A stretch of 64,000 nt of DNA from Bacteroidota bacterium (GTDB taxonomy: Bacteria > Bacteroidota > Bacteroidia > SXHM01). The position numbers and the translations under genes are program-made. Numbering within the stretch: position 1 is the first letter of the stretch; the number at the start of each line of letters is the position of its first letter. The notes below the pieces were generated by a model, which searched no databases, was not told the DNA's origin, and saw only the letters and a list, made by a program, of their open reading frames with translations. Shown piece after piece: positions 1-64,000 of this stretch. The stretch lies in the NCBI GenBank assembly GCA_947478465.1, contig CANJWH010000001.1, forward strand, positions 27,447 through 91,446. Reading direction: 5' to 3'.

Positions 1-44
1 CGGATTTGAATAAGTAGCTGTCAGCAGGAGAATGAAAAACGAAT

Positions 45-52
45 TATCTTTG
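45..52 (+). promoter_or_regulatory. Candidate Bacteroidota sigma-A -7 box (TATCTTTG) upstream of the TA pair
   Basis: Exact TAnnTTTG match 23 bp upstream of the ATG at 75; the same TATCTTTG octamer recurs at lepA and mnmG. Confidence 0.35.
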
Positions 53-74
53 TTTCAGTAAAATATTAATCAAA

Positions 75-329
75 ATGGGAACTACAGAAATAAGAACTGA
101 AGTGGAAAACTTTATAAAAAAAGCTGACAACCGGTTTTTAAAAATGGTTCATGCCATGGCACTAGCCTATTCTAATAAAGAAATTGTTGCCTACACAACT
201 GACGGAATTCCCCTGACCAAAAAGGCTTTTATTAAAGAAATGGAAGAAGCAGAAAAAGAAGTAAAAGCAAACAGGGTGTTGACAACAAAGGAGCTTAAAA
301 AGCGAATCAACACTTGGAAAAAAGGTTGA
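75..329 (+). CDS. Small 84-aa protein, putative antitoxin partner of the downstream ParE-like toxin
   Basis: ORF overlaps the toxin ORF by 16 bp (coupled arrangement). It has charged, helical composition and no recognised family motif. Confidence 0.4.
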   Translation: MGTTEIRTEVENFIKKADNRFLKMVHAMALAYSNKEIVAYTTDGIPLTKKAFIKEMEEAEKEVKANRVLTTKELKKRINTWKKG

Positions 330-607
330 AAGTAAAGTGGACAGAGAAGTCTTTGTCCGCCCTGCAATCTGTATATGATTTTTATTCCGTAAAATCAGTT
401 GATGCTGCCAATCGTGTGATTGATGATATTATTGAAACAGCTGAATCCATAACCTTTCCGGAACAATATCAGGAAGACGAAATACTTCCGCAATACAGGC
501 GAATGATTGTGCGCCACTACAAAATTCTGTATCAGGTTCATTCAAATGTGGTTTACATTATGAATGTTTTTGATACGCGCCAGAGCCCGATGAAGATTAT
601 TAAGTAA
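314..607 (+). CDS. Type II toxin-antitoxin RelE/ParE-family toxin
   Basis: 97 aa. C-terminal ...RHYKILYQVHSNVVYIMNVFDTRQSP matches the ParE/RelE fold signature (IxYRV...VxIlrVxhxRq). Confidence 0.6.
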   Translation: MEKRLKVKWTEKSLSALQSVYDFYSVKSVDAANRVIDDIIETAESITFPEQYQEDEILPQYRRMIVRHYKILYQVHSNVVYIMNVFDTRQSPMKIIK

Positions 608-2026
608 TTACGCGTTATAAATAAACCTCCACGGTTTGGCTTGTTCCAGTTCGTAGGCCAGTTCGATTAATCGTTTATCAAAACCATAAGGCGCTGAAAA
701 GTGCACACCTAGAGGCATTCCATCAGAATCAACTCCAAGAGGAAGAGAAATTGCCGGTGCGCCAGTAACATTGTTCAGTCCTGTATAGGATGCAAAATCT
801 ACGGCACGTTTTGAGACCTCTTCATAAGAAAGCTTAGGAGAAAAATAACCAATCTTAGGAGTCTTGTGCGAAAGTACAGGAGACATCAGCACATCGTATT
901 TGTGAAACAATTTTTCTGATTCCAATCCTGTTTTGCGCATGGCACGAATGCTTGCGGGAAGTTTCAGCATATTGGTTCTGAAACGCTCGGCAAGTCCTGT
1001 AGTAAAAGGCTCTAACAAACTGCGGTCAACTTTTGCCTTAAGTGTTAAACGCGACCAGCGCGACATCATGTAGGAAAAGAAACCATAGTAATTGAGAAAA
1101 TGATTTACCATGGTATCAACATCCAGCGGAAAAGGAATTTGTTCCACATGATGTCCAAGAGATTGCAGTAACTGAGCTGTTTCTTTTTGAGTTCTGTAAG
1201 TGTCTTCATCCTGGTTTGCGGTTTTTCCATCAGGAAGATTTTCAAAAAAAGCAATGCGCAGACGCTGCTTTGAAGCTTCTTTCACGTGTCCCAGTTTTGG
1301 GATGCGTGCGTAGCTGTAATATTTTTCTGCTTCGGCATAAAACAAAGCAGTGTCTCGCACGGTGCGGGTGAGCACACCCTGATGAACTAATTGCACAGGC
1401 ATTGCTTCACCGCCATCAACTCCATATAAGCGATGGCGCGAAGGTTTTAAACCCACCAGCCCGCAAATAGCAGCAGGTATGCGGATAGAACCAGCTCCAT
1501 CATTTGCTGAAGCAATTGGCACCACACCACTTGCCACCATAGCTGCAGAACCAGATGAGGAACCGCCAGTGGTATAATCGGTGTTCCAGGGATTGCGGGT
1601 TATTCCCCAGCGTTCGTTCTCGGTGCTGCAAATCAACCCGAATTCGGGAAGAGTTGTTTTTCCGAGGTTTCGCAAACCGGTGGAAAGAAACTGGTTAACA
1701 AATTTGCTGTTGCTCTTAGCCGGTTTTGCTTTTAAAGCCCCCGTTCCTAATTGTGTTGGGTAGCCGGTGATGTTGTCGCTGTCTTTAATAAATGTGGGAA
1801 CACCATGCAAAGCGCCACCGGGTTTTTGGTGGGAACCTTTGCGGGCATCATCGTACATTTTTATTACAATGGCGTTGAGTTCTCCGTTTACTTTTTCTGC
1901 ACGTGCAATAGCCGCTTCTACTGCTTCTTCAACAGAAATAGTTTTTGTGGCAATGGCTTCTGCTATTGCAGTAGCGTCCATTTTACCGAGTGCATCATCT
2001 GTAAATGCACTAATCTTTTTGCCCAT
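608..2026 (-). CDS. Amidase-signature family enzyme (GatA-like amidase)
   Basis: 472 aa. Amidase signature GGSSSGSAAMVASG and Ser-cisSer-Lys context (KDSDNITG). Confidence 0.8.
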   Translation of the reverse strand: MGKKISAFTDDALGKMDATAIAEAIATKTISVEEAVEAAIARAEKVNGELNAIVIKMYDDARKGSHQKPGGALHGVPTFIKDSDNITGYPTQLGTGALKAKPAKSNSKFVNQFLSTGLRNLGKTTLPEFGLICSTENERWGITRNPWNTDYTTGGSSSGSAAMVASGVVPIASANDGAGSIRIPAAICGLVGLKPSRHRLYGVDGGEAMPVQLVHQGVLTRTVRDTALFYAEAEKYYSYARIPKLGHVKEASKQRLRIAFFENLPDGKTANQDEDTYRTQKETAQLLQSLGHHVEQIPFPLDVDTMVNHFLNYYGFFSYMMSRWSRLTLKAKVDRSLLEPFTTGLAERFRTNMLKLPASIRAMRKTGLESEKLFHKYDVLMSPVLSHKTPKIGYFSPKLSYEEVSKRAVDFASYTGLNNVTGAPAISLPLGVDSDGMPLGVHFSAPYGFDKRLIELAYELEQAKPWRFIYNA

Positions 2027-2068
2027 TTTATTTTGTATTTAAATTAGAAGCATCAACTAATGGGCTGG

Positions 2069-2881
2069 TTAAGCCTCCGGTTTTTTTAGCACATAAGCCG
2101 AAACAAAAATGCTGACTTCGTAAAGCACCAACAAAGGTATGGTTACCAAAATCTGGCTGGTAACATCGGGAGGAGTAATGATGGCAGCAATGATGAGCAG
2201 TACGACAATAGCATGTCTGCGATAATGACGCATAAAATCGGGAGTAAGCACACCAATTTTGGTGAGGAAATAAACAAGGATGGGAAGTTCAAACACTACG
2301 CCTGTCATTAAGGTAAGTGTAGTTACCGTACTTATAAAAGAACCAAGGCTGATTTGATTTGCAACCAATGAGCTGACCTGATAAGTACCCAGAAAGTTTA
2401 CCGACATGGGCGTGATTACATAATAGCCAAATAAGACGCCTAGAAAGAAAAGCAGCGAAGTGAAAAAAACAATTCCATTCGCATATTTGCGTTCATGGTT
2501 GTGTAAGCCTGGTTTTATAAACCTCCATAATTCCCAGATAACATAAGGAAAAGCAATTATCATTCCTGCGTAAAGCGAAACCGACATGTGCGTGCTGAAC
2601 TGCCCTGACATATCTATATTGATGAGGGTAAAAGAAAGGTCTTTAATGCAGATGGACTCATCAAGGTGAAGTTTTTCACCTATCCAGCAAAGAAATCTGT
2701 AGGTGGGGAAATCGGCATTTTTAGGAGCAAGAATAAGTTTATCAAAAATAAACTCTTTGTTAAAAAAAGCGATAAGGGCAAAAACAAAAATGGCTGCGGA
2801 ACTGCGCACCAAATGCCAGCGCAACTCTTCAAGATGTTGAAGAAAAGACATTTCGGCCTGCGTTTTTTTCTCGTTAGTCAC
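2069..2881 (-). CDS. tatC: Twin-arginine translocase subunit TatC
   Basis: 270 aa polytopic membrane protein. N-terminal SFLQHLEELRWHLVRS motif typical of TatC. Confidence 0.85.
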   Translation of the reverse strand: MTNEKKTQAEMSFLQHLEELRWHLVRSSAAIFVFALIAFFNKEFIFDKLILAPKNADFPTYRFLCWIGEKLHLDESICIKDLSFTLINIDMSGQFSTHMSVSLYAGMIIAFPYVIWELWRFIKPGLHNHERKYANGIVFFTSLLFFLGVLFGYYVITPMSVNFLGTYQVSSLVANQISLGSFISTVTTLTLMTGVVFELPILVYFLTKIGVLTPDFMRHYRRHAIVVLLIIAAIITPPDVTSQILVTIPLLVLYEVSIFVSAYVLKKPEA

Positions 2882-2978
2882 TTAAAAAATTTGCTGCAAA
2901 GTTGGCAGAATCATCCGAAGTAAAAACTCAAAGGCTGAAATAAATTTCTGCATCACTTTTCCATATCAATATTTTATC

Positions 2979-2986
2979 TAAGTTTG
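2979..2986 (+). promoter_or_regulatory. Candidate -7 box TAAGTTTG for the atp operon
   Basis: TAnnTTTG match 41 bp upstream of the atpB ATG. Confidence 0.35.
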
Positions 2987-3026
2987 CACCCGATTTCAAG
3001 GATTTTTAGCAAGGAAAACGCGCGCA

Positions 3027-4199
3027 ATGCTCAATAATATCAACGGTTTCAGAAGTTTTTTACCCAAAGCAACAGCTTTCTCGCTCGCATTCATTTTTTC
3101 AGCTTTTTTAGCTTTTGCCCACGAAGACGAACACAAAGCCTCAGCGGAAGCTGCTCATGATACTATCGAAACTGTTCAACATGATAGTATTGCAACGGAA
3201 GCACATGCCGAAGCAGAACATCACGGAGAAGAAAAATTTGATGCCGGAAAAATGATCATGGAGCACGTTGCCGATGCACACGACTGGCACTTGTGGGGAC
3301 ACACTTCTATTCCGCTTCCTGTTATTATTTATTCAAGCGAAAAAGGCTTGACTGTTTTCTCTTCTTCAAAATTTAACCACGGTCATGATGATTACAATGG
3401 CTACCGTTTAGAGCACAACACAGTTGTTGCCGTAAATGAAGACGGAACGGTTAACGAAGAATTATCGGCTAATCTCTGGGATATTTCCATCACCAAAAAC
3501 ACTGCATCATTATTCATCAGCCTTTTAATAATGCTGTTTGTTTTTATTTCTGCAGCAAAAGCATACACCCGCAACCCGAACACAGCACCTAAAGGTTTGC
3601 AGGCTATTATTGAGCCTATCATTATTTTTGTTCGTGATGATATTGCAAAGGCAAGCATTGGTCCGAAATACAAAAAATTCATGCCTTTCCTGCTTACTGT
3701 GTTCTTCTTTATCTGGATTAATAATCTGTTGGGGCTTGTTCCTATCTTCCCGGGAGGTGCTAACCTTACAGGAAACATAGCAGTTACATTATCACTTGCT
3801 GTTTTCACATTCATTATTATCCTTATTAACTCAAACAAAAACTACTGGATACACGTTTTTGCAATGCCGGGCGTTCCGGTTTGGGTTCTGTTTCTTTTAA
3901 CACCCATTGAGATATTGGGCGTGTTCCTTCGTCCGTTTGTATTGATGGTCCGACTTTTTGCAAACATGACCGCAGGTCACATTATTGCACTTTCTTTCTT
4001 CAGCCTTATCTTCATTTTCGGTGAAATGAATGTGGTTGCCGGTTACGGAGTTTCCATTTTCTCACTTGCGTTTACATTATTTATGACCTGTCTTGAATTG
4101 CTGGTAGCATTCCTGCAGGCTTACGTTTTTACTCTTCTCTCAGCTATTTACTTCGGCTCGGCTGTAGAAGAGCATCACCATGCCGAAGAACATCACTAA
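3027..4199 (+). CDS. atpB: F0F1 ATP synthase subunit a
   Basis: 390 aa. Conserved RLFANMTAGH motif (essential Arg of subunit a), long N-terminal extension typical of Bacteroidota, multi-TM. Confidence 0.9.
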   Translation: MLNNINGFRSFLPKATAFSLAFIFSAFLAFAHEDEHKASAEAAHDTIETVQHDSIATEAHAEAEHHGEEKFDAGKMIMEHVADAHDWHLWGHTSIPLPVIIYSSEKGLTVFSSSKFNHGHDDYNGYRLEHNTVVAVNEDGTVNEELSANLWDISITKNTASLFISLLIMLFVFISAAKAYTRNPNTAPKGLQAIIEPIIIFVRDDIAKASIGPKYKKFMPFLLTVFFFIWINNLLGLVPIFPGGANLTGNIAVTLSLAVFTFIIILINSNKNYWIHVFAMPGVPVWVLFLLTPIEILGVFLRPFVLMVRLFANMTAGHIIALSFFSLIFIFGEMNVVAGYGVSIFSLAFTLFMTCLELLVAFLQAYVFTLLSAIYFGSAVEEHHHAEEHH

Positions 4200-4499
<300 letters not shown>

Positions 4500-4510
4500 G
4501 CATGAAGAAT

Positions 4511-4545
4511 AAAACAAGAACCAACGGTTGGTTGGTTCTTGTTTT
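4511..4545 (+). terminator. Perfect 15-bp stem / 5-nt loop hairpin followed by T-run between atpE and atpF (intra-operon attenuator or partial terminator)
   Basis: aaaacaagaaccaac-ggttg-gttggttcttgtttt then ttaaccc, read directly from the sequence. Confidence 0.55.
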
Positions 4546-4546
4546 T

Positions 4547-4575
4547 AACCCTTCGACTAAGCTCAGGGTGACAAT
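4547..4575. repeat. Dispersed repeat family B copy (ACCCTTCGACTAAGCTCAGGGTGACAAT)
   Basis: Near-identical 28-mer recurs at 27127-27154. Confidence 0.55.
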
Positions 4576-4609
4576 GATTAAACAATTGAAACAAAAAATA
4601 TAAAACAAA

Positions 4610-5104
4610 ATGGAATTAGTAAAACCGGCATTCGGACTTATCTTTTGGATGTTCGTTTCATTTGCGCTCATCCTTTTCCTGCTGAAAAAATTTGCATGGA
4701 AACCAATTCTTGAAATGCTGGATGAACGTGAAAAAACAATTTCTGATGCGCTGAACTCAGCACAAAAAGCAAAAGAAGAAATGACTGCGCTGCGAGCGGG
4801 TAACGAAAAACTTTTGCAGGAAGCACGCAACGAAAGAGACAACCTTTTGAAAGAAGCGCGTGAAGCAAAAGAAATGATCATTAACGAAGCCAAAACAAAA
4901 GCAACGGAGGCATCGGATAAAATCCTTGCTTCGGCACGTGAGAATATCAGCAACGAGAAAATGGCAGCTATTACCGAGTTGAAAAACTACGTAGCTACTT
5001 TGAGTATTGAGATTGCTGAGAAAGTATTGAAACAGGAACTTGCTGACCCTAACAAACAGAAAGAACTTGTTCAGACTTTATTGAAAGATACCAAAATGAA
5101 CTAA
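4610..5104 (+). CDS. atpF: F0F1 ATP synthase subunit b
   Basis: 164 aa. Single N-terminal TM then long charged coiled coil; position within the atp operon. Confidence 0.85.
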   Translation: MELVKPAFGLIFWMFVSFALILFLLKKFAWKPILEMLDEREKTISDALNSAQKAKEEMTALRAGNEKLLQEARNERDNLLKEAREAKEMIINEAKTKATEASDKILASARENISNEKMAAITELKNYVATLSIEIAEKVLKQELADPNKQKELVQTLLKDTKMN

Positions 5105-5108
5105 GAAG

Positions 5109-5666
5109 ATGGCAGAGCCAAGAATAGCCCACCGATACGCAAAATCACTGATTGACCTTGCACGCGAGCAAAAGTCGCTTGATGCTGTTTTTGCTGATAT
5201 GGAGCTTGTTCTTAAAGCAATTAATGAAAGCAGAGACTTCAGCGTATTGCTGAAAAGCCCGGTAATAAGTACTGATAAGAAATTAGCAATTCTGAAAGAG
5301 ATTTTTTCAGCGAAAGTGAACACAGTCAGTCTGAGTTTTTTGGTGTTGCTTACCAACAAAAAACGCGAGAAATATATTCATGAAATTGCTTCTTCATTTG
5401 TAGCACAATACAAAGCAGACAAAGGAATTAAGATTGCGGAAGTAAGCACACCGGTTGCGCTTTCAGAAGAAGCGAAAAAGAAAATTCTGGAAATTGTTAT
5501 CGGAAAAACAGGATTAAAAGTAGAACTGGTTGAGAAAATTAAACCTGAACTTATTGGTGGTTTTATTTTGCGTGTTGACGACAATCAAATAGATACAAGT
5601 ATTTCAACTCAGATTAATTTACTGAAACGTGATTTCAGTAAGAATTTATACGTTAAAGATTTTTAA
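5109..5666 (+). CDS. atpH: F0F1 ATP synthase subunit delta
   Basis: 185 aa. OSCP-like sequence (RYAKSLIDLAREQ...), operon position. Confidence 0.85.
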   Translation: MAEPRIAHRYAKSLIDLAREQKSLDAVFADMELVLKAINESRDFSVLLKSPVISTDKKLAILKEIFSAKVNTVSLSFLVLLTNKKREKYIHEIASSFVAQYKADKGIKIAEVSTPVALSEEAKKKILEIVIGKTGLKVELVEKIKPELIGGFILRVDDNQIDTSISTQINLLKRDFSKNLYVKDF

Positions 5667-5678
5667 ATAAAAAATAAA

Positions 5679-7256
5679 ATGGCAGAAATTAAACCAGCAG
5701 AGATTTCGGGAATTCTTAGGCAGCAACTTGCCGGATTCAAAAACGAAACCGAATTACAGGAAGTAGGAAGTGTATTACAGGTAGGTGATGGTATCGCTCG
5801 TATCTACGGACTTTCAAACGTGCAGTCGGGTGAGTTGATTGAGTTTGAAAACGGATTGCGTGCAATCGTTCTTAACTTAGAGGAAGATAACGTTGGGGCA
5901 GTATTGCTTGGTTCTTCAGCAGGTATCCGTGAGGGTTCTGTTGCAAAACGTACCGGCAAAATTGCTTCTATCAATGTAGGTGAAGGAATGTTGGGTCGTG
6001 TGGTTGATACCTTAGGTCTTCCTATTGACGGTAAAGGTCCAATCAAAGGTGTTACTTACGAAATGCCTTTGGAAAGAAAAGCTCCGGGAGTAATCTTCCG
6101 TCAGCCGGTAAATGAGCCTTTGCAAACAGGTATCAAAGCAATTGATGCGATGATCCCTATCGGGCGCGGACAGCGTGAGTTGATCATCGGTGACCGTCAG
6201 ACTGGTAAAACTGCTGTTGCGATTGACACCATCATCAACCAAAAAGAATTTTACGAAAAGGGTGAGCCTGTATTTTGCATTTATGTAGCGGTTGGACAAA
6301 AAGGTTCTACTGTTGCCAATATTGCAAAAACACTGGAAGAGAACGGAGCAATGCCATATACAGTAATTGTATCGGCTACCGCTTCTGACCCTGCACCACT
6401 TCAGTTCTATGCACCATTTGCAGGAGCTGCTATCGGTGAGTTTTTCCGTGATACCGGAAAACCTGCTCTGATTGTTTATGACGATTTATCTAAACAGGCT
6501 GTGGCTTACCGTGAGGTGTCGCTTCTGTTGCGCAGACCACCGGGGCGTGAGGCTTATCCTGGTGACGTATTCTATCTGCACAGCCGCTTACTGGAGCGTG
6601 CCGCTAAGGTGAACGCTTCTGACGAGATTGCAAAGAACATGAATGACCTTCCTGATTCAATCAAAGGAATGGTTAAAGGAGGAGGTTCTTTAACTGCTCT
6701 TCCTATTATTGAAACACAAGCGGGTGACGTATCTGCATATATCCCAACCAACGTAATTTCTATTACTGACGGACAGATATTCCTTGAATCAAATCTCTTC
6801 AACTCAGGTGTGCGTCCGGCTATTAACGTAGGTATCTCGGTATCTCGCGTGGGTGGTAATGCCCAGATTAAATCTATGAAGAAAGTTGCGGGAACGTTGA
6901 AACTTGACCAGGCACAATACCGTGAGCTGGAAGCGTTCTCTAAGTTCGGTTCTGACTTAGATGCTGCTACCAAAGCGGTTCTTGACAAAGGTTCACGTAA
7001 CGTGGAGATTTTGAAACAAGGACAGTTTTCACCACTTCGTGTGGAGCAACAGGTTGCTATTCTTTACATCGGAACAAAAGGATTATTGAGAAGCGTTCCT
7101 GTAAACAAAGTAAGAGATTTTGAAAAAGATTTCCTGAACCTTATGGAAGTAAAACACAAAGATGTGCTGAATGATTTGAAAGCAGGGAAACTGACGGACG
7201 AAATCACAAATACAATTGAAAAAGTTGCTGCTGAATTAACAGGAAAGTATAAATAA
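5679..7256 (+). CDS. atpA: F0F1 ATP synthase subunit alpha
   Basis: 525 aa. Walker A GDRQTGKT, highly conserved alpha-subunit sequence. Confidence 0.95.
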
Positions 7257-7263
7257 GGTTAAT

Positions 7264-7299
7264 CGTTATTCGTTATAGGGCTTTACGATAACGAATAAC
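7264..7299. terminator. Hairpin built from CGTTATTCGTTAT / ATAACGAATAAC arms (repeat family C) between atpA and atpG
   Basis: Arms cgttattcgttat (7264-7276) and ataacgaataaca (7287-7299) are complementary in 12 of 13 positions. Member of the ATTCGT-repeat family. Confidence 0.45.
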
Positions 7300-7316
7300 A
7301 AATAACTCAAAAGAGA

Positions 7317-8198
7317 ATGGCTAATTTAAAAGAGGTAAGGAATCGCATAACATCTGTAAGCAGTACGCAACAGATTACCAGCGCCATGAAAATGGTGAGT
7401 GCATCTAAATTGCGCAGGGCGCAGGATGCCATCCAGCGCATGAGACCTTATGCTTCCAAACTGAAAGAAATTCTGCAGAACCTGAGTGCATCATTGGACA
7501 GTTCTTCGGGTGGCGGTTTTTCAAAAGAGCGTGAGGTAAAGAATGTATTGTTTGTGGTTATTAACTCAAACCGCGGATTGTGCGGGGCTTTTAACAGCAA
7601 TGCCATAAAACTCACCAACAACATCATAAACGAGAAATATGCAAGCCAGAAAGCTGCGGGAGGAATTCACATTCTTACCATAGGAAAAAAGGCCACAGAC
7701 TATTTCAAGAAAACATACACACTGGCATCTTCACACAATGAAGTGTATGACAATTTAAAGTTTGACACTGTTGCCCCAATTGCAGAAAAAATTATGGCTG
7801 ATTTTGCAGCCGGTAAATATGACCGTGTTGAGGTGGTTTACAACCAGTTTAAAAACGCTGCGGTTCAAATTGTTACTTCGGAGCAATTCCTTCCTGTAAA
7901 ATCAGAAGCAGTTGCCGGAAGCGCAAAAGCAAAAAGTGTTGACTACATTTTTGAGCCAAACAAAGAAGAGATTGTAGAAGATCTTATTCCTAAATCGCTG
8001 AAAATTCAGCTTTATAAAGCAGTGCTTGATTCAAATGCATCTGAACACGGAGCTCGTATGACCTCGATGCACAAAGCAACCGACAACGCAAAAGAACTGT
8101 TGAAAGCTCTTAAACTGAGCTACAACAAAGCGCGTCAGGCAGCCATTACCAATGAGATATTGGAGATTGGTGGCGGTGCGGCAGCGTTGGAAGGGTAG
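7317..8198 (+). CDS. atpG: F0F1 ATP synthase subunit gamma
   Basis: 293 aa. N-terminal MANLKEVRNRITSVSSTQQITSAMKMVSASKLRRAQ is a canonical gamma subunit start. Confidence 0.9.
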   Translation: MANLKEVRNRITSVSSTQQITSAMKMVSASKLRRAQDAIQRMRPYASKLKEILQNLSASLDSSSGGGFSKEREVKNVLFVVINSNRGLCGAFNSNAIKLTNNIINEKYASQKAAGGIHILTIGKKATDYFKKTYTLASSHNEVYDNLKFDTVAPIAEKIMADFAAGKYDRVEVVYNQFKNAAVQIVTSEQFLPVKSEAVAGSAKAKSVDYIFEPNKEEIVEDLIPKSLKIQLYKAVLDSNASEHGARMTSMHKATDNAKELLKALKLSYNKARQAAITNEILEIGGGAAALEG

Positions 8199-8206
8199 TC
8201 GCTTGT

Positions 8207-8294
8207 CATTGCGAGCGTAGCGAAGCAATCTCATATTAAAATGAAGTAGCTCCATCAGGAGATTGCTTCGGTCGTTCCTCCCTCGCAATGACGG
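8207..8294. repeat. Long imperfect palindromic intergenic element (GTCATTGCGAGCGTAGCGAAGCAATCTC ... GAGATTGCTTCGGTCGTTCCTCCCTCGCAATGAC)
   Basis: 12-bp and 11-bp perfectly complementary segments flank a bulge. It produces the spurious ORF 8031..8288 (RGRNDRSNL / RYARNDKR peptides). Confidence 0.6.
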
Positions 8295-8331
8295 GCAAAT
8301 TTCCTAAGTTTGTTTTTCATTTCATTCTTTC

Positions 8332-9219
8332 ATGGAAGAAAAACTCCAGCGCATTTATGATTTTGTAGGTCCGGGATTGTATGTGGTAGCTATTACCAGT
8401 ATGATTACAGAAGGAATTGTGCTGCGCTGGATGAAAGAGAATGCCGATGTGAAACATGGCATTGTCAGCATGGTTTCCGGTCTGTTTGCATTCGGCAGCA
8501 TTGCCGTGGCGCAGGTGCTTTACAACTTTGCCATCATCAGTCTGTGTTGGCAATACCGTGTTTTTACGTTGGGTTTTGAGTGGTATGTGTGGGTAGCCTG
8601 TTTCCTGTTATATGACTTTATGTTTTACTGGCTGCACCGGTGGTCGCACGAGGTGAGGTTGCTGTGGTGCATACACAGCGTGCACCATACCAGCGAGGAG
8701 ATGCGCCTTACCTCCGGAATACGCGGAAGTATGTTTGATTTTGTGCTTTCGCCTGTGTTTTTTATCTGGATGCCGCTGCTGGGGTTTCATCCCATGCTGT
8801 TTCTGATTACCGAAACCATTTCAAAGTTGTGGGGATTGTTTGAGCACGTGAATATCCGATTTGTAAACCGCTTGCCGGTGTTGGATAAAATTCTGATCAC
8901 TCCTTCCGTGCATCGTGTACATCATGGCAAGGAAATAAAATATCTCGATACCAATTATTCAGAAATGTTTTTGTTTTGGGACCATTTGTTTGGCACCTAC
9001 ACACCCGAACAAGAATTGCCAACATATGGTGTTTTAAAGGGCACAGACCCTCGTAACTTCAGCGAGAGCCAGTTCGGATCGTTTCGCGATCTTTGGAGCG
9101 ATTTAAAGCGTTCTCCTTCGCTTGCGGTTAAGTTGAAGTATCTGTTCCTTCCTCCGGGCTGGAGCCATGATGGGGAAGACAGGAGAACGAAGACCTTGAA
9201 ACGTGCTTTATCAGCTTAG
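8332..9219 (+). CDS. Sterol desaturase / fatty-acid hydroxylase superfamily membrane protein
   Basis: 295 aa. Histidine boxes HRWSHE, HSVHH and HRVHHG on a multi-TM scaffold. Confidence 0.75.
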   Translation: MEEKLQRIYDFVGPGLYVVAITSMITEGIVLRWMKENADVKHGIVSMVSGLFAFGSIAVAQVLYNFAIISLCWQYRVFTLGFEWYVWVACFLLYDFMFYWLHRWSHEVRLLWCIHSVHHTSEEMRLTSGIRGSMFDFVLSPVFFIWMPLLGFHPMLFLITETISKLWGLFEHVNIRFVNRLPVLDKILITPSVHRVHHGKEIKYLDTNYSEMFLFWDHLFGTYTPEQELPTYGVLKGTDPRNFSESQFGSFRDLWSDLKRSPSLAVKLKYLFLPPGWSHDGEDRRTKTLKRALSA

Positions 9220-9261
9220 TAACACACAGCTCCGTAAAGCCGCTGCAGCGATTAAAGCTAA

Positions 9262-9545
9262 CTCCACAGCACTCCGTACATATTTTTAGTGCCGTAAACT
9301 TACTATTAGGAATTCTAACGTTAACGCCAGAATACTCCGTACATTTTTTATACTGTGTGAAGAATAGACCATATAGTTACGTACATATATTAAGCTCTGT
9401 GATGTATATATTACGGAACTACGTACATATATACAATCCTAAAACTGTTGTTTCCATTATCGTATTCTAAACGCGCATTACTTCCGTACATATATTTTAA
9501 GCTATAAAGCAACATTCTTAATATTCCGTACATATTTTATATATA
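9262..9545. repeat. Array of at least 6 direct copies (plus 1 inverted copy) of (A/T)CCGTACATAT(A/T)TTT in a 355-bp intergenic region
   Basis: Copies start near 9274, 9337, 9379, 9423, 9484 and 9526 (spacings 63/42/44/61/42 bp, about multiples of 21). An inverted copy lies at 9400-9420. Confidence 0.6.
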
Positions 9546-9574
9546 TTCGCAGGCATGTTTTCAATATAAACACT

Positions 9575-10258
9575 ATGCTCAGACGTAACCGCATACCCGA
9601 AAAAGACACTGATTTCAGCAATTACATCTACCGCACCACTGCTGCTTTGCTTAGTGGAACACCGCCAACATGGCAACGTTTTTATATTCGTGAAGAAGCC
9701 AAAAATAAATGGATTGAATTTATGAACCTGTGGGACGACTTATATCCCAAATATACCGACTTGAGCAAGCGGACCATGGCGGTAACTGCCGAAAAGAACA
9801 GAATAAAAAAAGAGTTCACCCGTTTTGCACAGCCACTTCTTAACCAAATGAGTGTGAGTTATGCAACCGAGAGCGACCGCCTTACTTTTAACCTGCGTAA
9901 AAAAGAACGCCCCTACCGCAAACGCGGAAAAATTGAAGATTCTCCTGAAGCTCATGTTCAATCCATTGGTGGTGGTCAACTGAAAATACGTGTACGAAGA
10001 GCAAATCAGGAAGGAAGGCGTGGTAAACATCCGCTTGCCGATGTGGTTGAGGTGCGTTACTGGTACGGACATCGTATGCTTACCATGCCGCTTGAGCAAT
10101 GCGTGAACTCCTTTACCACCGGTAAAACCTATTTTATAATGAAAATGCCTGATGAAGCAATTGGCAAATGGGCCTATTTTTATTTTAGATGGGCAATTCC
10201 GGGGAAAGAAGAAAACAGTAGTCCTTATAGTCAAATGCAGATAGCGGTGCTGGGGTAA
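9575..10258 (+). CDS. Hypothetical protein (227 aa), no recognised domain
   Basis: Clean ORF directly downstream of the repeat array. Basic and aromatic-rich, no signal peptide or TM. Confidence 0.5.
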   Translation: MLRRNRIPEKDTDFSNYIYRTTAALLSGTPPTWQRFYIREEAKNKWIEFMNLWDDLYPKYTDLSKRTMAVTAEKNRIKKEFTRFAQPLLNQMSVSYATESDRLTFNLRKKERPYRKRGKIEDSPEAHVQSIGGGQLKIRVRRANQEGRRGKHPLADVVEVRYWYGHRMLTMPLEQCVNSFTTGKTYFIMKMPDEAIGKWAYFYFRWAIPGKEENSSPYSQMQIAVLG

Positions 10259-10288
10259 AATTTCTACCTTCGCGCTTTCTTTTTCGCT

Positions 10289-11638
10289 ATGACAAAAAAC
10301 TTTTCTCCGCTTACCGCTATTTCACCTGTTGACGGGCGTTACCATAAACAGACTGCCGAACTGGCTCAATACTTTTCTGAATACGCACTACTTAAATATC
10401 GCGTAACAGTTGAACTCTATTATTTCTGCGCCCTGAGCGAAATTCCATTGCCAGCGCTGAAAAAGGTGACTAAAAAAATGCGCTTTGAGCTAGACGGACT
10501 AAGTATGGATTTCAACGAGAAAGACGCAGCACGCATCAAGGAAATTGAAAAAACCACCAACCACGATGTTAAGGCCGTTGAATATTTTGTGAAAGAAAAG
10601 CTGGAAAAGCTGGGCCTGAAAAACGAAAAAGAATTTGTGCACTTTGGCCTTACCTCGCAGGACATCAATAACACCGCCTTCCCACTAATGATGAAAATGG
10701 CTTCGCTGGCTGTTTTTATTCCGCATATAAAAGCCATCATCACCAAATTGAATGTACTGGCAAAAGACTGGAAAAATGTTTCCATGCTTGCCCATACCCA
10801 CGGACAACCTGCCTCCCCTACCCGACTGGGCAAGGAAATAACCGTCTTTGCGGAGCGTCTGGAAAATCAGTTGAAACAGTTTGAAGCCATTCCCTACACC
10901 GCAAAATTTGGTGGCGCCACCGGAAACTTCAATGCGCATTATGTGGCATATCCCGATGTGAACTGGAAAAAATTTGCTGATGATTTTTTGAATCATTATC
11001 TGACTTTACAGCGCCAGCAAACCACAACACAAATCGAACACTACGACAATCTTGCTGCGTGGTGCGATGCACAAAAACGCATTAACACTATCCTGATTGA
11101 TTTCTGCCGCGATATGTGGGCCTATATCTCCATGGATTATTTTAAGCAAACCATCAAAGCCGGTGAAGTGGGTTCATCAGCCATGCCACATAAAGTAAAC
11201 CCTATTGACTTTGAAAACGCAGAAGGTAACCTAGGTTTTGCGAATGCTATGTTTGAGCATTTTTCGGCCAAGCTTCCTGTTTCGCGTTTGCAACGCGATC
11301 TTACCGACAGTACAGTGTTACGAAATATAGGTATGCCTTTAGCACACACCTTAATTGCTTTCAAATCCATACAAAAAGGCTTAGACAAATTAGTCCTGAA
11401 CAAAGAAGCTATTGATCGCGACCTTGAAAATAACTGGGCTGTTGTAGCCGAAGCTTTGCAAACCATTCTGCGCAGAGAAGGCTACAAAAACCCTTACGAA
11501 ACACTGAAAGACCTTACCCGCAAAAACGAAAAAATAAGCAAAGAGAGCATTGCCGCATTTATCAAATCGCTCAACGTTTCTGATAAAGTGAAAAAGACAA
11601 TGCTGGCGATTACGCCCTTTAATTATACCGGGAAATAG
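10289..11638 (+). CDS. purB: Adenylosuccinate lyase
   Basis: 449 aa. Fumarate-lyase signature SSAMPHKVNPIDFENAEG. Confidence 0.9.
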   Translation: MTKNFSPLTAISPVDGRYHKQTAELAQYFSEYALLKYRVTVELYYFCALSEIPLPALKKVTKKMRFELDGLSMDFNEKDAARIKEIEKTTNHDVKAVEYFVKEKLEKLGLKNEKEFVHFGLTSQDINNTAFPLMMKMASLAVFIPHIKAIITKLNVLAKDWKNVSMLAHTHGQPASPTRLGKEITVFAERLENQLKQFEAIPYTAKFGGATGNFNAHYVAYPDVNWKKFADDFLNHYLTLQRQQTTTQIEHYDNLAAWCDAQKRINTILIDFCRDMWAYISMDYFKQTIKAGEVGSSAMPHKVNPIDFENAEGNLGFANAMFEHFSAKLPVSRLQRDLTDSTVLRNIGMPLAHTLIAFKSIQKGLDKLVLNKEAIDRDLENNWAVVAEALQTILRREGYKNPYETLKDLTRKNEKISKESIAAFIKSLNVSDKVKKTMLAITPFNYTGK

Positions 11639-11645
11639 AAGAAGA

Positions 11646-12674
11646 TTACGCTTCTGCTTTTGCGTATTTATTCATAAATTCCTCAGCCTTAGCAACCATA
11701 TCAGGCGAGCCTATAAACAAAGGTGTGCGCTGATGCAATGATGTAGGTTTAATATCCAAAATACGATTAAACCCATCTGAAGCTGTTCCGCCTGCCTGCT
11801 CCACCAAAAACGCAAGTGGATTGCATTCATAAAGTAATCTTAGCTTTCCCTTTGGTGCCGTAGATGTAGAAGGATAAATAAAAATTCCGCCTTTCAGCAT
11901 ATTGCGATGAAAATCAGCAACCGCAGAACCAATATAGCGCGATGAGTAAGGGCGCGATGTAGCCTTATCTTCAACCTGACAATATTTGATATAATCTTTT
12001 ACTCCCTGAGGAAAATGAACGTAATTACCTTCGTTAATAGAATAGATTTTTCCTGTTTTAGGAATTTGCATGTTGGGGTGTGAAAGAAAAAATGCACCAA
12101 TAGATGGGTCAAGCGTAAAACCATTTACTCCATTTCCGGTTGAATAAACAAGCATGGTTGAAGAACCGTAAATCACATATCCGGCCGCTACCTGCTCAAC
12201 GCCCGCCTGCATAAAATCATCAAGAGTTGCACAATCGCCCTCTGTTTTTCTGCGGTAAATTGAAAAAATAGAACCAACCGAAACATTCACATCAATGTTT
12301 GACGAACCATCAAGTGGATCAAATGCAACAATGTATTTCCCTGTTTTAGAAAACTCACCGTTGAATTCTATCATTCCTTCGTTTTCTTCGGAAGCGATGG
12401 CACAAACTTCTCCACGCTCTTTCAGTGCGTGAATGAATTGTTCGTTTGAAAAAACATCTAACTTTTTTACCTCTTCACCCTGAACATTAGTTGAGCCAAA
12501 ATCACCCAAAATACCATTCAATCCTGCGCGCTTTACTTCGCGATTTATGATACGTGCTGCAAGGCTTATAGCGCTGAAAAGTCGGGATAACTCTCCTTTT
12601 GCATATTTAAAATCTGATTGGCGCTCAATAATAAATTCGCCAAGCGAAATGTAGCTTCTCTTAAATGATTCCAT
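11646..12674 (-). CDS. fbp: Fructose-1,6-bisphosphatase class I
   Basis: 342 aa. Full-length similarity to class 1 FBPase (…[25 protein letters not shown]…). Confidence 0.9.
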
Positions 12675-12711
12675 TTGTATTGTTAGAAATTGTTTCCTGC
12701 TTGGCGGAAAA

Positions 12712-13488
12712 TTACAACTTCATGATAAATGCTAACTTATAGAAAGCGGGTCTGTTGTCGAATGTTGTTCCCGAGCCTGTTAATCCGCTGTTTCCTGTAG
12801 ACTGATTTATTGTTATTCCTGTAGTTTCAGTTGAAGAAGGTGCTGTTGTAAGCACAGTACCTGTGCCTACTGAACTGCTCAGTATTCCCGGAGTACCTGA
12901 ACCTGCATTTACAACAGGAAAATCATGCGCATGTCCTGCGTCTGCTATGGTATGTGTATGGTTAATGCTGTGATCATGTGGGGGAAGGTTTGCAATGGTC
13001 AATGACTGATCGTGTGTTCCACCTGTTGCACCAGGATTTTCTACTGAACTTTGAACAGAAAGAATAAAACGATTTCTTAAATCAGGAGTTCCGTTTGCGC
13101 CATCGCACAAAGCCCAGCCGCCAGGAATAGTGTTAATTGGTCCTGACCACATGCTGATTAAGCCGGGAGGCGTGTTTCCTGTGTTTTGGTTAAGTGGTAG
13201 CCAATCATTTAAACTTGCGCTCCAGTAGTAAAATCCTTTAGGTTCAGAATTAGTTCCGTCTGTTTGATAAATCAACAACCCTTCTGACGATGATGTAGTA
13301 GGAATAATCAAATCTCTCTGAAGAATAGTCATTCTGGGCACCAGCAATCCTTTTGAAGTAGATGAAATATCAAGCATTGCAGACGGTTCAGGAGTTGTTG
13401 TTCCTATTCCAACATTATTGGATTGAGCTTTAACTAGAGCAGGAATTGTAACTGCAATAACAGCAATAAAGAGTATTTTTCTTAGCAT
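12712..13488 (-). CDS. Secreted phage tail-collar (MdpB-like) domain protein
   Basis: 258 aa. Signal peptide, conserved Bacteroidota N-terminal module ([16 protein letters not shown]…LVPRMT), tail-collar motif [20 protein letters not shown]…[18 protein letters not shown]. Confidence 0.7.
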
Positions 13489-13571
13489 GGTTTTGTTTTT
13501 AAAACAAGTATGGAGTGCAATAATAGTAATTCTCCTCTAAATATTACTACTTGCAATAAAATTTGAAGATT

Positions 13572-14396
13572 TTAAAAATCAAGATGTCTTGCTTTTACTT
13601 CCTGACCGAAAAAGAGGGATGCCGCATTATTAAAGTTTTCGGCAGAATCTGAAGTATAAAAATCAATTATCCCACCTTTACTGCATCTGTATTCTATTTC
13701 AGAATGTCGCTTTAGATAGTCGGCAAGGCTTTTGGCAACTATTTCGCCCTGCGAAAGCAGTGTCAGGTTTTCGGGAATATACTTTTTTATTTTCTCTGCC
13801 AGTAATGGGTAATGGGTGCAACCTAAAATTATGGTGTCAATTTTACTGCTCTTTGCGAAAAGATTATCTAAATTCTTTTTTACAAAATAATCTGCTGCAA
13901 TAGTGTTTACCTCATTGTTCTCAACCAAAGGAACCCACATTGGACAGGCCTCCTGAAAAACATTAACTTCCGGAAAGAATTTTTCAATCTCAATTGGATA
14001 TGAGTTAGAGGCTACAGTTCCTTTAGTTCCCAGCACTCCGACATGGCCAGTTTTAGTATATTTTCCAACAATTTCAGTTGTTGGTCTTATTACTCCCAAC
14101 ACTCTCTTATCAGGATATTTTTTAGGTAAGTCAACCTGCTGAATATTCCTCAGCGCCTTAGCGGAAGCAGTGTTACAAGCAATAATCACCAGATTACAAT
14201 TCATAGCAAACAACCTTTCAACACATTGCAAGGTGTATTGATAAACAGTTTCAAAAGACCGGTTTCCATAAGGTGTTCGCGCATTATCGCCCAAATAAAC
14301 GTAATCGTATTGTGGAAGTTCTTTTACTATTTCTTTCAAAATTGTAAGTCCTCCGTATCCGGAATCGAAAACTCCAATGGATTGTTTCTGCTGCAT
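13572..14396 (-). CDS. murI: Glutamate racemase
   Basis: 274 aa. IGVFDSGYGGLT and CNTAS motifs. Confidence 0.9.
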   Translation of the reverse strand: MQQKQSIGVFDSGYGGLTILKEIVKELPQYDYVYLGDNARTPYGNRSFETVYQYTLQCVERLFAMNCNLVIIACNTASAKALRNIQQVDLPKKYPDKRVLGVIRPTTEIVGKYTKTGHVGVLGTKGTVASNSYPIEIEKFFPEVNVFQEACPMWVPLVENNEVNTIAADYFVKKNLDNLFAKSSKIDTIILGCTHYPLLAEKIKKYIPENLTLLSQGEIVAKSLADYLKRHSEIEYRCSKGGIIDFYTSDSAENFNNAASLFFGQEVKARHLDF

Positions 14397-14416
14397 TGCG
14401 TGGCTATATTACAAAT

Positions 14417-14451
14417 AAAAAATCCACCCTGTTTTGCAAGGTGGATTTTTT
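14417..14451. terminator. Bidirectional intrinsic terminator downstream of the uppS-bamA-skp-skp operon
   Basis: aaaaaatccaccctg-tttg-caaggtggatttttt: about 14-bp stem with A/T runs on both sides. Confidence 0.55.
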
Positions 14452-14468
14452 ATTTATTGTGTGAGAGA

Positions 14469-14975
14469 TTATTGTAACCCCAATTTAGCTTTTACAAATG
14501 GAAGAACGTCATCAGTTGGCCCCGCATAAAGTAAACCTCCACGTGCTTTGTCAAAAACATACTGGTAACCTTTTTCTTTTGCTACATCTTCAATAGCCTT
14601 TAAAGCTCTGTCAGAAATAGGTTTAAAAAGTTCTTGTTCTTTTTTAGCTACTTCCTGATTGCCGAGTTTTTCAAATTCATTCAAACGGCCTTGTTTATCA
14701 TTTAATTCATTGATTTTACTTTGACGGATAATTTCGCTCATTCCACCTTTGTTGGCTTCAAAATCTTCAGCAAGTTTTTTCAATTCGCCTGCCATTCTTT
14801 CATATTCTCCCTGAACTGCTCCTGCAAATTTCTGAAGGCTGTCTTGAGCCGCCTTTGCTTCAGGCATAAGGTTTACCAATTCCTGAGAATTAATGTGCCC
14901 TAGTTTTTTTGACTGTGCGTTTACACTAGCTGAGGCAAAAATTCCAATCGTTAATATAAAAAGTATTTTTTTCAT
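14469..14975 (-). CDS. OmpH/Skp-family periplasmic chaperone
   Basis: 168 aa. Signal peptide, helical and charged; sits downstream of bamA as usual. Confidence 0.8.
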   Translation of the reverse strand: MKKILFILTIGIFASASVNAQSKKLGHINSQELVNLMPEAKAAQDSLQKFAGAVQGEYERMAGELKKLAEDFEANKGGMSEIIRQSKINELNDKQGRLNEFEKLGNQEVAKKEQELFKPISDRALKAIEDVAKEKGYQYVFDKARGGLLYAGPTDDVLPFVKAKLGLQ

Positions 14976-15047
14976 AGTTTTTAAGTGGTTTTGAATTAGG
15001 GGTGCGAAAGTAAAAATAATTTTGAAAGAAGATTTACAAAGATTTCT

Positions 15048-15590
15048 TTATTCTTTAGTTTCCTTTGCCGTAGTTATGCCCATTGCTTCCAACACATCAT
15101 CGCTTAGGTCATACTTCTCATTTGTATACAGCATAGAGGCTCCCGATGATTTATCGAAGATAATCATATAGGTTCTTGCGTCTGCAATTTTTTTAATTTC
15201 CGTGTATATTTTATCCTGTATAGGTTTTATCATTTCCTGACGCTTTTTAAATAGATCGCCCTCAAAGCCAAATCGCTGTTTCTGAAGGTCTTTTGCTTTC
15301 TTTTCTTTCTCAATTATCTCGGCTTCACGCTTTTTGCGGGCAGCTTCTGGTAAAAGTATTTCCTCCGCCTGGTAATCAGAATACATTTTGTCTATGTCTT
15401 TATACATTGCTTCTATTTCGCTTTGCCATTGAACCGACATATCATCAAGTTGCTTTTGTTTTGAAGTGTAATCAGGCAAATTGCTGAGAATGTATTCTGT
15501 ATCAACAAATGCGAATTTCTGAGCCGAAGCAACGAATCCGCTAAATAAAAGAACTGCTATTGTTCCTAGAATTTTTGATGTGCTTTTCAT
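15048..15590 (-). CDS. OmpH/Skp-family periplasmic chaperone (second copy)
   Basis: Internal ATG (MKSTSKILG…, signal peptide) chosen. The longer track ORF would overlap bamA by ~90 bp. Confidence 0.75.
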   Translation of the reverse strand: MKSTSKILGTIAVLLFSGFVASAQKFAFVDTEYILSNLPDYTSKQKQLDDMSVQWQSEIEAMYKDIDKMYSDYQAEEILLPEAARKKREAEIIEKEKKAKDLQKQRFGFEGDLFKKRQEMIKPIQDKIYTEIKKIADARTYMIIFDKSSGASMLYTNEKYDLSDDVLEAMGITTAKETKE

Positions 15591-15615
15591 ATTTGTATTG
15601 TTTAGTTGCAAAAAA

Positions 15616-18213
15616 TTATTCAATAGTTTGTCCAATCGAGAAGTGGAAATTGCTTCCGCTTGACCCTGGCCTTCCTGGTATCTGGTCAAATCCATAACCC
15701 CAATCAAGTCCTAGTAATCCAAACATCGGAAGGAAAATACGGACACCAACACCTGCAGATTTCTTCACTCCAAAAGGATTGAAATTATCAAACTTGTCGT
15801 ATGCGTCTCCGGCCTCTAAAAAGGCAAGACCAAAAATTGTAGCTGAAGGGTTTAATGAAACTGGGTAACGCAATTCTAAAGAGTATTTGTTATAAATAGT
15901 TCCACCCGTGTAGTTGCCTTGATTGTTGGTTGGCGTTAAGGTGTTATCACCATAACCGCGCAATGCAATAATTTCACGTCCGTCAAGCGAGAACCCGGAT
16001 AAACCGCTTCCTCCTAAATAAAACCGTTCAAACGGTGTGATGCCAAGCTGCCTGTTATACAAACCAAGGAAACCAAACTGAGTTCGGACATTCATTACCA
16101 ACTTTCCTGCCAAGTTCTGGAACCATGAATAATTGAATTTGATTTTATTAAACTCTAACCACTTATATTTTGAAGATGGGTCAGCATAATCAATACTTCT
16201 TCCAAATGCCGACCAAGGAGGGGTCATTTGTAAACTTGCTGTAATTTTTGAACCTCGCTGCGGGTAAATAGGATCGCTGATAGAATTACGCGAAATTGTT
16301 GCTTTAACACTTAGGTTATTATACTGACCATTAATAAGTGCTCCAAGCGGGTAATTTTTCAAGTGGTAAGACTGATAAATGCCTTCAATATAAGCAGTGA
16401 AAAAGTCATCCGGCCATTTTAAACGGGTTCCAAAACCAACACTTCCACCGGTAATTAAAATTGCCTGACGGGTGATGTCACTTTTTGGTTTTCCGTTGCT
16501 CTGTACCGAGTGGAATACTGAGAAGCTTAATGAATTTGGTTTTTTACCCCCTAGCCAAGGCTCAGTAAACGAAGCATTATAGGATTGAAAATACAAGCCA
16601 TTACTCTGTACACGTAAACTAAGCTTTTGACCGTCACCTGCAGGAAGCGGCTGCCATGCACCTTTTTTGAAAATGTTGCGCATGGAAAAGTTATTAAATG
16701 TAACACCCAGTGTTCCAACTATTCTTCCTGCGCCCCAACCACCAGAAAGTTCAATTTGATCAGATGGTTTTTCTTCTACCTTGTATTCAATATCTACCGT
16801 TCCATCAACAGGATTGGGTTTTGGATTAACACCTAACGTTTCTGAATTGAAATAACCAAGGTTTGCTAATTCTCTTTGAGAACGAATAATGTCGCTGCGG
16901 CTGAATAACATTCCCGGCTTGGTGCGTATTTCACGAAGAATAACATGGTCGTTGGTTTTTGTATTTCCAATTACAGTTACTTTATTAATCCTTGCCTGCT
17001 TGCCTTCGCGCATTCTCATTTCAATATCAATTGAATCGTTTTCTGCAAGAATTTCAACGGGCTTCACGTCAAAAAACAAATACCCGTCATCAAGGTAAAG
17101 TGAGCTGACATCGGAGCTTTGCGGATTCATCAACAGGTTGGCCTCTAGGGCTGCTTGGTTGTAAACATCACCTTTCTTAATACCTAAAACTTTGCTCAGA
17201 TATTCAGAAGTATATTTAGTGTTGCCCGTCCAGGTAATATTTCGAAAATAATATTTAGGACCTTCTTCTAACCAAAGTTCAACATTGATTTCTCTATTGT
17301 TCACCTTATAAACAGAGTCGCGGATGATTGTTGCGTCTCGGAATCCTTGCTCGTTGTATTTTGCAATCAGAGCTGTTTTGTCATCACGATATTTTGAATC
17401 AAGGAATTTTGAGGCTTTAAAAATATTGAGTTTTACGTTTTCGTTCAGATGGGATTCCAATGCGTCAATAGCGCCATTCATGTCACTCTTTACAATGGCA
17501 GAAATAATATTTTTTGCTGCAACATCGGGGTTGCGAAACGGTGCGAAAATATTTTTTTCCTTGGTTTCCTTCATTGTCCGTTTCAGTTTCCCACTCTGAA
17601 TTTTTTCATTTCCATGAACAATAACCTGATTGATTTTAACTTTCTTTTTGCGATTAACTCCAATGGTTAACACCACATTGTTAGGCAGCGTAGCATCAGG
17701 TGCTTCCGTAATATTTACTTCTGTATTCAAGTATCCTTTTTCAATGTAATAATCGCCTACAATATTTTTAGTAGTAAGCAAAAGATCTTCGGTTACAACT
17801 TTTCCTTTAATTAGTTTAATCTTATCACGGATATCATCTTCTTCTGATTTACGTGTTCCGGTAAAACGGAAAGAAGAAAGACGCGGACGTTCCTGTAAAA
17901 TAAATTCAAGGAAGATTTTATCGCCAACAACTTTCTGTGCGTTAATACCGATATCAGAAAAAAGTCCTTGTTTCCAAAGGTTTTCAATTGCTTTAGAGAC
18001 CTGGTCACCGGGAACCATAATACGGTCTCCGACAGTTAAGCCCGAAAGCAATTTGAGAACGCTTTTATCTAAATATTTAGTTCCGGTAACTTCAATGCCA
18101 CCTATTTCATACTCCTGAGGTTTGCCATAATTTATTTCTACTTGCGCAAAGAGGCTAGAAGCGGTTAGAAAGAAATAAGCAATAAACAGAAAAAACTTTA
18201 TCAGGTATCTCAT
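15616..18213 (-). CDS. bamA: Outer membrane protein assembly factor BamA
   Basis: 865 aa. POTRA repeats then C-terminal 16-strand barrel; synteny with uppS and skp. Confidence 0.9.
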
Positions 18214-18956
18214 TTCGTTTTCAACTGTTCGCTTGTTTTTCCAAATCTGCGTTCGCGCTGTTGGTAATTAACAATGGCTTCATAAAAATCTTCTTTGCGG
18301 AATTCAGGCCACAATTTGTCTGTAAAATACAACTCGGAATAAGCAATCTGCCACAACAAAAAATTACTGATTCTATATTCACCGCTTGTACGGATAAGTA
18401 ATTCGGGGTCCGGCATTTTTGCGGTGCAAAGATGTGATTTAATAGTTTCCTCGTTTATATCTTCTTCCTTCAGCTTACCTGATTTAACATTTTTTACCAA
18501 ATCCTTCACTGCTTGTGTTATCTCCCACTTAGAGCTGTAACTAAGGGCCAACACCAAAGTCATGCGTGTGTTATTTTCGGTATTTTTTATCGCTTCGTGT
18601 AACTCTTTATAACAGTCTTTTGGCAAACTATTCAAATCTCCTATTGCCTGTAAACGAATATTATTCTTGTTTAATGTTTTGGTCTCTTTGTTAATTGTTT
18701 TTACCAAAAGAGTCATTAGGGCATCTACTTCATACTTGGGGCGGTTCCAGTTTTCGGTTGAAAAAGCATAAAGAGTTAAATATTCTACTCCTAGCTCAGC
18801 AGCTGCTTCAGTAGTTTCGCGAACAGAATCAACTCCGTTATGATGCCCGAATGTGCGAAGTTTTCCCTGCTTTTTTGCCCATCTTCCGTTGCCATCCATA
18901 ATGATGGCTATGTGTTTGGGTAGCTTGGTTTTATCTATCTGCTCTTTGAAGGTCAT
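18210..18956 (-). CDS. uppS: Undecaprenyl-diphosphate synthase (isoprenyl transferase)
   Basis: 248 aa. [13 protein letters not shown] and cis-prenyltransferase motifs; 4-bp overlap with bamA. Confidence 0.9.
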
Positions 18957-18960
18957 CTTT

Positions 18961-18996
18961 AAAAAAAGACCGTCCTCGTTTTTTGCGGGGACGGTT
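18961..18996 (-). terminator. Intrinsic terminator after the outer-membrane beta-barrel gene
   Basis: Minus-strand reading gives a 10-bp GC-rich stem (accgtccccg / cgaggacggt) followed by a T7 run. Confidence 0.55.
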
Positions 18997-19024
18997 TTAC
19001 ATTTATCCTATTTGTATTTTTAAT

Positions 19025-19891
19025 TTACTGGTATGCTGCACACTTAGGTTGCTTGGTTTTTATAGTGTACGAAAGTGTTGCTACTGCAAATGAATACCAG
19101 TCTTTATTAGTAGAATTTCCTCTCTGTCTGCCAACATTGCTTTCTGTGCTGGCAATCGAGCGGTCTGAAAGAACTGCTGCAACATCAGTGTATTCTGAAC
19201 GAAGAACAATGGGCTCAGCATAAGTTGTGCTTACATCATCCAGATAGTCTGTAAAAGTTGGCCTCATCCCCCATTCTAGTCCAAAACCAACACCGTTAGC
19301 AATGTTAAATTTAAAACCAATACCAAATGGAATAGAAAAACTTGTGAGTGAATATTTTTTTCTGTCAGGATATCCAGTTGTGCCCTGACCTTCTGTGCCA
19401 AGCGGCATCAGCGCATAATAACCACTGTTTGCTACAGTATAATTTATTCCGTTGATGTTATAGGTTCCTGCATCTACGAAGGCTTTTGGATTAAACTTAA
19501 AAATTCCGAAACCTCCAAAAATGTATGGAGTGAAACGAGTTTTTGTATCACCTGCTACAAAAGGGAGAAAATTTATTTCTATTTGACCCGAAAACTCAGC
19601 AACTACAGACTTAAAACTCAAATTTCGCTGGATTTGTTCTGGATTAGCAGACAAGGCATCATTACCTTCAACATTGCCATAAAGGAAACATAATTTACCT
19701 GAAAAATGTTCGTTGAAATTATGACGGTAAAAACCTCCGAATGCAAATTTCGGTTGCATAAATAGTGTTTTGCGATTAAGTTCTCCGTTATAAAACGAAG
19801 TTCCCAACATTAATCCAAACTCTGATTTTTGGGCAAAAACAGGAGCACAAAGAATTAATACAAAGAATGATGCTAAAAAATAGTTTTTCAT
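19025..19891 (-). CDS. Outer-membrane beta-barrel protein (DUF6089-like), paralog 1
   Basis: Signal peptide, alternating beta pattern, shared FTDYLDDVSTTY motif, C-terminal aromatic. Start set at MKNYFLASFF. Confidence 0.55.
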   Translation of the reverse strand: MKNYFLASFFVLILCAPVFAQKSEFGLMLGTSFYNGELNRKTLFMQPKFAFGGFYRHNFNEHFSGKLCFLYGNVEGNDALSANPEQIQRNLSFKSVVAEFSGQIEINFLPFVAGDTKTRFTPYIFGGFGIFKFNPKAFVDAGTYNINGINYTVANSGYYALMPLGTEGQGTTGYPDRKKYSLTSFSIPFGIGFKFNIANGVGFGLEWGMRPTFTDYLDDVSTTYAEPIVLRSEYTDVAAVLSDRSIASTESNVGRQRGNSTNKDWYSFAVATLSYTIKTKQPKCAAYQ

Positions 19892-19926
19892 CGGTTGGAT
19901 TTTTCCGCAAGAATAAAGCCAGGTCA

Positions 19927-20856
19927 TTAGAATTTAGGTAACCCTTTTCTTGTAGTTTTCAACTTATAGTTGTAGGTAATCAGGAAAAACATGTAGTGAT
20001 CCAAATCACGTGGGTCACCTCTTTGTTGTCCTGCACAGGTCTGACAACCACCGAATGGTCCTGGTGCACCACCTGTTCCTCCATTACCGGTTAATGCCGG
20101 ATCAGATAATTGAGCAGACGCATCTCCAAAATTCTGAGCCAACTCATTCTTGTCGTAATACGTTGTACTTACATCATCGATATAATCGGTGAAAACCTTA
20201 CGGATTCCATACTCAATACCAATGCTTGATGTTTTATTCAGACTGTATTTCAAACCAATTCCCATAGGAATAGCAAACTGAATGCGAGAATAATCTGATC
20301 TCGTAGACACTAAGCCTTGCCCCTCTGTATTCAAAGGAGCAAGCGCTGTCCATGTTCCATTATATTGGGCTTTGGGGTTAAAATAATATCCTGCTATACC
20401 AAAAAATCCATAAACATAAATGTCGCTTCCTTTTTTACCGCGACCGCGAACACGTCTTACTTTGTAACGACTTCCTATGGTTTCTTTCATCCATGAAAAT
20501 TCATATTGAGCGGATAATTCAACAATCGGAGATTTAAAATTCAAATTGCGATTATTCCTGTATGGTTCTTGTGTCCACTTGTCATCTCCTCTAAGTCTTC
20601 CGTAAGAAAAACCAACTTTAACAGCTGTAGATTGAGAGAGTTTATAACGCATTCCCAAATTCAAAACATAACGCGTTGCTGCCATCTCCAAATCTTTGTA
20701 GTAATTGGTTCCAATCTGATTGGCTCCACCCAATTCACCCAGGAAGTTGGTAGTTCCTGCAGCAGCCACAATTTCGTATCGCATCCTTTTCCAACGCTGA
20801 GCTTTGGAAAACATTGGCAAAAGAATGATAAACAGAAGGATATATCTTTTTATCAT
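19927..20856 (-). CDS. Outer-membrane beta-barrel protein (DUF6089-like), paralog 2
   Basis: 309 aa. Shares the FTDYIDDVSTTY motif and architecture with the adjacent gene. Confidence 0.55.
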   Translation of the reverse strand: MIKRYILLFIILLPMFSKAQRWKRMRYEIVAAAGTTNFLGELGGANQIGTNYYKDLEMAATRYVLNLGMRYKLSQSTAVKVGFSYGRLRGDDKWTQEPYRNNRNLNFKSPIVELSAQYEFSWMKETIGSRYKVRRVRGRGKKGSDIYVYGFFGIAGYYFNPKAQYNGTWTALAPLNTEGQGLVSTRSDYSRIQFAIPMGIGLKYSLNKTSSIGIEYGIRKVFTDYIDDVSTTYYDKNELAQNFGDASAQLSDPALTGNGGTGGAPGPFGGCQTCAGQQRGDPRDLDHYMFFLITYNYKLKTTRKGLPKF

Positions 20857-20932
20857 GATGGTTTTCAGGCGGTTTTAATTTTTAATAAGGCAAATATAAA
20901 CATATTATGAACAAACTAACAAGTTTTTAACA

Positions 20933-21568
20933 CTACAAAAATGGATTATTTTCCTTTTCAAAGCCAATGGTTGTTTCGGGTCCATGACCAGGATATACCG
21001 TAACATCGTTACCCAGCAGAAATAATTTCTCTTTAATGCTGCTGATAAGTGTATCAAAATTTCCTCCGGGGAGATCAGTTCTGCCTATGCTTCCACGAAA
21101 AAGTACATCGCCACCAATTACAAACTTTTGCTCGTTGTTATAAAAACACAAACTGCCTGGTGAATGTCCCGGAGTAAAAAGTATTTCTAGTGAACTGTTG
21201 CCAAATTTTATCACGTCATTTTCATCAATAAATTTAGCAGGTGCGGGCGGCTTTTCCAAACGAATTCCAAAAATGGCGGCAGCTCTTTCTGCACTGTCAA
21301 AAACAGGTAGTTCAATTTTATTAGTTTCAGAAATAAGATTATAGCGTTCCGAAACGTATTTACAACCGAGAATATGATCGATATGACAATGTGTAAGGAT
21401 TAGCCTTACCGGGTTGAGGTTTTCATTTTCAATAAATGTTGAAAGTTCTGCCTGCTCAAGTGGGCTGTAACATCCTGGATCGATGATAATGCACTCTTTT
21501 GTTTCGTCATGCAAAACGTAGGTGTTTTCCTGAAAAGGATTAAAAGCAAAAGATGAAATTTGAATCAT
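20933..21568 (-). CDS. MBL-fold metallo-hydrolase (glyoxalase II-like)
   Basis: THCHIDH metal-binding motif. Start set at the internal ATG (MIQISSF…) because the upstream extension has no homology-like character. Confidence 0.75.
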   Translation of the reverse strand: MIQISSFAFNPFQENTYVLHDETKECIIIDPGCYSPLEQAELSTFIENENLNPVRLILTHCHIDHILGCKYVSERYNLISETNKIELPVFDSAERAAAIFGIRLEKPPAPAKFIDENDVIKFGNSSLEILFTPGHSPGSLCFYNNEQKFVIGGDVLFRGSIGRTDLPGGNFDTLISSIKEKLFLLGNDVTVYPGHGPETTIGFEKENNPFL

Positions 21569-21635
21569 GGGTTGCAAATTTAGGTTTTGCGGGTGATATG
21601 TTTGAATTCTTTTGTCTTTATATCTTTGGCTGCAA

Positions 21636-22559
21636 ATGCGAAAACAATCAATAACAAATTTATCTCTTCCTGATTTCAGCAAAACTACAACGATTGATCA
21701 GGTTGGAGTGGAGGAACGCGTTGCGCGGTTTCAGACGCGCAGCATAAAAAAAGAAAGCAAAGTGCAGGGTTTGAAACTTGCATTAAACATGATTGACCTC
21801 ACTACTCTGGAAGGAAAAGATACAGAAGGAAAAGTAAAACAACTTTGTTATAAAGCAGCACATCTGCACGATATTATGCATGGTATTCCTACCGTTGCAG
21901 CAGTTTGTGTTTATCCGACTTTTGTAAAACTTGCAAAAAAACAATTAGAGGGAACAGGAATAAAAGTTGCATCCGTTGCAACTGCATTCCCAAGCGGACA
22001 ATCAACACGAAAAGTAAAAATAAGTGACACTCATTTTGCAGTGGATAATGGCGCAGATGAAGTGGATATGGTAATTTCACGCGGTGAGTTTCTGGAAGGA
22101 AATTACAGTTATGTGTTTGATGAAATTGCTGCCGTAAAAGAAGCCTGCGGTGCTGCACGACTGAAAGTAATCTTAGAAACAGGTGAGCTTTCAACACTGG
22201 ATAATGTGCGGAGAGCGAGTGAAATAGCGATTTATGCTGGGGCTGATTTTATAAAAACTTCCACCGGAAAAATTTCTCCTGCAGCCACGCAACCAGTAAC
22301 ATTGGTGATGCTGGAAACCATCCGCGATTACTATTACAAAACCGGAAAAATGGTGGGAATGAAACCCGCAGGAGGAATTTCAACTGCAAAAATTGCATTG
22401 CAATATCTAGTGATGTTAAGAGAAACATTAGGAGACAAATGGCTTACCAACGAATGGTATCGCTTTGGGGCAAGCAGCCTGGCAAATGATATTCTTATGC
22501 AATTGCAAAAAGAACAGGACGGTGTTTATCAAAGCGGAGATTATTTTTCAAAAGACTAA
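21636..22559 (+). CDS. deoC: Deoxyribose-phosphate aldolase
   Basis: Aligns with E. coli DeoC from LKLALNMIDLTTLEG through the FIKTSTGK Schiff-base lysine. The N-terminal start (21612 TTG vs 21636 ATG vs later GTG) is uncertain. Confidence 0.8.
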   Translation: MRKQSITNLSLPDFSKTTTIDQVGVEERVARFQTRSIKKESKVQGLKLALNMIDLTTLEGKDTEGKVKQLCYKAAHLHDIMHGIPTVAAVCVYPTFVKLAKKQLEGTGIKVASVATAFPSGQSTRKVKISDTHFAVDNGADEVDMVISRGEFLEGNYSYVFDEIAAVKEACGAARLKVILETGELSTLDNVRRASEIAIYAGADFIKTSTGKISPAATQPVTLVMLETIRDYYYKTGKMVGMKPAGGISTAKIALQYLVMLRETLGDKWLTNEWYRFGASSLANDILMQLQKEQDGVYQSGDYFSKD

Positions 22560-22562
22560 ACG

Positions 22563-24047
22563 ATGGCAACAACAGCAGAAAAGAAAAAACAAAATTCACT
22601 CGGATTGGGTGATTCAAAATGGGCGTATGCTCCTTCACCGGAAAGCACTTCGCACATCAATCTGAAAAAGCAATACGAACTTTTTATTGATGGGAAATTT
22701 GTAAAACCATCATCCGGAAAATATTTTGACACCATTAATCCTGCAACAGAAGAAAAGCTTTCTTCCATTGCTGATGCGGATGAAAAAGATGTGGACAAAG
22801 CAGTGAAAGCTGCACGCAAAGCTTATGATAAAACGTGGAGCAAGTTGCCTGCAAAAGAACGCGGAAAATACATTTATCGCATTGCCCGTCTGCTTCAGGA
22901 GCGTGCTCGTGAGTTCAGTGTTATAGAAACGCTGGATGGAGGAAAACCGATTCGCGAATCACGCGATATTGATATTCCGCTGGCAGCAAATCATTTCTTT
23001 TACTATGCCGGGTGGGCTGATAAACTGGAGTATGCTTTTCCTAACCGCAAGCCGCAGTCATTGGGCGTTGCGGGACAAATTATTCCCTGGAATTTTCCGT
23101 TGCTGATGGCTGCATGGAAAATTGCTCCCGCTCTCGCAACCGGCAACACGGTGGTTTTAAAACCTGCTGAAACAACTTCGCTTACTGCATTGAAACTTGC
23201 CGAACTGATTGCCGACAGCGGTTTGCCTGATGGCGTGGTGAACATTGTTACTGGTGCGGGGCGCACCGGAGCGGCAATTGTGAATCATCCGGATATTGAT
23301 AAAATTGCTTTCACCGGCTCTACCGATGTGGGCAAACTAATTCAGAAAGCAATTGCCGGAACAGGGAAAAAAGCAACTTTAGAATTAGGCGGAAAAGCCG
23401 CCAACATTATTTTTGAAGATGCTCCGATTGACCAAGCTGTGGAAGGAATTGTGAACGGAATATTTTTTAATCAGGGACACGTTTGCTGCGCGGGCTCACG
23501 TCTGTTTGTTCAGGAGGGTGTGGCTGATATTGTTATCCGAAAACTGAAAGACAGATTGGAAACATTGATTGTTGGCGACCCGCTTGATAAGAACACCGAC
23601 ATTGGTGCAATAAATTCAAAACAACAACTCGCTACCATCAATAAATACATTGAAATTGGTAAAAAAGAAGGCGCTGATTTTTACCAGAGCAAGTGTAGTA
23701 TCCCGAGCAAAGGATATTTCTGCAGACCTACTTTATTTCTGAATGCATCACAAAGTCATCGTGTAGTGCAGGAAGAAATTTTTGGACCTGTTCTGACCGT
23801 TCAGACTTTCAGAACTGTTGAAGAGGTGATTGAAAAAGCAAACAACATTCCTTATGGTTTATCTGCGGGTGTGTGGACAGATAAAGGTTCCAAGATTTTT
23901 AACCTCACCAATAAACTTCGTGCCGGGGTTGTGTGGGCAAATACCTACAATAAATTTGACCCTGCTTCACCTTTCGGGGGCTACAAAGAAAGCGGTTTTG
24001 GTCGCGAGGGCGGGTTGCACGGGTTGATGCCGTATCTGAAGTTTTAG
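22563..24047 (+). CDS. NAD(P)-dependent aldehyde dehydrogenase family protein
   Basis: 494 aa. ELGGKA and catalytic Cys context (FFNQGHVCCAGSR) typical of the ALDH family. Confidence 0.85.
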   Translation: MATTAEKKKQNSLGLGDSKWAYAPSPESTSHINLKKQYELFIDGKFVKPSSGKYFDTINPATEEKLSSIADADEKDVDKAVKAARKAYDKTWSKLPAKERGKYIYRIARLLQERAREFSVIETLDGGKPIRESRDIDIPLAANHFFYYAGWADKLEYAFPNRKPQSLGVAGQIIPWNFPLLMAAWKIAPALATGNTVVLKPAETTSLTALKLAELIADSGLPDGVVNIVTGAGRTGAAIVNHPDIDKIAFTGSTDVGKLIQKAIAGTGKKATLELGGKAANIIFEDAPIDQAVEGIVNGIFFNQGHVCCAGSRLFVQEGVADIVIRKLKDRLETLIVGDPLDKNTDIGAINSKQQLATINKYIEIGKKEGADFYQSKCSIPSKGYFCRPTLFLNASQSHRVVQEEIFGPVLTVQTFRTVEEVIEKANNIPYGLSAGVWTDKGSKIFNLTNKLRAGVVWANTYNKFDPASPFGGYKESGFGREGGLHGLMPYLKF

Positions 24048-24054
24048 TATTAAT

Positions 24055-24146
24055 CATCAACGAATAACGTATCTTTTACGAATATACGAATGAAGTCTGC
24101 CGAAGGGCATTCGTTAATTCGTATTTTTCATTCGTTATTCGTTGAT
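24055..24146. repeat. Palindromic element of repeat family C: four ACGAAT hexamers on the left arm, four ATTCGT hexamers on the right arm
   Basis: atcaacgaataacg…acgaatatacgaat … attcgttaattcgt…attcgttattcgttgat. The outer 14-mers are perfectly complementary. Confidence 0.55.
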
Positions 24147-24153
24147 ACAATTC

Positions 24154-24161
24154 TATCTTTG
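24154..24161 (+). promoter_or_regulatory. Candidate -7 box TATCTTTG for lepA (near-leaderless)
   Basis: CTATCTTTGCGCCCC 15-mer, identical to the one before mnmG. ATG lies 10 nt downstream. Confidence 0.4.
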
Positions 24162-24171
24162 CGCCCCGAAA

Positions 24172-25980
24172 ATGAAAAACATCCGCAATTTCTGCATCAT
24201 AGCCCATATTGACCACGGCAAAAGCACGCTGGCCGACCGTCTGCTTGAATTTACCAACACCATTAACAAGCGCGATATGCAGGCGCAGGTGCTTGACGAC
24301 ATGGACCTGGAGCGCGAGCGCGGCATCACCATTAAGAGCCACGCGATACAAATGCAATACACGTATCGTGGGGAAAAACCTGAATATAAAGGGCAGTCGT
24401 TTACGCTGAACCTGATTGATACTCCCGGACACGTTGATTTTTCATACGAAGTTTCGCGCTCACTGGCTGCCTGCGAAGGCGCTCTTTTATTGGTTGATGC
24501 CTCACAAGGTATCCAGGCGCAGACTATCAGCAACATGTACCTGGCGCTGAACAACGATCTGGAAATTATTCCCGTGTTGAATAAAATTGACTTGCCGAGC
24601 GCCAACCCTGAGGAAGTAAAATTTCAGGTGGTGGATTTATTGGGTTGCAAACGCGAGGAGATTATGGTAGCATCGGGCAAAACCGGTGATGGAGTTTTTG
24701 AAATTCTGGACGCTGTTATTGAGCGCATCCCGCATCCCAAGGGCGACCCGAAAGCTCCTTTGCAGGCGCTGATTTTTGATTCGGTTTTCAATTCTTTCCG
24801 CGGAATTATTGCTTACATCCGTGTGTTTAACGGCACGCTGAAAAAAGGCGACCTTGTAAAATTTGCTGCTACTGATCACCAGTATAATGCTGACGAAACA
24901 GGTGTTTTAAAATTAACTCCCGAGCCTAAAAACACATTGGGGCCGGGCGAAGTAGGCTATATTATTTCCGGTATAAAAAAGGCAAGTGAGGTAAAAGTGG
25001 GCGACACGGTTACCCATGTTGACCGCCCCTGCGAAAAAACAATTCAGGGTTTTGAAGATGTGAAGCCAATGGTGTTTGCGGGTATTTATCCCGTTGATAC
25101 CGATGACTACGAAGAGCTGCGCGACAGCATGGAAAAACTGCAACTCAATGATGCTTCGCTTACGTGGGAGCCCGAGAGCAGTGCCGCACTGGGCTTTGGT
25201 TTCCGTTGCGGATTTTTGGGTATGCTGCACATGGAAATTATTCAGGAGCGGTTGGAGCGCGAGTTTAATATGACGGTGATTACCACCGTTCCCAACGTAT
25301 CGTACCATTCGTTTAACACCAAAATGGTGAAGACGGTGTTACGCAATCCCAGCGAGTTTCCCGACCCTTCAAAATTAGATCACGTTGAGGAGCCTTACAT
25401 TCTTGCAACCATTATTACCAAGAGCGAATACATTGGCGCTATCATGGGCCTGTGCATGGAAAAGCGCGGCATTCTCAAGAACCAAACGTATCTGACTACC
25501 GACCGTGTTGAGTTGATTTTTGAACTTCCACTGGCGGAAATAGTTTTTGATTTTTACGATAAACTGAAAAGTATTTCGCGCGGTTATGCCTCGTTTGATT
25601 ATAACCCATTAGACTACCGCGAATCGGATTTGGTGAAGCTGGATATTTTATTGAATGGCGAGCAGGTGGATGCGCTATCGGCTTTAATTCACAGAAGTAA
25701 AGCACACGAATTCGGACGCAAAATTTGCGAGAAACTGAAAGAGCTTATTCCAAAACAGCAATTCCAGATTGCGATACAGGCGGGTATTGGTGCAAAAATT
25801 GTTGCCCGCGAAACCATTTCGGCTTTACGTAAAGACGTTACTGCCAAGTGTTATGGTGGTGATATTTCGCGTAAACGCAAACTGTTGGAAAAACAGAAAG
25901 AAGGTAAAAAACGTATGCGTCAGGTAGGCTCGGTTGAGATACCACAGAGTGCGTTTATGGCGGTACTGAAGCTGGATTAG
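24172..25980 (+). CDS. lepA: Translation elongation factor 4
   Basis: [23 protein letters not shown]-domain and LepA-specific C-terminus. The track ORF start at 24142 is trimmed to the conserved MKNIRNF. Confidence 0.95.
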
Positions 25981-25988
25981 TTTTTTTC

Positions 25989-26006
25989 ACCACTAAGGGC
26001 ACTAAG
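25989..26006. repeat. Dispersed repeat family A copy (ACCACTAAGGGCAC(A/T)AG)
   Basis: The same 17-mer occurs at 27026-27042 and 39315-39331, with inverted copies at 39359-39375 and a degenerate one at 42122-42150. Confidence 0.5.
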
Positions 26007-26089
26007 TTTTATTTTTTCTGATTTTAATCATTCTCCCGTTTTTTAAGGTGTTGCACCTTTGCGGTGTTTTATAACACAAAGCACACTTT

Positions 26090-27013
26090 ATGAAAAAAAT
26101 ATTTGCATTTATTGTTATTGCGGCTGCTCTGGTTAGTTGCAAAAAAGAGAAAAGCGGAAACATGAATTTTTCCATGCACTACACCACCTCGCCCGATGTG
26201 TTTAAAACTGAAGTTGTGCCCGATAGTTTATACACCGGTTTTGGTGATTACATAACCAGTGTAACTCCCTCCCATTTCTCTGGAAAATTCAGGATGCTGG
26301 GCTTTCAGGATGCTGTTAGTCCGATAGACCAAAACACGAATATGCTGCTGTTTATTGATGGCAGTATGTCGAATGATGACCCCGCACGTATTGCCGATTT
26401 TTCAAACAACGCGGTGGTTAGTTATTCACCAAATATCCAGGGCCTTCAGGATAACGATGGCCTGTTTAGGGCTGAGCAGATAAACTTTATTTATTTTTAT
26501 TTTGATGCCTATTATTTTTATCAGGAGGTTGCCTTGCCTGCGCAATATGATACTGTAACCATTGCTATGTTTAACCGCAGCTATGGCAATGGCAACTTTA
26601 ATTACCGCAGCGATTCGGTTAAGGTTAACAACATACTTAAGGTAGATTATTACCCGCTTATCAGCAATGTGTTTAATGACGAAAACTACTGGCCTCAGTC
26701 TTATGTTTTTGGTAATTGCGATTCAACTTTTCTTTTTAATACCGAGCGTAATAATGTACCCAATTCGGCTAACTGGCCCTTTGGAGGCTATACCCATGAA
26801 TCAATAATCCGCAGCAATAACTATAACATGGCAACGGTAAACACTCCTACCGAAGGCGAAACGGTTAACATGACATCAACCGTTGGTTTTGATACCCAAA
26901 ACCTGATTCAGATTTATGCCGGTGCCGATAACATCCCTTACAACAGTGATGATGTGTTTGTTTATGCGCCCAATTTTTGGGAACGGATACAGGCTAATCT
27001 GGTGGTGGAATAG
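26090..27013 (+). CDS. Hypothetical lipoprotein
   Basis: 307 aa. Lipobox …ALVSC at residues 15-18; no recognised domain. Confidence 0.55.
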   Translation: MKKIFAFIVIAAALVSCKKEKSGNMNFSMHYTTSPDVFKTEVVPDSLYTGFGDYITSVTPSHFSGKFRMLGFQDAVSPIDQNTNMLLFIDGSMSNDDPARIADFSNNAVVSYSPNIQGLQDNDGLFRAEQINFIYFYFDAYYFYQEVALPAQYDTVTIAMFNRSYGNGNFNYRSDSVKVNNILKVDYYPLISNVFNDENYWPQSYVFGNCDSTFLFNTERNNVPNSANWPFGGYTHESIIRSNNYNMATVNTPTEGETVNMTSTVGFDTQNLIQIYAGADNIPYNSDDVFVYAPNFWERIQANLVVE

Positions 27014-27025
27014 GGTTTATATTTT

Positions 27026-27042
27026 ACCACTAAGGGCACAAG
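27026..27042. repeat. Repeat family A copy
   Basis: ttaccactaagggcacaagaacac, immediately after the lipoprotein stop. Confidence 0.5.
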
Positions 27043-27126
27043 AACACTAAGGTTTTTTACCTCAAAGGCGCTAAGATTTTAAATCCTCTGTGTAACTCTT
27101 TATCTTCTCTGTGCCCTCTGTGTTAA

Positions 27127-27154
27127 AACCCTTCGACTATGCTCAGGGTGACAA
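27127..27154. repeat. Repeat family B copy (ACCCTTCGACTATGCTCAGGGTGACAAT)
   Basis: 27 of 28 identical to 4547-4575. Confidence 0.55.
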
Positions 27155-27159
27155 TCTTC

Positions 27160-27504
27160 TTACTTCCCAATCTTCTCCCAATACTTATCCCGCTCCTCTC
27201 CTACCCTTTTCAGTTCTTTTTTCAGGGCTTCAATTTCTTTAAGCAATTCTTTTTCGCGGGCGGTGGGGCGCACGTGTTCGGGTAATAATTCAAGGTAATA
27301 TTCAAACAGATTTTCGCCCAAAAAATCGCTGAGGGCAAGCAGTACTGAGGGGCGCACATCGCGGGTGCGCAGGTTGCTGTGCAAATAATTCGAACTTTTT
27401 TTCAGCTTCCGGCTTATAGCGTTAAGCGATGTGCCTTTGTATTTTGCCCAGTTGCGGGCTATTGCAGGCATATCTGGCAATTCTTTTTTGGTTTTTAGCG
27501 GCAT
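27160..27504 (-). CDS. Small HTH (XRE-like) DNA-binding protein with C-terminal coiled coil
   Basis: 114 aa. GTSLNAISRKLKKSSNYLHSNLR resembles an XRE-type helix-turn-helix. The ATG sits 11 bp from the first iteron. Confidence 0.5.
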   Translation of the reverse strand: MPLKTKKELPDMPAIARNWAKYKGTSLNAISRKLKKSSNYLHSNLRTRDVRPSVLLALSDFLGENLFEYYLELLPEHVRPTAREKELLKEIEALKKELKRVGEERDKYWEKIGK

Positions 27505-27514
27505 GATTTATAAA

Positions 27515-27672
27515 TTGTAATGAGCGGTAAAGAAATTGTAACGGGCGGTAGCATTTTTGTAACGGACGGTATAAAATTTATAACGGGTGGTATATAAACA
27601 ATAACGCAGGAACGAGAAATTGCAACATGGAGTTGAGATAGTGTAAAGCATGTTCAATCTATTGTAACATTG
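27515..27672. repeat. 21-bp phased direct-repeat (iteron/operator-like) array, consensus TTGTAACGGGCGGTA
   Basis: Good copies at 27515, 27536, 27557 and 27578 (spacing exactly 21 bp). Degenerate copies at 27599, 27620 and 27662. Confidence 0.65.
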
Positions 27673-27676
27673 CCTT

Positions 27677-27714
27677 AAAAAAGCCCTTTGCAACTATGTG
27701 CAAAGGGCTTTTTA
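27677..27714. terminator. Bidirectional intrinsic terminator (perfect 16-bp stem)
   Basis: aaaaaagccctttgca-actatg-tgcaaagggcttttt, A-run and T-run on opposite sides. Located 3' of the 311-aa gene. Confidence 0.7.
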
Positions 27715-27720
27715 GTGTGT

Positions 27721-28656
27721 TTAACCTATGGTAACTTTATAAGTGCCGGGTGTGCCGGTGGGGTTTTGCACCACCAGTTCGTTACCTGCCGGTGCCATAG
27801 CGCCAAAGGTAGTTTCCAGCGGGGTGCCGGGCATTACGTTTACCCATCCGCCTTGTATCATTCCGCTTATGGCTAAAGCAAACTGCAGTTGCGTACCCGA
27901 TACTTCAAATTTAACGGGAGTAGCTGCATTGTAGGTTATTTCGGCTACCTTTTTTTGTGCTCCGGGGTTTACACCTTCTTCATACACATCGCCTCCTCCC
28001 CCGCTTGGGTTATCGTCAATGGCGCGGGCCAGCTGATATTCTTCCCACAGCGCAACGGTGGCGGCATTGTTGCGATAGCTGTTCACATATCCGTCAAGTT
28101 TTTCAAGCAGTTTGCGGCTTTCGGCAATGCCGCGATCAACATCATTGCCGGCAACGGTTTTGGCTTCAATGGCATCTTTAACTTCGGGTATGGCGGTGAA
28201 GTAAGTAATGGTTAGTGCAGGCAGGTCGGCAATATCGCTTGCGGCAACATTATAGCCCGGCAGCGCAGCAAGCACAACGGGTGTAAGGTAGGTGTTAAGG
28301 TACTGAGCCTTTTGCTGCAATTCGGTATCCTGCATTTTTTTAAGGTCGCTTTTGGTATAATTTACCTTGTTTGCAAGTGTGTTGTTATTATTGTCTTCGG
28401 CATAAGAGTGTATACCGTTAGCTACATTATACATAACGGTTTCAAGCGCCTGACGGGTTTGCTGCTTGTCTTCGGCAACACCCGTAGTGTTTTCGGTGGC
28501 GCGGCCTGCGGCTTCAATAATAATTTGGATTTGTGCATCTAAAAGCGCTTTGGTTGGCGCAATTTGCATGTGGCTTGAGTAAGCCGCTGCATTGTCTTCA
28601 AGGTTGTCTTGCACCTTGAGCAGCATGTTTAAAAATGCTTGCTGTGTGTCATTCAT
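27721..28656 (-). CDS. Hypothetical protein (311 aa): helical N-terminal region, Gly linker, beta-rich C-terminal domain; no recognised family
   Basis: Clean ORF with its own terminator. No signal peptide or TM; SGGGGD linker near residue 225. Confidence 0.55.
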   Translation of the reverse strand: MNDTQQAFLNMLLKVQDNLEDNAAAYSSHMQIAPTKALLDAQIQIIIEAAGRATENTTGVAEDKQQTRQALETVMYNVANGIHSYAEDNNNNTLANKVNYTKSDLKKMQDTELQQKAQYLNTYLTPVVLAALPGYNVAASDIADLPALTITYFTAIPEVKDAIEAKTVAGNDVDRGIAESRKLLEKLDGYVNSYRNNAATVALWEEYQLARAIDDNPSGGGGDVYEEGVNPGAQKKVAEITYNAATPVKFEVSGTQLQFALAISGMIQGGWVNVMPGTPLETTFGAMAPAGNELVVQNPTGTPGTYKVTIG

Positions 28657-28674
28657 AAGATGAGGTTTTTGGGG

Positions 28675-29025
28675 TTAGTTTTCTGGTTTGTTTAGTTGAT
28701 TGGTATTAGAAAGTTTAATTTTAATTTCTTCAAGATCAGACAAGACTTGCTTCATAAATTGATCAGAAAAAACAATCCTGGTCTCTGCTACAACATTCAG
28801 CGGGTTTTCGGATTCAAAAACCGTTTTTTTCGAATCTGGAAAATCAATCGAAAAATCATGTCTGATGATGTTACCTATGCGTTCTATCATTTCTTCAGGC
28901 GGGTTGTGGGTTGCAAGCAGGCGGTCAAAAGTCTTTTTATCAATTTTCAACTTCTTGTAAATAAATGCCTTTGACACACCAAATTCTTCTATTCTTTCCC
29001 TGATTATTTTTCCGCGGTGTTCCAT
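28675..29025 (-). CDS. HTH XRE-like transcriptional regulator (116 aa)
   Basis: IRERIEEFGVSKAFIYKKLKIDKKTFDRLL is a helix-turn-helix signature near the N-terminus. Confidence 0.55.
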   Translation of the reverse strand: MEHRGKIIRERIEEFGVSKAFIYKKLKIDKKTFDRLLATHNPPEEMIERIGNIIRHDFSIDFPDSKKTVFESENPLNVVAETRIVFSDQFMKQVLSDLEEIKIKLSNTNQLNKPEN

Positions 29026-29086
29026 TTTCGGAACAAAAATACCGCAGCACCTTAGGCTTTATTGAACACCGGGCAGGCGAAAGTGA

Positions 29087-29131
29087 CCCATTAATGGGGA
29101 GCGTGAGAAGAAAAAATACCCCTTTATGGGG
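29087..29131. promoter_or_regulatory. Two operator-like sites CCCATTAATGGGGA / CCCCTTTATGGGGA 31 bp apart upstream of the HTH gene
   Basis: The first is a perfect 12-bp palindrome (cccattaatggg). Both sit in the 5' region of the minus-strand gene that ends at 29025. Confidence 0.35.
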
Positions 29132-29203
29132 AATTGAGAAAAAGGCCGGTGCTGTTGAGGCAATTAGCGCTACGGCAAAAAAACCGATATTTGCCCACCA
29201 ACA

Positions 29204-29238
29204 TTCGTATATTCGTAATTCATTCGTTATTCGTTGAT
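29204..29238. repeat. Half-element of repeat family C (four ATTCGT hexamers) overlapping the ybeY start
   Basis: attcgt-at-attcgt-aattc-attcgt-t-attcgt-tgat has the same architecture as the right arm of 24055-24146. Confidence 0.45.
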
Positions 29239-29671
29239 GATAAACTTCTTCACCCAAGACATAAAATTTACCCTGAAGAACAAAACAAAAGTTCGTCAGT
29301 GGCTAACCACCGTTGCCAAAAAAGAAGGCGCCCAAATAGCCGAACTCAACTACATTTTTTGCAGTGATAATTACCTGCTGGATCTGAACAAAAAACATTT
29401 GAACCATAACACACTTACCGATATAATTACGTTCGATACGGCTGTCACTTCGAGCGTAGTCGAGAAGCAAATAACCGGAGACATTTTTATAAGCATTGAA
29501 AGAATAACCGAAAACGCAGAAAAATTCAATGTTTCACGTGAGTACGAGCTGCACCGTGTAATGGTACACGGCCTGCTTCACCTCCTCGGCTACAAAGACA
29601 AAAAACCTGCAGATAAAGCCCAGATGACGGGCAAAGAAGATTTTTATTTAAAGAAAGTCCATAGTCGATAG
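29234..29671 (+). CDS. ybeY: rRNA maturation endoribonuclease YbeY
   Basis: 145 aa. HGLLHLLGYKD zinc-binding H-x-H motif. Confidence 0.85.
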   Translation: MMINFFTQDIKFTLKNKTKVRQWLTTVAKKEGAQIAELNYIFCSDNYLLDLNKKHLNHNTLTDIITFDTAVTSSVVEKQITGDIFISIERITENAEKFNVSREYELHRVMVHGLLHLLGYKDKKPADKAQMTGKEDFYLKKVHSR

Positions 29672-29739
29672 ACCACAGTTAAAAGGCAGCCAACCCAAAA
29701 CCATGGACCATCGACTATGGACTATGGACTTGATTTTCC

Positions 29740-29747
29740 TATCTTTG
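29740..29747 (+). promoter_or_regulatory. Candidate -7 box TATCTTTG for mnmG
   Basis: CTATCTTTGCGCCCCC, 8 nt before the ATG. Same 15-mer as at lepA. Confidence 0.4.
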
Positions 29748-29754
29748 CGCCCCC

Positions 29755-31653
29755 ATGTTCGAAAAATACGATGTAATTGTAGTAGGTGCCGGCCACGCAG
29801 GATGCGAGGCTGCTGCTGCTGCTGCCAATCTGGGCAGTAAAACATTGCTCATTACCATGAACATGGCAACCATTGCACAAATGAGTTGCAACCCTGCCAT
29901 GGGCGGCATTGCCAAAGGACAAATAGTGCGCGAAATTGATGCTCTGGGTGGCTACTCAGGAATAGTAAGTGATAAGTCGGCCATTCAGTTTAAAATGCTG
30001 AATAAATCAAAAGGGCCCGCCATGTGGAGTCCACGCACGCAGAATGATAGAATGATGTTTGCGGCAGAATGGCGCAACATGCTGGAACAAACCAAAAACC
30101 TTGATTTCTGGCAAGACATGGTAAGCGCGCTTATCATCGAAAACGGGAAACTTTGCGGAGTACGCACCTCTATGGGAATTGAATTTCGTTGCAAGGCAGT
30201 AGTGCTTACCAACGGAACTTTCCTGAATGGAGTAATACATATCGGTGAAAAGAATTTCGGTGGAGGAAGATCTGCTGAAAAAGCCTCAACCGGTATTACT
30301 GAACAATTAGTTCAACTCGGTTTTGAAAGCGGAAGAATGAAAACCGGAACTCCTCCCCGTCTCGATGGTCGCTCTCTGGATTACTCCAAAATGACCGAAC
30401 AACCCGGTGACGAAAACCCCTCTAAATTTTCATTTTCAGAAGGTACAAGCCCGTTTATTACACAAAACGGACAAGAGCCCAAGAAACAGATTTCGTGTCA
30501 TTTAACGTACACAAATGATGAGGTTCACGACCTGCTCAGAACCGGCTTTGATAAATCGCCTATGTTCTCAGGTCGCATACAAGGCATAGGACCACGCTAC
30601 TGCCCTTCCATTGAAGATAAAATAGACCGTTTTGCAGATAAAGAACGCCACCAGCTCTTTGTAGAACCCGAAGGATGGAACACTGTAGAGGTTTACATCA
30701 ACGGATTCAGCACTTCTCTGCCTGAAGATGTTCAGTATAAGGCACTTAAGAAGGTTACAGGCTTCGAAAACGTGAAAATGTTCCGCCCGGGCTATGCAAT
30801 AGAGTACGATTACTTCCCACCTCAGCAATTACACCTTACTTTAGAAACAAAGCTGGTAGAAAACCTCTACTTCGCAGGACAAATAAACGGCACAACCGGA
30901 TACGAAGAAGCGGCATGTCAAGGCATGATGGCGGGTATAAATGCGCACCGTAAAATAAATGAAGAAACAGCCTTTATTTTAAAACGATCTGAAGCATATA
31001 TCGGTGTCTTAATTGATGACCTTGTAACCAAGGGAACCGATGAACCTTATCGCATGTTTACCTCACGTGCTGAGTATCGTATCCTTCTTCGCCAGGATAA
31101 TGCTGATATGAGACTTACTCCTCTTGCCTACGAATTAGGTCTGGTAAATAAAGAACGTCTGGATAAGGTAAACGATAAATACGAGAAAGCACAACAGGTA
31201 ATTAACTATTTCAAAAAAGAAAGTGTAAGCCCTGATGTTATAAATCCTGTTTTGGAAAATGCGGGTTCAAGCCCTATCGACCAAAAAGTAAAACTATTTG
31301 GCATCATGGCTCGTCCCGGAATTAACTTCCCGGATTTATATAAAGGAATTCCTGATTTAAAAGAATACATGGATACTACCTTTGACAATAACCAGGAGAT
31401 TTCAGAGCAGGCAGAAATACTCATGAAGTATGAAGGCTATATAGAAAAAGAACAGGAAATGGCCAATAAACTAAACCGCCTTGAAGACACAATCCTTCAT
31501 GATAATTTTAACTTCGGTGTGCTTAAATCTCTGTCCATTGAAGCCCGTCAAAAGCTAACCAAAATTAAACCCAGAACACTCGGTCAGGCATCTCGTATAA
31601 GTGGGGTATCACCCTCCGACATATCTGTTCTGATGATACATCTTGGAAGATAA
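29755..31653 (+). CDS. mnmG: tRNA uridine-5-carboxymethylaminomethyl modification enzyme MnmG (GidA)
   Basis: 632 aa. N-terminal [19 protein letters not shown] fold and full-length GidA similarity. Confidence 0.95.
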
Positions 31654-31661
31654 TTCTTATT

Positions 31662-31677
31662 TGTTTCACGTGAAACA
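31662..31677. promoter_or_regulatory. 16-bp perfect palindrome TGTTTCACGTGAAACA (copy 1, after mnmG stop)
   Basis: Exact palindrome with a CACGTG core. An identical copy lies 224 bp downstream at 31886-31901. Confidence 0.45.
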
Positions 31678-31811
31678 TACATTAAGTTCTATTCAATATG
31701 ATACTTCAAAGGGGCAGTTTAGTTTGTCCATACCTGTCACTTCGAACGTACCATGGAGCATAATTAAGAAAAATCAATCACCTTGTTCCTCGTAAAACAT
31801 TAACACACTAT

Positions 31812-32720
31812 ATGGAAAATTTAACTCAATGCCCAGTCTGTAAAGAGGCAAATTTTACACCTTTTTTAGACTGTATTGACTACACTGTTTCACGTGAAAC
31901 ATTCACAATTGTGCAGTGTATTTCATGCGATTTTAAGTTCACCAACCCAAGACCCGAACCCAAATATTTGGGTAAATATTATGAGAGCGATGACTACGTT
32001 TCTCACTCCAAAAGCAATAAAGGATTCATCAATTCACTATACCATATTGCAAAACATTACAGCCTTCTAAAGAAGATACAACTTATAAACACGCTCATTA
32101 AAAAAGGCAATATTTTAGATTACGGATGTGGTACAGGCGATTTTTTAAACACCTGTAAAGTATCGGGATGGGAGGTGTCAGGAATTGAACCTAACGATCT
32201 TGCCAGAAAAAAAGCAAAAGAATTATTAAAATCAGAAATTCATTCCGGTTTATCTGAGAATGGTTTTGAAAAAAATAGTTTCGATATCATAACCCTTTGG
32301 CATGTTTTGGAGCACATATCAGAGTTAGACAAAACCGTTGATACGCTATTAAGCTTTCTAAAACCAGAAGGAATTCTTCTGATTGCCGTTCCTAATTGTA
32401 ACAGTTACGATGCTGATATTTACGGAAAATACTGGGCAGCTTATGACGTTCCAAGGCATTTATATCATTTTGTACCAAAAACCACCGAAAAATACTTCAA
32501 AAACAAGGGTTTAACCCTTGAAAGAACACTTCCAATGCCACTTGACTCATTCTATGTCAGCATGTTAAGCGAAAAATACATGGCTCAGGAAACAGGAAAA
32601 GCTGCAGGTTTAGGTATGATCCGAGCTGCATGGAGAGGCTTTATTTCTAACATCAAAGCAATTTCAAAGCAAGGAACATCATCAAGTCAGGTCTATATCT
32701 TCAAAAAAGGTGTTTTTTAA
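31812..32720 (+). CDS. Class I SAM-dependent methyltransferase with N-terminal Cys4 zinc ribbon
   Basis: CPVC…CISC ribbon then motif I LDYGCGTGDF. Confidence 0.7.
   Translation: MENLTQCPVCKEANFTPFLDCIDYTVSRETFTIVQCISCDFKFTNPRPEPKYLGKYYESDDYVSHSKSNKGFINSLYHIAKHYSLLKKIQLINTLIKKGNILDYGCGTGDFLNTCKVSGWEVSGIEPNDLARKKAKELLKSEIHSGLSENGFEKNSFDIITLWHVLEHISELDKTVDTLLSFLKPEGILLIAVPNCNSYDADIYGKYWAAYDVPRHLYHFVPKTTEKYFKNKGLTLERTLPMPLDSFYVSMLSEKYMAQETGKAAGLGMIRAAWRGFISNIKAISKQGTSSSQVYIFKKGVF
31886..31901. promoter_or_regulatory. 16-bp perfect palindrome TGTTTCACGTGAAACA (copy 2, inside the 5' end of the methyltransferase ORF)
   Basis: Identical to 31662-31677. It encodes VSRET within the coding region. Confidence 0.45.
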
Positions 32721-32971
32721 GCATTTTTAGCCCATTTCACTCTTCTGAGGTATTCAGACCCTCTTTTTTAGTAAAAATTCATGTACGGCTCTTAAAAAGA
32801 GCGCTCTCTGAAACCCTTATTCTATAAGGATTTCAGAGCCTCGTATTAGACGTTTTACGTTAAAATATGTTAAGATTTGACCAAAACGGGCAAATTTCAA
32901 AACCACAGGTTGAAAAAGGTCTAACTTCGTCACCCGAAAATTTTAAGCTTTACAAAATCAAAAATCTCCAA

Positions 32972-35101
32972 ATGTTAAAAAACTTTATTCTTAAATCTGT
33001 TTTAATATCTCTACTTTTCATTCGTTCCGTTTTCAGTTTTGCTGATGAAGGAATGTGGCTTCCTATTTACGCGGATGTCATCAGCGGAAATATGCAAAAG
33101 TTGGGGTGCAAACTAAAACCGGAAGATATTTATAACATCAATCACTCAAGCCTGAAAGATGCAATTGTTCAGGTAGGGGATTTTTGTTCTGGTGAAATTG
33201 TTTCAGACAAGGGTTTATTATTCACAAACCACCACTGTGGTTTTGATGCTATTGCAGGATTAAGCACACCTGAAAAAAATCATCTGGTTGATGGGTTTTG
33301 GGCAACAACACTGAACGATGAATTACCTGCTCCCGGATTAACAGTTTCTATTCTTGTTCACATGCAGGATGTAACCAAACGTGTGAATGAGGCCGAAGAT
33401 CAGGAACTTGAAAAAGCAGTGATTGCCGGAGAAGCAGAAGAAAACGGAAAATTCACCGCAGGTGTATTTTCTATGTTTGAAGGTGCAGAGCATTACCTGA
33501 TGGTTTACCGCGTTTTTCGTGATATTCGTTTGGTTGGAACACCTCCTGAAGTAGTAGGAAAATTTGGAGGTGATACCGACAACTGGATGTGGCCGCGCCA
33601 CACCTGCGATTTTTCTGTGTTCAGAATTTATGCCGGAAAAGACAATGAGCCTGCAGATTATTCAACCGGAAATGTTCCTTACAAACCTGCTCATTTTTTA
33701 CCTGTTTCCCTGAAAGGAATGAAAGAAGGGGATTTCACTATGACCTTTGGTTATCCCGGGCAAACAGAACGCTACCTTTCTTCACATGCTATTGAACAAA
33801 ACATCAAAAGCAATTATCCATCGTATGTAAAAATACTCGAGGCAAGACTTGCTGTAATGAAAGCAGAAATGGATGCGGACCCGAAAACAAACCTTGCTAT
33901 GGCTGCCGATTATGCGTCATTAGCAAACTCATGGAAATACTTTAAAGGTGTGGTTGAGGGCGCAGCTTCCACCGGCTTCATCAAAACCAAACAGGAACAA
34001 GAAAAAGCTTTTTCTTCTTGGGTTGAACAGGACGAAAACCGTAAAAAGGAATACGGCAATATTTTAACAGAATTTGGCGCTCTTTATGCAAACTCTACCG
34101 AAATTAAAAAACTTGAAAACTATATTAATGTAGCAGCATTTGCTCCATCATTTACGAGCTACGGATTTCAGTTTTACAGCCTCAGAGAACTGCTCTCTAA
34201 AAAAGAAGACATAGCTCCTGTTCTTGAGCAAATAAAAGCAGCAACTACAGAACAATTCAAAGAATATCTGCCTGCCACCGACAAAAAAATGCTCGCACTG
34301 GCATTGAAGATGATGCACGATGATTTGCCTTCAACTCAGCAGTTGAGCATATTCAATTCCAAAATATTCCTTAAACTGAAGGATAAGCCAGGCAAAAACG
34401 TTTACGACCAATATGCAGATATTCTATCTGCAAAATCAATTTTCTTCAACCAGAAAAAAGCTAACTCGTTTTTAAGTAAACCATCAATTAAAAAACTAGA
34501 TGCTGATGAAGGAATGAAATATATACTGAGTGTTGTGGAACTTTATCAGATGAGCAATATGGAGCTTTACCTTTTTGAGATGCAAAACGAGTCGTTACAA
34601 AAAAATTACATCAAAGCACAGCGCGAAATGAATCCTGATAAATTCTTTTATCCAGACGCCAATTCATCAATGCGCTTGAGCTATGGACAAGTTAAACCAT
34701 ATACAACCCGTGAAAAAGAATTCAAGACATTTTACACTCACCACTACCAAATTTTGGAAAAAGAAAAGCCAGGAGATCCCGAATTTGATGTGCCAAAAAA
34801 ATTGCACGATTTACTGGTAGCAAAAGACTTCGGACAATACTCGAAAAACGATACATTAAACATCTGCCTAATTAGTGGAAACGACATAACGGGGGGGAAT
34901 AGCGGAAGCCCATTAATTGATGGGGAAGGCAATCTGGTTGGAATTGCGTTTGACGGTAATTGGGAGTCGATGATTTCTGATTTGTATTACGATCCCGCTT
35001 ATGCGCGAACCATTAGCGTTGATATACGCTATGTGCTTTTTATGATTGATAAATTCGGAGGATGTAAGCGACTAATTGACGAATTGGTTCTAAAGAACTA
35101 A
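32972..35101 (+). CDS. S46-family dipeptidyl-peptidase (DPP7/DPP11-like)
   Basis: Signal peptide then DEGMWLP. Catalytic His (TNHHCG) and Ser (GNSGSPLIDGEGNLVGIAFDGNWE) motifs. Start trimmed to the internal ATG. Confidence 0.85.
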   Translation: MLKNFILKSVLISLLFIRSVFSFADEGMWLPIYADVISGNMQKLGCKLKPEDIYNINHSSLKDAIVQVGDFCSGEIVSDKGLLFTNHHCGFDAIAGLSTPEKNHLVDGFWATTLNDELPAPGLTVSILVHMQDVTKRVNEAEDQELEKAVIAGEAEENGKFTAGVFSMFEGAEHYLMVYRVFRDIRLVGTPPEVVGKFGGDTDNWMWPRHTCDFSVFRIYAGKDNEPADYSTGNVPYKPAHFLPVSLKGMKEGDFTMTFGYPGQTERYLSSHAIEQNIKSNYPSYVKILEARLAVMKAEMDADPKTNLAMAADYASLANSWKYFKGVVEGAASTGFIKTKQEQEKAFSSWVEQDENRKKEYGNILTEFGALYANSTEIKKLENYINVAAFAPSFTSYGFQFYSLRELLSKKEDIAPVLEQIKAATTEQFKEYLPATDKKMLALALKMMHDDLPSTQQLSIFNSKIFLKLKDKPGKNVYDQYADILSAKSIFFNQKKANSFLSKPSIKKLDADEGMKYILSVVELYQMSNMELYLFEMQNESLQKNYIKAQREMNPDKFFYPDANSSMRLSYGQVKPYTTREKEFKTFYTHHYQILEKEKPGDPEFDVPKKLHDLLVAKDFGQYSKNDTLNICLISGNDITGGNSGSPLIDGEGNLVGIAFDGNWESMISDLYYDPAYARTISVDIRYVLFMIDKFGGCKRLIDELVLKN

Positions 35102-35106
35102 TGCTT

Positions 35107-35553
35107 TTATTGAGTAACAGTAACCATAGAAGTGGTTATTGTATTACTTTGATTGCCGGCACGGTCTTTTACATAGATGCTGTAGGAAAAAGTCTGTGAA
35201 CTTGAGCCGTCAATAATTGCAGTGTTGGCAAGAGTAACATTCAGATTTCCTTCAATAATAATGCTCGAATTATCAGGTGCTAACTGCGGGATGCGAAATT
35301 TATAAATCACATTGTTTCGACTATCTGCAAGAAAGAAGTTTTCGGCATCGGGATTGTTTTCTCCTAAATCGCCATCGCCATCACGATATTTAATTGTAAA
35401 CACCAAAGAGTCTGTGTATTCGTGAACGTTTTGAGGCGTTACACTTATGAATTCAATTGTAGGGGTTGGTCCTATTTCTTCTGCTTTTTTGCACGAGACA
35501 ATTGCCAGAGAAACAAAAAGCAAGGCGTATATATTTTTCATTTTAATCATCAA
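35107..35553 (-). CDS. Hypothetical lipoprotein
   Basis: Lipobox LAIVSC. Start could be the third Met (MKNIYALLF…). Confidence 0.45.
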   Translation of the reverse strand: MMIKMKNIYALLFVSLAIVSCKKAEEIGPTPTIEFISVTPQNVHEYTDSLVFTIKYRDGDGDLGENNPDAENFFLADSRNNVIYKFRIPQLAPDNSSIIIEGNLNVTLANTAIIDGSSSQTFSYSIYVKDRAGNQSNTITTSMVTVTQ

Positions 35554-35560
35554 AAAGCCT

Positions 35561-36517
35561 TTATGGAATTACATAAAAAGAATAAAATGTTTTGTATTGA
35601 ATAATATTCTCATCTCTAGGAAACTGTGTGTTTTGCTGATGATCTCCATCGTTGGTAAAAAAGCGAAAATAGACTGTTGTGTCGGTTAAAAAATCACCAG
35701 AATTAACAGTGGCTAGATAATAATCTTTATTGTCGTTATGCAGATAAATGCTGGAATATTCATGATAACCCGGTGCAGATGGAGAAAAATTATCGGGCTC
35801 ATAACTCATTATAAATTTATTATACTGCAGCATATTTGCAGCAGTGCTGTCATCCGAAACCTCAATAGCAAGATTAAAAGAGGTGTTGTTTCCGATTATA
35901 AAAGGGTTGTAATAAATGCCATCAATTCTGGTGTTTGAATAAACAGTATCATAAGGAAAGGTGACATCAAACGCAATATAAAAACCAATATTGGGTTCCT
36001 GGTTAGGGTAGGAGGGCAGCGCTCCAAAAATATCTCTTGCCCCGTTATCAATCCATGCAGCAATATTGCTGATGTGATTGCTTTCAAGCTGCACACCAAT
36101 ATTGTCCTGTGGCATGCGATCGTCCTGATTTACAAAACAGCAATTGGTAAGTCTTTCATACAAAACTGATTGTTCTTTGTTAAAAGGAACTACGCGAAAC
36201 TGAAATGTGCTATCGGCATTATTTTTAATTATCGGATGATAAACAAGTGTAGAATAGGAGCTTTGCAGTGTGCGGAAGTCTGGTTCAAAGTGCCCGTCAT
36301 GGCAACCGGGAACTGCACAACGGGGCGAAAAAATATTTCGATGAAGTGCTACAAATGAAGCAGGGTCAACTGTATCTACCGGTGCCGGAGTGGTTGGATA
36401 ATCAATATCATCATAGGGATTGTGAGGCTCCGGGGTGTCTTTATAACAACCAATTAAAGCAACAGCAATCATAAATAGCAAGCAAACAAATGGTAAATTA
36501 TTTTTAATCAATTTCAT
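35561..36517 (-). CDS. Hypothetical lipoprotein with a Cys/His-rich segment (RCAVPGCHDGH)
   Basis: 318 aa. Lipobox ALIGC. The C-x4-CH segment is reminiscent of, but not identical to, haem-binding motifs. Confidence 0.5.
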   Translation of the reverse strand: MKLIKNNLPFVCLLFMIAVALIGCYKDTPEPHNPYDDIDYPTTPAPVDTVDPASFVALHRNIFSPRCAVPGCHDGHFEPDFRTLQSSYSTLVYHPIIKNNADSTFQFRVVPFNKEQSVLYERLTNCCFVNQDDRMPQDNIGVQLESNHISNIAAWIDNGARDIFGALPSYPNQEPNIGFYIAFDVTFPYDTVYSNTRIDGIYYNPFIIGNNTSFNLAIEVSDDSTAANMLQYNKFIMSYEPDNFSPSAPGYHEYSSIYLHNDNKDYYLATVNSGDFLTDTTVYFRFFTNDGDHQQNTQFPRDENIIQYKTFYSFYVIP

Positions 36518-36538
36518 GCCGATTTATTTATTCTTGGT

Positions 36539-37843
36539 TTAAATAAATGCCTGATCAAGTGATGTTCCGGAAAGCATTCCTCCTGGAATATCGTTTTGGA
36601 ATCCCAGCACTTTTGCAATCGTTGGTACCACATCAATGCTCTCGCCTGTTACCGTTGATATAACCTGATTTTGCACCACTTTATCAGGCGGACCAACAAT
36701 AAGACAGAAAATCTGTCTTGAAACCTCATCGCTGTTATGGTCAAGTGCGTATTTACCGTAAGCATCAAGAATGGTGTTGGGCTGTTCATTTCTTCCGTGC
36801 TCGGGAACTGCAATCAGAATGGTGTCGTTTGCCATTCCGGGGGTGGATTGAATTGTTTGCCACAGATGAGCTAATGCATAGTCTGATTTGCGGATGTTGT
36901 TGCAATAGCCCGTGAAGTTTGTGTGGCATACATCAATGTCCTGCATGTTTACCACTGTGAGTTCGGGTTTAAATTGTTTAATAATCTGTTCGGCAAAAAA
37001 CACATTATACATATCGCCATTCATGCTGTTGCCAACTCCCCACGGATTATCATATTGCCCTGCCACAGCTTCATCAAACGAATTGTTGATATAGTTTTCA
37101 ATAAGTATTGCCTCTTCTTCAATATTGGTAATTCCTGCATCGCCCGGAGTATAGTTGATTGAAAAATTATTGTCCATAAACTGGCGAAGGCTTTTTACTT
37201 TATCCAACTGAACTGCTTCAAAGTTTTTGGGATCACCTAATGAATTATATCCTGGAATAGAAATTATAGAACCTGGCTGAATAAAATTGGCTCCAAATTC
37301 AGCACCATAACCTGGATACTGACTGAAATTTAATGCCGGATAAGGACCAAGAGTATTCGCAACCCACCATGCATTTAGCGCACTCATGGATGGGGAATTA
37401 TGTTTACGATAGTATTCAAAAACCGTAGGGTATGTCGGGCGTTGTTTTATATTCAAATCACCCAGCACATATTGTCCGGTAAGAGCTGTAGAATGGCCGC
37501 TGAAGTGGCCTGTTGGACCTTGTGCAAACCGAAACTCTTTGTATAATGTGCCTTGTTGCTGAAGCCTTTGTCCGCTTGGTGTTGGCAGCGCATCCATGCC
37601 ACCAATAATTTGGGGGTTAATGCTTTCGTTTCCGGTAAGCGTAAAAGGCATAAGATTTCCTTCTGCCTTTTGCATTGATTCGAAGTTGCGCACACCACCG
37701 GCAAACAAACAAAGCACAACGTGATTGGCAATACGGCTTCCTGTGGCAGCAAACAATCTTCCTGATGGAAGAATATAGGGGGCTGCAAAGGCTCCTGCTG
37801 TTGCCAGTGCTGCTTTTTTAATAAATCCTCTGCGTTGCATCAT
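36539..37843 (-). CDS. TAT-secreted protein, possibly DUF1501 / sulfatase-like metallohydrolase
   Basis: 434 aa. Twin-arginine signal MMQRRGFIKKAALATAGAFAAP. Size and signal fit DUF1501; no sulfatase CxPxR motif seen. Confidence 0.5.
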   Translation of the reverse strand: MMQRRGFIKKAALATAGAFAAPYILPSGRLFAATGSRIANHVVLCLFAGGVRNFESMQKAEGNLMPFTLTGNESINPQIIGGMDALPTPSGQRLQQQGTLYKEFRFAQGPTGHFSGHSTALTGQYVLGDLNIKQRPTYPTVFEYYRKHNSPSMSALNAWWVANTLGPYPALNFSQYPGYGAEFGANFIQPGSIISIPGYNSLGDPKNFEAVQLDKVKSLRQFMDNNFSINYTPGDAGITNIEEEAILIENYINNSFDEAVAGQYDNPWGVGNSMNGDMYNVFFAEQIIKQFKPELTVVNMQDIDVCHTNFTGYCNNIRKSDYALAHLWQTIQSTPGMANDTILIAVPEHGRNEQPNTILDAYGKYALDHNSDEVSRQIFCLIVGPPDKVVQNQVISTVTGESIDVVPTIAKVLGFQNDIPGGMLSGTSLDQAFI

Positions 37844-37844
37844 G

Positions 37845-38336
37845 CTAATAATATCTGTATTCGTTTGAAGTCATCATTGCAAAATAAATCAACTCCGGAG
37901 TTGTGCTGTTGTCTCCGGCAATTTCGTTTTCAATATGCCACAACTCAAATTCGTTTGGCAAACGATTGAAAAATTTCACGTAACTGTTTTTGATGAACTG
38001 CTGCACATCGGCATTCATTTCTGTTTGTGATGGAATATCAACACCGCCATCGTTAAGGAAGTTTTTAATAATCATTTGCTCAATCAAGCGTTGGTCGCCA
38101 AAAGCCGCGTACGCTGTTTGTAATTCTACCAATTGTGTTTGCGAAATATTTGCTCCAAATAAATCGCTGTAGGCAATAGAAATAAATGTGAATGTTGATT
38201 TTACGTTGGGCTTATTTGCATCAGGTTTTTGAATATCAACATCTGTAACACCGTATATAAAATCGGTGTCTTTTTTACATGATGATAATACCGAAACCAG
38301 CAGCAGTATCCAACAGTATTTATAGTTAATTCTCAT
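37845..38336 (-). CDS. Hypothetical lipoprotein (163 aa)
   Basis: Lipobox VLSSC; no domain recognised. Confidence 0.45.
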   Translation of the reverse strand: MRINYKYCWILLLVSVLSSCKKDTDFIYGVTDVDIQKPDANKPNVKSTFTFISIAYSDLFGANISQTQLVELQTAYAAFGDQRLIEQMIIKNFLNDGGVDIPSQTEMNADVQQFIKNSYVKFFNRLPNEFELWHIENEIAGDNSTTPELIYFAMMTSNEYRYY

Positions 38337-38344
38337 TGTGGTTT

Positions 38345-39220
38345 TTAGTTAATTCCAACGTATTCATCAGTAGTAAGCACCTTTTTCAGCAGGCCTTTAT
38401 AATCACCAGAGTTTTTGTAGTAAGTGCTGTAAAGAGCCGATTCTTCGGAAGTGGGTTGACGGAAAAGATAGGCGTTGTAAACAATTTTTACCTGACCTCC
38501 ATAGTAGTCATCAGAAGCAAAAAAAATGTCCATAAAATCCTGTTTGCTTGTGCCTATTTGAAAGAATAATACTCCGCTTAACCCATCCACAATGTTTTTG
38601 GCTTCTGCAAGTTCAGCATCAGTAGGGTAGCGGGAAAGGAAGTGTTCAAATGTTGATACTACAAAGTTTTCGGTGCCCATATTTAATTCGTCATAAAATG
38701 AATTATTAATCATTGTGCGGTGCATCTGAGCTACTGTAATGTTACCGGCAACAAGGTTGGGGTATACATCTCTCAGCGCTTCAAGTCTTGAAATTTCGTA
38801 ATTAAGCTGATCAACGTATTGAGCATATTCGGGCTGAGTAAGAAGGTTTTGATAAATGCCGATAAAAAAGGTTGTTTGGGCTGTGTCAAAATTTACAAGC
38901 AGATAAGTGTAGTAGTTTTTGTAAAGGTTTTCATAGTACTCGGGCTTGTCAAGAATAGACTGAATAAATGTTTCGCGGCTGGCTTGTGACAATGCACCGG
39001 ATTCAAGCAATGTGGCGCCTTCGGCCTTTTCTGTGTCACTTGGCTTGCGGCCCAAAACGCTTATGTAGGCCTTGTTTACATAGGTTTCAATGACTATGCT
39101 TGACAGAGTGCTGTCGGGTGGTGGAACATTGTTAGGAATTAACACTTCCTCGTGTTTGGTGCATGAAGAAAGTATTGCCAATATTAAAACAAACGGCAAC
39201 CAAAGCGTTTTATTGAGCAT
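38345..39220 (-). CDS. Hypothetical lipoprotein (291 aa)
   Basis: Lipobox ILSSC; no domain recognised. Confidence 0.45.
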   Translation of the reverse strand: MLNKTLWLPFVLILAILSSCTKHEEVLIPNNVPPPDSTLSSIVIETYVNKAYISVLGRKPSDTEKAEGATLLESGALSQASRETFIQSILDKPEYYENLYKNYYTYLLVNFDTAQTTFFIGIYQNLLTQPEYAQYVDQLNYEISRLEALRDVYPNLVAGNITVAQMHRTMINNSFYDELNMGTENFVVSTFEHFLSRYPTDAELAEAKNIVDGLSGVLFFQIGTSKQDFMDIFFASDDYYGGQVKIVYNAYLFRQPTSEESALYSTYYKNSGDYKGLLKKVLTTDEYVGIN

Positions 39221-39314
39221 GTTTAAATTTATTTTACCGTGTAAAAATAAAATAATTTTCTATAAAGAAAACCTTTGGTTTGCTGATTTAAAGAAGGTTT
39301 AATAAAGGAAGTTT

Positions 39315-39375
39315 ACCACTAAGGGCACAAGAACACAAAGAAAATACTTAGCGAAAACCTTGTGCCCTTAGTGGT
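39315..39375. terminator. 17-bp inverted copies of repeat A forming a hairpin downstream of the dipeptidase gene
   Basis: accactaagggcacaag … cttgtgcccttagtggt with a 27-nt loop, followed by aaaaa. Confidence 0.5.
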
Positions 39376-39380
39376 AAAAA

Positions 39381-40748
39381 TCATTTGCTCATCTCCGCAA
39401 AGTTTTTGAAAAAGTGCGGAATGGTTTCAATGCCTTTAAGGTAATTGAAAACTCCGTAGTGCTCGTTGGGCGAGTGGATAGCATCTGAATCCAAGCCAAA
39501 ACCAAACAACACTGTTTTCAATCCTAATTCTTTTTCAAAGAGCGCAACAATAGGAATGCTGCCACCTGTGCGTTGCGGAATTGGTTTTTTACCAAAGGTT
39601 GTTTCCATGGCTTTTGCTGCTGCCTGATAAGCAATAGAATCGGTAGGTGTAACTGCTGCATCACCACCGTGGTGCGCGGTAACTTTTACTTTCACCGACT
39701 TGGGTGCAATGGAAATAAAATGTTTGGTGAACAACTCGGTAATCTCTGCAGGGGTTTGATTTGGAACCAAACGCATAGAGATTTTTGCAGATGCTTTTGA
39801 AGCAATAACCGTTTTTGCTCCTTCGCCTGTATAACCTCCCCAGATGCCATTTACATCAAGGGTTGGACGAATAGAAACGCGTTCGTTGGTGCTGTAACCT
39901 GCTTCGCCATGTATATCCGAAAGGTCAAGGTGTTTTTTGTATTCTTCAAGACTGAAGGGAGCTTTCGCCATTTCGGCACGCTCTTCGGTGCTTAGTATTT
40001 CAACGTTATCATAAAATCCGGGGATGTTTACTTTATTGTCTTTATCGTGTAATGAGGCAATCATTTCGCACAAGATGTTGATAGGGTTTGCAACCGCACC
40101 ACCATAAATTCCACTGTGCAAATCGCGGTTTGGGCCGGTAACTTCCACTTCCATGTAGCTTAATCCGCGCAGGCCAACGGTGATAGAAGGAATATCATTG
40201 GCAATCATTCCTGTGTCGGAAATAAGCACCACATCGGCTTTCAGGCGTTCTTTGTTGGCTTTTACAAATATGCCCAGGTTGTCGCTGCCCACTTCTTCCT
40301 CGCCTTCAATCATAAATTTTATGTTGCAGGGCAGGCTGTTGGTTTTCATCATCAGCTCAAAGGCTTTAACGTGCATATACATTTGTCCTTTGTCATCGCA
40401 GGCGCCACGGGCATAAATTTTTTCGTCTTTAATAACAGGCTCAAACGGTGGCGAAGTCCACAAATCCAATGGATCGGGAGGCTGCACATCATAGTGGCCA
40501 TAAACCAACACAGTAGGGGAGGAGGGAGAGATTATTTTTTCGCCATACACCACCGGGTAGCCCTTGGTCTGGCAAATTTCTACATTATCTGCACCTGCTT
40601 CAACAAGGCGTTTTTTTACCTCATCGGCAGTTTTGAAAACGCTTTCTTTATAAGCAGGGTCAGCACTGATGGAAGGAATTCTTAACAGGTCTATCAGCTC
40701 GTTGATAAAACGGTCTTTGTTTTCGGTGATGTAGTTTTGGATGGTCAT
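39381..40748 (-). CDS. M20-family dipeptidase (cytosolic non-specific dipeptidase-like)
   Basis: 455 aa. YGHYDVQPPDPLDLW…ARGACDDKGQ metal-binding region typical of M20A dipeptidases. Confidence 0.85.
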   Translation of the reverse strand: MTIQNYITENKDRFINELIDLLRIPSISADPAYKESVFKTADEVKKRLVEAGADNVEICQTKGYPVVYGEKIISPSSPTVLVYGHYDVQPPDPLDLWTSPPFEPVIKDEKIYARGACDDKGQMYMHVKAFELMMKTNSLPCNIKFMIEGEEEVGSDNLGIFVKANKERLKADVVLISDTGMIANDIPSITVGLRGLSYMEVEVTGPNRDLHSGIYGGAVANPINILCEMIASLHDKDNKVNIPGFYDNVEILSTEERAEMAKAPFSLEEYKKHLDLSDIHGEAGYSTNERVSIRPTLDVNGIWGGYTGEGAKTVIASKASAKISMRLVPNQTPAEITELFTKHFISIAPKSVKVKVTAHHGGDAAVTPTDSIAYQAAAKAMETTFGKKPIPQRTGGSIPIVALFEKELGLKTVLFGFGLDSDAIHSPNEHYGVFNYLKGIETIPHFFKNFAEMSK

Positions 40749-40911
40749 GTTTTATGGGTTGTTGAGAGGGCGAAAGTAGGGGAATTTACAACTAAAAACA
40801 GCATTGTGCAGTCTTGTTTTATTCTCAAAACAGATTTATATCATCTAATCCTTAATCTTTTTAGGAAATGCAGCGGATTTTACTACTTTCGCAATCTGTT
40901 TTTTCGCACCC

Positions 40912-41493
40912 ATGGCAAACGTAATTACCAAAAGCTACAAGAAGGATATTTTTTGCATTGAAGGGCATTGGGAAAAAGACATGCGCAAAACCGACAGCAT
41001 TCAGCCAGCGCTGAAATTGCTGAACCTGAACATGGGCGTAAAATTTTATTATCAGCGCAGCGCAACGTTAGAAGAAATTGCACACGTTAGTTTAGAATAC
41101 AGCAAAAAAAAATACAGTAAATACATCATTTACTACTATGCTTTTCATGGTCTGCCCAACAGCATACAGGTAGGCAATAAACACATTAACTTAGAAGAGC
41201 TTGCCGAAAGATTAGAAGGAAAATTAGAAGGAAAAATAATTCACTTCGGATGCTGTCAAACTTTAGGAATCAACAAACGCAGGCTCACTAATTTTTTAAA
41301 TAAAACCGGAGCGCTTGCTATTTCGGGCTACACCAAAGACATAGATTTTCTGCGAAGCACCACACTTGATATTTTGTATTTCCACACCTGCCAGTTCTGG
41401 CAAGACATCCGCAAAATAGAAAGCGAGATGAATAAACTCTATCGCCAGATGTCAAAAGATTTGGGGTTTAGAATTGTTTACCGCACGCAGTAA
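40912..41493 (+). CDS. Hypothetical 193-aa protein with a caspase/CHAT-like His…Cys dyad context
   Basis: YIIYYYAFHG (His ~79) and IIHFGCCQTLG (Cys ~124), about 45 residues apart after hydrophobic strands. No signal peptide. Confidence 0.45.
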   Translation: MANVITKSYKKDIFCIEGHWEKDMRKTDSIQPALKLLNLNMGVKFYYQRSATLEEIAHVSLEYSKKKYSKYIIYYYAFHGLPNSIQVGNKHINLEELAERLEGKLEGKIIHFGCCQTLGINKRRLTNFLNKTGALAISGYTKDIDFLRSTTLDILYFHTCQFWQDIRKIESEMNKLYRQMSKDLGFRIVYRTQ

Positions 41494-41537
41494 TTTTTTG
41501 CGTCACCCTAAACTTGTTTCAGGGTCTTAAAGTAAGA

Positions 41538-41558
41538 TGCTGAAACAAGTTCAGCATG
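41538..41558. terminator. Hairpin between convergent genes
   Basis: atgctgaa-acaag-ttcagcat: 8-bp perfect stem. Confidence 0.4.
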
Positions 41559-41562
41559 ACGA

Positions 41563-42075
41563 TTACTTCTGATAATATTCTGTCAATATTTTTTCCAGTT
41601 CATCGCCCTCAACATCCACCGCAATAATTTTTCCAGTGTGGTCAACCAGATAATTTGATGGAATGGCATGCACGCTGAAAGGCTTTAGTTGTGCAGATTC
41701 CCAGCCCTTCGCATCGGTGATATGATTTTTCCACATTAGGTTTTGTTGTACAATTCTGCGCTTCCAAAGTCCGGTGTCCTGGTCAAGCGAAATGCTCACC
41801 ATTTCAAAATCATGACCTCCAAATTTTTTACCACTATACTTTAAATTCATGTGAACTAATTCGGGGTTATGTTTCAAACAATCAGCACACCACGCAGCCC
41901 AAAAATTTACGAACAGAATTTTTTCTTCTTTGGTAAATTTTGAAAGCATAAGCGTATCACCCGTTGGCGTAAAGCCTGTATAATCAGGAAGCGCAGTTCC
42001 TTCTTCCAGCAAACCTTTTGGATTTCCGCACGAAGAAAAAATTAACACCAGAAAAAAAATAAAATACCTGCTCAC
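41563..42075 (-). CDS. TlpA-like thiol-disulfide oxidoreductase (thioredoxin fold) lipoprotein
   Basis: FVNFWAAWCADC (CxxC active site); lipobox IFSSC. Confidence 0.75.
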   Translation of the reverse strand: MSRYFIFFLVLIFSSCGNPKGLLEEGTALPDYTGFTPTGDTLMLSKFTKEEKILFVNFWAAWCADCLKHNPELVHMNLKYSGKKFGGHDFEMVSISLDQDTGLWKRRIVQQNLMWKNHITDAKGWESAQLKPFSVHAIPSNYLVDHTGKIIAVDVEGDELEKILTEYYQK

Positions 42076-42183
42076 AATAATTTTGAATTAATCACGTTAA
42101 TAGAACAAACCAAAACACACCCTTTGTGACCTTAGTGTCCTTGTGGTAAAAAAGCCCGCGAAGATATACAATAGATAAAATCC

Positions 42184-42191
42184 TAAATTTG
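42184..42191 (+). promoter_or_regulatory. Candidate -7 box TAAATTTG upstream of the PorZ-like gene
   Basis: TAnnTTTG match 7 nt before the ATG at 42198. Confidence 0.3.
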
Positions 42192-42197
42192 CCGCTC

Positions 42198-44531
42198 ATG
42201 CAGTACAACAAACTCCTTATCACATTGTTTTTTGCACTTATCAATTCTCTTGTGTTTGCACAGGGAGTTGGAGTAGGGCAATGGCGCGATCACTTACCCT
42301 ACACCAATGCAAAAACCCTTACCGAGGCTGGCGACCGCATTTACTGCGCATCAGAAGAGGGTTTGTTTTATTACAGCAAATCAGAAACAACAGTTGATAA
42401 GCTGAGCAAAATCACCGGCCTCAGCGACATCGGTTTCAGCACCATTAATTATGACAGTCTTACCAACACGCTTGTAATTGCCTACTCCAACGCCAACATT
42501 GATTTGATACAAGACAATCGCATCATCAATATTCCCGACATCAAACGAAAAATTATTCCGGGAAATAAAATCATCAACAAAATATTTTTCAAAGACAATT
42601 ACGCATATCTGGCCTGTGGTTTTGGAATAGTAGTATTAGATTTAATCAAGAAAGAAATAAAAGACACCTACTACATCGGACCCAATGGTGACAATATAAA
42701 CGTAACAGACATTACCTGCGATGGAAACGAGTTTTATGCATCAACAACAGGAGGAATTTATCATGCAGATGTAAATGCATCAAACCTTGCCAATTACAAT
42801 TTCTGGTCAAAATATAACAACCTGCCATCCACAACAGAAAGCATATTTTACAGCGCTGTTGAATATCATGCAGGAAAAGTTTTTGCCAGTCTTTATAGTC
42901 CGCTTACAAGAGATACTATTTATGTATTTGACGGAAACGCCTGGGCATATTTTGACACCACACTTTTTCAGGAAGTGCGCAGCATTACATCGCGTCACAA
43001 CAAAATGGCAGTTTGTGGTTACGGATTTATGTTAGTGTATAACGAGGATGATGTTGTAGTTCAAAATATCTATCAATATTTTGGTATGGCCAATCAAAAC
43101 GCAAATCCTAATGAAGGCTTTGCAGCACAAAATGGTGATTACTGGATAGCAGATGGCGGGCAGGGTCTGGTAAAAAATTTCAACACATTTGACTACCTGA
43201 ATGTGCATCCAAATGGTCCGCGTTTTGCAACTGCCTTTGACATATCTGTTGAAAACAGCAACCTATGGGTAGCATCGGGCGGGGTTAGTGTTTCCTGGAG
43301 TCCGTTGTTTAAATCAGAAGGCGTTGCTTCATACATCAACAACACCTGGAACACTATTTATCCAAAAGACGATAACGGAAACAATGTGGTTGATATAATC
43401 CGCGTTGCTGTTGATCCCAACAACCCTTCGCATGTTTTTGCGGGCTCGTGGCTTAATGGTGTTGTTGAAATAAATAACAACGCACAAACGGCTATGCACG
43501 ATACAACCGGAAACTCTTCTTTGCTTCCTCTTACGGGCATCGACTGGATAAGAATTGGCGGACTTGATTTTGATCTGGACGGAAATCTATGGATAGGAAA
43601 TTCAAATGTTACCAAGCCAATTTCAGTTTTTAAAACAGACGGCAACTGGCAAAACTTTAATCCCGGAAATGCATTTAACCAAAATCTTGTTGGCGATTTA
43701 ATCATCGACTCATATAACCAGAAATGGCTTATGCTTCCCTATGGAAACGGCTTATTGGTTTTCAACGACAACTACACCATAGGAACAACAACAGATGATA
43801 AGTACAAACGCCTGAACACTTCGCTCAACAATGGTGGTTTACCAAGTAATTATATCTACAGTATTGCAGAAGATTTAGATGGAGAGGTATGGGTAGGAAC
43901 CGATAAAGGAATTGCGGTTTTTTATTCTCCGGGTGAAATTTTTGCCGGTAACGGAAACTTTGATGCACAACAAATTTTAATTGAGCAGGATGGTTATGCG
44001 CAATACCTTTTTGAAACAGAAATTGTAAGTGCTATAGCGGTAGATGGTGGCAACCGCAAATGGATAGGAACACAAAATGCTGGCGTATTTTTAATGTCGC
44101 CAGATGGTACTCAGGAGTTATTACATTTCACAGAAGAAAACAGCCCTTTGTTTGCAAACAACATTCTCAGCATCGCTATTGATGATGTTACAGGCGAAGT
44201 ATTTATTGGCACACAAAAAGGAATTATTTCTTACAAAGGAACAGCAACCGAAGGCGGTGAAATTTTTAACGATGTGTATGCTTATCCAAATCCTGTGCAT
44301 CACGATTATGATGGACCAATTGCAATTAAAGGCCTTGTAAAAGATGCCGATGTAAAAATCACCGACATCAGCGGAAAACTAATGTATGCAACTAAAGCAC
44401 AAGGCGGACAAGCCGTGTGGAACGGAAAAAGTTTTGATGGCGAAAAAGCTGCAACAGGTGTTTATCTGGTGTTTGCTTCTAATGAAGATGGTTCGCAAAC
44501 ACACGTAACAAAAATCCTTATCGTAAACTGA
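42198..44531 (+). CDS. PorZ-like T9SS protein: two beta-propeller regions plus T9SS C-terminal sorting domain
   Basis: Signal peptide. Propeller-like repeats. C-terminal …VYAYPNPVHHDYDGPIAIKGLVKDADVKITDISGKLMYA…GVYLVFASNEDGSQTHVTKILIVN matches the T9SS CTD. The ~780 aa length fits PorZ. Confidence 0.6.
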   Translation: MQYNKLLITLFFALINSLVFAQGVGVGQWRDHLPYTNAKTLTEAGDRIYCASEEGLFYYSKSETTVDKLSKITGLSDIGFSTINYDSLTNTLVIAYSNANIDLIQDNRIINIPDIKRKIIPGNKIINKIFFKDNYAYLACGFGIVVLDLIKKEIKDTYYIGPNGDNINVTDITCDGNEFYASTTGGIYHADVNASNLANYNFWSKYNNLPSTTESIFYSAVEYHAGKVFASLYSPLTRDTIYVFDGNAWAYFDTTLFQEVRSITSRHNKMAVCGYGFMLVYNEDDVVVQNIYQYFGMANQNANPNEGFAAQNGDYWIADGGQGLVKNFNTFDYLNVHPNGPRFATAFDISVENSNLWVASGGVSVSWSPLFKSEGVASYINNTWNTIYPKDDNGNNVVDIIRVAVDPNNPSHVFAGSWLNGVVEINNNAQTAMHDTTGNSSLLPLTGIDWIRIGGLDFDLDGNLWIGNSNVTKPISVFKTDGNWQNFNPGNAFNQNLVGDLIIDSYNQKWLMLPYGNGLLVFNDNYTIGTTTDDKYKRLNTSLNNGGLPSNYIYSIAEDLDGEVWVGTDKGIAVFYSPGEIFAGNGNFDAQQILIEQDGYAQYLFETEIVSAIAVDGGNRKWIGTQNAGVFLMSPDGTQELLHFTEENSPLFANNILSIAIDDVTGEVFIGTQKGIISYKGTATEGGEIFNDVYAYPNPVHHDYDGPIAIKGLVKDADVKITDISGKLMYATKAQGGQAVWNGKSFDGEKAATGVYLVFASNEDGSQTHVTKILIVN

Positions 44532-45244
44532 TGCTGCACACAACACGGGGCATCGTGTTACGAACAATCCGCTACAACGATAAAGCGGTAATCGCCAATA
44601 TTTATACCGAGCTCTTTGGCTTGCAGGGTTACCTCATCCACACCGGAAAAAATAAAAAGAGCGCACTTTTACAGCCGCTTACTTGTTTAGAAATAACAGT
44701 TGAACACAAAACAAATAAAAGCCTCCAGCGCATAAAAGAAGCGCAATGCTCACCACCATTTTCAGATATTCCATATAATACTTCTAAAAGCTCGTTAGCC
44801 ATGTTTATGGCAGAGGTGGTTTACCGCTCAGTAAAAGAGGAAGAAAGTAATCCTGAACTTTTTGAATTTCTACGCTCAAGCATTTTAGTATTAGACGAAG
44901 AACAAAACAATTGCTCCAATTTTCATCTTGCATTTTTGGTACAGTTTTCAGGCTTCCTGGGTTTTTTCCCAGGAAACAATTATTCAGAAATCGAAACCAT
45001 TTTTGATCTGGAAGAAGGAGTTTTTTTCAGCGGAAAACCTGTTCACGCGAATTTTATTGCCGGAGAACCTGCTCGTTTTTTATCCCTTTTAATGAGCAAT
45101 GAAATTAACGAACACACAACGCTTAACATTAACAAAGCGCAACGCAAAGAACTTCTTTCTGCGCTTATGAATTATTACCGCATCCATCTGCAAGGCATGA
45201 GCGAAGTGCGCTCTCACAAAGTGCTGGAAGAGGTAATGGGTTGA
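44531..45244 (+). CDS. recO: DNA repair protein RecO
   Basis: 237 aa. N-terminal OB-fold sequence GIVLRTIRYNDKAVIANIYTELFG. TGATG overlap with the upstream stop. Confidence 0.85.
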   Translation: MLHTTRGIVLRTIRYNDKAVIANIYTELFGLQGYLIHTGKNKKSALLQPLTCLEITVEHKTNKSLQRIKEAQCSPPFSDIPYNTSKSSLAMFMAEVVYRSVKEEESNPELFEFLRSSILVLDEEQNNCSNFHLAFLVQFSGFLGFFPGNNYSEIETIFDLEEGVFFSGKPVHANFIAGEPARFLSLLMSNEINEHTTLNINKAQRKELLSALMNYYRIHLQGMSEVRSHKVLEEVMG

Positions 45245-45261
45245 GCTATCCTATTATTTTC

Positions 45262-45269
45262 TATTTTTG
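45262..45269 (+). promoter_or_regulatory. Candidate -7 box TATTTTTG inside the recO 3' end, upstream of pgi
   Basis: TAnnTTTG match 23 bp before the ATG at 45292. Confidence 0.3.
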
Positions 45270-45291
45270 CTGTCCTTTTGAAAAAAATTAC

Positions 45292-46275
45292 ATGGAACAC
45301 CTGATAGCTAATTTTTCTAAACAACTTGAAGAAGCCATTGAAATTGGCAGAAAAACCAAACTTGATTTTGGTGGAAAAAAATTTGCCAATGTGGTTGTTT
45401 CAGGATTGGGAGGCTCAGGAATTGGAGGAACAATTGTAGCTGAAGTTGTAAGCGAAGAGGCCACTGCGCCAATACTAGTAAACAAAGATTATTTTCTGCC
45501 TGCTTTTGTAAACGAAAACTCTTTGGTAATTATTTCTTCCTATTCAGGAAACACTGAAGAAACTGTTAGCGCAATGAAACAAGCATTAGAGAAAAATGCA
45601 ACTGTTGCTTGTATTTCATCAGGAGGAAAAGTGATTGAGATTGCTAAAGAAAAAAATCTGCAACACATAATTATTCCCGGGGGAATGCCACCACGTTCAT
45701 GCCTTGGATATTCGCTTACGCAATTATTCTTTGTGTTGAATGCTGCCGGAATAATTTCAAATAGTTTTGAAAAAGCGCTGGAAAAATCTGTTGCGCTGCT
45801 TAACAAAGAAGAAGAAAGAATTAAAAAACTCGCACTGAGAGTTGCCAAAAAACTTTACAAAAAAACTCCGGTTATCTACAGCGCAAACGGTTTTGAAGGT
45901 GTTTCAATTCGTTTCCGTCAACAGATAAATGAAAATTCAAAAATGCTGAGCTGGCACAATGTGGTTCCTGAAATGAATCACAATGAGTTGGTGGGTTGGG
46001 TTGACAAAAACAAAAAGTTGGGTGTGGTTATTTTCCGCAACAGCAGCGATTATTCGCGCACACAAAGCCGCATTGAAAACAACAAAGAAGTAATTGCCGG
46101 CTGCACTTCAACCATCATTGAATTGTTTTCAAAAGGTAAATCAAAAATTGAGAATTCTATTTACCTCATTCATCTTGGTGACTGGATTTCGCTTTACATG
46201 GCCCAATTACGCAATGTAGATGCAACGGAAGTAAATGTGATTGACCGCCTGAAAGGAGCTCTTTCAAAAATCTGA
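45292..46275 (+). CDS. Bifunctional phosphoglucose/phosphomannose isomerase (SIS domain)
   Basis: VVVSGLGGSGIGGTIVAEV SIS motif. Start trimmed to MEHLIANF. Confidence 0.8.
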   Translation: MEHLIANFSKQLEEAIEIGRKTKLDFGGKKFANVVVSGLGGSGIGGTIVAEVVSEEATAPILVNKDYFLPAFVNENSLVIISSYSGNTEETVSAMKQALEKNATVACISSGGKVIEIAKEKNLQHIIIPGGMPPRSCLGYSLTQLFFVLNAAGIISNSFEKALEKSVALLNKEEERIKKLALRVAKKLYKKTPVIYSANGFEGVSIRFRQQINENSKMLSWHNVVPEMNHNELVGWVDKNKKLGVVIFRNSSDYSRTQSRIENNKEVIAGCTSTIIELFSKGKSKIENSIYLIHLGDWISLYMAQLRNVDATEVNVIDRLKGALSKI

Positions 46276-47003
46276 TGCAAAACAAAAAAGTTTTCTTCCA
46301 CGATCTTGGCTTGATTGATTACCAGGAGTGCTGGGATATTCAGAAAGCTCTTTTTAACGATACCATTGCACGCAAACTTAAGAACCGTGATCTGCCTCCC
46401 GAAGAACAAGTTCCTACCGTTAATCATTTAATCTTCTGTGAGCATCCTCACGTTTATACGCTCGGCAAAAGCGGTGATGAAACCAACCTGCTATTAAACG
46501 ATGAGGAGTTGGAAGAAAAGCACGCGGAGTTTCATCATGTAAACCGCGGTGGTGATATTACTTACCACGGCCCGGGACAATTAGTGGGTTACCCTATTTT
46601 TGACTTAGACAATTTTACTTCCGACATTCATCTTTTTCTTCGCCTGATTGAAAAAGCTGCCATAAAAACTTTGCACGAGTACGGCATTGACAATGCTGCT
46701 CCTGGTGATGAGGGGCATACCGGTGTATGGCTTGATTATTACAAAAAAGGCAAGGCACGAAAAATTCTTGCTATTGGTGTGCACACCAGCCGATGGGTTA
46801 CCATGCACGGTTTTGCACTTAATGTAAATACCGATTTAAGTTATTTCAACAATATTGTTCCCTGTGCAATACCTGATAAAAGCGTTACATCTTTACAAAA
46901 AGAACTGGGAAGAAAAATAGATATGGAAGAAGCTAAAGAAAGGATGAAGAAAAACCTGGCGGAGGTTTTTAAATTTGAATTTATAGAGCGTATAGTTATT
47001 TAA
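46275..47003 (+). CDS. lipB: Lipoyl(octanoyl) transferase
   Basis: 242 aa. HHVNRGGDITYHGPGQLVGYPI motif. TGATG overlap with the upstream gene. Confidence 0.9.
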   Translation: MQNKKVFFHDLGLIDYQECWDIQKALFNDTIARKLKNRDLPPEEQVPTVNHLIFCEHPHVYTLGKSGDETNLLLNDEELEEKHAEFHHVNRGGDITYHGPGQLVGYPIFDLDNFTSDIHLFLRLIEKAAIKTLHEYGIDNAAPGDEGHTGVWLDYYKKGKARKILAIGVHTSRWVTMHGFALNVNTDLSYFNNIVPCAIPDKSVTSLQKELGRKIDMEEAKERMKKNLAEVFKFEFIERIVI

Positions 47004-47422
47004 ATTTTCTCCACCCTCTTCTGATGTCTTCCGCCTTCAAAAGCAGTTTCTAAAAACACATCCACCGCTTTTAGTGCTTCAGCCTCTTCAATAAATCTTC
47101 CCGGAAGTGTAAGTATATTGGCATCATTATGTTGACGGGCTAATTTTGCTATCTCTGCATTCCAACTTAAAGCAGCTCTGATACCTTTATGTTTATTAGC
47201 AGCCATGTTTATTCCATTGCCGCTTCCACAAATAATAATTCCAAAATCAACTTCTTTATTTTCTACTGCATTGGCTACAGGATGAGCAAAATCAGGGTAA
47301 TCAACACTATCTTCTGTATAGGTTCCAAAGTCTTTTACTTCTATTCCTTTTCCAAAAAGATGTTTTCTTACTACTTCTTTAAGTTTAAATCCTGCGTGGT
47401 CGCTTCCGGTTGCTATTTTCAT
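47000..47422 (-). CDS. rpiB: Ribose-5-phosphate isomerase B
   Basis: 140 aa. MKIATGSDHAGFKLKE…GIIICGSGNG motif. Confidence 0.9.
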   Translation of the reverse strand: MKIATGSDHAGFKLKEVVRKHLFGKGIEVKDFGTYTEDSVDYPDFAHPVANAVENKEVDFGIIICGSGNGINMAANKHKGIRAALSWNAEIAKLARQHNDANILTLPGRFIEEAEALKAVDVFLETAFEGGRHQKRVEKI

Positions 47423-47885
47423 GGTTGTGGTGTGTATATCAGTCAGTTAAATTTTATTCACAAGTTTACTGTTGAAATCCATTTTTGATGTTGAAAACTT
47501 TGTGCTAATTTTTTTGGTTTATTACTTTAAAAATGTGCCTTATAAAACCTTATCAATCTACAATGAATTATTTTTCAAAATAACTCAAATTATTTACACG
47601 AAGTAATTAACCGGTAAAAGTATTTTTTTGTTAACTATTTATCAATACCTATCTTTATCAACAGTATGTTAATTACTTCCTAATTTTCTGATTTTAAAAT
47701 AACTGTATTATTTATTAATGTTAATAGAATGTTTACTATTTATAAATATTTTCATTAACAAGAAAAACTCAAACTATTTATTGACAGTATTAACAAGCTA
47801 ATAATAAATACAATATTCTTTTTTATAAAAGTATTTATTATTAATTGATTTGTGAATTGTGGTTTTGGTGGTGTTTGTGTTTGCC

Positions 47886-47893
47886 TAACTTTG
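47886..47893 (+). promoter_or_regulatory. Candidate -7 box TAACTTTG for the MORN-protein/HK operon
   Basis: TAnnTTTG match 15 nt before the ATG at 47909, at the end of a 480-bp AT-rich region. Confidence 0.35.
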
Positions 47894-47908
47894 TCAAAAA
47901 TTATTGAA

Positions 47909-49453
47909 ATGAGGTTTCTTTTGGTTCTTGGTTCTTGGTTATTAATTCTTACTTCTGCATTTGCCCAGTCTGCAGATGGCGATGGCTACAAAAAATTCTA
48001 TTATCCAGATGGAACCATCCAAAGCGAAGGAACAATTAAAAATGGAAAACCTGACGGATATTGGAAAACTTATTATAAAAATGGAAAACTAAAATCAGAA
48101 GGTAACCGTCTGGATTACAAATTGGATAGCCTATGGAAATTTTATAATGAAGCAGGAAAAACAACCTTAGAAATAAATTATAAAGCAGAGAAAAAACAAG
48201 GTGATAGAAAAACATATGCTGTTTTAGGTTGGTTGGAGAAAAAAGAGTTGTTCAGCAATGATACGCTGCAAGGTAACTCAGAATATTATTTTGAAAATGG
48301 AAAACTATGGAAAACCATTCCATTTGAAAAAGGAAAAACTATTGGTTTTGGTTATGAATATGCTGCAGATGATGGAAGAATAATAACCATTACAGAGTTT
48401 AAAAATGGTTATCAGACTAAGTTGGAAAAAATAAACGAGAAAGATAAATTCAACCAGAAACAAGGTATATGGAAAGAATTTTATCCCGATACATTTTCGG
48501 TTGATAAAGGAAAGCGATTACATATTGAAGGTAAATACCTGAACGACAAGAAAAACGGGTATTTTAAAGAATATGACCCCGAAGGCAACCTAATTACAAC
48601 AACAAAGTATAAAGACGGCATTTTAGAGCCTGAACCGGCAGAATTAGCCAAATTAGATATTAAAAAGGATTTTTATCCTGATGCAACAGAGAAATTCAGA
48701 GGAAGTTATAATAAAGGAGTACCGGAAGGAGTCCATCGTTTTTACAATGAAAAAGGTGAAGTAGATAACTCAAAAATTTTCAGGAGAGGTATATTAGTTG
48801 GAGAAGGAATTTATGATGATCAAGGTATAAAACAGGGATTATGGAAAGAGTATTACGATAGTGGTGAATTAAGGTCAGAAGGAAAATATGAAGCAGGAAC
48901 AAGAGTGGGAGAATGGAAGTTTTATTATAAAAATGGAAAACTTGATCAGAAAGGGAAATATATAAAAGGAAAACCTGAAGGAGATTGGCGTTGGTTTTAT
49001 GAAAATGGAAACCCCTGGAGAGAAGAAATTTATTCTAAAGGAAAAGAAGATGGCCCCGCAACCGAATATAATGATACTGGATTAATAGTAGCAAAAGGTG
49101 AATTTATAGAAGGAGAAAAAGAAGGATTGTGGAATTATCAATATGGTGATTTCAGGGAAGAAGGAAGTTATAAAGATGGACAACAGGATGGTGAGTGGAA
49201 GAGTTGGTATAAAAATGGAGAATTAAGTTTTGAGGGGAAATACATAAACGGTTTAGAAGATGGTAAACATGTTTGGTATTATGATAATGGAAAGGTTAGA
49301 GAAGAAGGAAAATATATTCTCGGAAGCCGCGAAGGAGTGTGGAAAAAGTATGACCCCGAAGGTTTAGAAGCGATTGAAATAACCTACGAGAATAACAAAG
49401 AAATTAAGGTTGACGGTATAAAAGTTAAGCCGTCAGATGAAGAACAGGAATAA
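47909..49453 (+). CDS. Secreted MORN-repeat (YwqK-like) protein
   Basis: Signal peptide. At least 12 repeats of G-x-x-G-x-W-K-x-YY-x-NGKL-x-x-EG. Confidence 0.75.
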   Translation: MRFLLVLGSWLLILTSAFAQSADGDGYKKFYYPDGTIQSEGTIKNGKPDGYWKTYYKNGKLKSEGNRLDYKLDSLWKFYNEAGKTTLEINYKAEKKQGDRKTYAVLGWLEKKELFSNDTLQGNSEYYFENGKLWKTIPFEKGKTIGFGYEYAADDGRIITITEFKNGYQTKLEKINEKDKFNQKQGIWKEFYPDTFSVDKGKRLHIEGKYLNDKKNGYFKEYDPEGNLITTTKYKDGILEPEPAELAKLDIKKDFYPDATEKFRGSYNKGVPEGVHRFYNEKGEVDNSKIFRRGILVGEGIYDDQGIKQGLWKEYYDSGELRSEGKYEAGTRVGEWKFYYKNGKLDQKGKYIKGKPEGDWRWFYENGNPWREEIYSKGKEDGPATEYNDTGLIVAKGEFIEGEKEGLWNYQYGDFREEGSYKDGQQDGEWKSWYKNGELSFEGKYINGLEDGKHVWYYDNGKVREEGKYILGSREGVWKKYDPEGLEAIEITYENNKEIKVDGIKVKPSDEEQE

Positions 49454-49458
49454 TAAAG

Positions 49459-52400
49459 ATGATTAAGAGTTTAGAAAAGAAAATCTACGACTGGTCTAAA
49501 GACAGGCTCTTAATAACCGACAACATAGCTTTATACAGATTCTACCTTGCGGCAGTATTTGTTCTTGTTCCCTTTTTCACAATTCTTCTTTACGATGGCA
49601 AAATCTTGCCTATATATTCCAATATTTTTGCATCACTTGCTTCGGGATTAATACTTTTTATCAGTTATAAATCTGAAAAAGTAAAGAATAATCTTAGAGA
49701 TATTATTCACCTTCTTTTTTATAGTCTGGCGGTTTATATTTCAACTCTGGCTTATTATACAAACTATACACTCGAGTTTTCTTTTGGTTTACTGGCAATG
49801 CTATTGTTCAGCGAAATGATTATTGATACAACCAAAAGACTTTTTTGGTTTAGTGTTCCTGTTATTGTCTACAACACAGTATTATTAAGTCTTTCAGATG
49901 CAACACACATCAAAACTATATATATAATTTGTGCATTGGTAGTATTTTCTTTGTTTGTATATTTTGTTTTGCTCACCAAGATTAAATTACAAAAATCACT
50001 GGAAGAAAGCGAGAAAAAATTCAGAACAGTTATTAGTTTAAGCCCTGTAATAATCTGGGGAATTGATAAAAACGGAATAATTACTATTTCGGAAGGAAAA
50101 GGTTTAAAGTCACTTGGATATAAAGCAGGCGAAATTGTGGGCAAATCTGTGTTTGATATTAATAAAGATTTACCCGAAGCTCTCACCAACATAAAAAGAG
50201 CTTTGTCTGGAGAAACATTTGCTGCCGCTTTATGGATAGCTGATGCTTATTTGGAAACATGGTACAATCCGGTGATGGACGAAAACGGAGAGTTTGCCGG
50301 AGTTATAGGAGTAACTACTGATATTACAGAGAGAAAAATATCAGAACAGAAAATTTTACAGAACGAAGAAAAATTCCGCCTTCTTTTTTCAAAAGCGAAT
50401 GATTCGATTTTCATTATGGATAATGAAATATTTATTGATTGTAATGAAAAAACCAAGATAATGTATGGTTGTGAAGAAAAAGAGATTCTTGGAAAAACAC
50501 CGTTCTTTTTTTCGCCCGAAAAACAACCTGACGGAAGAGATTCTGCAGAAAAAAGCAAAGAAAAAATTAGTGCAGTACTTGAAGGAAAACCACAATTTTT
50601 TTATTGGAAACATAAAACAAAAAACGGAACCCTGTTTGATGCAGAAGTAAGCCTTAATCCTTTTAAAATTGATGGAAAAACACTTATTCAGGCTATTGTT
50701 CGCGACATCAGTGATAGAAAGGAAGCTGAGCGATTAATTAAAGAAAGCGAAGAGCGGTTCCGCCTACTTTCTGAGGCTACAATGGAAGGAATTGTAACTA
50801 TCGAAAACGGAATAATAGTAGATGCAAATGATCAGTATGCGCGCTTACATGGATTTATTAACAAAGAAGAAGTAGTAGGCAAAAAGATAGAAGGGTTTAT
50901 TACCCCTGACTTTATTGATATTGCTCAACACAATTTAGACAGCGGTTATCATCGTCCTTTTGTTATTAAAGCGCTTAAACGAGACGGCTCTGCGTTTACA
51001 GTAGAGGTTCGCGGACAAACCATTCCATGGTATGGAAAGACTATAAAAATTGCAACATTTACGGATATAACCGAACGCATAAGCTATGAGAATGAGTTGC
51101 GCGAAAGTCAGGAACGTTACCGTAATCATATAGAATCCTTGCCCGATGGAATTTTGATTATTGAAAACAACAAAGTGGTTTTTGCTAATGCAAGTGCCCT
51201 AAAAATACTGGGAACAACAAGCGCAAAAATTAAGCGTTCGGCACTTAGTGATTTTGTTTTACCTGAATACAAAAAAGAATATGAAAAGCTTTTTTCTAGC
51301 GTTCGGGATGACAAAGCCACAGAGTTTATTGAAATAAAAATAAGGCGCCACCTCGACAATAAAATTGCTGACATACAAGCCAACGGACGTCTTGTTAAAT
51401 TTAAAGGAGAGGAATCAATACAACTAGTTGTAAGCGATATTTCAACGCGTAAAGCGTTGGCCAGGGAACAAATGCGCGCGCAGATTGCTGAAGAAACAAA
51501 TTTACAATTACAGCGCGAAATTGTTGAGCGCAAGAAAACACAAACAAAACTGGCCACAACACAAAAATTCAACAAGAGTATCATTGAAAGCTCTTTGGAT
51601 ATGATTGTTGCAACGGATATAGATAGCCGTATTAACGAATTTAATATTGCCGCCCAAAAAACTTTTGGCTACAATAGAGAAGAGGTAATAGGGAAGCCGG
51701 TTTCTATTATTTATGCTGATGAAGAAGAATATAAACAGGTGCAGGATGTTTTACATAAAGAGGGCGTGTGTGCTCAGGAGATAGTTAACAAACGTAAAGA
51801 CGGCTCTTTGTTTATTTCATTTTTATCTGCTTCAACTCTTAAAGATGAAGACGGAAAAGTGTTTGGGGCAATGGGTGTTTCGCGTGATATTACTGCAGCA
51901 AAAAAAGCGGAAGAAGAATTAAGATTAAGCGAAGAACGCCATCGTGCGGTTTACGACCAGGCTTATATAGGTATTGCTCGTATTGGAAGGGTGGGTAGAT
52001 TCTTATTGGTAAACCAACGTCTGTGTGATATGTTTGGATACGCTTCTGAAGAGCTATACAAAAAAGCATTCTTTGAATTAACACACCCATCAGAAGTAGG
52101 AGAGAGCCTGAAAAAATGGGATGCTTTGTTAAGTGGCGAAATAAAAAATTTCACTTCAGAACAAATTTATCTGCACAAAAACGGTTCGCAGATTTATGCA
52201 AACCTTACGGTTTCGTTGGTGCGCGACACAACCGGTTCCCCCAACTATTATGTTGCCGTATTTGAAGATATAACTGTGCGCAAGCAACAGGAAAAAGAAT
52301 TGCAGGAATCTCTGAAAGAAAAAGAGGTGCTTCTGAAAGAAGTGCACCATCGCGTGAAAAATAATATGCAGGTTATATCCAGTATATTAAATCTGCAATC

Positions 52401-52920
52401 GTCATATATAAAAGACGAAGCGGCTATTGAAATGTTGAAAGAAAGTCAGGACAGAATAAAGTCAATGGCTTTTATTCACGAGAGCTTGTATCAGGGAAAA
52501 AATCTTTCGCATGTTAAGTTCTCTGAATATGTTCGCAACCTTGTGGGCAACCTTTTCCATACCTACGGCATAAATAAAAAAGGATTAAAGCTCAAGTTTG
52601 ATTTAGATGAAGTGTTCCTGAATTTGGATACTTCTATTCCATGTGGCTTAATACTCAATGAACTTATTTCAAACGCCCTTAAATATGCATTTATTGATAG
52701 AGGGGCCGGGACACTTTCTGTAACGTTGAAAAAATTAGATGGAGGAAAATTAAAGCTTGAAATAGCTGATGATGGAAAAGGTTTCCCAAAAGAAATCAAT
52801 TGGAAAGATACAGAATCACTTGGCCTGCAATTAGTGGTAACACTTGCCGGACAAATACGTGGCGATATTCAAATGGAAACAAAAAAAGGAACTACATTTA
52901 CCATCGTTTTTAACGAATAA
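49459..52920 (+). CDS. Membrane multi-PAS sensor histidine kinase (HisKA_2/HWE-type)
   Basis: 1153 aa. About 6 N-terminal TM helices, at least 5 PAS-like modules, H-box HHRVKNNMQVISSILNLQ, C-terminal HATPase_c. Confidence 0.85.
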   Translation: MIKSLEKKIYDWSKDRLLITDNIALYRFYLAAVFVLVPFFTILLYDGKILPIYSNIFASLASGLILFISYKSEKVKNNLRDIIHLLFYSLAVYISTLAYYTNYTLEFSFGLLAMLLFSEMIIDTTKRLFWFSVPVIVYNTVLLSLSDATHIKTIYIICALVVFSLFVYFVLLTKIKLQKSLEESEKKFRTVISLSPVIIWGIDKNGIITISEGKGLKSLGYKAGEIVGKSVFDINKDLPEALTNIKRALSGETFAAALWIADAYLETWYNPVMDENGEFAGVIGVTTDITERKISEQKILQNEEKFRLLFSKANDSIFIMDNEIFIDCNEKTKIMYGCEEKEILGKTPFFFSPEKQPDGRDSAEKSKEKISAVLEGKPQFFYWKHKTKNGTLFDAEVSLNPFKIDGKTLIQAIVRDISDRKEAERLIKESEERFRLLSEATMEGIVTIENGIIVDANDQYARLHGFINKEEVVGKKIEGFITPDFIDIAQHNLDSGYHRPFVIKALKRDGSAFTVEVRGQTIPWYGKTIKIATFTDITERISYENELRESQERYRNHIESLPDGILIIENNKVVFANASALKILGTTSAKIKRSALSDFVLPEYKKEYEKLFSSVRDDKATEFIEIKIRRHLDNKIADIQANGRLVKFKGEESIQLVVSDISTRKALAREQMRAQIAEETNLQLQREIVERKKTQTKLATTQKFNKSIIESSLDMIVATDIDSRINEFNIAAQKTFGYNREEVIGKPVSIIYADEEEYKQVQDVLHKEGVCAQEIVNKRKDGSLFISFLSASTLKDEDGKVFGAMGVSRDITAAKKAEEELRLSEERHRAVYDQAYIGIARIGRVGRFLLVNQRLCDMFGYASEELYKKAFFELTHPSEVGESLKKWDALLSGEIKNFTSEQIYLHKNGSQIYANLTVSLVRDTTGSPNYYVAVFEDITVRKQQEKELQESLKEKEVLLKEVHHRVKNNMQVISSILNLQSSYIKDEAAIEMLKESQDRIKSMAFIHESLYQGKNLSHVKFSEYVRNLVGNLFHTYGINKKGLKLKFDLDEVFLNLDTSIPCGLILNELISNALKYAFIDRGAGTLSVTLKKLDGGKLKLEIADDGKGFPKEINWKDTESLGLQLVVTLAGQIRGDIQMETKKGTTFTIVFNE

Positions 52921-52932
52921 AAAATACCAGAC

Positions 52933-53685
52933 ATGTCGAAAATTAACATTCTTGTGGTGGAAGACGAAAGCATTGTTGCTAAAGATATTCAGAATAGCCT
53001 CCGCAAACTTGGTTATAATGTGCCGCTAACAATTTCTTCGGGCGAAGAAGCTATTGTTGCTGCAGAAGAACATAAACCGGATTTAGTATTAATGGATATT
53101 ATGCTGAAAGGCGAACTCAGTGGTATAGAAGCTGCCGACCAGATACGCCAACGCTTTCAAATTCCGGTTATTTATCTTACAGCTTATGCAGATGAAAGCA
53201 CACTGGCTAAAGCAAAAATCACAGAACCTTATGGCTATATCATTAAACCGTTTAAGGAAATTGATTTACATACCACCATTGAAATGGCGCTTTATAAACA
53301 TGGTAAAGAAGCGCAGGTTAGAAAAGAACGTGACTTGTATTCCTCCATTGTTCGTGACACCAATTCAAACGATTCTATTTTTGTAAAATCAAACTCTCGT
53401 TTGGTAAAAGTAAAATTAGCCGATATCATGTATGTTGAGGCGCTGAAAGATTATGTGATCATTCACTGTGTTGGTGCAAAATACACCATACACTCCACCA
53501 TGAAAGATATTCAGGAAAACCTGCAGGATAAGGAGTTTATTCGCGTACACCGTTCTTTTATAGTGCGCATTGATAAAATAGCTGCTATTGATTACCCCAA
53601 CCTGGTAATGGAAGATGATAAAAAACACATTCCTATTGGTGGGTCGTACAAAGATGATTTAACAAATCGGTTAAAATTTGTTTAA
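52933..53685 (+). CDS. LytTR-family two-component response regulator
   Basis: 250 aa. REC domain (phospho-Asp context LVLMDIML) plus a C-terminal LytTR DNA-binding domain. Confidence 0.85.
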   Translation: MSKINILVVEDESIVAKDIQNSLRKLGYNVPLTISSGEEAIVAAEEHKPDLVLMDIMLKGELSGIEAADQIRQRFQIPVIYLTAYADESTLAKAKITEPYGYIIKPFKEIDLHTTIEMALYKHGKEAQVRKERDLYSSIVRDTNSNDSIFVKSNSRLVKVKLADIMYVEALKDYVIIHCVGAKYTIHSTMKDIQENLQDKEFIRVHRSFIVRIDKIAAIDYPNLVMEDDKKHIPIGGSYKDDLTNRLKFV

Positions 53686-53705
53686 ATATTCCCAAGCATT
53701 TAGTT

Positions 53706-53740
53706 CAACGCCTGCGGAATTTCCTGCGGGCGTTGTTGTT
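53706..53740 (+). terminator. Intrinsic terminator after the LytTR regulator
   Basis: caacgcctgcgg-aatttc-ctgcgggcgttg: 12-bp stem, then a T-rich tract. Confidence 0.55.
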
Positions 53741-53742
53741 TA

Positions 53743-53750
53743 TATATTTG
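53743..53750 (+). promoter_or_regulatory. Candidate -7 box TATATTTG for the tRNA-Arg gene
   Basis: TAnnTTTG match 9 nt upstream of the tRNA 5' end. Confidence 0.4.
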
Positions 53751-53759
53751 TCGAAAATT

Positions 53760-53831
53760 GGTCCTGTAGTACAACGGATAGTATGGGGGTTTCCGAAACC
53801 CTTGATCCAGGTTCGATTCCTGGCGGGACCA
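53760..53831 (+). tRNA. tRNA-Arg (anticodon CCG)
   Basis: Manual cloverleaf: acceptor ggtcctg/cgggacc, D-stem gtac/gtat, anticodon stem ggggt/accct, loop ttCCGaa, T-arm ccagg-ttcgatt-cctgg. 72 nt; CCA not encoded. Confidence 0.85.
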
Positions 53832-53835
53832 CAAA

Positions 53836-54045
53836 TTAAGCAGCCTTTTTATCCGAAACCTGATTAAAAGCAAAGTTTGAGATGGTTGCAGTGTAGGTAG
53901 CATGCTCCACTGTCATGCTTACTATGTTTTTATCTGCATCCATATCTACAATAACGTTTTCAGAAATATCTTTAGTTTCTTCCACCTTATTACTATTGAA
54001 AGTAACCAGCAAGGTATCTGTGTCTTTAAAATAGGTTATAGTCAT
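53836..54045 (-). CDS. DUF2283-family small protein (antitoxin-like partner)
   Basis: 69 aa. YFKDTDTLLVTF…ENVIVDMDADKNIVSMTVEHA matches the DUF2283 pattern (Y-D-x-D-x-L-x-I…gvilDyde-G-l-GiEi). Confidence 0.7.
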   Translation of the reverse strand: MTITYFKDTDTLLVTFNSNKVEETKDISENVIVDMDADKNIVSMTVEHATYTATISNFAFNQVSDKKAA

Positions 54046-54047
54046 AA

Positions 54048-54290
54048 TTAATCCTTTTTTAGTTTAAACGAACTGTCAAAAAAAGCGTTGTGTATAGTTT
54101 CCTTATCTTCTAAAATAATAACACGTAAAAATTTATTGGCTTCTTCTATAAAAGCCCATCTTCTTATCCTTCCATCCGACTGAAGTTCTTCATAATCGGG
54201 TTTATTAAATGTTTGTTCAATCCATTCTGCTTTTATTCCTGCCCTGTCGCTCCTTTGCTTTGTGAAATAAAAATACTCAGTAAATTTCAT
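54048..54290 (-). CDS. DUF4258-family small protein (toxin-like partner)
   Basis: 80 aa. RIRRWAFIEEANKFLRVIILEDKETIHNAFFD matches the DUF4258 signature. Confidence 0.75.
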   Translation of the reverse strand: MKFTEYFYFTKQRSDRAGIKAEWIEQTFNKPDYEELQSDGRIRRWAFIEEANKFLRVIILEDKETIHNAFFDSSFKLKKD

Positions 54291-54399
54291 TCACGCAAAA
54301 ATAGTATTTTTTATAATTTGTCTGATATGAATATGTTGCTACCCTATAGAAGAGCTCTTGTTTTTCTACTACTTTCGCACCACTAAAAAACCACAAAAC

Positions 54400-56208
54400 A
54401 TGAGCACAGAACTACTAAAAGGCGGAGAATTCATTATCAAAGAAACCGATTACAACAACATTTTTGTTGCCGAAGAATGGAATGAAGAACAACTCATGAT
54501 TCGTGACATGGTGAAGGATTTCTGCATGAAAGAAATTCATGGAATGGGAATAGAAAAAGCCGCTTCTCTGGATGCATCCAAAGATATGGATGTAATTGTT
54601 GGGCTGCTCGAAAAGTCGGCCGAGTTAGGTCTTTGCGGGCTTTCAATTGATGCCGAATATGGTGGAATGGATCTGGATTTCAACACAGGACTTTTGTTTG
54701 GCGAAGCTATTGCGTTAGGTTTTTCGTTTGCTACAACCATTGGCGCACAAACATCTATTGGCTCACTACCTATTGTGTTTTACGGAACAAAAGAACAGAA
54801 ACAAAAATACCTTCCGGGCATTGCCACAGCAAAACTAAAAGCATCATATTGCCTTACTGAACCTACATCCGGCTCTGATGCTAATTCTGCAAAAACAAAA
54901 GCTACACTATCTGCTGACGGAAAACACTATCTGCTTAACGGGCAAAAAATGTGGATTACCAACGGAGGCTTTGCTGATATTTTTATTGTGTTTGCAAAAA
55001 TTGAAGACGATGAAAATCTTTCTGCTTTTATAGTGGAGAAAAATTTTGGAGGCATACAGTTAGGTAAAGAAGAAAAGAAGTTGGGCATCAAAGGTTCATC
55101 TACTGTTCAGGTGTTTTTCAATGATTGCAAAGTGCCGGTAGAAAATTTATTATCTGAACGCGGTGCGGGATTTAAAATTGCACTGAACATCTTAAATACA
55201 GGTAGAATAAAACTATCGGCCGGTTCAGTAGGTGGTTCTAAGTTTGCAATTGGTCGCGCTGTAGTGTATGCAAATGAACGTTATCAATTCAAAAAACCCA
55301 TAAGTGATTTTGGGGCTATGAAATATAAAATCGGTGAAATGATTATGCGCGTTGTAGCCACCGAATCTGCCGTTTACCGCACCGGAAATTACATAGACCG
55401 TAAACAAAAGGAATTTGAAGCGCAGGGAATTGAAAAGAGTGAAGCAAAGCTAAAAGCAGTCAGAGAATATGCTGTTGAGTGTGCGATTTTAAAAGTCTAT
55501 GGTTCAGAAGTATTGGACTATACGGTTGATGAAGCTTTGCAAATTCACGGAGGAATGGGTTATGCTGTTGAAACCGGTGTTGAGATGGGTTACCGCGATG
55601 CGCGCATTACCCGAATTTACGAAGGCACCAATGAAATCAACCGCATGTTAGCTATTGCAGAATTGATGAAACGTTCATTTCAAAGCAAAGAGATAAACTT
55701 ACTTGAAGGCGGAAAGAAATTGCCAGGATTTTTGTTCATGCAAACACTTCCGTTAAAAAGCAAAGCGGGTTTTGACGAAGAAAGAAGAATAGTGCAAGGC
55801 CTTAAAAATGCATTCCTGCTTATTTCAGGTTCAGCAGGAAACAAACTAAAATTAAAGCTGGTTGACGAGCAGGAAATAATAATGAATATGGCAGACATGC
55901 TTGCTGAAGTATATATTGCAGAGTCATTGTTGCTGCGCGTTCAAAAACTTACAGCAAAGAAAGATGTTGATAAAGAACAATTAGAAGTGATGAAAAAACT
56001 GTTAAGGCTTTTCTTGTACGAGGCTTTAGCTAAAGTTCGCAAAACAGGACAAGAGGCTATTGCCAGCTATGCAACAGGTGCTGAAAAAAGTCTGATGACC
56101 GGTTTGCTGAAAATGCTTACACCTAAATTTGATGTCAACCCAAAAGATTTACGCAGAGCGGTTGCTGAGTATGCAATTAAGAAAAACGGATACCCGTTTA
56201 TTGGGTAA
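54400..56208 (+). CDS. Acyl-CoA dehydrogenase family protein (long form)
   Basis: Roughly 600 aa. ACAD middle and C-terminal domain motifs (…YCLTEPTSGSDANSAKTKA…, …QIHGGMGY…). Start trimmed to MSTELLKGG. Confidence 0.85.
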   Translation: MSTELLKGGEFIIKETDYNNIFVAEEWNEEQLMIRDMVKDFCMKEIHGMGIEKAASLDASKDMDVIVGLLEKSAELGLCGLSIDAEYGGMDLDFNTGLLFGEAIALGFSFATTIGAQTSIGSLPIVFYGTKEQKQKYLPGIATAKLKASYCLTEPTSGSDANSAKTKATLSADGKHYLLNGQKMWITNGGFADIFIVFAKIEDDENLSAFIVEKNFGGIQLGKEEKKLGIKGSSTVQVFFNDCKVPVENLLSERGAGFKIALNILNTGRIKLSAGSVGGSKFAIGRAVVYANERYQFKKPISDFGAMKYKIGEMIMRVVATESAVYRTGNYIDRKQKEFEAQGIEKSEAKLKAVREYAVECAILKVYGSEVLDYTVDEALQIHGGMGYAVETGVEMGYRDARITRIYEGTNEINRMLAIAELMKRSFQSKEINLLEGGKKLPGFLFMQTLPLKSKAGFDEERRIVQGLKNAFLLISGSAGNKLKLKLVDEQEIIMNMADMLAEVYIAESLLLRVQKLTAKKDVDKEQLEVMKKLLRLFLYEALAKVRKTGQEAIASYATGAEKSLMTGLLKMLTPKFDVNPKDLRRAVAEYAIKKNGYPFIG

Positions 56209-56581
56209 TTGCTGTTACTTCTATTTCCACTACTAAATCAGGGTCGATAAGCGCTGTTACTTCAACCAAAGTTGCAGCGGGTTTTATTTCCCTGAAAAAT
56301 TCTCCGTGCGCTTTACCAACTTCTTCCCATTTTGAAATATCGGTAACAAATATGCGCGTGCGAACCACATCATTTAAGGTTGCGTCTGCTTCATTTAAAG
56401 CGGTTTCAATTTTTTGAATGATATATTTTGTTTGTTCATAAGCATTGCCCGGGGAAATTATTCTTTCTCCTTCAGTTGCAGTTGTTCCGGCTACCTCAAT
56501 AATGTTTCCAACCCTAACAGCGCGACTATACCCAACAATATTCTCCCACTTTGTACCCGAAGAAATGTTTTGTCTACTCAT
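56198..56581 (-). CDS. RidA/YjgF-family reactive-intermediate deaminase
   Basis: 127 aa. Characteristic YjgF C-terminus (…RTRIFVTDISKWEEVGKAHGEFF…PAATLVEVTALIDPDLVVEIE). Confidence 0.85.
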   Translation of the reverse strand: MSRQNISSGTKWENIVGYSRAVRVGNIIEVAGTTATEGERIISPGNAYEQTKYIIQKIETALNEADATLNDVVRTRIFVTDISKWEEVGKAHGEFFREIKPAATLVEVTALIDPDLVVEIEVTAITQ

Positions 56582-56844
56582 TTTTTATCGCTGTTGCTTT
56601 GTTTAATTTCCCTTGCAATGGTTGAAAAATATTCCACTTCTCCCTTTTCGTTTTTATGTGCAATAATTACCTGCGAAACCGGTATTTCCTTTCCTTCTAA
56701 TGTAAGCAAAGCGGTTTCGCCTCTCCAAATTCCATGCTTTACAGAATAAGGAATGGCCTCATCAGCAATGTATCGAACAGCCCAGCCCGGTTGCAAATCC
56801 TTAATCTTTAATTTGTCTTTATCTAACTCGTCTGAATATACCAA
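56578..56844 (-). CDS. Hypothetical 88-aa protein
   Basis: Small ORF coupled to RidA (ATGA overlap). No recognised motif; its start overlaps the REC gene end. Confidence 0.4.
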   Translation of the reverse strand: MVYSDELDKDKLKIKDLQPGWAVRYIADEAIPYSVKHGIWRGETALLTLEGKEIPVSQVIIAHKNEKGEVEYFSTIAREIKQSNSDKK

Positions 56845-57430
56845 GCATTTTTTTACCTGCAGAATTAATGTACTGGCTTACATAGTCAGTTCCTGAAATA
56901 CCAACAAAGTCAGATGTAGATTCTAAAATGGTATTAAGTAGTTGGCTGCGTTTAAGTAAAAAATCTAACTGTTGTGCGCGATGCTTAAGTTCTATTTCGT
57001 TTTTACGCAACTCTTCAAGTGCAGCGTCTTTTTCATTTTGTATTTCTCTTTTTTTCAATACAGCATTAATTGCGTGAGGCAGGCGCTTAAGATTATTTTT
57101 CATTACATAATCATCAACCCCCTGCTTCAAAAATTCAATAACAACATCTTCTGACAATTCGCCAGAAATCAAAATAAAAGGAATATCAAGATTTTCCAAT
57201 TCAAGCAACTTAAATGCATGAAGGGCATTAAAACCCGGAAGACTGTAGTCTGCAATAATAATGTGTGGTCGAAATGCCTGAACCTGTGGAATAAAGTCGT
57301 GTCGCGAAGAATGAACATGAGCCTCAAACAGCATTTCCGACAGAGTTAATTCTTCCAGCATAATATCTGCATCTGCCGGAATATCTTCTAATATAAAAAC
57401 CCTGTATTTTTTATTACTCATTACTGCCAT
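56819..57430 (-). CDS. Single-domain response regulator (REC) with C-terminal coiled-coil extension
   Basis: REC features (ILEDIP…IIIADYSLPG…). No DNA-binding output domain. Start trimmed to MAVMSNKKY. Confidence 0.7.
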   Translation of the reverse strand: MAVMSNKKYRVFILEDIPADADIMLEELTLSEMLFEAHVHSSRHDFIPQVQAFRPHIIIADYSLPGFNALHAFKLLELENLDIPFILISGELSEDVVIEFLKQGVDDYVMKNNLKRLPHAINAVLKKREIQNEKDAALEELRKNEIELKHRAQQLDFLLKRSQLLNTILESTSDFVGISGTDYVSQYINSAGKKMLGIFRRVR

Positions 57431-57435
57431 AAAGA

Positions 57436-57468
57436 TAAAAAAAGCCCGCGAATTCACGCGGGCTTTTT
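57436..57468. terminator. Bidirectional terminator between the HATPase-only gene and the REC gene
   Basis: aaaaaaagcccgcg-aattca-cgcgggcttttt. Confidence 0.6.
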
Positions 57469-57494
57469 CGTTTAATAACATTGAAAAATAATAT

Positions 57495-58085
57495 CTATGT
57501 TACAGAGCCTACAGGTATATTAACTTTCAGAGTGAAATAAGATTTCTTGTCGCTCAGTTTACGAAAGTCGTATTCAAATTTATTGGATGATTTGCGAGTT
57601 ATATCTAGTAAACCTAAACCAGCCCCGCCTTTATCGCTAAACTCCATATTAGACATGAGTTCTTTGTACTTATCTCTTATTTCATCAGGATTCAAATTGT
57701 TAATATGTTCAAGCTTTTCTTTCAAATATGCTGTTTTCTCATTATCCATCATATTTCCGGTGATAATAAAGAAGCTTGTTTCGTTTCTTCCAATAAGCAA
57801 AATAGAAGATTCGTGGTCTTTACCTTTTTCGGGTTCGGCATGCCGACTCACATTTTGTAAGCACTCTACCAAAACATTAAAAACCTTTTTCTTTATTTTT
57901 TTCTCCTCGTCAAAACCAATCATCTTTGAGTCGACCATAGCAATAAGCTGGTCAGAGGTTTCCTCATTAATATTATCTTTATAGGCAAGCAGCAGTTGGT
58001 TTTCAACCATCATGCGCTCAATACCATATATCTGGTCAACAAGTTTAAAATACTTGTTGTTTTCGGGGGTGTTCTGTGTGGGCAT
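57495..58085 (-). CDS. Stand-alone HATPase_c (GHKL) domain protein, putative Ser/Thr kinase (RsbW/SiaB-like)
   Basis: 196 aa. N-box-like LQNVSRHA and G2-box GGAGLGLLDI. No HisKA or sensor domain. Confidence 0.55.
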   Translation of the reverse strand: MPTQNTPENNKYFKLVDQIYGIERMMVENQLLLAYKDNINEETSDQLIAMVDSKMIGFDEEKKIKKKVFNVLVECLQNVSRHAEPEKGKDHESSILLIGRNETSFFIITGNMMDNEKTAYLKEKLEHINNLNPDEIRDKYKELMSNMEFSDKGGAGLGLLDITRKSSNKFEYDFRKLSDKKSYFTLKVNIPVGSVT

Positions 58086-58187
58086 ACAGAAAACGATTAT
58101 GTTAACTCGGCACTAAAATAACTTATAATATCGACACCATAACGTTATTTATCTAAATAATGTTACGACACTTATTTATCTGCAATA

Positions 58188-58838
58188 TTAAAAACCTGGA
58201 ACTGCGTAAAAGAAAACCGCAAAATAATGAAGTATGCTTCCTGCCAAAACAAACAGGTGCCAAATACTGTGACTAAAGGGCAAAGTCTTCCATTTGTAAA
58301 AGATAAGACCTGACATATAAAAGAAGCCGCCAAGAGAAATTAAAATCAATCCACCTGTTTGTATGTGCTCCACAGCAGGACCGTAGAAGAAAATAAACAA
58401 CCAAGCCATAAACACATATAAAGATGTTGAAAGTGTTTCAAATCGTCCCGTAAAAAAAAGCTTGAAAATAATTCCTCCAACAGCCATTGCAGCCATTATA
58501 ACAGCAAAGGTTAATCCTCCGCTGTGTTTCAGATTCACAAATAGAAAAGGCATATAAGAACCAGCTATAAGAATATAAATAGCCGCATGGTCAAACACCC
58601 GCAATTTAAGTTTTACGTGGGGCTTGTGAAAACTATGATATAGCGTTGAAGCTGTGTAAAGAATAATCAACGAACCTCCGAATATACTTACCGCAACTAA
58701 ATGAGAAAACTCGTCAAGCCCAACCGAACGGTATAGTAAAGCTACAAGTCCGATAATGCTAAGAACTAAACCAGCTCCATGGGTAAGACTGTTTACCAGT
58801 TCTTCGTTTTTTGTTTGTGGATGGTCGTTTAGTCTCAT
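58188..58838 (-). CDS. Hemolysin III / PAQR-family membrane protein
   Basis: 216 aa, 7 TM helices. N-terminal EELVNSLTHGAGLVLSIIG motif. Confidence 0.85.
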   Translation of the reverse strand: MRLNDHPQTKNEELVNSLTHGAGLVLSIIGLVALLYRSVGLDEFSHLVAVSIFGGSLIILYTASTLYHSFHKPHVKLKLRVFDHAAIYILIAGSYMPFLFVNLKHSGGLTFAVIMAAMAVGGIIFKLFFTGRFETLSTSLYVFMAWLFIFFYGPAVEHIQTGGLILISLGGFFYMSGLIFYKWKTLPFSHSIWHLFVLAGSILHYFAVFFYAVPGF

Positions 58839-58848
58839 TGATGTGAAC

Positions 58849-60468
58849 TTATGCGGTTACTACTTTTTCAACCTGTTTTCTTACTTCATTCACCAATCCC
58901 GGATTTTTTAAAACCGCTGACGCGGTTATTAACCCGGCAAATAATGCGCCACCAATTCCAACAGTAACAACGTCTTGACCTGTAAGAAAAAGATTTTTTA
59001 CAGGAGTATGAGCTCTTAAAAATTTATGTCTAAAACGGTCTGTGGTGTGATCAATTCCGTAAATCTCGCCACTTGCATAAGAAGTAAAATGTTTGGTTGA
59101 TAGGGGAGAAGACAATTCGTAAAAATCAACCTTGCCTTTCAGTTGCGGAACTGTTTTATAAAGTTGTTCCAGCAAACGGTTCGAGAAATTCTCTTTCAGT
59201 TTTTCATATTCATCACCACGTTTTTTCCAACGTGCATCTTCCCAGTCTTTAAACCATTCGTAAGGAGCAAGTGTGATAATTTCAACCGTTGATTTTCCCG
59301 GATAGCGATTTTCCCAATCTGGATCTTTGGCTGATGGAAATGAAATGTAAACCACAGGAAATTCTTTGCTAGGATCAGCAATAAAATCTTTAACCGCTTT
59401 ATCGTGATCGTAATGCGGATAAATCCAATAGTTGGCATTTCCCTGATTAAGATTTTTCCAGCTTTCTTTTATGCCGATGTAAAGACAAACGTGCGCAACC
59501 GATGGCTGCACCAATTTCAATTTTTCACGCATCCCGTGTTTGTCGGCAACCTCATTGTTTACCAGATGTCCAAATGTATTTTCAATTCCGGCATTGCTTA
59601 TAATTATAGGGGCAAATAATTCACTGCCATCTTCCATTTTTACGCCAACAGCTTTATTGTCTTTTATGATAATTTCTTGTACCCCTGCATTTACAAAAAC
59701 TTCTCCACCGGCATTTTTTATAATAGGATAAATGGTTTCGGCAATTCGTTGTGCGCCTCCTATTGGATAAGCACCCCCATTGATGTAATGTTTTGCCACC
59801 ATTGCATGAATGGCAAAACTGCTTGATGCAGGAGGCAAACCATAATCACCGTATTGTCCTGCCAAAACACCAATCAATTCTTTGTTTTTGGTGAAACTTT
59901 GCAAAACCTCTAATGTTGTTCTATCGCTTTGTTTTAAAAAAGGTGGCTTAAAAAATAAACCTGCAATACTTCCAAGAAAAGGAGGCAACGCGCGCTCACT
60001 GAAAAAATTTGCTGCACTATGTGCGGTTTTGTAAATCAGGTAAACATATTCGTCAATGGCATCTTCCTCGCCCGGAAAATATTCCTTCATCTTCTTCAGG
60101 AAATTTTCTTTGCCGGCTACATAATCGTATTGTTTTCCGGCAATCACCATTTTGTCATACACAGCATCCATCTCAGCCCATTTCAACTCACCATCGGTAA
60201 CGTAATTGAAGAGTTGATAAAGAAAAGTTTTTTCGCGGTTTACTTCGCCCACATAATGTAAACCAACATCCCATTCATAATCTCTGCGTTTGAAAACATG
60301 AGTAAAACCACCGGCCACATAATGCTTCTCCAGCACCAATACTTTTTTCTTCGCTTTTTTTGCAAGAATTGCAGCGGTTCCTAAGCCGCCAAGCCCCGAG
60401 CCAATTACAATGGCATCGTAATTTTCACTTGAATGCTGTTTTTTATAGGAAGGCCAAGATTTTGACAT
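58849..60468 (-). CDS. FAD-dependent oxidoreductase, phytoene-desaturase (CrtI)-like family
   Basis: 539 aa. N-terminal dinucleotide fold YDAIVIGSGLGGLGTAAILA…EKHYVAGG. Confidence 0.7.
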   Translation of the reverse strand: MSKSWPSYKKQHSSENYDAIVIGSGLGGLGTAAILAKKAKKKVLVLEKHYVAGGFTHVFKRRDYEWDVGLHYVGEVNREKTFLYQLFNYVTDGELKWAEMDAVYDKMVIAGKQYDYVAGKENFLKKMKEYFPGEEDAIDEYVYLIYKTAHSAANFFSERALPPFLGSIAGLFFKPPFLKQSDRTTLEVLQSFTKNKELIGVLAGQYGDYGLPPASSSFAIHAMVAKHYINGGAYPIGGAQRIAETIYPIIKNAGGEVFVNAGVQEIIIKDNKAVGVKMEDGSELFAPIIISNAGIENTFGHLVNNEVADKHGMREKLKLVQPSVAHVCLYIGIKESWKNLNQGNANYWIYPHYDHDKAVKDFIADPSKEFPVVYISFPSAKDPDWENRYPGKSTVEIITLAPYEWFKDWEDARWKKRGDEYEKLKENFSNRLLEQLYKTVPQLKGKVDFYELSSPLSTKHFTSYASGEIYGIDHTTDRFRHKFLRAHTPVKNLFLTGQDVVTVGIGGALFAGLITASAVLKNPGLVNEVRKQVEKVVTA

Positions 60469-60486
60469 AGTCTAAGCGTTGGAGTT

Positions 60487-61338
60487 TTAATATCCGTAAT
60501 CTTTGTAACCTTTTGTAAACTCTTCGGGAGCAATAACAGGATTTACTACTATGTTATGATACTCATATGTAGCCATCAATCCTTTAGTGTCATATAGTTC
60601 CTGATAAATTGGCAAGTAGGTTAGTTTATCAATGTAAACAACAATTCTTTTAGCATACGTGATGGGAACTTTAATCACCTGTCCGGCCTTTACAGATGAA
60701 AAACTTTTCAGTCCGTTTATTTCCATCAGGTTGTATTCGCCAACTTTTTTCTTGCGTGCAATTTTTATCAGGTCTTCGCCTGCAAGCACGGTATAATCCA
60801 GTAGCTTATATTCTTTGTTATCTAACACAATTTTATAAACATCTCTTCCGTCCCATTTAATAATTCCTTCATTTTTCATGAATTCGTCTATTTTTTCTTT
60901 GTAACGGTCATGCGCATCTTTAAGCAATTCGCCCGTGTAAACAAATCCAAGTTCATGAATGGTGTGGTGTTGGTCGGTTCTTAAAATATCTCCGTATGGG
61001 TCAAGGTTTAGATTGATATAAGGAAACGCATTTGGATTAACCAGCGCATTGTTATTATTTGTTCCATTGACATATAAAACTTCAGCGCCAACATTTGGTT
61101 TTGCAATTTTCAGATAACATTTAAAAGGGTTTACAGCCATTTTCACTTGTTGGTCACCGGGAGCCATTTTTCCATTTGCCATCCTTTCGTTTTTTACCAA
61201 ACGAAATTTGAGCGTTTTTACATTGGCAATAGAGGCCATCATTTTATCAAACAACTCAGTATGTGCAGGCATTGGTTGTGCCCAAACGGTTGAAAAGACA
61301 GCAGAAAAAGCAATAAAGAGGAAAATCAGTTTTCTCAT
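60487..61338 (-). CDS. Secreted hypothetical protein with a LysM-like segment
   Basis: Signal peptide. YTVLAGEDLIKIARKKKV…LMEINGLKSFSSVKAGQVIKVP resembles LysM. Confidence 0.45.
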   Translation of the reverse strand: MRKLIFLFIAFSAVFSTVWAQPMPAHTELFDKMMASIANVKTLKFRLVKNERMANGKMAPGDQQVKMAVNPFKCYLKIAKPNVGAEVLYVNGTNNNNALVNPNAFPYINLNLDPYGDILRTDQHHTIHELGFVYTGELLKDAHDRYKEKIDEFMKNEGIIKWDGRDVYKIVLDNKEYKLLDYTVLAGEDLIKIARKKKVGEYNLMEINGLKSFSSVKAGQVIKVPITYAKRIVVYIDKLTYLPIYQELYDTKGLMATYEYHNIVVNPVIAPEEFTKGYKDYGY

Positions 61339-61358
61339 TTTTGTATTTAAATTAATAA

Positions 61359-62270
61359 TTAATAGCGGATTACTGCAGCCACAGCATAGTGATCGCTAAG
61401 GTCTTTTCTGGTTTTTGTTTTATCCCAGGCCTGTTGAATAATTTCTATTGTGCGGTCAATCCATGATGAACATTTACCATTTTCTTTTATAAGAATATAA
61501 TCGAGCAACTGCGGAATGCGGGCAGCATCTGCCTTAAATAAATCGTTATCCTTTCCTCCCCAGGTAACAAGATCTTTTATCCAAGATTTTGTTTTTCGCG
61601 GAGCACAATCCTCTGCATTTAACATTGAAAGCATATCGCAATATCCGGCTTCATCAGGAGCGGTATTTAAATCGCCAACAATAAACTGTGGCACATTTTC
61701 TTTTTCAAAAGGCTTAAGCAATTTTTCGGCAATATCTTGAAACTGCTCTTTGCGTACTTCCGGATAATTCTCTGCCTGTAAATGTGTTCCTATCACTTGA
61801 AAAAGTTTTCCGTTTTTTGTCATTTCAACAAGTATCGCTCCTTTTTTAGATATACAGTCGGCAATTTTGCAGGTGTTAAATTCAATTGTTGCAACTGAAG
61901 TAAACTCCAACTTGCTCAAGATCCAAACTCCGCTGTTCAATTTAAGAAATCCACCATCGCCTGGTCCGGCAGAAAATGGAAACTTTTCTTTCAATCCTTC
62001 CCACAAAATTTCTCTTGCCTTTTTTTCAAATGCTTCCTGAAATACAATTACATCATAAGCTTCATTTTTCAGTTGTTCTACTATGGCTTCAGCTCTTTCC
62101 ATTTGTCCTATTTTAGGGAAAAATGTACTTGGCAACATATAAATATTCCATGAAAGAATGCGCAATTCTTCTGTTCCGGTATTTAGCGAAACGGGGTTTT
62201 GTGCTCCGGCTTCAATGGCAGAAAAAATTCCAAAGAAAGAAAACAAAAGTTTTAATAAGCGCAATTGCAT
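61359..62270 (-). CDS. Secreted endonuclease/exonuclease/phosphatase (EEP) family protein
   Basis: 303 aa. Signal peptide, LRILSWNIYMLP N-terminal motif and C-terminal LSDHYAV catalytic His motif. Confidence 0.75.
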   Translation of the reverse strand: MQLRLLKLLFSFFGIFSAIEAGAQNPVSLNTGTEELRILSWNIYMLPSTFFPKIGQMERAEAIVEQLKNEAYDVIVFQEAFEKKAREILWEGLKEKFPFSAGPGDGGFLKLNSGVWILSKLEFTSVATIEFNTCKIADCISKKGAILVEMTKNGKLFQVIGTHLQAENYPEVRKEQFQDIAEKLLKPFEKENVPQFIVGDLNTAPDEAGYCDMLSMLNAEDCAPRKTKSWIKDLVTWGGKDNDLFKADAARIPQLLDYILIKENGKCSSWIDRTIEIIQQAWDKTKTRKDLSDHYAVAAVIRY

Positions 62271-62378
62271 GGAGATGAATTAGAAGTACAAAAATACGAA
62301 GAAACAAGTGCTAAACCCACCAAAATTTGTTTTCATTTAATAAAATCCTAATATTGCCCTAAACAATTCATAATTAAA

Positions 62379-64000
62379 ATGAAAAAATTATTTACACTTT
62401 TTACCTTTTGTTCAATATTTTCTACAATTGCTTTTGCACAGCAGCCTTGGCAAAACAATGGAAAATTGGATGACTTCAGTGAGTTATCAAACACGATTAC
62501 CTTGCCGATGGAAATGCCAGATGGCGTTAAATTAATGACGGATATCTATCTGCCAATTACTAAAGACTGTATGATGGTTGACCTGGGCATAGATATATTA
62601 GGAATGCAAAGCCTCCCCATTGAATTTATCCGCAAAGGAACACAGCTTATTCTTTACGACTCTACATACACCATCAGCAATGGCGATACCATCGGAACTG
62701 CAAACGCAAACCCTTACAAACTTCCTATGATTTTGCAACGCACCCCATACAACAAAGGAAATGGAGATGACCCTGTAGGTTCAATAGTTTCTATTCTTGG
62801 ATATGCTTTCTCTGTTCAGGATATGCGTGGTCGTTATGCTTCTGAAGGCGTTTACTTTCCATTGCAAAGCGATGGATGGGAAAAAAACACCTACCATGCC
62901 AACTGGCAGCATGTATTGGACGAAACAGATCCAAGCGACCCTAAAAACGGAAATCGTCACGAAGATGGATACAATACTATCAAATACATTGTAAACGATT
63001 TCAAGCGTGATTACGACTATGATTTGGATGGCACCCCAGATACCAACGACTTTGTGGTAAACGGTTGGATAGCCATGTTTGGTGCTTCTGCACTTGGTTA
63101 TAATCAATATCAGGCAGCAGCAGCTCATAAAATTGACCCTTCAGCCCCTGGTTTGAAAGCACTGCTTCCGATTGTTGCCCCTAATGAATTCTTTAAAAGT
63201 ACAGGATACCAGAATGGGGTTTTACGCGATCGTTTGGTTACAGGCTGGTTAAAAGGACAAATATTCACTGGTACCAATGACGATCTGATGGACATAGACA
63301 ACGAAATGCAGAACAACATTCACACTTCAAAAGATTACGATCTTCCGAAATCAATGTATGTCAACAATATCTTACAAAGTTATCAGGAAAATAAATTTGA
63401 TGCAGCAGCTCTTGCTATTGATCACTTTGTTTCTATACGTTACGAAGACCAGAATGGAAATCTTGGCCCTTGTGGATACTATCCTAACTCAATAGGCAGG
63501 AAAGATATGGATGCCAGCCGCGGAATGGTTGATTCGGCAGGTAATTGCAAAATGGAACAGCCCGGTGATGTGCTTGGTCAGGACGTTTTCAGTCGATATA
63601 GCAACATGGATGTACCCGCATATCACCTAACGGGATGGTGGGATATCTTTATTGACGGTCAGATTGAAACCTGGGCTTTCATGCGCAAGTTCATTGACCC
63701 TGCTCATGGCAATAATAAAAAACAAAAACTGGTTATTGGCCCTTGGGCTCACCAAACCATTGGCTCAAAAACAACAGGGGACAGAACCTATTCTGATAAT
63801 ATCAGTGATTTGCTTGGTTTTGACTTTGGTGAAGTTTCTGCTACAAATACACCAATCAGCAAAATCCTGAACTCTGAAGTAATAGCATGGTTCCGTTATA
63901 ACCTCAATTATCAGAACGGTAATTACCTGGGGGAGCCCAAATGTGTTATTCCTGAGAGTCCAAGATGGCAGAACGTTGTATCAAGCGGCTTAGTTAAAGT
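62379..64000 (+). CDS. CocE/NonD-family (S15) hydrolase, 5' portion (runs past window end)
   Basis: Not in the ORF track because no stop falls in the window. I translated the frame manually from ATG 62379 to 64000 with no stops. Signal peptide and RTPYNKG…QDMRGRYASEG motifs. Confidence 0.75.
   Translation, partial: MKKLFTLFTFCSIFSTIAFAQQPWQNNGKLDDFSELSNTITLPMEMPDGVKLMTDIYLPITKDCMMVDLGIDILGMQSLPIEFIRKGTQLILYDSTYTISNGDTIGTANANPYKLPMILQRTPYNKGNGDDPVGSIVSILGYAFSVQDMRGRYASEGVYFPLQSDGWEKNTYHANWQHVLDETDPSDPKNGNRHEDGYNTIKYIVNDFKRDYDYDLDGTPDTNDFVVNGWIAMFGASALGYNQYQAAAAHKIDPSAPGLKALLPIVAPNEFFKSTGYQNGVLRDRLVTGWLKGQIFTGTNDDLMDIDNEMQNNIHTSKDYDLPKSMYVNNILQSYQENKFDAAALAIDHFVSIRYEDQNGNLGPCGYYPNSIGRKDMDASRGMVDSAGNCKMEQPGDVLGQDVFSRYSNMDVPAYHLTGWWDIFIDGQIETWAFMRKFIDPAHGNNKKQKLVIGPWAHQTIGSKTTGDRTYSDNISDLLGFDFGEVSATNTPISKILNSEVIAWFRYNLNYQNGNYLGEPKCVIPESPRWQNVVSSGLVK

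Follow-up and report, generated by a model that had tools for sequence, protein, structure and literature searches.

A conserved, helically phased array of candidate protein-binding sites with a 21-bp period upstream of an uncharacterised gene family in Bacteroidota

Positions 9231 to 9538 of the window, by which is meant the whole 64,000-nucleotide stretch of DNA analysed here, probably form a helically phased array of candidate sequence-specific protein-binding sites that controls the sigma-A promoter of the adjacent gene, which encodes a protein of 227 residues. This reading, derived from sequence comparison, is based on the exact 21-bp register of the repeated cores, on the retention of cores and spacing among diverged relatives and on the recurrence of arrays with the same period throughout the protein family.

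The array lies in the intergenic gap between a fatty-acid hydroxylase gene (8332-9219) and the 227-residue ORF (9575-10258), which is 355 bp long, as the first-pass annotation had given it. The cores are 14 bp long, asymmetric and all in one orientation; six are intact and one is decayed. They are listed here together with the downstream elements, with distances counted from the ATG unless another reference point is named.

9231-9244, + strand: decayed seventh unit, TCCGTAAAGCCGCT / TCCGTAAAG, in the 21-bp register, at -344
9273-9286, + strand: core 1, TCCGTACATATTTT, at -302
9336-9349, + strand: core 2, TCCGTACATTTTTT, at -239, its 9-mer with one mismatch
9378-9391, + strand: core 3, TACGTACATATATT, at -197
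9404-9417, - strand: inverted degenerate copy, TCCGTA-ATATATAC, which lacks 1 nt
9420-9433, + strand: core 4, TACGTACATATATA, at -155
9483-9496, + strand: core 5, TCCGTACATATATT, at -92, or about -71 to -58 relative to the predicted site of transcription start
9525-9538, + strand: core 6, TCCGTACATATTTT, at -50, within the promoter spacer, about -29 to -16 relative to the predicted start
9542-9549, + strand: predicted Bacteroidota sigma-A -7 box, TATATTCG, its column conserved in 11 loci
9554-9574, + strand: predicted short A-rich 5' leader, TTTTCAATATAAACAC, column conservation 0.9-1.0 in orthologues
9575-10258, + strand: gene of the uncharacterised family, 227 aa; the protein model has an N-terminal three-helix bundle, a basic linker and a C-terminal FN3-like sandwich

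A scan of both strands of the 64 kb revealed five exact copies of the 9-mer CGTACATAT, all on the + strand (9275, 9380, 9422, 9485 and 9527), and one copy with a single mismatch, CGTACATTT, on the same strand at 9338. No further exact copy occurs on either strand beyond the array at 9275-9535, the chance expectation being 0.11 per strand per 64 kb, and the array motif is the only 9-mer with at least four copies within 400 bp, besides a coding repeat at 48 kb. The six-copy motif array seen in the first-pass annotation is thus real, and the motif search proposed there, carried out over the 64 kb, gave no indication of a motif scattered outside the array. The core start-to-start distances are 63, 42, 42, 63 and 42 bp, all of them exact multiples of 21; the naive chance probability of five such spacings is about 1.6e-7. 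The phasing by 21 had been recognised correctly, whereas the spacings of 44 and 61 bp given earlier were wrong, the fourth copy having been put at 9423 instead of 9421. Two cores, at 9379 and 9421, begin with ACGT and not with the CCGT ascribed to the motif. The inverted copy placed at 9400-9420 is indeed a degenerate core on the - strand, but it has lost one nucleotide and is missing at the matching register in the closest relatives, L001 and L002; it is species-specific and probably non-functional. At the position that matches the decayed 9231 unit of the window, the register table of L001 contains an intact core, TCCGTACATGTATT.

To assess conservation, 11 orthologous loci from MAGs of freshwater Bacteroidota (the window, five genome loci, metagenome loci and L034; protein identity 57-100%) were each laid out in 21-bp rows anchored at the ATG. 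The 14-bp core TCCGTACATATnTT is almost invariant and in register in all 11. Six to seven rows per locus read TCCGTACATATnTT, interleaved with one or two unrelated or weakly related rows, and the final two cores are located at -48 and -90 from the ATG in 11 of 11 loci. Among some 60 core-to-core intervals the sole non-multiple of 21 is one of 64 bp in L002. The 63/42 spacing pattern of the window is also present in L001 and L002, and core spacing is perfectly regular at 42 bp in L003-L005 (genome scan), L019 and L020. A logo of 69 cores from the 11 loci carries 1.5-2.3 bits per position over TCCGTACATATnTT; most spacer positions carry 0.0-0.8 bits, largely less than 0.5. In the adjacent genes dS between these genomes is 0.85-1.4. 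With dS around 1 and diverged spacers, unconstrained bases should be randomised, and the cores and their spacing are therefore under purifying selection; the same dS in the adjacent gene argues against the orthologous loci being recent horizontal copies. Helical phasing together with purifying selection on the cores is what a cooperative multi-site binding array predicts, in agreement with the original proposal of a same-face array that did not arise by chance. An unconserved AT stretch, which a comparison of relatives could have disclosed, is not what was found, as only the spacers have diverged.

The array clearly stems from a tandem repeat of 21 bp. The sequence TCCACAC...TTCTAAC survives in the interleaved rows of L017 and L019, and in several relatives TTCTAAC repeats every 21 bp; these remnants identify the array as an old repeat in which only every second or third ancestral unit has retained a strong core. 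Such an origin, the breakage of assemblies within the array and the free variation of the spacers would be compatible with a functionless minisatellite, born by slippage and now eroding. This explanation is scarcely credible, however, because, across 11 genomes with a dS of about 1, the cores at six to seven positions hardly vary and the bases beside them are randomised, because indels are almost absent from the array across the relatives, and because the same period, with unrelated sequences, is found at the same place relative to the gene in nine lineages. The footprint and its recurrence in nine lineages effectively refute neutral decay.

The spacers of L003-L005 and L020 show a further regularity. 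They belong to two alternating types that are near reverse complements, TAAACATTGAAATTCTAA and TTAGAAGTTCAATGTTCTAA (for example, L004 2700-2960), and the cores are flanked by inverted repeats of 15-17 bp, with a super-period of 84 bp. These inverted repeats are not conserved in the window, L001 or L019.

Three nucleotides downstream of the final core lies the conserved box TA(T/C)(A/C)TT(C/T)G, which in L014 is a perfect TACCTTTG. The sigma-A -7 box of Bacteroidota has the consensus TAnnTTTG and spans -12 to -5 (PMC9723704). Transcription is predicted to start near 9552-9556, which would give an A-rich leader of 20 nt, and the proximal core would then be situated between the predicted -33 and -7 elements, at approximately -29 to -16; a conserved -33 element is not visible in the aligned orthologous loci. 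Other promoter types were considered and rejected. For an ECF-sigma promoter, with the CGTA of the core as the -10 element, the conserved TTCTAAC of L004 is 4 or 25 nt from CGTA, not 16-17, and for a sigma-54 promoter with an enhancer there is no conserved GG-N10-GC between the array and the ATG.

In the model we favour, an oligomerising DNA-binding protein would bind cooperatively to the cores, which line one face of the DNA over about 300 bp. Given the position of the proximal core between the -33 and -7 elements, occlusion or remodelling of the promoter is the simplest outcome of full occupancy; control of the gene would most likely be switch-like, and the many same-face sites would produce a steep response. 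The binder may be a dedicated, unlinked regulator that uses direct repeats spaced by 21 bp, of the LytTR or the AraC/XylS type, or it may be the product of the adjacent gene; we give most weight to an unlinked regulator outside the LytTR type. Arrays of at least 10 units are far above the number used by ordinary bacterial activators and repressors, which counts against this model; moreover, activators do not typically bind at -29 to -16, and 300 bp of sites are more than a simple repressor would require.

The 227-residue ORF is a real gene, with a dN/dS of 0.06-0.13 that places it under purifying selection. Searches of Pfam, NCBIfam, PHROGs, PADLOC and PDB sequences returned nothing significant, which agrees, as far as these collections go, with the earlier statement that it has no recognisable family, but the gene is no orphan: a profile search of 1.84 billion cluster representatives identified a large conserved family of 660 clusters (50% identity), nearly all with 220-250 residues. 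FN3 domains were the sole matches in fold searches with the protein model, which contains neither a winged-helix domain nor an evident ribbon-helix-helix domain. Identity as a defence system was rejected on the lack of a PADLOC match. A phage or plasmid origin was likewise rejected, since the family gene had no match in 72,556 plasmids, 50,697 phages or IMG/VR. The gene context in the window is one of housekeeping functions (atpAG, the fatty-acid hydroxylase, purB and fbp), and synteny is kept in the relatives. An all-against-all comparison of the neighbours at 15 loci linked the family gene alone, with no conserved partner gene.

The family protein diverges faster than its neighbours; compared with L005, identity is 76%, as opposed to 97% for purB and about 92-95% for the hydroxylase. 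Among the relatives L001-L005 and L034, purB falls into two allele classes, with 95-97% and about 79% identity, which suggests a recombination mosaic at the locus corresponding to window positions 9575-11638.

Nine lineages of the family, with protein identities of 24-100% (distant members were fetched at 24-37%), were examined, and an array with a 21-bp period was present just upstream of the family gene in all nine. In the distant loci the 400-600 bp upstream of the gene contain no credible gene and hold a tandem array of period 21. A period of 21 (or 42, 63 or 84) was recovered by TRF or autocorrelation in L032, L036, L039, L040/45, L042/46, L044/47, L048 and L049. The units are as follows.

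L032: unit GTCTAGYGTTGCTTAAGACTT, 8.3 copies
L036: unit GTTCCGCCATGAGGCGGAGAG, 10.9 copies
L039: unit GACAGCGCCTCTCTGTCGAAC, 10.9 copies
L040/L045: unit AAACTAAAGTTCATAAAAACC, degenerate; TRF finds 3.2 copies in L040
L042: unit AAGTTATAACGCCAGCAAAAT, 9.2 copies
L046: unit resembling that of L042, 8.0 copies
L047 (L044 is truncated): unit ..AGTCATGACTT.., about 7 copies in L047
L048: unit AGAAGGTTCTTCTAACCTAAA, 6.6-9.6 copies
L049-L051: unit CAGAGAGCAATAGTCTGCGGG, at least 5.3 copies; the contigs stop within the array

Two lineages are poorly countable; in the others an array has approximately 7-13 units. Across the lineages the array ends about 30-150 bp before the ATG. In every locus but the window, the most 21-bp-periodic 210-bp stretch of the locus is the array itself (z 5-23 against the rest of the locus), and in the distant loci, the truncated L044 aside, 47-151 bp separate the end of this stretch from the ATG. 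From lineage to lineage the units have unrelated sequences, some palindromic and others asymmetric. Units that are palindromic or form alternating inverted repeats occur in L036, L039, L004 and L042, where a contribution of hairpins or cruciforms is conceivable. The replacement of the unit sequence in each lineage with retention of the geometry implies that the function lies in the geometry itself and that there is a binder with which the arrays co-evolve.

Several metagenome contigs end in or beside the arrays (L044, L048, L049-L051, L009 and L025). The arrays thus appear to break short-read assemblies, and family genes would often be expected at contig ends. Additional elements precede the array, some 400-500 nt upstream of the family gene, in L042 (about 3500-3640), L046 (about 2500-2640) and L047 (about 2400-2600). 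They include a promoter-like TATATTCGCA, clear in L046 and L047 and degenerate in L042, a hydrophobic ORF of about 33 residues, and a hairpin, GAGCTGCAAC-N9-GTTGCAGCTC, with compensatory changes between the loci.

With regard to the identity of the binder, it is possible, if doubtful, that the protein recognises its own array. The basic protein, with its helical and FN3-like parts, would bind the array as an autoregulating nucleoprotein filament, perhaps with a structural role in the chromosome. Array and gene would then be a self-contained cis/trans pair and the protein, polymerising on the array, a new kind of sequence-specific DNA-binding protein, a proposal that we regard as tentative. Specificity would co-evolve lineage by lineage, and the pair would correspond to ParR-parC or Rep-iteron, but would be solitary and lie on the chromosome. 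In favour of self-recognition, gene and array are the sole conserved pair over nine lineages, the unit sequence shifts with the protein lineage, and the number of sites is like that of centromere or iteron arrays. The window protein is basic (net charge +15, pI 9.9; family median pI 9.2), as is its linker RKKERPYRKRGK, which is predicted to be disordered, and the arrays without the gene in L011 and L026, described below, would be extra binding loci. Arguing against this possibility are the lack of a known DNA-binding domain in the Pfam, NCBIfam, PADLOC and PDB sequence searches and the confinement of the fold matches to FN3 domains. In addition, one third of the family members are not basic, among them P0012, which has a pI of 6.4 yet possesses an array, and co-divergence of gene and array is equally expected under plain vertical descent.

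Arrays of the same core also occur apart from the gene. A metagenome scan for two cores 42 bp apart yielded 26 loci, most of which are chance matches, eukaryotic microsatellites or coding repeats. A genuine core array was found in L009/L025, with spacings of 42, 42, 42, 63 and 42 bp, in a contig that ends just past the array. Another, a TCCGTACATAT array with spacings of 84, 105 and 42 bp, occupies positions 628-872 of L011 (also L026); downstream come about 170 nt free of ORFs and then the 3' end of a convergent enoyl-CoA hydratase gene, and the contig has no family gene. Since this core also forms arrays where no family gene is adjacent, the array is not strictly a promoter element of that gene. 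The L011/L026 array may be a remnant, the promoter of a small RNA or a binding locus that stands by itself, and the candidate core binder may have more than one target.

A second, unrelated array of 21-bp direct repeats, wTTGTAACGGGCGGTA plus 6 nt in four to five units, lies at 27509-27600 of the window and adjoins the start codon (27504, - strand) of a gene for a basic protein of 114 residues, the sequence of which looks HTH-like with a coiled coil. Its core, TTGTAACG, is similar to the repeat unit of the family arrays of L042 and L046. Next to it, an operon codes for an HTH-like protein of 116 residues and a protein of 311 residues without a Pfam match; the latter was considered as a family member and rejected, having no detectable homology.

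The stretch of L011 without a gene that follows the array is also one of the observations that would fit an RNA element, in which the array is transcribed as a leader or small RNA and its motifs or hairpins bind an RNA-binding protein in the manner of a CsrB-like sponge. The units of L036 and L039 contain hairpin-forming palindromes, the spacers of L004 alternate as inverted repeats that place the cores in loops (fold z = -2.6), and the L036 array gives a weak CsrB-like match (E = 0.066; 21 bits, compared with a gathering score of 71). We nevertheless consider an RNA element improbable. No signal of RNA structure was obtained for the window array (z = +0.2 sense, -1.8 antisense) or for the orthologues L001 (z = -1.1) and L019 (z = +1.05), so that the hairpins are not conserved, and Rfam had no match in the window region. 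In RNA there would be no reason for spacings in exact multiples of 21 nt, and the conserved promoter box is located downstream of the array.

Further candidates were rejected. A coding repeat, 21 bp corresponding to seven codons, is contradicted by the lack of an ORF of more than 40 residues across the window array and by stops in the sense frames of the L004 and L032 units. Transposon ends would have an inverted partner array, of which there is none; the sole minus-strand CGTACAT is at 32781. CRISPR arrays have repeats of 23-47 bp, unique spacers of similar length, and cas genes or a leader. Here the conserved core has 14 bp, and in several relatives the spacers recur as two types in alternation; the neighbouring genes examined in the window and the fetched loci included no cas genes.

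The first-pass annotation had suggested, as a speculation, that the cores are related to half-sites of the LytTR type. The cores would then be bound by a LytTR-type response regulator, for instance the one encoded in the window, which would activate the gene. The window does encode a REC-LytTR regulator (52933-53685) together with a PAS histidine kinase (49459-53685 for both). LytTR regulators are numerous in Bacteroidota, however, and the presence of one carries little weight. A degenerate consensus of LytTR sites is [TA][AC][CA]GTTN[AG][TG]. The core sequence T(A/C)CGTACAT agrees with it in 8 of 9 positions, a consensus loose enough for chance matches, and in 7 of 9 with the PlnC/PlnD repeat. 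The consensus of that repeat is TACGTTAAT (PMC2714321). LytTR sites consist of a 9-bp repeat and a 12-bp spacer, which together make up 21 bp, and LytTR regulators use direct repeats with this period, the spacing being conserved while the sequence drifts (PMC6193735, PMC2714321). The period of the array and its conserved spacing with drifting sequence correspond to these properties. More generally, the sites of AgrA, PlnC/PlnD, ComE and HdrR/BrsR resemble the array in being asymmetric same-face direct repeats of period 21 in which strong and degenerate units alternate.

Against a LytTR regulator stands the arrangement of the strong cores, which are 42 or 63 bp apart; a pair of 9-bp repeats with the 12-bp (11-13 bp) separation of LytTR sites is absent from the window. 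Weak half-sites at +21 were sought as partners and rejected: in a scan of the window the core matrix scores no higher there than at other offsets, and recognisable weak units at +21 (TCCACAC...) are kept only in L017 and L019. Known LytTR sites comprise one or two pairs immediately upstream of -35, unlike the 6-13 units that here extend over 200-300 bp into the promoter spacer, as far as -16. The proximal core, at about -29 to -16 of the predicted promoter, does not lie upstream of the -35 (here -33) position. The regulator of the window is encoded 43 kb from the array, and no LytTR gene was found near family genes among the called genes with Pfam hits in the fetched family loci. Finally, the palindromic units of other lineages (AGTCATGACT, CCGCCATGAGGCGG) are unlike LytTR half-sites. 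For the suggested link, the geometry and the 7/9 likeness to a half-site are suggestive and the regulator gene is present, but the 21-bp pair and a linkage to family loci have not been found; control by LytTR is unlikely.

The histidine kinase that precedes the REC-LytTR gene is a multi-PAS HisKA_2 protein, and a gene for a MORN-repeat protein lies before it (47852-53685 for the three); a tRNA gene follows the regulator gene at 53760-53831. The MORN-repeat protein gene is the source of a ATGGAAAAC repeat cluster and of strong GC and AT skew at 48-50 kb.

AraC/XylS regulators bind asymmetric sites of about 17 bp that are arranged as direct repeats at 21 bp, next to or overlapping the promoter, as in araI1-I2 and at Pm for XylS. 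In these features the array is alike, but AraC/XylS regulators usually have two sites and not an array, and no AraC-family gene is linked here.

The geometry of the array is also that of iterons and of partition centromeres. The iterons of theta plasmids (pSC101, F, R6K, RK2) are direct repeats of 17-22 bp with a period of 21-22 bp beside a gene of about 230-330 residues. Partition arrays include parC, bound by ParR of R1, sopC, with 43-bp repeats bound by SopB of F, and tubC, bound by TubR, in which the array is on the promoter of the adjacent gene. Replication-origin iterons or a plasmid-type partition centromere integrated in the chromosome would account for roughly 6-13 direct repeats of period 21-22 next to a gene, and the underlying unit of the array, 21 bp, fits the iteron range. 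As in parC, sopC and tubC, the many tandem repeats overlap the predicted promoter of the adjacent gene; a cis array would co-evolve with a linked gene, and cooperative binding into a higher-order complex is a candidate common feature. Such an origin is nonetheless very unlikely. The context is chromosomal, with housekeeping genes that are syntenic in the relatives, and the neighbouring genes that were checked do not include one for Rep, ParA, ParM or TubZ. Unlike partition systems, the array and its gene are solitary, with no NTPase partner, and the family is absent from the plasmid and phage collections searched (72,556 and 50,697 entries). The model of the 227-residue protein has no recognised ribbon-helix-helix or helix-turn-helix fold and no winged helix of the Rep type. 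Neither an AT-rich unwinding element nor DnaA boxes were identified. A replication origin was rejected as such, because GC skew does not turn at the site and DnaA boxes were not noticed by eye. The term iteron-like used in the first-pass annotation is therefore apt for the geometry but not for the function, a Rep gene, a plasmid context and replication-origin features all being absent.

How Bacteroidota control transcription is poorly charted, and on bacterial chromosomal promoters large phased arrays of binding sites are rare. Phased multi-site operators as such are already known. A conserved array with a 21-bp period and up to about 13 units, tied to a single uncharacterised family and built from lineage-specific units, appears to be undescribed; a literature search on the motif and on 21-bp arrays in Bacteroidota found nothing relevant. 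Taken together, the comparisons point to an undescribed gene-control module in Bacteroidota. The arrays appear to explain recurrent assembly breaks in metagenomes and would provide a natural set of orthogonal operator-binder pairs for Bacteroidota synthetic biology. If the binder is LytTR- or AraC-like, the array could show how an ultrasensitive switch is built from many same-face sites. If instead the product of the gene binds its own array, this could reveal a DNA-binding fold of a new kind and a module of gene and array that regulates itself, with representatives in hundreds of Bacteroidota lineages.

Follow-up and report, generated by a model that had tools for sequence, protein, structure and literature searches.

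A phase-locked array of 21-bp repeats in front of a predicted XRE-like gene in a hypervariable island of uncultured Bacteroidia

The DNA directly in front of a 114-aa gene, here called gene A, raises the question of which protein reads a long run of direct repeats locked to a 21-bp period, and what such binding would be for. The sequence-only reading of the window, the whole 64-kb stretch of DNA analysed here, had counted four to seven repeats, three of them degenerate, and had proposed either replication-origin iterons or cooperative autoregulation through multiple operators, with the products of two nearby small genes as candidate binders.

The repeat array and its surroundings in the window

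The four well-conserved copies previously read at 27515, 27536, 27557 and 27578 were recovered at exactly these positions by a mismatch search and by TRF, the latter reporting a period of 21, 3.7 copies and 0% indels over 27515–27592. These strong units match TTGTAACGGGCGGTA with 2, 0, 1 and 2 mismatches, respectively. At up to three mismatches TTGTAACGGGCGGTA has four matches in the 64 kb, all of which fall within the array (1.16 expected), and none of 100 shuffles gives four. No dispersed copy was found outside the array at this threshold, and within the window the motif is thus not the generic intergenic repeat that had been raised as a counter-explanation. Degenerate copies in phase do exist, but there are four of these (27599, 27620, 27641 and 27662) rather than three. 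The array is counted as eight units (Table 1), and not as four to seven, because the four further in-phase positions keep the TTGTAAC half, with 22 of 28 bases matching at positions fixed by the phase (binomial P = 2e-8). In the orientation of gene A the unit is approximately CGTTACAA-N6-TACCGCC; the four gene-proximal units are strong and the four distal units retain mainly the GTTACAA half. In a lag scan of the entire 64-kb window the array ranks first in periodicity, with a lag-21 identity of 0.59, and the sole other stretch reaching 0.5 is a marginal one near 9304 (0.51, lag 42). A search of 20–36 kb against Rfam gave no match.

Table 1. Features of the module and of the island that contains it (positions in the window)
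Feature	Position	Strand	Description
Hypervariable island with module	27076–29239		Limits are the breaks in blastn similarity
Gene A, 114 aa	27160–27504	−	ORF; predicted XRE-type HTH and long C-terminal helix
Array	27515–27682	−	Eight 21-bp units in exact phase, 5′ of gene A
Intrinsic-terminator-like hairpin	27678–27713		15-nt perfect arms, 6-nt loop, A/T tails
Gene B, 311 aa	27721–28656	−	Helical bundle and β-sandwich
Gene C, 116 aa	28675–29025	−	Small, fast-evolving, HTH-like; upstream of gene B

Gene A lies on the minus strand, with the array directly upstream of it. The distance between the array and the A of the start codon (27504) is 11 bp, as had been noted from the sequence, and the array fills the entire gap between this codon and the hairpin. 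The hairpin, which had been described as a terminator with a 16-bp stem, is indeed perfect, but its arms (27678–27692 and 27699–27713) are 15 nt long, not 16; they include the A5/T5 tails, and the last repeat unit overlaps the A-tract. Beyond it, on the same strand as gene A, genes C and B form a two-gene operon, which this putative terminator would end, at the same time insulating the array from upstream transcription. The chromosomal genes around the module are those for an aldehyde dehydrogenase, lepA, a lipoprotein, ybeY and mnmG, and in several genomes the module is found on the chromosome between lepA and ybeY/mnmG.

No significant match to Pfam, NCBIfam, PHROGs or PADLOC was obtained for A, B or C. 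The confident model of B (pLDDT 89.7) consists of a long helical bundle (residues 1–212), a Gly linker and a C-terminal β-sandwich (residues 223–310), and has no NTPase fold and no recognizable toxin or enzyme fold. A comparison of C with A as a possible paralogue gave an hhalign probability of 9%, which is not significant.

Arrays and modules in related loci

Relatives of A and B were gathered from a genome collection, protein-indexed assemblies and metagenomes. For 23 loci, the window and 22 others (about 21 of them non-redundant), the DNA in front of the A homologue could be read. All 23 have a 21-bp array immediately 5′ of this gene, whatever the gene order, and the array is the sole strong period-21 (or 42) stretch of each locus; a few loci carry unrelated 7- or 8-bp-period stretches elsewhere. 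In the 20 loci with an intact A the arrays comprise 7–11 units and end 0–62 bp before the ATG, with only 0–15 bp between array and ATG in many of them. In nearly all related loci a terminator-type hairpin immediately precedes the array. A homologue of B was found in every related locus for which neighbouring genes are covered, except L020, L023 and the decayed L024. Two loci, L009 and L010, have the gene order array-A-B and no C gene, and the array is still located before A. Consequently, the array belongs to A and not to B or C, and A is the only DNA-binding candidate that always accompanies it. The 116-aa protein C, one of the two binders originally suggested, is therefore unlikely in this role.

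Two arrays depart from the usual length or regularity. L009 carries eleven near-identical units, AACCGAGTTAACGTTTGGGTT (L009:3199–3430), with 88% mean pairwise identity and GTTAAC twice per unit, which suggests that this array was recently amplified or homogenized; the array-A-B segment adjoins a type IIG restriction-modification gene. L024 carries about 29 units of the 21-bp repeat with a GTTCGCTTAAGGAAC core and partly 42/63/84-bp super-periods (L024:2365–2960), followed by a 52-aa ORF (L024:3025–3183) in which nothing of A remains but its C-terminal coiled-coil portion. This locus is decayed or an orphan, with no HTH domain in the truncated A and no B gene upstream.

Between the window and its close relatives, similarity at the DNA level is interrupted from about 27075 to about 29240. 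In comparisons of the window with L001, L002, L003, L007, L008 and L014, the flanking proteins MnmG and LepA are 94–98% identical and the flanking genes 87–91% identical as DNA, whereas identities within the module are 44–84% for A, 35–87% for B and 25–70% for C, and the array gives no blastn alignment in any comparison with the window. The identities of the three proteins are uncoupled from one another (A 78% and B 51% in L003; A 56%, B 35% and C 70% in L007). The module also occurs in other contexts (L009, L010 and L011), and its flanks vary between the close relatives L002, L003, L004, L008, L009 and L011. These flanks are rich in genes for HigB/HigA, ParE, PIN, AbiEii, Fic and HEPN/nucleotidyltransferase proteins, with TonB_C in several, and restriction-modification genes are also among the neighbours of the module in related genomes. 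Judged by this gene content, the neighbourhood is of accessory- or defence-island character, and the locus looks like a recombining, fast-diversifying, mosaic accessory locus.

The geometry of the arrays is constant between loci, with a period that is always 21, essentially no indels and a single orientation relative to A, and the unit sequences differ. The unit is TACCGCCCGTTACAA in the window, TTTCTCTACCC in L001, TTTCTCAC... in L002, L003 and L005, GTTAACGTTTGGGTTAACCGA in L009, TGTATATACA... in L015, CCTGTG-N6-CACAGG in L017 and GTTCGCTTAAGGAAC in L024. Circular alignment of the 20 unit matrices identified an ATTTcT-like T-tract as the only common element, its score of 7.8 bits, against 5.9 ± 0.2 for column-shuffled controls, being inflated by related loci. 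Internal dyad symmetry of the units reaches p ≤ 0.05 in five of the 20 loci, where about one is expected, and fits the binding of one dimer per unit. The unit of the window is not among these five (p 0.13–0.15) and significant symmetry is likewise absent in most loci; dyad symmetry as a universal property of the units was rejected. A coding repeat, which a period of seven codons or a protein heptad might suggest, was also rejected, as no frame is open through the array in 12 of the 20 loci.

Protein A and its proposed self-control through the array

The AlphaFold2 model of A, built from an alignment of 18 sequences, is of medium confidence (pLDDT 77.5) and contains helices at residues 12–22, 27–33, 40–44, 52–62 and 66–71, with a long C-terminal helix at residues 82–113. 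It is reasonable to regard the modelled protein as an XRE-type five-helix HTH (about residues 12–71) followed by a long helix, and the latter, which resembles bZIP and coiled-coil sequences, probably mediates dimerization or oligomerization. The leading Foldseek matches are all XRE-family HTH proteins (ClgR, SinR, HigA, HipB and lambda-type) and are weak, with E values of at least 0.36. Only noise was found for A in Pfam at E ≤ 1. A profile of A retrieved only 97 clusters in an hmmsearch of 1.84 billion representatives, and these proteins, barring fragments and two outliers, are about 110–140 aa long. The weakest of the profile relatives, P0146 and P0150, match Pfam HTH_3/HTH_26, and two A homologues carry weak precomputed HTH_3 assignments. 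The assignment of the 114-aa gene to the HTH proteins is thus favoured by the predicted fold and by remote, marginal profile links, but obtains no match in the family libraries. In the literature, analogues are known, and no description of the A family was found.

The similarity of the units between loci was compared with the identity of different parts of A. It correlates with identity at residues 24–50, which span helix 2-turn-helix 3 (Mantel rho 0.22, p 0.02), and not with identity over the remainder of A (rho 0.05, p 0.31), a covariation that is modest, partly confounded by phylogeny and not phylogeny-corrected. Within a protein that is otherwise strongly conserved, the HTH segment is also the less constant part, with a mean identity of 40% as against 50% elsewhere. 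Such covariation of units with the HTH would be expected of a protein A that reads the units, and provides modest evidence that it does so. The comparison of the window with L002 cuts both ways: the arrays fail to align although the A and B genes are 82 and 86% identical as DNA, and the A proteins are 84% identical, yet the conserved unit cores differ. With A so nearly identical and the cores different, few substitutions would have to shift the specificity, which counts against binding by A; residues 36–48 (SSNYLHSNLRTRD versus NPQYLHQNLHSRD) would be candidates for such a shift.

The explanation preferred here, with a probability of roughly 0.55, is that A binds to its array and in this way regulates its own expression. 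Of the two functions originally proposed, cooperative autoregulation through multiple operators fits the data, whereas a replication origin lacks support. The array would act as the operator and promoter region of gene A, with eight sites, one per 21 bp; spaced at two helical turns, all of these sites would face the same side of the helix. The protein bound there would be the product of the adjacent gene, A, acting as dimers, which would load first on the strong gene-proximal units and then spread cooperatively over the weaker distal ones. The resulting nucleoprotein filament would cover the A promoter and bring about switch-like autorepression. The A protein and array of each strain would then be a private, co-diverging pair inside the hypervariable island.

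The promoter of gene A is expected within the array or at its edge, because a terminator lies upstream and almost no DNA remains before the ATG. The Bacteroidetes −7 motif (TAnnTTTG) has no consistent occurrence in or after the arrays, and GTTACA-N17-TACAAT pairs of sigma-70-like type, which arise between adjacent units, are no commoner than chance. In the window, such pairs are formed by adjacent GTTACAAT cores on the minus strand (27514–27563) and arise from the 21-bp period; they are not of the Bacteroidetes promoter type, and the proximal pair would start transcription a few bases before the ATG.

Several known regulators share parts of the proposed arrangement. One experimental precedent is KfrA of plasmid RA3, an HTH/coiled-coil autoregulator with a repetitive operator that follows a terminator and overlaps the promoter (PMC7783346); its overall plan is that proposed for A. 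The C protein of phage P2, a 99-aa XRE/lambda-like dimer, binds direct repeats spaced 22 bp centre-to-centre over a promoter, with one dimer on each non-palindromic repeat and cooperativity between them, and several heteroimmune classes exist among close relatives (PMC2995052). In common with P2 C, the locus described here has direct repeats two helical turns apart and a small XRE-type protein. It differs in having 7–11 or more repeats instead of two, no phage genes where P2 C has a lysis-lysogeny role, and an additional long C-terminal helix in A. SinR has the same size and plan as A, an N-terminal XRE HTH followed by a C-terminal helical oligomerization segment, and is among the best fold and sequence matches of A, although not significantly (E about 0.4). 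BldC illustrates that small HTH proteins can polymerize head-to-tail on variable numbers of direct repeats (PMC5859096), but is MerR-like and uses contiguous 9-bp repeats. Long private arrays that are phase-locked and adjoin the regulator's own gene are found with neither SinR nor BldC.

Control of the C-B operon by A was considered and rejected. In 10 loci the region upstream of C contained no match to the unit of the same locus, and matrices of the own unit score no better there than those of other loci. With no own-type unit upstream of C-B or elsewhere in the window, the pair of A and array looks self-contained, and 8–29 sites at the sole target detected near the locus, its own promoter, seem excessive for simple repression.

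What is new at this locus is a phased, repetitive candidate operator array private to an unannotated XRE-like/coiled-coil family, within a hypervariable three-gene module of uncultured Bacteroidia. If A coats the array, the locus is a compact natural case of a regulator and its long, private, phase-locked sites co-diverging within one genus. It would also be a tractable system for the joint evolution of HTH specificity and operator arrays, since about 20 natural pairs of protein and array are available. The unannotated hypervariable island beside ybeY/mnmG in uncultured Bacteroidia may represent a new maintenance or conflict module. If A is merely an elaborate autoregulator, a useful annotation is still gained, namely a new XRE-like family that can be recognized by the signature upstream of its genes.

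Alternative readings and neighbouring repeats

A more ambitious form of the proposal, offered tentatively and at odds well below even, is that A and its array make up a strain-specific, self-contained filament that is the core of an unrecognized hypervariable chromosomal module of A, B and usually C, and has a job beyond self-repression. The undescribed family of small XRE-like/coiled-coil proteins would in this case polymerize on 150–600 bp of private phase-locked sites, for example as a conflict or defence switch or as a KfrA-like scaffold, with diversification driven by avoidance of cross-talk. The self-contained appearance of the pair keeps readings of both kinds alive.

It is unlikely that the array is first of all a structural scaffold or centromere-like site, similar to KfrA/O_K, ParR/parC or TubR/tubC, with autoregulation as a by-product. 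Such a scaffold would recruit partners, for example the helical protein B, for the positioning, maintenance or silencing of the island. The layout is reminiscent of the IncU plasmid RA3, where KfrA, a protein of 355 aa with a very long tail that interacts with ParA/ParB-type proteins, acts on O_K, five contiguous 9-bp repeats of which two are inverted; full repression requires several of these repeats, and no copy of the motif is found elsewhere on the replicon (PMC7783346). Both loci have a gene for a helical partner (kfrC in RA3), a Rho-independent terminator (putative here) and repeats in front of a monocistronic gene for an HTH/coiled-coil protein, predicted in the case of A. Embedding of the promoter in the repeats and autoregulation, known for KfrA, are proposed for A, as is oligomerization through its putative coiled coil. 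The repeat is, moreover, unique to its site here, with no other target of the unit nearby, B belongs to the module at almost all loci, and the 7–11 sites (about 29 in L024) exceed the needs of repression. In the type II parC/ParR and type III tubC/TubR systems, the protein coats a repeat array as a helical filament and represses the promoter (PMC5016525). These arrays lie upstream of the binder's own operon, as the tandem arrays do before A in 23 of 23 loci. The differences are substantial, however. A has 114 aa, and its eight (7–29) units are 21 bp apart and chromosomal, with no partition genes; ParR is a ribbon-helix-helix and TubR a winged-helix protein, both plasmid-borne and adjacent to a ParM or TubZ motor. 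Neither the module of the window nor any related locus contains a ParA, ParM or TubZ motor, the fold of B is not that of an NTPase, and A has no match to KfrA_N, or to any other Pfam family, that would place it in the KfrA_N family. The locus also has no plasmid or phage relatives. Finally, A and B vary in identity independently of each other from locus to locus, as would not be expected of two proteins with a tight interface.

A toxin-antitoxin- or defence-like module is judged distinctly unlikely. A would here be an antitoxin-type repressor, with B bridging neighbouring A dimers and adjusting the occupancy of the array by conditional cooperativity, and the hypervariability would reflect diversification driven by conflict. 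In keeping with this, the island is hypervariable between near-identical flanks, related genomes have HigBA, ParE, PIN, AbiEii, Fic, HEPN/NTase and restriction-modification neighbours, the array-A-B order of L009/L010 resembles an antitoxin-toxin operon, and the predicted fold of A resembles the antitoxins HigA, HipB and GraA. Against it, A, B and C match nothing in PADLOC, Pfam or NCBIfam, and B is devoid of a recognizable toxin fold. In loci of the window type B would be cotranscribed with C rather than with A, the terminator separating B from the array, and the divergence of B does not follow that of A.

There is, at best, a slim chance that the array has no partner in A, and is either a minisatellite produced by slippage or a site for another factor, for instance a nucleoid protein drawn by phased T-tracts, or C. 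Copy number is certainly dynamic, as the eleven near-identical units of L009 and the approximately 29 units beside the truncated A of L024 illustrate, and the ATTTcT-like T-tract, all that the units share across the family, could give intrinsic curvature. Yet period, position, orientation and a count of 7–11 units are kept across about 20 independent loci, and this constant geometry despite complete turnover of the unit is incompatible with a neutral satellite. A coding role is likewise excluded and there is no Rfam match. C is absent in L009/L010 where arrays are present, and the similarity of the units tracks the HTH segment of A, which argues against a factor other than A.

Iterons of plasmids such as P1, F, pSC101 and R6K are direct repeats of about 17–22 bp, spaced at about two turns beside the gene for their binding protein, and can also autoregulate that adjacent gene. 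They need a winged-helix Rep initiator, an extrachromosomal replicon and an AT-rich element for unwinding, and DnaA boxes are usual. That the array consists of replication-origin iterons, or determines the incompatibility of an integrated plasmid or phage, is very improbable: the eight repeats at exactly 21 bp fall within the iteron range of length and helical phase, lie beside an AT-rich region and the gene for a small putative DNA-binding protein, and diverge quickly in specificity as incompatibility groups do, but the iteron requirements were not found here, A being by its model a 114-aa XRE-like HTH and no Rep-type protein, no DnaA box (≤1 mismatch) occurring in 22.8–31.1 kb, the GC skew showing no switch, no integrase or tRNA lying nearby, and the same chromosomal position (lepA to ybeY/mnmG) recurring in several genomes. 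The earlier statement that no Rep or integrase gene is visible agrees with this, as neither was found near the locus, nor a partition NTPase in the module. Relatives of A and B were found in none of 72,556 plasmids or 50,697 phages searched by tblastn, nor in 2.9 million viral contigs covered by profile scans.

Other repeats occur at both edges of the island. Just downstream of gene A there is a 19-nt inverted repeat (27022–27040 and 27110–27128), and short CACTAAGG/CTTAGTG-type repeats are found over 27022–27128. Similar motifs are present in intergenic DNA of a related genome (L001:4283–4317 and 9441–9465), and these repeats, together with the inverted repeat, may be a REP-like dispersed element. 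At the other edge, two copies of an 11-bp-period repeat, ATTCGTAATTC, lie immediately 5′ of the start codon of ybeY (29211–29232). The ybeY gene beside the island is itself unusually divergent (59–82%), and in some relatives its homologue contains a heptanucleotide microsatellite, GATGTCG/GGTGTCG, of approximately 20 or more copies (L005:270–440 and L003:1–257, opposite strand), by which the predicted protein grows from about 145 aa to 200 aa.

Follow-up and report, generated by a model that had tools for sequence, protein, structure and literature searches.

A hypervariable chromosomal cassette of Bacteroidota with a 21-bp repeat array, small HTH-like genes and a large unnamed protein family

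Introduction

The window considered here, a stretch of 64,000 nucleotides from a Bacteroidota bacterium, contains a gene for a protein of 311 amino acids next to two small genes that resemble those of transcriptional regulators. What is such a module for, and is its largest product the orphan effector that a preliminary description, made from the sequence alone, took it to be? The module itself is real, since its gene set (a small HTH-like gene, a gene for a protein of ~311 residues, a terminator, and a second HTH gene) recurs in homologous loci with different neighbourhoods, with the 311-aa family protein as the constant large component. The loci inspected number just 18, taken from a family with thousands of clusters, and nearly all of them come from Bacteroidota metagenome bins; every one is chromosomal. 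The features of the window copy are collected in Table 1.

Table 1. Features of the cassette in the window (strand as in the window; a dot marks no strand)
Feature	Position	Strand	Basis and properties
Whole variable cassette (~2.2 kb)	27076..29239	-	Limits are the points where the DNA ceases to resemble that of the syntenic relative L008
HTH-CC gene	27160..27504	-	ORF; 114 aa, pI 9.7; modelled XRE/Cro-like HTH (about residues 12-73) and long C-terminal helix (80-113)
Direct-repeat array	27515..27592	-	Four copies spaced at a 21-bp period; core TACCGNCCGTTACAA (gene strand)
Intrinsic terminator of the 311-aa gene (bidirectional hairpin)	27678..27713	-	Perfect 15-bp stem, 6-nt loop, then U-run on the gene strand
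311-aa protein gene	27721..28656	-	ORF; 33.4 kDa, pI 4.6, no Cys
C-terminal jelly-roll/beta-sandwich domain, residues 223-311	27724..27990	-	Eight-strand beta domain in the AlphaFold2 model
Gly-rich linker, residues 213-222 (..DDNPSGGGGD..)	27991..28020	-	pLDDT <50 at 215-221
N-terminal all-helical domain (helical bundle), residues 1-212	28021..28656	-	AlphaFold2 helices over residues 3-212
HTH-prime gene	28675..29025	-	ORF; 116 aa; seven homologues aligned (A4)
Two palindromes, ACCCATTAATGGGGA and ACCCCTTTATGGGGA, 32 bp apart	29086..29132	.	Upstream of HTH-prime

The 311-aa protein and its family

The reading frame of the 311-aa protein is a genuine gene, and a dN/dS of ~0.16 against an 87%-identical homologue shows that purifying selection acts on it. 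It starts with ATG, and the identical methionine opens all homologues (MNDxQ...). The AlphaFold2 model (mean pLDDT 85) agrees with the earlier outline of a helical N-terminus, a Gly linker, and a beta-rich C-terminal domain. The claims that the protein lacks a signal peptide, a transmembrane segment, and nucleotide-binding or catalytic motifs also held: the maximum Kyte-Doolittle 19-residue mean is 1.2, which leaves neither a signal peptide nor a transmembrane segment, and a motif scan found no Walker A and no other simple catalytic motif. The protein is soluble and acidic, is devoid of an enzymatic signature, and looks like a non-enzymatic binding or scaffold protein. The perfect intrinsic terminator behind the gene was likewise recovered, its hairpin having a dG of -23.1 kcal/mol and a z of -4.9.

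The word “orphan”, by contrast, has to be given up. By profile search, the protein belongs to a very large family without a name: among 1.84 billion cluster representatives, 5,676 proteins match at E<=1e-3, 3,703 at E<=1e-10, and 263 at E<=1e-30, and the source names of the cluster members are all “hypothetical protein” or absent. The scans of genomes and metagenomes returned close relatives only, at 5 and 8 loci, respectively. Across the broad family, the near-invariant residues are limited to G59, K64, D110, and I213.

Curated collections give this family no identity. The best Pfam model, DUF1993 (E 0.14), scores 12.6 bits, below its 23.4-bit cut-off, and NCBIfam provides no match. When 45 diverse family members were compared with curated families, the matches were confined to C-terminal add-on domains; the conserved parts of the cassette proteins (three from the window, the 45 members, and seven further relatives) find nothing in Pfam, NCBIfam, PHROGs, or PADLOC. 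The defence models of PADLOC-DB v2 yield no relevant match for the three window proteins and four other family members, and sequence searches of the PDB with profiles A1, A2, A3, and A4 return nothing significant. A characterised housekeeping family, which would have spoken against the preliminary description, was therefore not found among the curated families and the PDB.

 In the 311-aa protein, the N-terminal helical domain is the part that is conserved family-wide, while the C-terminal beta domain, the head, is swapped among members. Exchange among cassettes is mosaic with breakpoints at the Gly linker, and in the window gene DNA similarity to locus L021 ends at 27987 (blastn), beside the linker, which is also a recombination breakpoint. 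For the head, the jelly-roll of PirA and of Cry-toxin domain III was named among the closest known systems.

Divergent versions at one chromosomal site

When the window is compared with L008, DNA similarity (blastn) is conserved on the ybeY side to 29240 and on the lipoprotein side from 27075, and the interval between them gives short weak matches. The flanking proteins are 78-98% identical (MnmG 97.9%, LepA 96.8%, and the lipoprotein 91.9%), whereas the three cassette proteins show identities of 23, 36, and 50%. Hence, near-identical genomes carry at one chromosomal site cassette versions that are only 23-50% identical.

One may ask whether this is anything more than an ordinary regulated chromosomal gene, that is, a lineage-specific structural or stress protein with plain operator repeats that has diverged under weak constraint. 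The window locus is flanked by the housekeeping genes ybeY/mnmG and lepA, its base composition is normal (GC 0.42-0.44 in the cassette, no lower than in the surroundings), no mobility gene and no tRNA lie near it, and the 311-aa gene is under purifying selection, all of which would suit such a gene. Rfam and tRNA scans of the cassette region gave nothing relevant. However, cassette identities of 23-50% between flanks that are 78-98% identical, together with the dN/dS of the 311-aa gene, are not what relaxed constraint produces and point instead to replacement by divergent versions. Moreover, cassettes are mosaic and recur in unrelated neighbourhoods, as in L005 and L015, where DNA ligase is the neighbour. 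On balance, an ordinary regulated gene appears unlikely.

The repeat array and the putative regulator behind it

Between the terminator and the HTH-CC gene lies a direct-repeat array, which ends 10 nt ahead of the HTH-CC ATG; a fifth, degenerate copy is possible and would extend to about 27613. The repeat motif is absent elsewhere in the 64 kb, and the array is the sole one of period 21 within the window. It had been missed in the preliminary description.

Such arrays recur in the family. Tandem Repeats Finder detected period-21 arrays beside the family gene in 15 of the 18 distinct loci, with 2.6-10.9 copies and a different consensus each time, and about 181 kb of background contained no array of period 20-22. 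The family gene is accompanied, in most of the loci inspected, by 4-11 direct repeats of an exact 21-bp period, which corresponds to two helical turns. Most arrays show degeneracy, in that their core is conserved and their spacer varies; the one in L012 is degenerate and was seen by eye, L022 has arrays of 31-bp plus ~21-bp units, and L023 and L034 represent family members without any array. Within the population, L001-L004 show no variation in copy number, being the same as the window there. The sequence of L025 contains, downstream of its array, a well-formed -7 box of the Bacteroidota kind, TAACTTTG.

An HTH gene always follows immediately downstream of the array, in either gene order: it comes after the 311-aa gene in the window clade and before it in L011, L012, L022, L025, and L033. 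In the window, this gene encodes HTH-CC, which models as an XRE/Cro-like HTH, although on weak scores. Its AlphaFold2 model (pLDDT 74) has helices at 12-17, 27-34, 38-46, 52-62, and 67-73, and the helix 80-113 that follows is a probable dimerising coiled coil. The best PDB neighbours in Foldseek (E about 1) are SinR, lambda cI, DdrO, GraA, HigA, and Aca1, with another XRE-type antitoxin, HipB, also among them and ArdK likewise in the list; the profile finds SinR in the PDB at E 0.5. No Pfam HTH model exceeds the threshold for the window protein, and its counterparts in L008 and L012 have a weak precomputed match to HTH_3.

Both the repeat sequence and the recognition helix of the HTH vary from locus to locus. 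Residues 37-48 of HTH-CC, the region of the recognition helix, are its most variable stretch, while the rest of the DNA-binding domain is nearly invariant. In the window and in L028, the DNA-binding domains of the HTH proteins share about 80% identity, yet the adjoining repeats are quite different; this speaks against matched pairs, as specificity would then have to be set by only a few residues of the recognition helix. HTH-CC would resemble the Cro/cI group of XRE regulators (HigA/GraA antitoxins, SinR, Aca1, ArdK) in its modelled five-helix HTH; of these, ArdK of plasmid R388 has a structure in complex with a direct-repeat element (PDB 7bca). HTH-CC differs from this group in the probable C-terminal coiled coil and in the presumed target, which is a long phased array, not one or two palindromes.

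Heteroimmune phages are known to diversify their repressor and operator specificities, and those of the cassettes diversify in a similar manner. With XRE/Cro-like regulators at hand, the locus might be read as the immunity region of a decayed prophage or satellite, consisting of a repressor with multiple operators and a leftover structural or decoration protein. In BFVD, the small beta domain does have numerous look-alikes among small phage proteins that are uncharacterised, but the resemblance is only weak (E>=6e-5, with a query-normalised TM of about 0.2). Against this origin, PHROGs offer the 311-aa family nothing better than E>=0.023, tblastn with two family members (P0001 and P0150) gives no family match in 50,697 phage genomes, IMG/VR contains no relative of two subfamilies, and neither an integrase nor another phage gene occurs at any inspected locus. 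A phage remnant is therefore highly improbable.

In layout, the cassette can also be compared with partition loci. In tubC-tubR-tubZ and parC-parM-parR, too, tandem direct repeats lie by the gene of a small DNA-binding protein with a ~300-aa partner, and these parts diversify together; the order of repeats, small HTH gene, and larger gene in the five loci with the HTH in front mirrors tubC-tubR-tubZ, and the gene sizes of the cassette mirror parC/ParM/ParR. Iteron replicons (Rep_3-type plasmids, P1, F, R6K) are comparable in their turn, both in having, just ahead of the gene for the presumed binder, 4-11 direct repeats at a spacing of about two helical turns and in a specificity that varies among relatives. 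It is conceivable, then, that the cassette is a partition-like (DNA-positioning) or replicon-derived module, a plasmid-like element either acting or left as a remnant, where the array would serve as a centromere or iterons, the HTH protein as its binding partner, and the 311-aa protein as an adaptor or filament, which would recognise the HTH-DNA complex via its variable head. The 21-bp phasing, like that of plasmid iterons, and the joint diversification of repeats and binding protein, reminiscent of incompatibility groups, would agree with that, as would the presence of two differently addressed cassette copies in one genome (GCA_022072225.1).

Co-variation adds a further argument of this kind. 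In the window clade, the head domain and the HTH-CC DNA-binding domain vary together (Mantel r 0.91, p 1e-4), whereas the N-domain shows no such co-variation (r 0.19). However, functional coupling of head and HTH was rejected as an explanation of these figures, as they are confounded by physical adjacency, which would suffice to explain them, and are contradicted by the comparison of L011 with L033, where the 311-aa proteins are 84% identical, the DNA-binding domains 42%, and the repeats different.

Other observations separate the cassette from partition loci and replicons. None of its three proteins matches a Rep family, and neither an NTPase nor a winged-helix initiator is encoded; the 311-aa protein falls outside the NTPases of the actin, tubulin, and Walker types, and the adjacent presumed binding protein, of only about 115 aa, has no winged-helix pair. 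The repeat period of partition loci is 11-12 bp as against 21 bp here. Neither an AT-rich unwinding element nor a DnaA box (TTATCCACA, up to one mismatch) is present in 27076-29239. Partition systems are borne by plasmids and prophages, whereas the cassette loci are all chromosomal, and tblastn with three family members (P0001, P0150, and P0116) yields nothing from the family in 72,556 plasmids (PLSDB), as the first two had likewise found none in the phage genomes. The single plasmid match is the CarboxypepD_reg domain of a TonB-receptor, not a member of the family. A partition or replicon origin hence seems improbable.

The upstream gene and its palindromes

The preliminary description placed the 311-aa gene between two small HTH regulators. 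Both flanking genes are indeed small and on the same strand, and the downstream one models as XRE/Cro-like, but for the upstream one, HTH-prime, the HTH evidence is sub-threshold: DBP48 at E 0.014 and RacA at 0.17 in the PDB, and HTH_3, HTH_17, and HTH_26 for single members. Its probable layout is an HTH with a short helix at the C-terminal end. Nor are the two genes equivalent, because the upstream one is replaced by unrelated small HTH genes in L005 and L015 and is missing from distant loci, while the array-preceded HTH is the constant companion of the family; hhalign relates HTH-prime to HTH-CC with a probability of 6.8%.

HTH-prime and the 311-aa gene are separated by 18 nt on the same strand and are probably co-transcribed. 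The two palindromes upstream of HTH-prime are candidate operators of this operon. An identical pair, ACCCATTAATGGGGA / ACCCCTTTATGGGGA, exists in L021, and in L008 and L014, which have a different type of HTH-prime, a different palindrome, GGCAAAAATAATTTTGCC, is found in the same place.

Genomic company and toxin-antitoxin modules

Related cassettes occupy spots packed with toxin-antitoxin and restriction-modification genes, and in at least eight related loci the cassette is situated among bona fide toxin-antitoxin modules. As a pointer to the role of the cassette, this company is suggestive only. No toxin-antitoxin or restriction neighbour is present at the window locus, and no conflict genes lie near the cassettes of L012, L022, and L025, which represent three distinct contexts.

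The type II toxin-antitoxin modules of Bacteroidota (HigBA, ParDE, VapBC) are akin to the cassette in being small, in their HTH-type regulator, in sharing the same integration hot spots, and in being present in some genomes and absent at the same site in others. Could the cassette simply be a classical type II or abortive-infection pair, in which the 311-aa protein is a growth-arresting toxin and HTH-prime or HTH-CC the antitoxin? The short gap between HTH-prime and the 311-aa gene, the antitoxins HigA, GraA, and HipB among the structural neighbours of HTH-CC, and the toxin-antitoxin company would fit, and regulation that looks tight and cooperative would befit a harmful product. Yet the cassette comprises three genes plus an array, and long direct-repeat arrays are not a usual toxin-antitoxin operator. 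The 311-aa protein is acidic, large, and built as a scaffold plus a binding domain; it has no known toxin domain, fold, or catalytic motif, and the near-invariant residues of its broad family are limited to the four given above. In addition, HTH-prime is not conserved in the family. We consider a classical pair unlikely.

A type III (ToxIN-like) system, which consists of near-perfect repeats of ~34-45 nt acting as antitoxin RNA, then a terminator and the toxin gene, was discarded as well: here the period is 21 nt, the arrays are mostly degenerate, and the array is located after the terminator and before the HTH gene. In L025, the -7 box mentioned above is on the downstream side of the array. 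A search of the literature for comparable repeat/HTH modules in Bacteroidota found nothing relevant.

Proposed role and significance

The explanation we prefer, if tentatively, is that the cassette is a horizontally exchanged accessory element of the conflict type, with a private repeat/HTH switch and a non-enzymatic binding protein of 311 aa. According to this proposal, the ~2.2-kb cassette would be passed on horizontally and persist in numerous, widely divergent forms. HTH-CC would dimerise and bind the repeats cooperatively along one face of the DNA, and, as the window array abuts the HTH-CC start codon, this would create a tight, switch-like autoregulatory address that is private (orthogonal) to each version. 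HTH-prime may control the HTH-prime/311 operon via the palindromes ahead of it. For the 311-aa protein, the proposed mode of action is binding through the variable head, not catalysis; the label “effector” given to it earlier is unproven, the protein being binding- or scaffold-like with no enzymatic signature and no match to a defence model. Because of the genomic company and the hypervariability, the most likely role, as far as sequence comparison can indicate, would be in genetic conflict, be it defence against phages and mobile elements or addiction.

A bolder and rather unlikely version of the proposal is that the cassette constitutes a chromosomal, NTPase-free “addressed” nucleoprotein system of a previously undescribed kind. 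The HTH/coiled-coil protein would polymerise on its private array, the jelly-roll head would read the resulting complex, and head, repeats, and recognition helix would be inherited as one specificity block, with the assembly tethering or sensing DNA for defence, exclusion, or inheritance of the element.

If the conflict-type proposal is true, a family of thousands of nameless clusters gains a searchable and testable signature, namely a phased 21-bp array, a matching small HTH, and a swappable head, and a new kind of cassette joins the Bacteroidota hot spots of toxin-antitoxin and defence genes. The naturally orthogonal repeat/HTH pairs would then be a source of non-cross-reacting repressor-operator parts for Bacteroidota genetics. 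Should an ordinary regulated gene be the answer after all, the locus would still stand as a case of sharp allelic replacement inside near-identical genomes.

The cassette protein and its family

The 311-aa protein, product of the large gene of the cassette, is encoded by a real ORF under purifying selection, since all 33 of its close homologues (33/33) share its length and an N-terminus of the form MNDxQ..., and dN/dS against a homologue 87% identical is 0.075/0.469 (~0.16). Its AlphaFold2 model (mean pLDDT 85, input alignment of 23 sequences) comprises a helical N-domain, a linker and a C-terminal beta domain, the head. With a pI of 4.6, the protein is acidic; it is devoid of cysteine, and no TM segment, signal peptide or Walker A motif was found in its sequence. 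Nothing marks it as an enzyme; the predicted architecture resembles a scaffold carrying a binding head. The terminator hairpin of its gene is stable (dG -23.1 kcal/mol, z-score -4.9). The descriptive part of the preliminary description was thus correct: it had reported this ORF with a helical N-terminus, Gly linker and beta C-terminus, the absence of a signal peptide, TM segment and nucleotide-binding motif, a perfect intrinsic terminator and flanking genes. It had also placed the gene between two small HTH regulators; two small same-strand genes do flank it, but their HTH scores are weak, and for the upstream one, HTH-prime, sub-threshold.

Features of the cassette, its border and related loci
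Feature	Position	Strand	Description
Lipoprotein gene	26090-27013	+	307 aa, predicted; lipobox-like N-terminus; adjoins cassette
REP-like inverted repeat	27022-27128		TTTTACCACTAAGGGCACA / TGTGCCCTCTGTGTTAAAA, 69 nt apart; short internal direct repeats
HTH-CC gene	27160..27504	minus	114 aa; same strand as 311-aa gene
Direct-repeat array	27515-27592		4 copies, start-to-start exactly 21 bp; core TACCGNCCGTTACAA on gene strand
Terminator of 311-aa gene	27678-27713		Perfect 15-bp hairpin, then U-run
311-aa gene	27721..28656	minus	ORF, 311 residues
All-helical domain	residues 3-212		AlphaFold2 model
Gly-rich linker	residues 215-221		AlphaFold2 model, low confidence
Eight-strand beta domain	residues 223-311		AlphaFold2 model
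Leader of 311-aa gene	28657-28674		..AAAACC.CAAAAACC.CTCATCTT ATG
HTH-prime gene	28675..29025	minus	116 aa; same strand as, and 18 nt upstream of, 311-aa gene
Palindrome pair	29086-29100, 29118-29132		ACCCATTAATGGGGA, ACCCCTTTATGGGGA; near-identical, 32 bp apart, upstream of HTH-prime
L025 array	2543-2770		~11 copies; two alternating spacer variants give a 42-bp higher-order unit
L011 array	5211-5425		~10 nearly perfect copies of GTTTGGGTTAACCGAGTTAAC
Toxin-antitoxin pairs, L014	3279-4973
Toxin-antitoxin pairs, L017	3281-3891, 6674-7042
Toxin-antitoxin pair, L008	11182-11765
Toxin-antitoxin pair, L021	3598-3909
Toxin-antitoxin pair, L027	3795-4103
Toxin-antitoxin pair, L015	3964-4516

The protein belongs to a large unnamed family of scaffold plus head and is not the orphan it was taken for: a profile of close homologues, searched against 1.84 billion cluster representatives, retrieved 5,676 relatives at E<=1e-3 (3,703 at E<=1e-10, 263 at E<=1e-30). 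Among the 150 matches listed, nearly all align starting within the first 11 profile positions. Many listed members match positions 1 to ~215 only, and beyond that bear another beta domain (CarboxypepD_reg, PEGA, PLipase_C_C, PKD/LRR) or nothing; thus, the helical N-domain defines the family, and the head is swappable. The retrievable source names read 'hypothetical protein' in every case. The protein's lack of homology to any characterised family did stand up: the best Pfam match is DUF1993 (E 0.14), NCBIfam, PADLOC and PDB sequence searches gave no matches, and PHROGs nothing better than E>=0.02. In BFVD, the beta domain matches only weakly, to small phage proteins that are themselves uncharacterised. 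A prophage remnant, at which these matches might hint, is very improbable; searches of phage genomes, plasmids and IMG/VR recovered no family members.

The leader of the 311-aa gene is almost unchanged in three homologous loci from other genomes (L008, L014 and L021), though the cassette proteins are only 35-65% identical, which points to a conserved signal for translation or regulation.

Repeat arrays and adjacent regulators

The family is specifically associated with phased 21-bp repeat arrays and an adjacent HTH gene, and the array itself is a feature absent from the preliminary description. In the window, it lies between the terminator of the 311-aa gene and the start codon of HTH-CC, the downstream regulator, and ends 10 nt before the ATG; a fifth, degenerate copy may follow the four. 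It is the sole period-21 array of the window, and its motif has no further occurrence in the 64 kb. Of 18 distinct homologous loci surveyed with TRF, 15 possess a period-21 array of 2.6 to 10.9 copies, no more than a few hundred bases away from the family gene; the consensus differs at every locus. A degenerate array of ~seven units is seen by eye in L012, L022 has two arrays (31-bp and ~21-bp), and none was found in L023 or in an additional distant locus, L034. Arrays of period 20-22 number zero in ~181 kb of background, drawn from those loci and the remainder of the window. Wherever an array is present, a small HTH gene lies directly downstream, in both gene orders: HTH-prime, 311, terminator, array, HTH-CC in the window clade, and array, HTH, 311, terminator in L011, L012, L022, L025 and L033. 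The longest and cleanest arrays are those of L025 and L011, and a 42-bp super-period is seen at several further loci besides L025.

HTH-CC is basic (pI 9.7) and has 17 close relatives. Its model (pLDDT 74) consists of five short helices (12-73) and one long helix (80-113). HTH assignments are based on weak scores: the nearest PDB structures are SinR, lambda cI, DdrO, GraA/HigA and Aca1 (all E ~1), ArdK bound to direct repeats is also matched weakly (E near 1), and an HTH-CC profile reaches SinR at E 0.5, its tail matching coiled-coil proteins. The DNA-binding domain hardly varies in the family alignment, save in the region of residues 37-48, the presumed recognition helix, and variability there fits the locus-specific repeat sequences. 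The array-adjacent HTH of L011, L012 and L033 resembles HTH-CC (common motif ..LS.A.GFN.LD.Y...PE...RERD.Y), and that of L022 and L025 is a Cro/C1 HTH_26-type protein.

The position of HTH-prime is taken in L005 and L015 by unrelated small HTH genes. The palindrome pair upstream of it is conserved in L021 along with the same HTH-prime type, and L008 and L014, with another type, have a different palindrome, GGCAAAAATAATTTTGCC, in that place. The palindromes probably act as operators, each regulator type having its own.

It may be supposed that HTH-CC forms dimers through its C-terminal helix, and that its binding to the repeats is cooperative and along a single face of the DNA, the 21-bp period being two helical turns. 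With the window's array adjoining its start codon, HTH-CC would there repress its own promoter. The diverse pairs of repeat and recognition helix would serve as private addresses preventing cross-talk among cassettes, and the 311-aa protein would act through binding.

Hypervariability and mosaic structure

At the locus level, the cassette is hypervariable and mosaic. The window and its syntenic relative L008 share S46 peptidase (92.1% identity), methyltransferase (89.1%), MnmG (97.9%), YbeY (78.4%), the cassette, a lipoprotein (91.9%), LepA (96.8%) and aldehyde dehydrogenase (97.4%) in this order; within the cassette, identity is 23% for HTH-prime, 36% for the 311-aa protein and 50% for HTH-CC, and DNA similarity is lost from ~27076 to 29239. 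L014 follows the same pattern, with additional toxin-antitoxin genes inserted at the site, and L005 and L015 have the same cassette type in unrelated surroundings, beside DNA ligase. Two cassettes reside on different contigs of one metagenome-assembled genome, GCA_022072225.1 (L018 = L005, and L021), their HTH DNA-binding domains 41% identical. An ordinary regulated gene is an unlikely account of a cassette that varies so within a conserved frame.

The repeat units of the two GCA_022072225.1 cassettes differ, being of the CATGAAGTAA and TCTCTACCCAACGGTCTTAAT types. The uncharacterised lipoprotein, for which no Pfam family was found, belongs by its sequence to the conserved frame (92% identical in L008). 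The REP-like repeat between its gene and the cassette may mark a cassette boundary or recombination site; the L008 lipoprotein gene is flanked on both sides by a 55-bp piece of this repeat.

In pairwise comparisons of 11 window-clade loci, head identity follows that of the HTH-CC DNA-binding domain (Mantel r 0.91, p 1e-4), and N-domain identity does not (r 0.19). The window and L021 are 79% identical in the N-domain, 35% in the head and 31% in the DNA-binding domain; for L014, the values are 37%, 65% and 79%. The DNA breakpoint between the window and L021, at 27987, is the end of the Gly linker. Thus, head, terminator, repeats and recognition domain form one inherited block. The head could read the HTH-repeat complex; equally, the co-variation could reflect adjacency, with recombination confined to the conserved flanking sequences. 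The other gene order favours this simpler linkage, because the 311 proteins of L011 and L033 are 84% identical despite DNA-binding domains 42% identical and differing repeats.

Genomic company and possible nature of the cassette

The cassettes reside in toxin-antitoxin and restriction hot spots. Type II toxin or restriction genes adjoin the cassette in most related contexts: a nucleotidyltransferase/HEPN pair (L005), PIN and PDDEXK_3 (L008), MmeI-like methyltransferase and PIN (L011), HigBA and ParE (L014), ParE (L015, L021, L027), HigBA and PIN (L017), DUF4258 (L019), type I restriction-modification (L023), and methyltransferase, HATPase, HNH and Vsr (L034). No such neighbours were found at the window's own site, or within the DNA examined around L012, L022 and L025.

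All functional statements are computational inferences from ~18 loci out of thousands of family clusters, almost all in Bacteroidota metagenome bins. A conflict-type accessory cassette ranks first, as a tentative choice somewhat short of an even chance. That the cassette is itself a classical toxin-antitoxin pair, as its company might suggest, is improbable for a protein with no enzyme-like features. In anatomy, it is closest to the tubC-tubR-tubZ or parC-parMR loci and iteron replicons, but it lacks their defining features: there is no NTPase as in partition loci, no Rep protein, DnaA box or AT-rich element as in iteron replicons, and it is not plasmid-borne. A relic of such a partition or replicon system is quite improbable. 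In length, degeneracy and position, the repeats do not fit a type III toxin-antitoxin system either. Because the defining tests of known systems fail, the cassette is placed among small HTH-regulated accessory cassettes outside the named families; a new, NTPase-free 'addressed' nucleoprotein system is doubtful.

In the window, the cassette stands alone at its site. In related genomes, by contrast, both the ybeY-lepA interval and the site on the DNA-ligase side are hot spots, where HigBA, ParE/ParD-like and PIN pairs have accumulated directly beside the cassette.

Follow-up and report, generated by a model that had tools for sequence, protein, structure and literature searches.

Modules in which a PSCyt1-PSCyt2(DUF1549)-PSD1(DUF1553) protein is combined with a DUF1501 enzyme are found in Planctomycetota, Verrucomicrobiota, some Bacteroidota and Proteobacteria, and their function has been reported as unknown (Kamneva et al., 2012, PMC3542564; He et al., 2017, PMC5615132). 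In the reference pairs used here, two of them located on Bacteroidota plasmids, a PSCyt1/DUF1549/DUF1553 gene is followed by a DUF1501 gene, as is canonical. We analyzed a 64,000-nucleotide stretch of Bacteroidota DNA (the window) that contains five genes, g1 to g5, resembling such a module. As in the known modules, a Tat-signal enzyme of the alkaline phosphatase (AP) superfamily, a PSCyt1-type domain and helical R-x-P-T-x-x-E units are encoded in a tight co-directional cluster, the enzyme gene is preceded by a helical one, and the cytochrome domain comes with beta-sandwich binding domains. However, separate small lipoproteins take the place of one long protein with several domains (815-1125 aa in five references), the DUF1549 and DUF1553 cores are missing, CXXCH is replaced by CX4CH together with a vicinal CC pair, and the enzyme belongs to another AP-fold family. 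Moreover, PVC bacteria contain large paralogous families, whereas most genomes considered here have a single cluster.

Cluster layout, conservation and export signals

The first-pass annotation had described five consecutive minus-strand genes, and all five open reading frames exist (Table 1). For g5, the ATG one codon after the TTG is the start used by gene callers. The gaps g1/g2, g2/g3, g3/g4 and g4/g5 measure 8, 1, 21 and 7 bp. That the neighbours are conserved together, as had been proposed, was borne out: order and strand are identical in 79 of 80 species-level genomes, counting every related locus with enough flank. At least 79 uncultured species of Bacteroidota thus retain the cluster, mostly as one copy per genome, with median intergenic gaps of 1-9 bp in the related loci and only 56-70% g3 identity among the genomes with identical order. 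In genome L088, g3 is present and the other four genes are absent nearby. The flanks differ between loci, an M20 gene lying upstream in about 40% and a LEA_2-like gene downstream in 15 of 76.

Table 1. Positions of genes, domains and motifs in the window.
Feature	Position	Strand	Description
g1	38345-39220	minus	ORF, 291 aa
g2	37845-38336	minus	ORF, 163 aa
g3	36539-37843	minus	ORF, 434 aa
g4	35561-36517	minus	ORF, 318 aa
g5	35107-35553	minus	ORF, 148 aa from TTG, or 147 aa from ATG
Twin-arginine motif RRGFIKK	37814..37834	minus	g3 residues 4-10
E348-H349-G350-R351-N352	36788..36802	minus	g3; invariant; position of the D-H-G metal-binding motif in NPP, sulfatases and PMH
PSCyt1-type cytochrome c-like domain	36038..36370	minus	g4 residues ~50-160
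CX4CH motif C-A-V-P-G-C-H	36299..36319	minus	g4 residues 67-73; replaces the CXXCH haem-attachment motif
Ig-like or CBM-like beta-sandwich	35564..35995	minus	g4 residues ~175-318
Inverted repeat	39314..39376	minus	18-bp perfect arms, 27-nt loop; between upstream M20 peptidase stop and g1

The inverted repeat upstream of g1 folds as RNA with -39.3 kcal/mol (z -10), and no Rfam family came near its gathering score. This hairpin is a probable terminator or insulator, and therefore the five genes would constitute their own transcription unit.

Lipobox-type N-termini are present in g1 (ILSSC20), g2 (VLSSC20), g4 (LIGC24) and g5 (IVSC21), and the lipobox cysteine is invariant or nearly so in each of the four family alignments; the lipoprotein assignment combines this conservation with the sequence reading. 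Hence, the description of the set as consisting entirely of lipoproteins applies to four of the five proteins, but not to g3, where a Tat signal with its AxA site stands in place of a lipobox. Its twin-arginine motif, already recognized in the first-pass annotation, is supported by TIGR01409 (16.8 bits, cutoff 16.7) and by Pfam TAT_signal matches in 10 of 30 family members; R4 and R5 are invariant in all 30. Since g3 is Tat-exported and lacks both a lipobox and a T9SS tail, a periplasmic location is indicated, and the five-protein set is probably periplasmic rather than cell-surface. All four lipoproteins carry lysine and acidic residues right after the lipid-modified cysteine, a feature that we take to resemble the Bacteroidota surface-export signal, so that surface exposure of the lipoproteins is conceivable.

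The alkaline-phosphatase-fold enzyme and the cytochrome-like lipoprotein

Within the cluster, conservation is highest for g3, which encodes a Tat-exported AP superfamily enzyme of an unnamed family. The sulfatase/alkaline-phosphatase fold was found, although identity to solved AP-fold enzymes is only 10-19% (TM about 0.45). The proposed DUF1501-like nature of the protein did not hold. PF07394 (DUF1501) does not match g3 and matches only 3 of 30 family members (E 0.01 or weaker), while Phosphodiest matches 17 of 30. Using hhalign, the g3 profile aligned weakly with real DUF1501 proteins (P 2e-4 to 0.7), in contrast to AP-fold proteins outside DUF1501 from Acaryochloris marina (WP_012167436.1, P 2e-19) and Fulvitalea axinellae (WP_338395484.1, P 4.5e-8). 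Because PF07394 fails and these proteins are far closer, membership of g3 in DUF1501 was rejected. The two proteins, annotated as "sulfatase-like hydrolase/transferase" and "alkaline phosphatase family protein", respectively, are the closest relatives found outside the g3 family and are likewise uncharacterised. The Acaryochloris protein matches g3 over its full length (hhalign 99%) and shares the Tat signal, GGGVR, T-x-H...LTG-x-Y, PT-x-FEY-x-RK, P-D/E-x-GR and the C-terminus. Its gene, however, adjoins one for a polytopic membrane protein and that of Fulvitalea adjoins SusC/SusD; g1, g2, g4 and g5 are absent from both neighbourhoods.

The E348-N352 motif of g3 occurs as PEHGRN in 86 of 88 orthologues and aligns to SDHGEQ of the phosphonate monoester hydrolase 2vqr and to EFGRT of DUF1501. 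Where NPP, PafA and sulfatases have an Asp after the first strand, g3 has an invariant A48-G49-G50; the metal site may be atypical. A two-metal centre is predicted, with N53, T111, E348 and H349 in one site and D304, H307 and H369 in the other. The formylglycine motif C/S-x-P-x-R was found in none of 30 family members, and position 111, the predicted nucleophile position, is Thr. In the AP superfamily, a Thr nucleophile is the type of phosphoryl-transfer enzymes. We therefore predict that g3 cleaves or transfers a phosphoryl-type ester group (a phosphomono- or diester or a phosphonate ester) and is not a formylglycine sulfatase.

The lipoprotein g4, whose RCAVPGCHDGH stretch (residues 66-76) had been noticed before, starts with a PSCyt1-like cytochrome c-type domain and ends in an Ig-like beta-sandwich. 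Its 886 homologues are all unnamed and none has a Pfam domain. The AF2 model has a pLDDT of 73, exceeding 90 in the C-terminal domain and being of low confidence in the N-terminal one. Comparison with Pfam-verified PSCyt1 domains gave an hhalign probability of 96% (P 3.8e-9), and whole PSCyt1-DUF1549-DUF1553 proteins gave P 3.1e-6, against 0.63-0.68 for reversed controls. In the alignment, CX4CH falls on CXXCH with a two-residue insertion, RMP on MPp and WIxxGA on WIeqGA. Weak matches to c-type cytochrome models recurred in the family, 8 of 32 members matching TIGR03806 (dihaem cytochrome c) and 2 of 32 matching cytochrome c551. Judged by these profile comparisons, the N-terminal domain is a true PSCyt1 homologue, in line with the suggested cytochrome-like partner. 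Conserved residues comprise C67-x4-C72-H73, the vicinal pair C126-C127, D133-R-M135-P-Q-D138 and W155-I-x-x-G159-A160. Of 85 orthologues, 83 have CX4CH and none has CXXCH; the two that lack CX4CH are short ORFs (217 and 250 aa compared with about 318). We predict a haem site formed by C67-x4-C72-H73 with M135 as distal ligand, and g4 may have a redox role.

The helical lipoproteins and g5

The g1 protein contains three DUF4214-type helical units with the motif L-x-R-x-P-T/S-x-x-E (residues 47-64, 186-203 and 243-260). Pfam DUF4214 scores 29.4 bits on g1 (cutoff 23.2) and matches 28 of 33 family members; homologues form 284 representative clusters at E<1e-30. By hhalign, g1 resembles the PSCyt2/DUF1549 N-terminal unit (P 7.4e-6) and the PSD1 (DUF1553) C-terminus (P 5e-4; reversed controls 0.08-0.12), but only one helical unit of about 70 residues aligns confidently, and this unit also occurs in DUF4214 and phycobilisome linkers. 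Membership of g1 in DUF1549 or DUF1553 was rejected on this ground. Furthermore, the sole cysteine of g1 is that of the lipobox, and the protein therefore cannot bear the C-x-x-C-H-x-H-K-x-D-P motif of the DUF1549/DUF1553 core. The small helical protein g2 has DUF4214-like units related to those of g1 (P 4e-5 with signal peptides removed), with sub-threshold DUF4214 matches in 8 of 17 orthologues (best E 0.001); no similarity of g2 to PSCyt2 or PSD1 was found. DUF1800, also raised by the first-pass annotation, was rejected for both proteins (hhalign P 0.07-0.4, g1 at 0.07). Both g1 and g2 are probably scaffolds.

In g5, an acidic loop D-G-D-G-D-L-G-E-N is conserved, with D58, G61, D62 and G64 invariant, and a motif D-R-x-G-N-x-S-N is invariant as well. 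Family matches are weak and Ig-like only (DUF5126 in 6 of 19, plus Big_3_2 and Big_15). No match to PDB sequences was found, nor any similarity to the other four proteins with trimmed signal peptides. Likely, g5 is an Ig-like beta-sandwich whose DGDGD loop may bind calcium. For none of the five proteins is there a family model or functional characterisation, in agreement with the initial view of an uncharacterised system.

Relationship to known systems and proposed model

The DUF1800 and DUF1501 pairs of Proteobacteria (Ensifer pC, Azospirillum pAB510f) likewise combine an upstream helical protein with a Tat-signal AP-fold enzyme of about 400-430 aa. Their DUF1501 proteins share with g3 a GG or RG after the first strand, where NPP has its Asp ligand, and the motif E-x-G-R-x4-N, but reach only P 6e-4 against g3. 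Besides lacking DUF1800-like similarity to g1 and g2, these pairs have neither a cytochrome domain nor lipoproteins. PafA and NPP-type phosphatases/phosphodiesterases (PF01663) are 12-17% identical to g3, whose insertions limit the TM; unlike them, g3 is Tat-exported and has dedicated partner lipoproteins.

The cluster might nevertheless be an ordinary nutrient-scavenging phosphatase/phosphodiesterase operon, an explanation that we regard as possible but doubtful. A periplasmic g3 would then release phosphate as PafA or NPP do, the lipoproteins would bind substrate or act as anchors, and the g4 domain would be a haem-less structural or disulfide-stabilised remnant, its PSCyt/DUF1501 likeness being functionally meaningless. 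The remoteness of g3 from solved AP-fold enzymes and its missing Asp ligand fit this poorly, as do the four dedicated, co-conserved lipoproteins, for which known scavenging phosphatases have no need. That CX4CH, M135 and the CC pair are invariant across 83 of 85 orthologues speaks against a remnant and for a functional cofactor or redox site. A module of the sulfatase type acting on sulfated glycans, with g3 hydrolysing sulfate esters and with g4 and g5 binding carbohydrate, is highly improbable given the absent formylglycine motif and T111; also, glycoside hydrolase, SusC/SusD and formylglycine-generating genes were not found in the cluster or its flanks within the window.

The PSCyt1 homology of g4 would also suit a cluster that is truly orthologous to the PVC module, though strongly diverged, and performs the same reaction, with g3 derived from DUF1501, and g4, g1 and g2 arising by fission of one PSCyt1-(Ig)-DUF1549-DUF1553 protein. 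The order of PSCyt1 and Ig domains in g4 mirrors the PSCyt1/Big_2 start of one architecture (PMC3542564), and g1 matches the first DUF1549 and the last DUF1553 unit. In addition, a permissive hhalign run aligned g3 and DUF1501 collinearly end to end (P 2e-4; reversed controls 0.08-0.17), pairing the Tat signal, GG after strand 1, HF-x8-G, D..H and E-x-G-R-x4-N...DH. We still consider this descent unlikely: g3 is at least 10 orders of magnitude nearer to AP-fold proteins outside DUF1501, which also have GGGVR and D-x-G-R, PF07394 does not match, and the core motif is missing from g1 and any PSCyt2 or PSD1 similarity from g2. As g3 is nearer to AP-fold proteins with other neighbours, the likeness to the PVC module may reflect convergent assembly instead of common descent. 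A chance juxtaposition of five unrelated envelope proteins could point to the one genome with g3 alone, but is effectively refuted by synteny, since order and strand are kept in 79 of 80 genomes at such low g3 identity, with short gaps and differing flanks.

Our best explanation, which we hold with about even confidence as a whole, is that g1 to g5 form a single operon whose products correspond, in reduced size and as separate proteins, to the modules of a PSCyt1-DUF1549-DUF1553 protein with a DUF1501 enzyme, except that the enzyme here belongs to a different AP-fold family. Most likely, the products would assemble into a membrane-tethered periplasmic complex. The enzyme g3 would fold in the cytoplasm, leave by the Tat pathway, possibly with metals already bound, and act as the catalytic part on a phosphoryl-type ester. 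The c-cytochrome-like domain, the extra vicinal cysteine pair and an Ig-like domain would be contributed by g4, whereas g1 and g2, as helical DUF4214-repeat proteins, would be probable scaffolds, and g5 a small, probably Ig-like lipoprotein with a possibly calcium-binding acidic loop. At this same balanced level of confidence, the cluster would represent an operon for a cell-envelope protein set and a split variant of the uncharacterised modules that join a cytochrome to an AP-fold enzyme.

A conserved five-gene operon of uncultured Bacteroidota

Five co-directional open reading frames on the minus strand, g1 (the 5'-most) to g5, lie at exactly the coordinates that the first-pass annotation had assigned to them. 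The gaps between them measure 8, 1, 21 and 7 bp (g1-g2, g2-g3, g3-g4 and g4-g5, respectively), and the locus is identical in the MAGs GCA_947479515.1 and GCA_947471795.1. The surroundings are of housekeeping type, encoding MnmG/GidA, a methyltransferase, S46 and M20 peptidases, PorZ and RecO. A literature search found no description of the five-gene cluster or of its protein families.

Coordinates of the cluster features in the window and of two g3 relatives at loci fetched for comparison (L096, L097)
Feature	Location	Strand	Remarks
g1	38345-39220	minus	ORF, 291 aa
g2	37845-38336	minus	ORF, 163 aa
g3	36539-37843	minus	ORF, 434 aa
g4	35561-36517	minus	ORF, 318 aa
g5	35107-35553	minus	ORF, 148 aa from TTG, 147 aa from next ATG
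g1 lipoprotein N-terminus	39161-39220	minus	
g2 lipoprotein N-terminus	38277-38336	minus	
g4 lipoprotein N-terminus	36446-36517	minus	
g5 lipoprotein N-terminus	35491-35553	minus	
Inverted repeat, 18-bp perfect	39314-39376		between M20 stop codon and g1; dG -39 kcal/mol, z -10
Acaryochloris marina g3 relative	L097:3314-4492, plasmid pREB3		cyanobacterial Tat-signal protein, then polytopic membrane protein gene
Fulvitalea axinellae g3 relative	L096:3494-4609, plasmid pFA3		Cytophagales protein; directly downstream of SusC/SusD

A large protein collection contained 1684 homologues of g3, 886 of g4 and 244 of g1, nearly all of them unnamed. Run against 1.8 billion representatives, the g1 profile recovered 284 clusters at E<1e-30, and all of the 150 matches listed were orthologues. 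Plasmids searched by tblastn with g1 and g4 gave no match. We then sought g3 relatives in one genome per species, where at least 540 genomes encode one, and examined synteny in the best 80 of these. All 80 belong to uncultured Bacteroidota (Bacteroidia, Flavobacteriales, Chitinophagales, Sphingobacteriales, Cytophagales) and are MAGs whose sources are lakes, Lake Mendota among them, groundwater, wastewater and sea water. Order and strand of g1-g2-g3-g4-g5 were the same in 79 of these 80 best-matching genomes, that is, at every locus with enough flanking DNA, with median intergenic gaps of 1-9 bp across related loci. The five genes thus form a conserved operon, and the question raised in the first-pass annotation, whether these neighbors are conserved together, is answered positively. 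As far as seen, the cluster is confined to uncultured Bacteroidota. The most conserved component is g3, with a median identity of 62% in distant loci compared to 43-52% for g1, g2, g4 and g5. The sole exception among the 80 loci is L088:5866-7302, from a Cytophagales MAG (RDZD01000010.1), which carries a lone g3 orthologue of 56% identity with none of the other four genes nearby. The MAG nzgw126 holds two five-gene clusters, L029 and L054 (JAHEYK010000039.1 and JAHEYK010000154.1), whose g3 proteins are 81% identical; this may be a true duplication or two strains binned together.

Two neighboring genes were considered as further members and rejected. The M20 peptidase gene lies upstream of the cluster in only about 40% of loci, and in the window a strong hairpin lies in between. 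A sixth co-directional gene for a LEA_2-like lipoprotein of about 150-158 aa directly follows g5 in just 15 of 76 loci (for example L004:10784-11239, L001:10732-11202 and L002:10739-11215), and the window has no copy; the copies of L001 and L004 match Pfam LEA_2 (WHy-type), while no Pfam match is on record for that of L002. Since order and strand are kept, gaps are small, flanks vary and a hairpin precedes g1, we regard the five genes as a self-contained unit.

The 18-nt arm of this hairpin, TACCACTAAGGGCACAAG, has an exact second copy at 27025-27042 and a copy with three mismatches at 25988-26005, each copy a few bases past an ORF end. The matches number four where 0.02 would be expected, and the arm appears to be an intergenic repeat of the window's genome. 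No riboswitch or known RNA was found in the cluster leader, and sigma-70 promoter and terminator scans did no better than on shuffled sequence. Upstream of the M20 gene lie genes for a DUF6642 protein (40912-41493) and a PorZ-type component with a Por_Secre_tail (42189-44531). We conclude from the latter that the host has a type IX secretion system (T9SS), yet the C-terminal signal of this system is absent from all of g1-g5.

The Tat-exported enzyme g3

The g3 protein starts with MMQRRGFIKK, carries an A-F-A|A site and has no lipobox. Its twin-arginine signal, in which R4 and R5 are invariant, reaches 16.8 bits with TIGR01409 (cutoff 16.7). The protein has the alpha/beta core fold of the alkaline phosphatase (AP) superfamily (Pfam clan Alk_phosphatase), bearing out the likeness to sulfatase-fold enzymes considered before. 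Pfam scans of 30 family members matched Phosphodiest in 17, Metalloenzyme and Sulfatase in five each and DUF1501 in three. An intact-looking set of putative active-site residues is invariant: A48-G49-G50-x-R52, T111-G-H113, H117, T122-G123, D304, H307, E348-H-G-R-N352, N356 and D368-H369. T111 immediately precedes helix 113-122. The Phosphodiest alignment covers residues 88-354 and hence includes T111 and leaves out the first strand, where the usual Asp is absent and A48-G49-G50 is found instead. The D-H-G metal motif of phosphonate monoester hydrolase (PMH) has its aligned counterpart in E348-H349. Within the AP superfamily, Thr nucleophiles are associated with phosphoryl transfer, and formylglycine with sulfatases. 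The formylglycine motif [CS]xPxR is found neither in g3 nor in any of the 30 aligned family members, and we rejected an assignment to the S1 formylglycine sulfatases. From the Thr at the presumed nucleophile position and the missing formylglycine motif we infer that g3 acts as an esterase or transferase of phosphoryl type and has a two-metal site.

The 434-aa protein had been noted for its DUF1501-like size. We compared it with DUF1501 genes fetched with probe sequences, the representatives being verified by Pfam. One set comprised seven DUF1800-then-DUF1501 pairs from proteobacterial plasmids; the other comprised six DUF1501 genes of the type known from Planctomycetes and Verrucomicrobia, adjoining PSCyt1/DUF1549/DUF1553 genes (Singulisphaera, Chondrinema, Haliscomenobacter and Catenovulum plasmids). 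PF07394 (gathering score 27 bits) gave no match to g3 at E<=1, and the three matching family members reached E 0.01 at best, compared to 103-501 bits for genuine DUF1501 proteins in the same scan. Profile comparison by hhalign against DUF1501 alignments yielded P values of 2e-4 to 3e-3 (reversed controls 0.08-0.17), and against single DUF1501 sequences 7e-4 to 0.7. These alignments are collinear, with correspondence of the Tat signal, a 'GG' past strand 1, 'H-F-x8-G', 'D..H' and 'E-x-G-R-x4-N...D-H'; in a permissive alignment N53 of g3 takes the place of D54 of DUF1501. The motifs invariant in seven verified DUF1501 proteins (R-G-x-x-D, R-S-H-F-x2-Q, G-W-D-x-H-x2-Q and E-F-G-R-x2-R-x-N-x3-G-T-D-H-G) have collinear, altered counterparts in g3 (A-G-G-V-R-N, T-G-H-F-x2-H, D-x-x-H and E-H-G-R-N-x3-N...D-H), and similar motifs also occur in relatives that are not DUF1501 proteins.

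Two such AP-fold proteins are far closer to g3 and are the closest relatives found outside its own family. The Acaryochloris marina protein WP_012167436.1 aligns over its full length (P 2.3e-19) and likewise has a Tat signal, together with the motifs GGGVR, T-x-H...LTG and P-D-C-G-R; the Fulvitalea axinellae protein WP_338395484.1 aligns with P 4.5e-8. The neighbors of both genes are unrelated to g1, g2, g4 and g5. Consequently, the AP-fold family is wider than the five-gene cluster. Judged by sequence, g3 and DUF1501 are alike in size, in the route of export and in some motifs; g3 is nevertheless not a member and belongs to an unnamed family of the AP superfamily.

The four lipoproteins

By signal peptide and lipobox, g1, g2, g4 and g5 are predicted lipoproteins. 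Their lipoboxes end in L-S-S-C (g1 and g2), L-I-G-C (g4) and I-V-S-C (g5) after a hydrophobic stretch, and the Cys is invariant or nearly so in each family. The description of the cluster as consisting entirely of lipoproteins therefore holds for these four, but not for g3 with its Tat signal and no lipobox. The Cys is followed by C-T-K-H-E-E in g1, C-K-K-D-T-D in g2, C-Y-K-D-T-P-E in g4 and C-K-K-A-E-E in g5, and a Lys followed by acidic residues at this place is conserved within each of the four families. We take this pattern to resemble the reported surface-export signal of Bacteroidota lipoproteins, and surface exposure is thus possible. We favor a periplasmic location, because g3 has a Tat signal and neither a lipobox nor a T9SS C-terminal domain, and because haem attachment takes place in the periplasm. 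Apparent homology among the four lipoproteins (hhalign 76-96%) was a signal-peptide artefact, which disappeared after trimming except for g1-g2. Searches of the PDB with g1, g3, g4 and g5 (phmmer and profile) returned nothing significant.

Pfam detected no domain in g4 or in 32 members of its family, and PF07635 was unmatched even at E<=10. The family has a pattern of invariant residues: C67-x4-C72-H73-D-G, F77-E-P, C126-C127-F, D133-R-M135-P-Q-D138, W155-I156 and G159-A160. Of 85 orthologues, 83 have CX4CH, and the other two are ORFs below full length (217 and 250 aa). None of the 85 has the haem-attachment motif CXXCH. Models of c-type cytochromes matched weakly, TIGR03806 in 8 and c551 in 2 of the 32 members. 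Five Pfam-verified proteins with PSCyt1 at E 1e-14 to 1e-18 served as reference. After removal of signal peptides, residues 45-172 of g4 aligned with their PSCyt1 domains over 102 columns (Prob 96%, P 3.8e-9; reversed control 0.68); with whole PSCyt1-bearing proteins P was 3.1e-6, and reversed controls gave 0.63-0.68. This alignment pairs CX4CH with CXXCH by an insertion of two residues; 'RMPQD' is matched to 'MPp', and 'WIxxGA' to 'WIeqGA'. Hence the Met-Pro of PSCyt1, a candidate distal ligand, and its W-I-x-x-G-A helix are both conserved at the same positions. The NCCF segment is inserted in g4 only. PF07635 spans 59 positions centered on CXXCH, which may be why g4 is missed. The alignments demonstrate homology of the g4 N-terminal domain to PSCyt1, with an invariant Cys/His/Met pattern, and substantiate the earlier suggestion of a PSCyt-type, cytochrome-like partner. 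A fold search with g4 found nothing beyond generic matches to Ig and CBM folds, since the model of its cytochrome-like domain is of low confidence.

The g1 protein contains three helical units with the motif L-x-R-x-P-T/S-x-x-E. It matches DUF4214 (PF13946, cutoff 23.2 bits) with 29.4 bits, and DUF4214 also hits 28 of 33 family members; sub-threshold matches in the family comprise PBS-linker (8/33), PSD1/DUF1553 (8/33) and PSCyt2/DUF1549 (7/33). Against PSD1, g1 scored 17.5 bits, and the best E values in the family were 1.5e-5 (PSD1) and 3.8e-4 (PSCyt2). All matches with listed scores (the window's g1 and ten members) stayed below the gathering cutoffs of PF07583 and PF07587 (29.8 and 28.5 bits), and g1 was rejected as a member of the DUF1549/DUF1553 families that the first-pass annotation had invoked as typical partners. 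The first unit of g1 aligned with the first ~70 residues of PSCyt2/DUF1549 (P 7.4e-6) and with the last ~70 residues of PSD1/DUF1553 (P 5e-4), reversed controls giving 0.08-0.12; the DUF1549 and DUF1553 cores showed no confident alignment with g1. Since g1 has no Cys beyond that of the lipobox, the C-x-x-C-H-x-H-K-x-D-P motif of the reference proteins is absent. With signal peptides trimmed, g2 is related to g1 (P 4e-5) and reaches a sub-threshold 16 bits with DUF4214, which 8 of 17 family members match. Kinship of g1 and g2 with DUF1800 (PF08811) was rejected (P 0.07 and 0.42, no Pfam match). The small g5 protein has a conserved D-G-D-G-D-L-G-E-N and an invariant D-R-x-G-N-x-S-N motif; its Pfam matches are weak and Ig-like only, and it is probably Ig-like.

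Relation to PSCyt/DUF1501 modules and proposed working

Among described systems, the PSCyt1/PSCyt2/PSD1 plus DUF1501 module comes closest to the cluster. Its function was stated to be unknown in 2012 (PMC3542564) and 2017 (PMC5615132); our literature search found no later characterisation. The two share a Tat-exported AP-fold enzyme, a domain like cytochrome c and helical units with R-x-P-T-x-x-E, as well as the gene order. In contrast to the module, the cluster is split into small lipoproteins, has a CC pair besides CX4CH, is without the cores of DUF1549 and DUF1553, draws its enzyme from another AP-fold family and has so far been seen in uncultured Bacteroidota alone. The idea of a compact Bacteroidota version consequently stands as regards the PSCyt1-like domain and the AP-fold Tat enzyme, but not as regards DUF1501 itself and the missing cores. 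The likeness may reflect descent or convergent assembly, and we classify the cluster as a new variant of this kind of module, itself uncharacterised. In Haliscomenobacter hydrossis (plasmid pHALHY03, L101:1-610) a SUMF1/EgtB/PvdO-family gene adjoins a cluster of cytochrome c, DUF1501 and DUF1553 genes, which may hint at an oxidative step in the maturation of canonical modules.

The cluster combines helical repeat lipoproteins and the Ig-like-domain lipoprotein g4 with the enzyme g3, and its products may act together in the periplasm. Going by its alignments, g3 would cleave or transfer a phosphoryl-type ester. A haem-based redox or sensing function is predicted for g4, whose Ig-like domain could bind a partner or substrate. 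The g1 and g2 proteins would tether or scaffold the enzyme, and g5 might contribute a binding surface, possibly calcium-dependent. A bolder reading sees a minimal self-contained redox-coupled esterase machine, in which g4, as a c-type cytochrome with an unprecedented site of CX4CH and a vicinal disulfide, would exchange electrons with g3 and the chemistry would be oxidative or reductive instead of simple hydrolysis. We consider this improbable. If true, substrates might be, for example, reduced-phosphorus or organosulfur compounds, and the cluster would reveal the chemistry, long sought, of the PSCyt/DUF1501 modules in which the genomes of Planctomycetes and Verrucomicrobia abound.

The present analysis defines four protein families that neither Pfam nor NCBIfam models cover, and a variant of the PSCyt1 domain in which CX4CH is invariant. 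All hosts found are uncultured, which limits its value, and since g3 is not a DUF1501 member, a transfer of function to the modules of Planctomycetes and Verrucomicrobia would be by analogy. In these phyla, PSCyt/DUF1501 modules count among the largest gene families, and in 79 of the best 80 Bacteroidota genomes the same set of parts is also found divided among five small, separate proteins. Small single-domain proteins are much easier to express, crystallise and model as a complex than multidomain proteins of 1000 residues, and the cluster therefore offers an experimentally tractable entry point.
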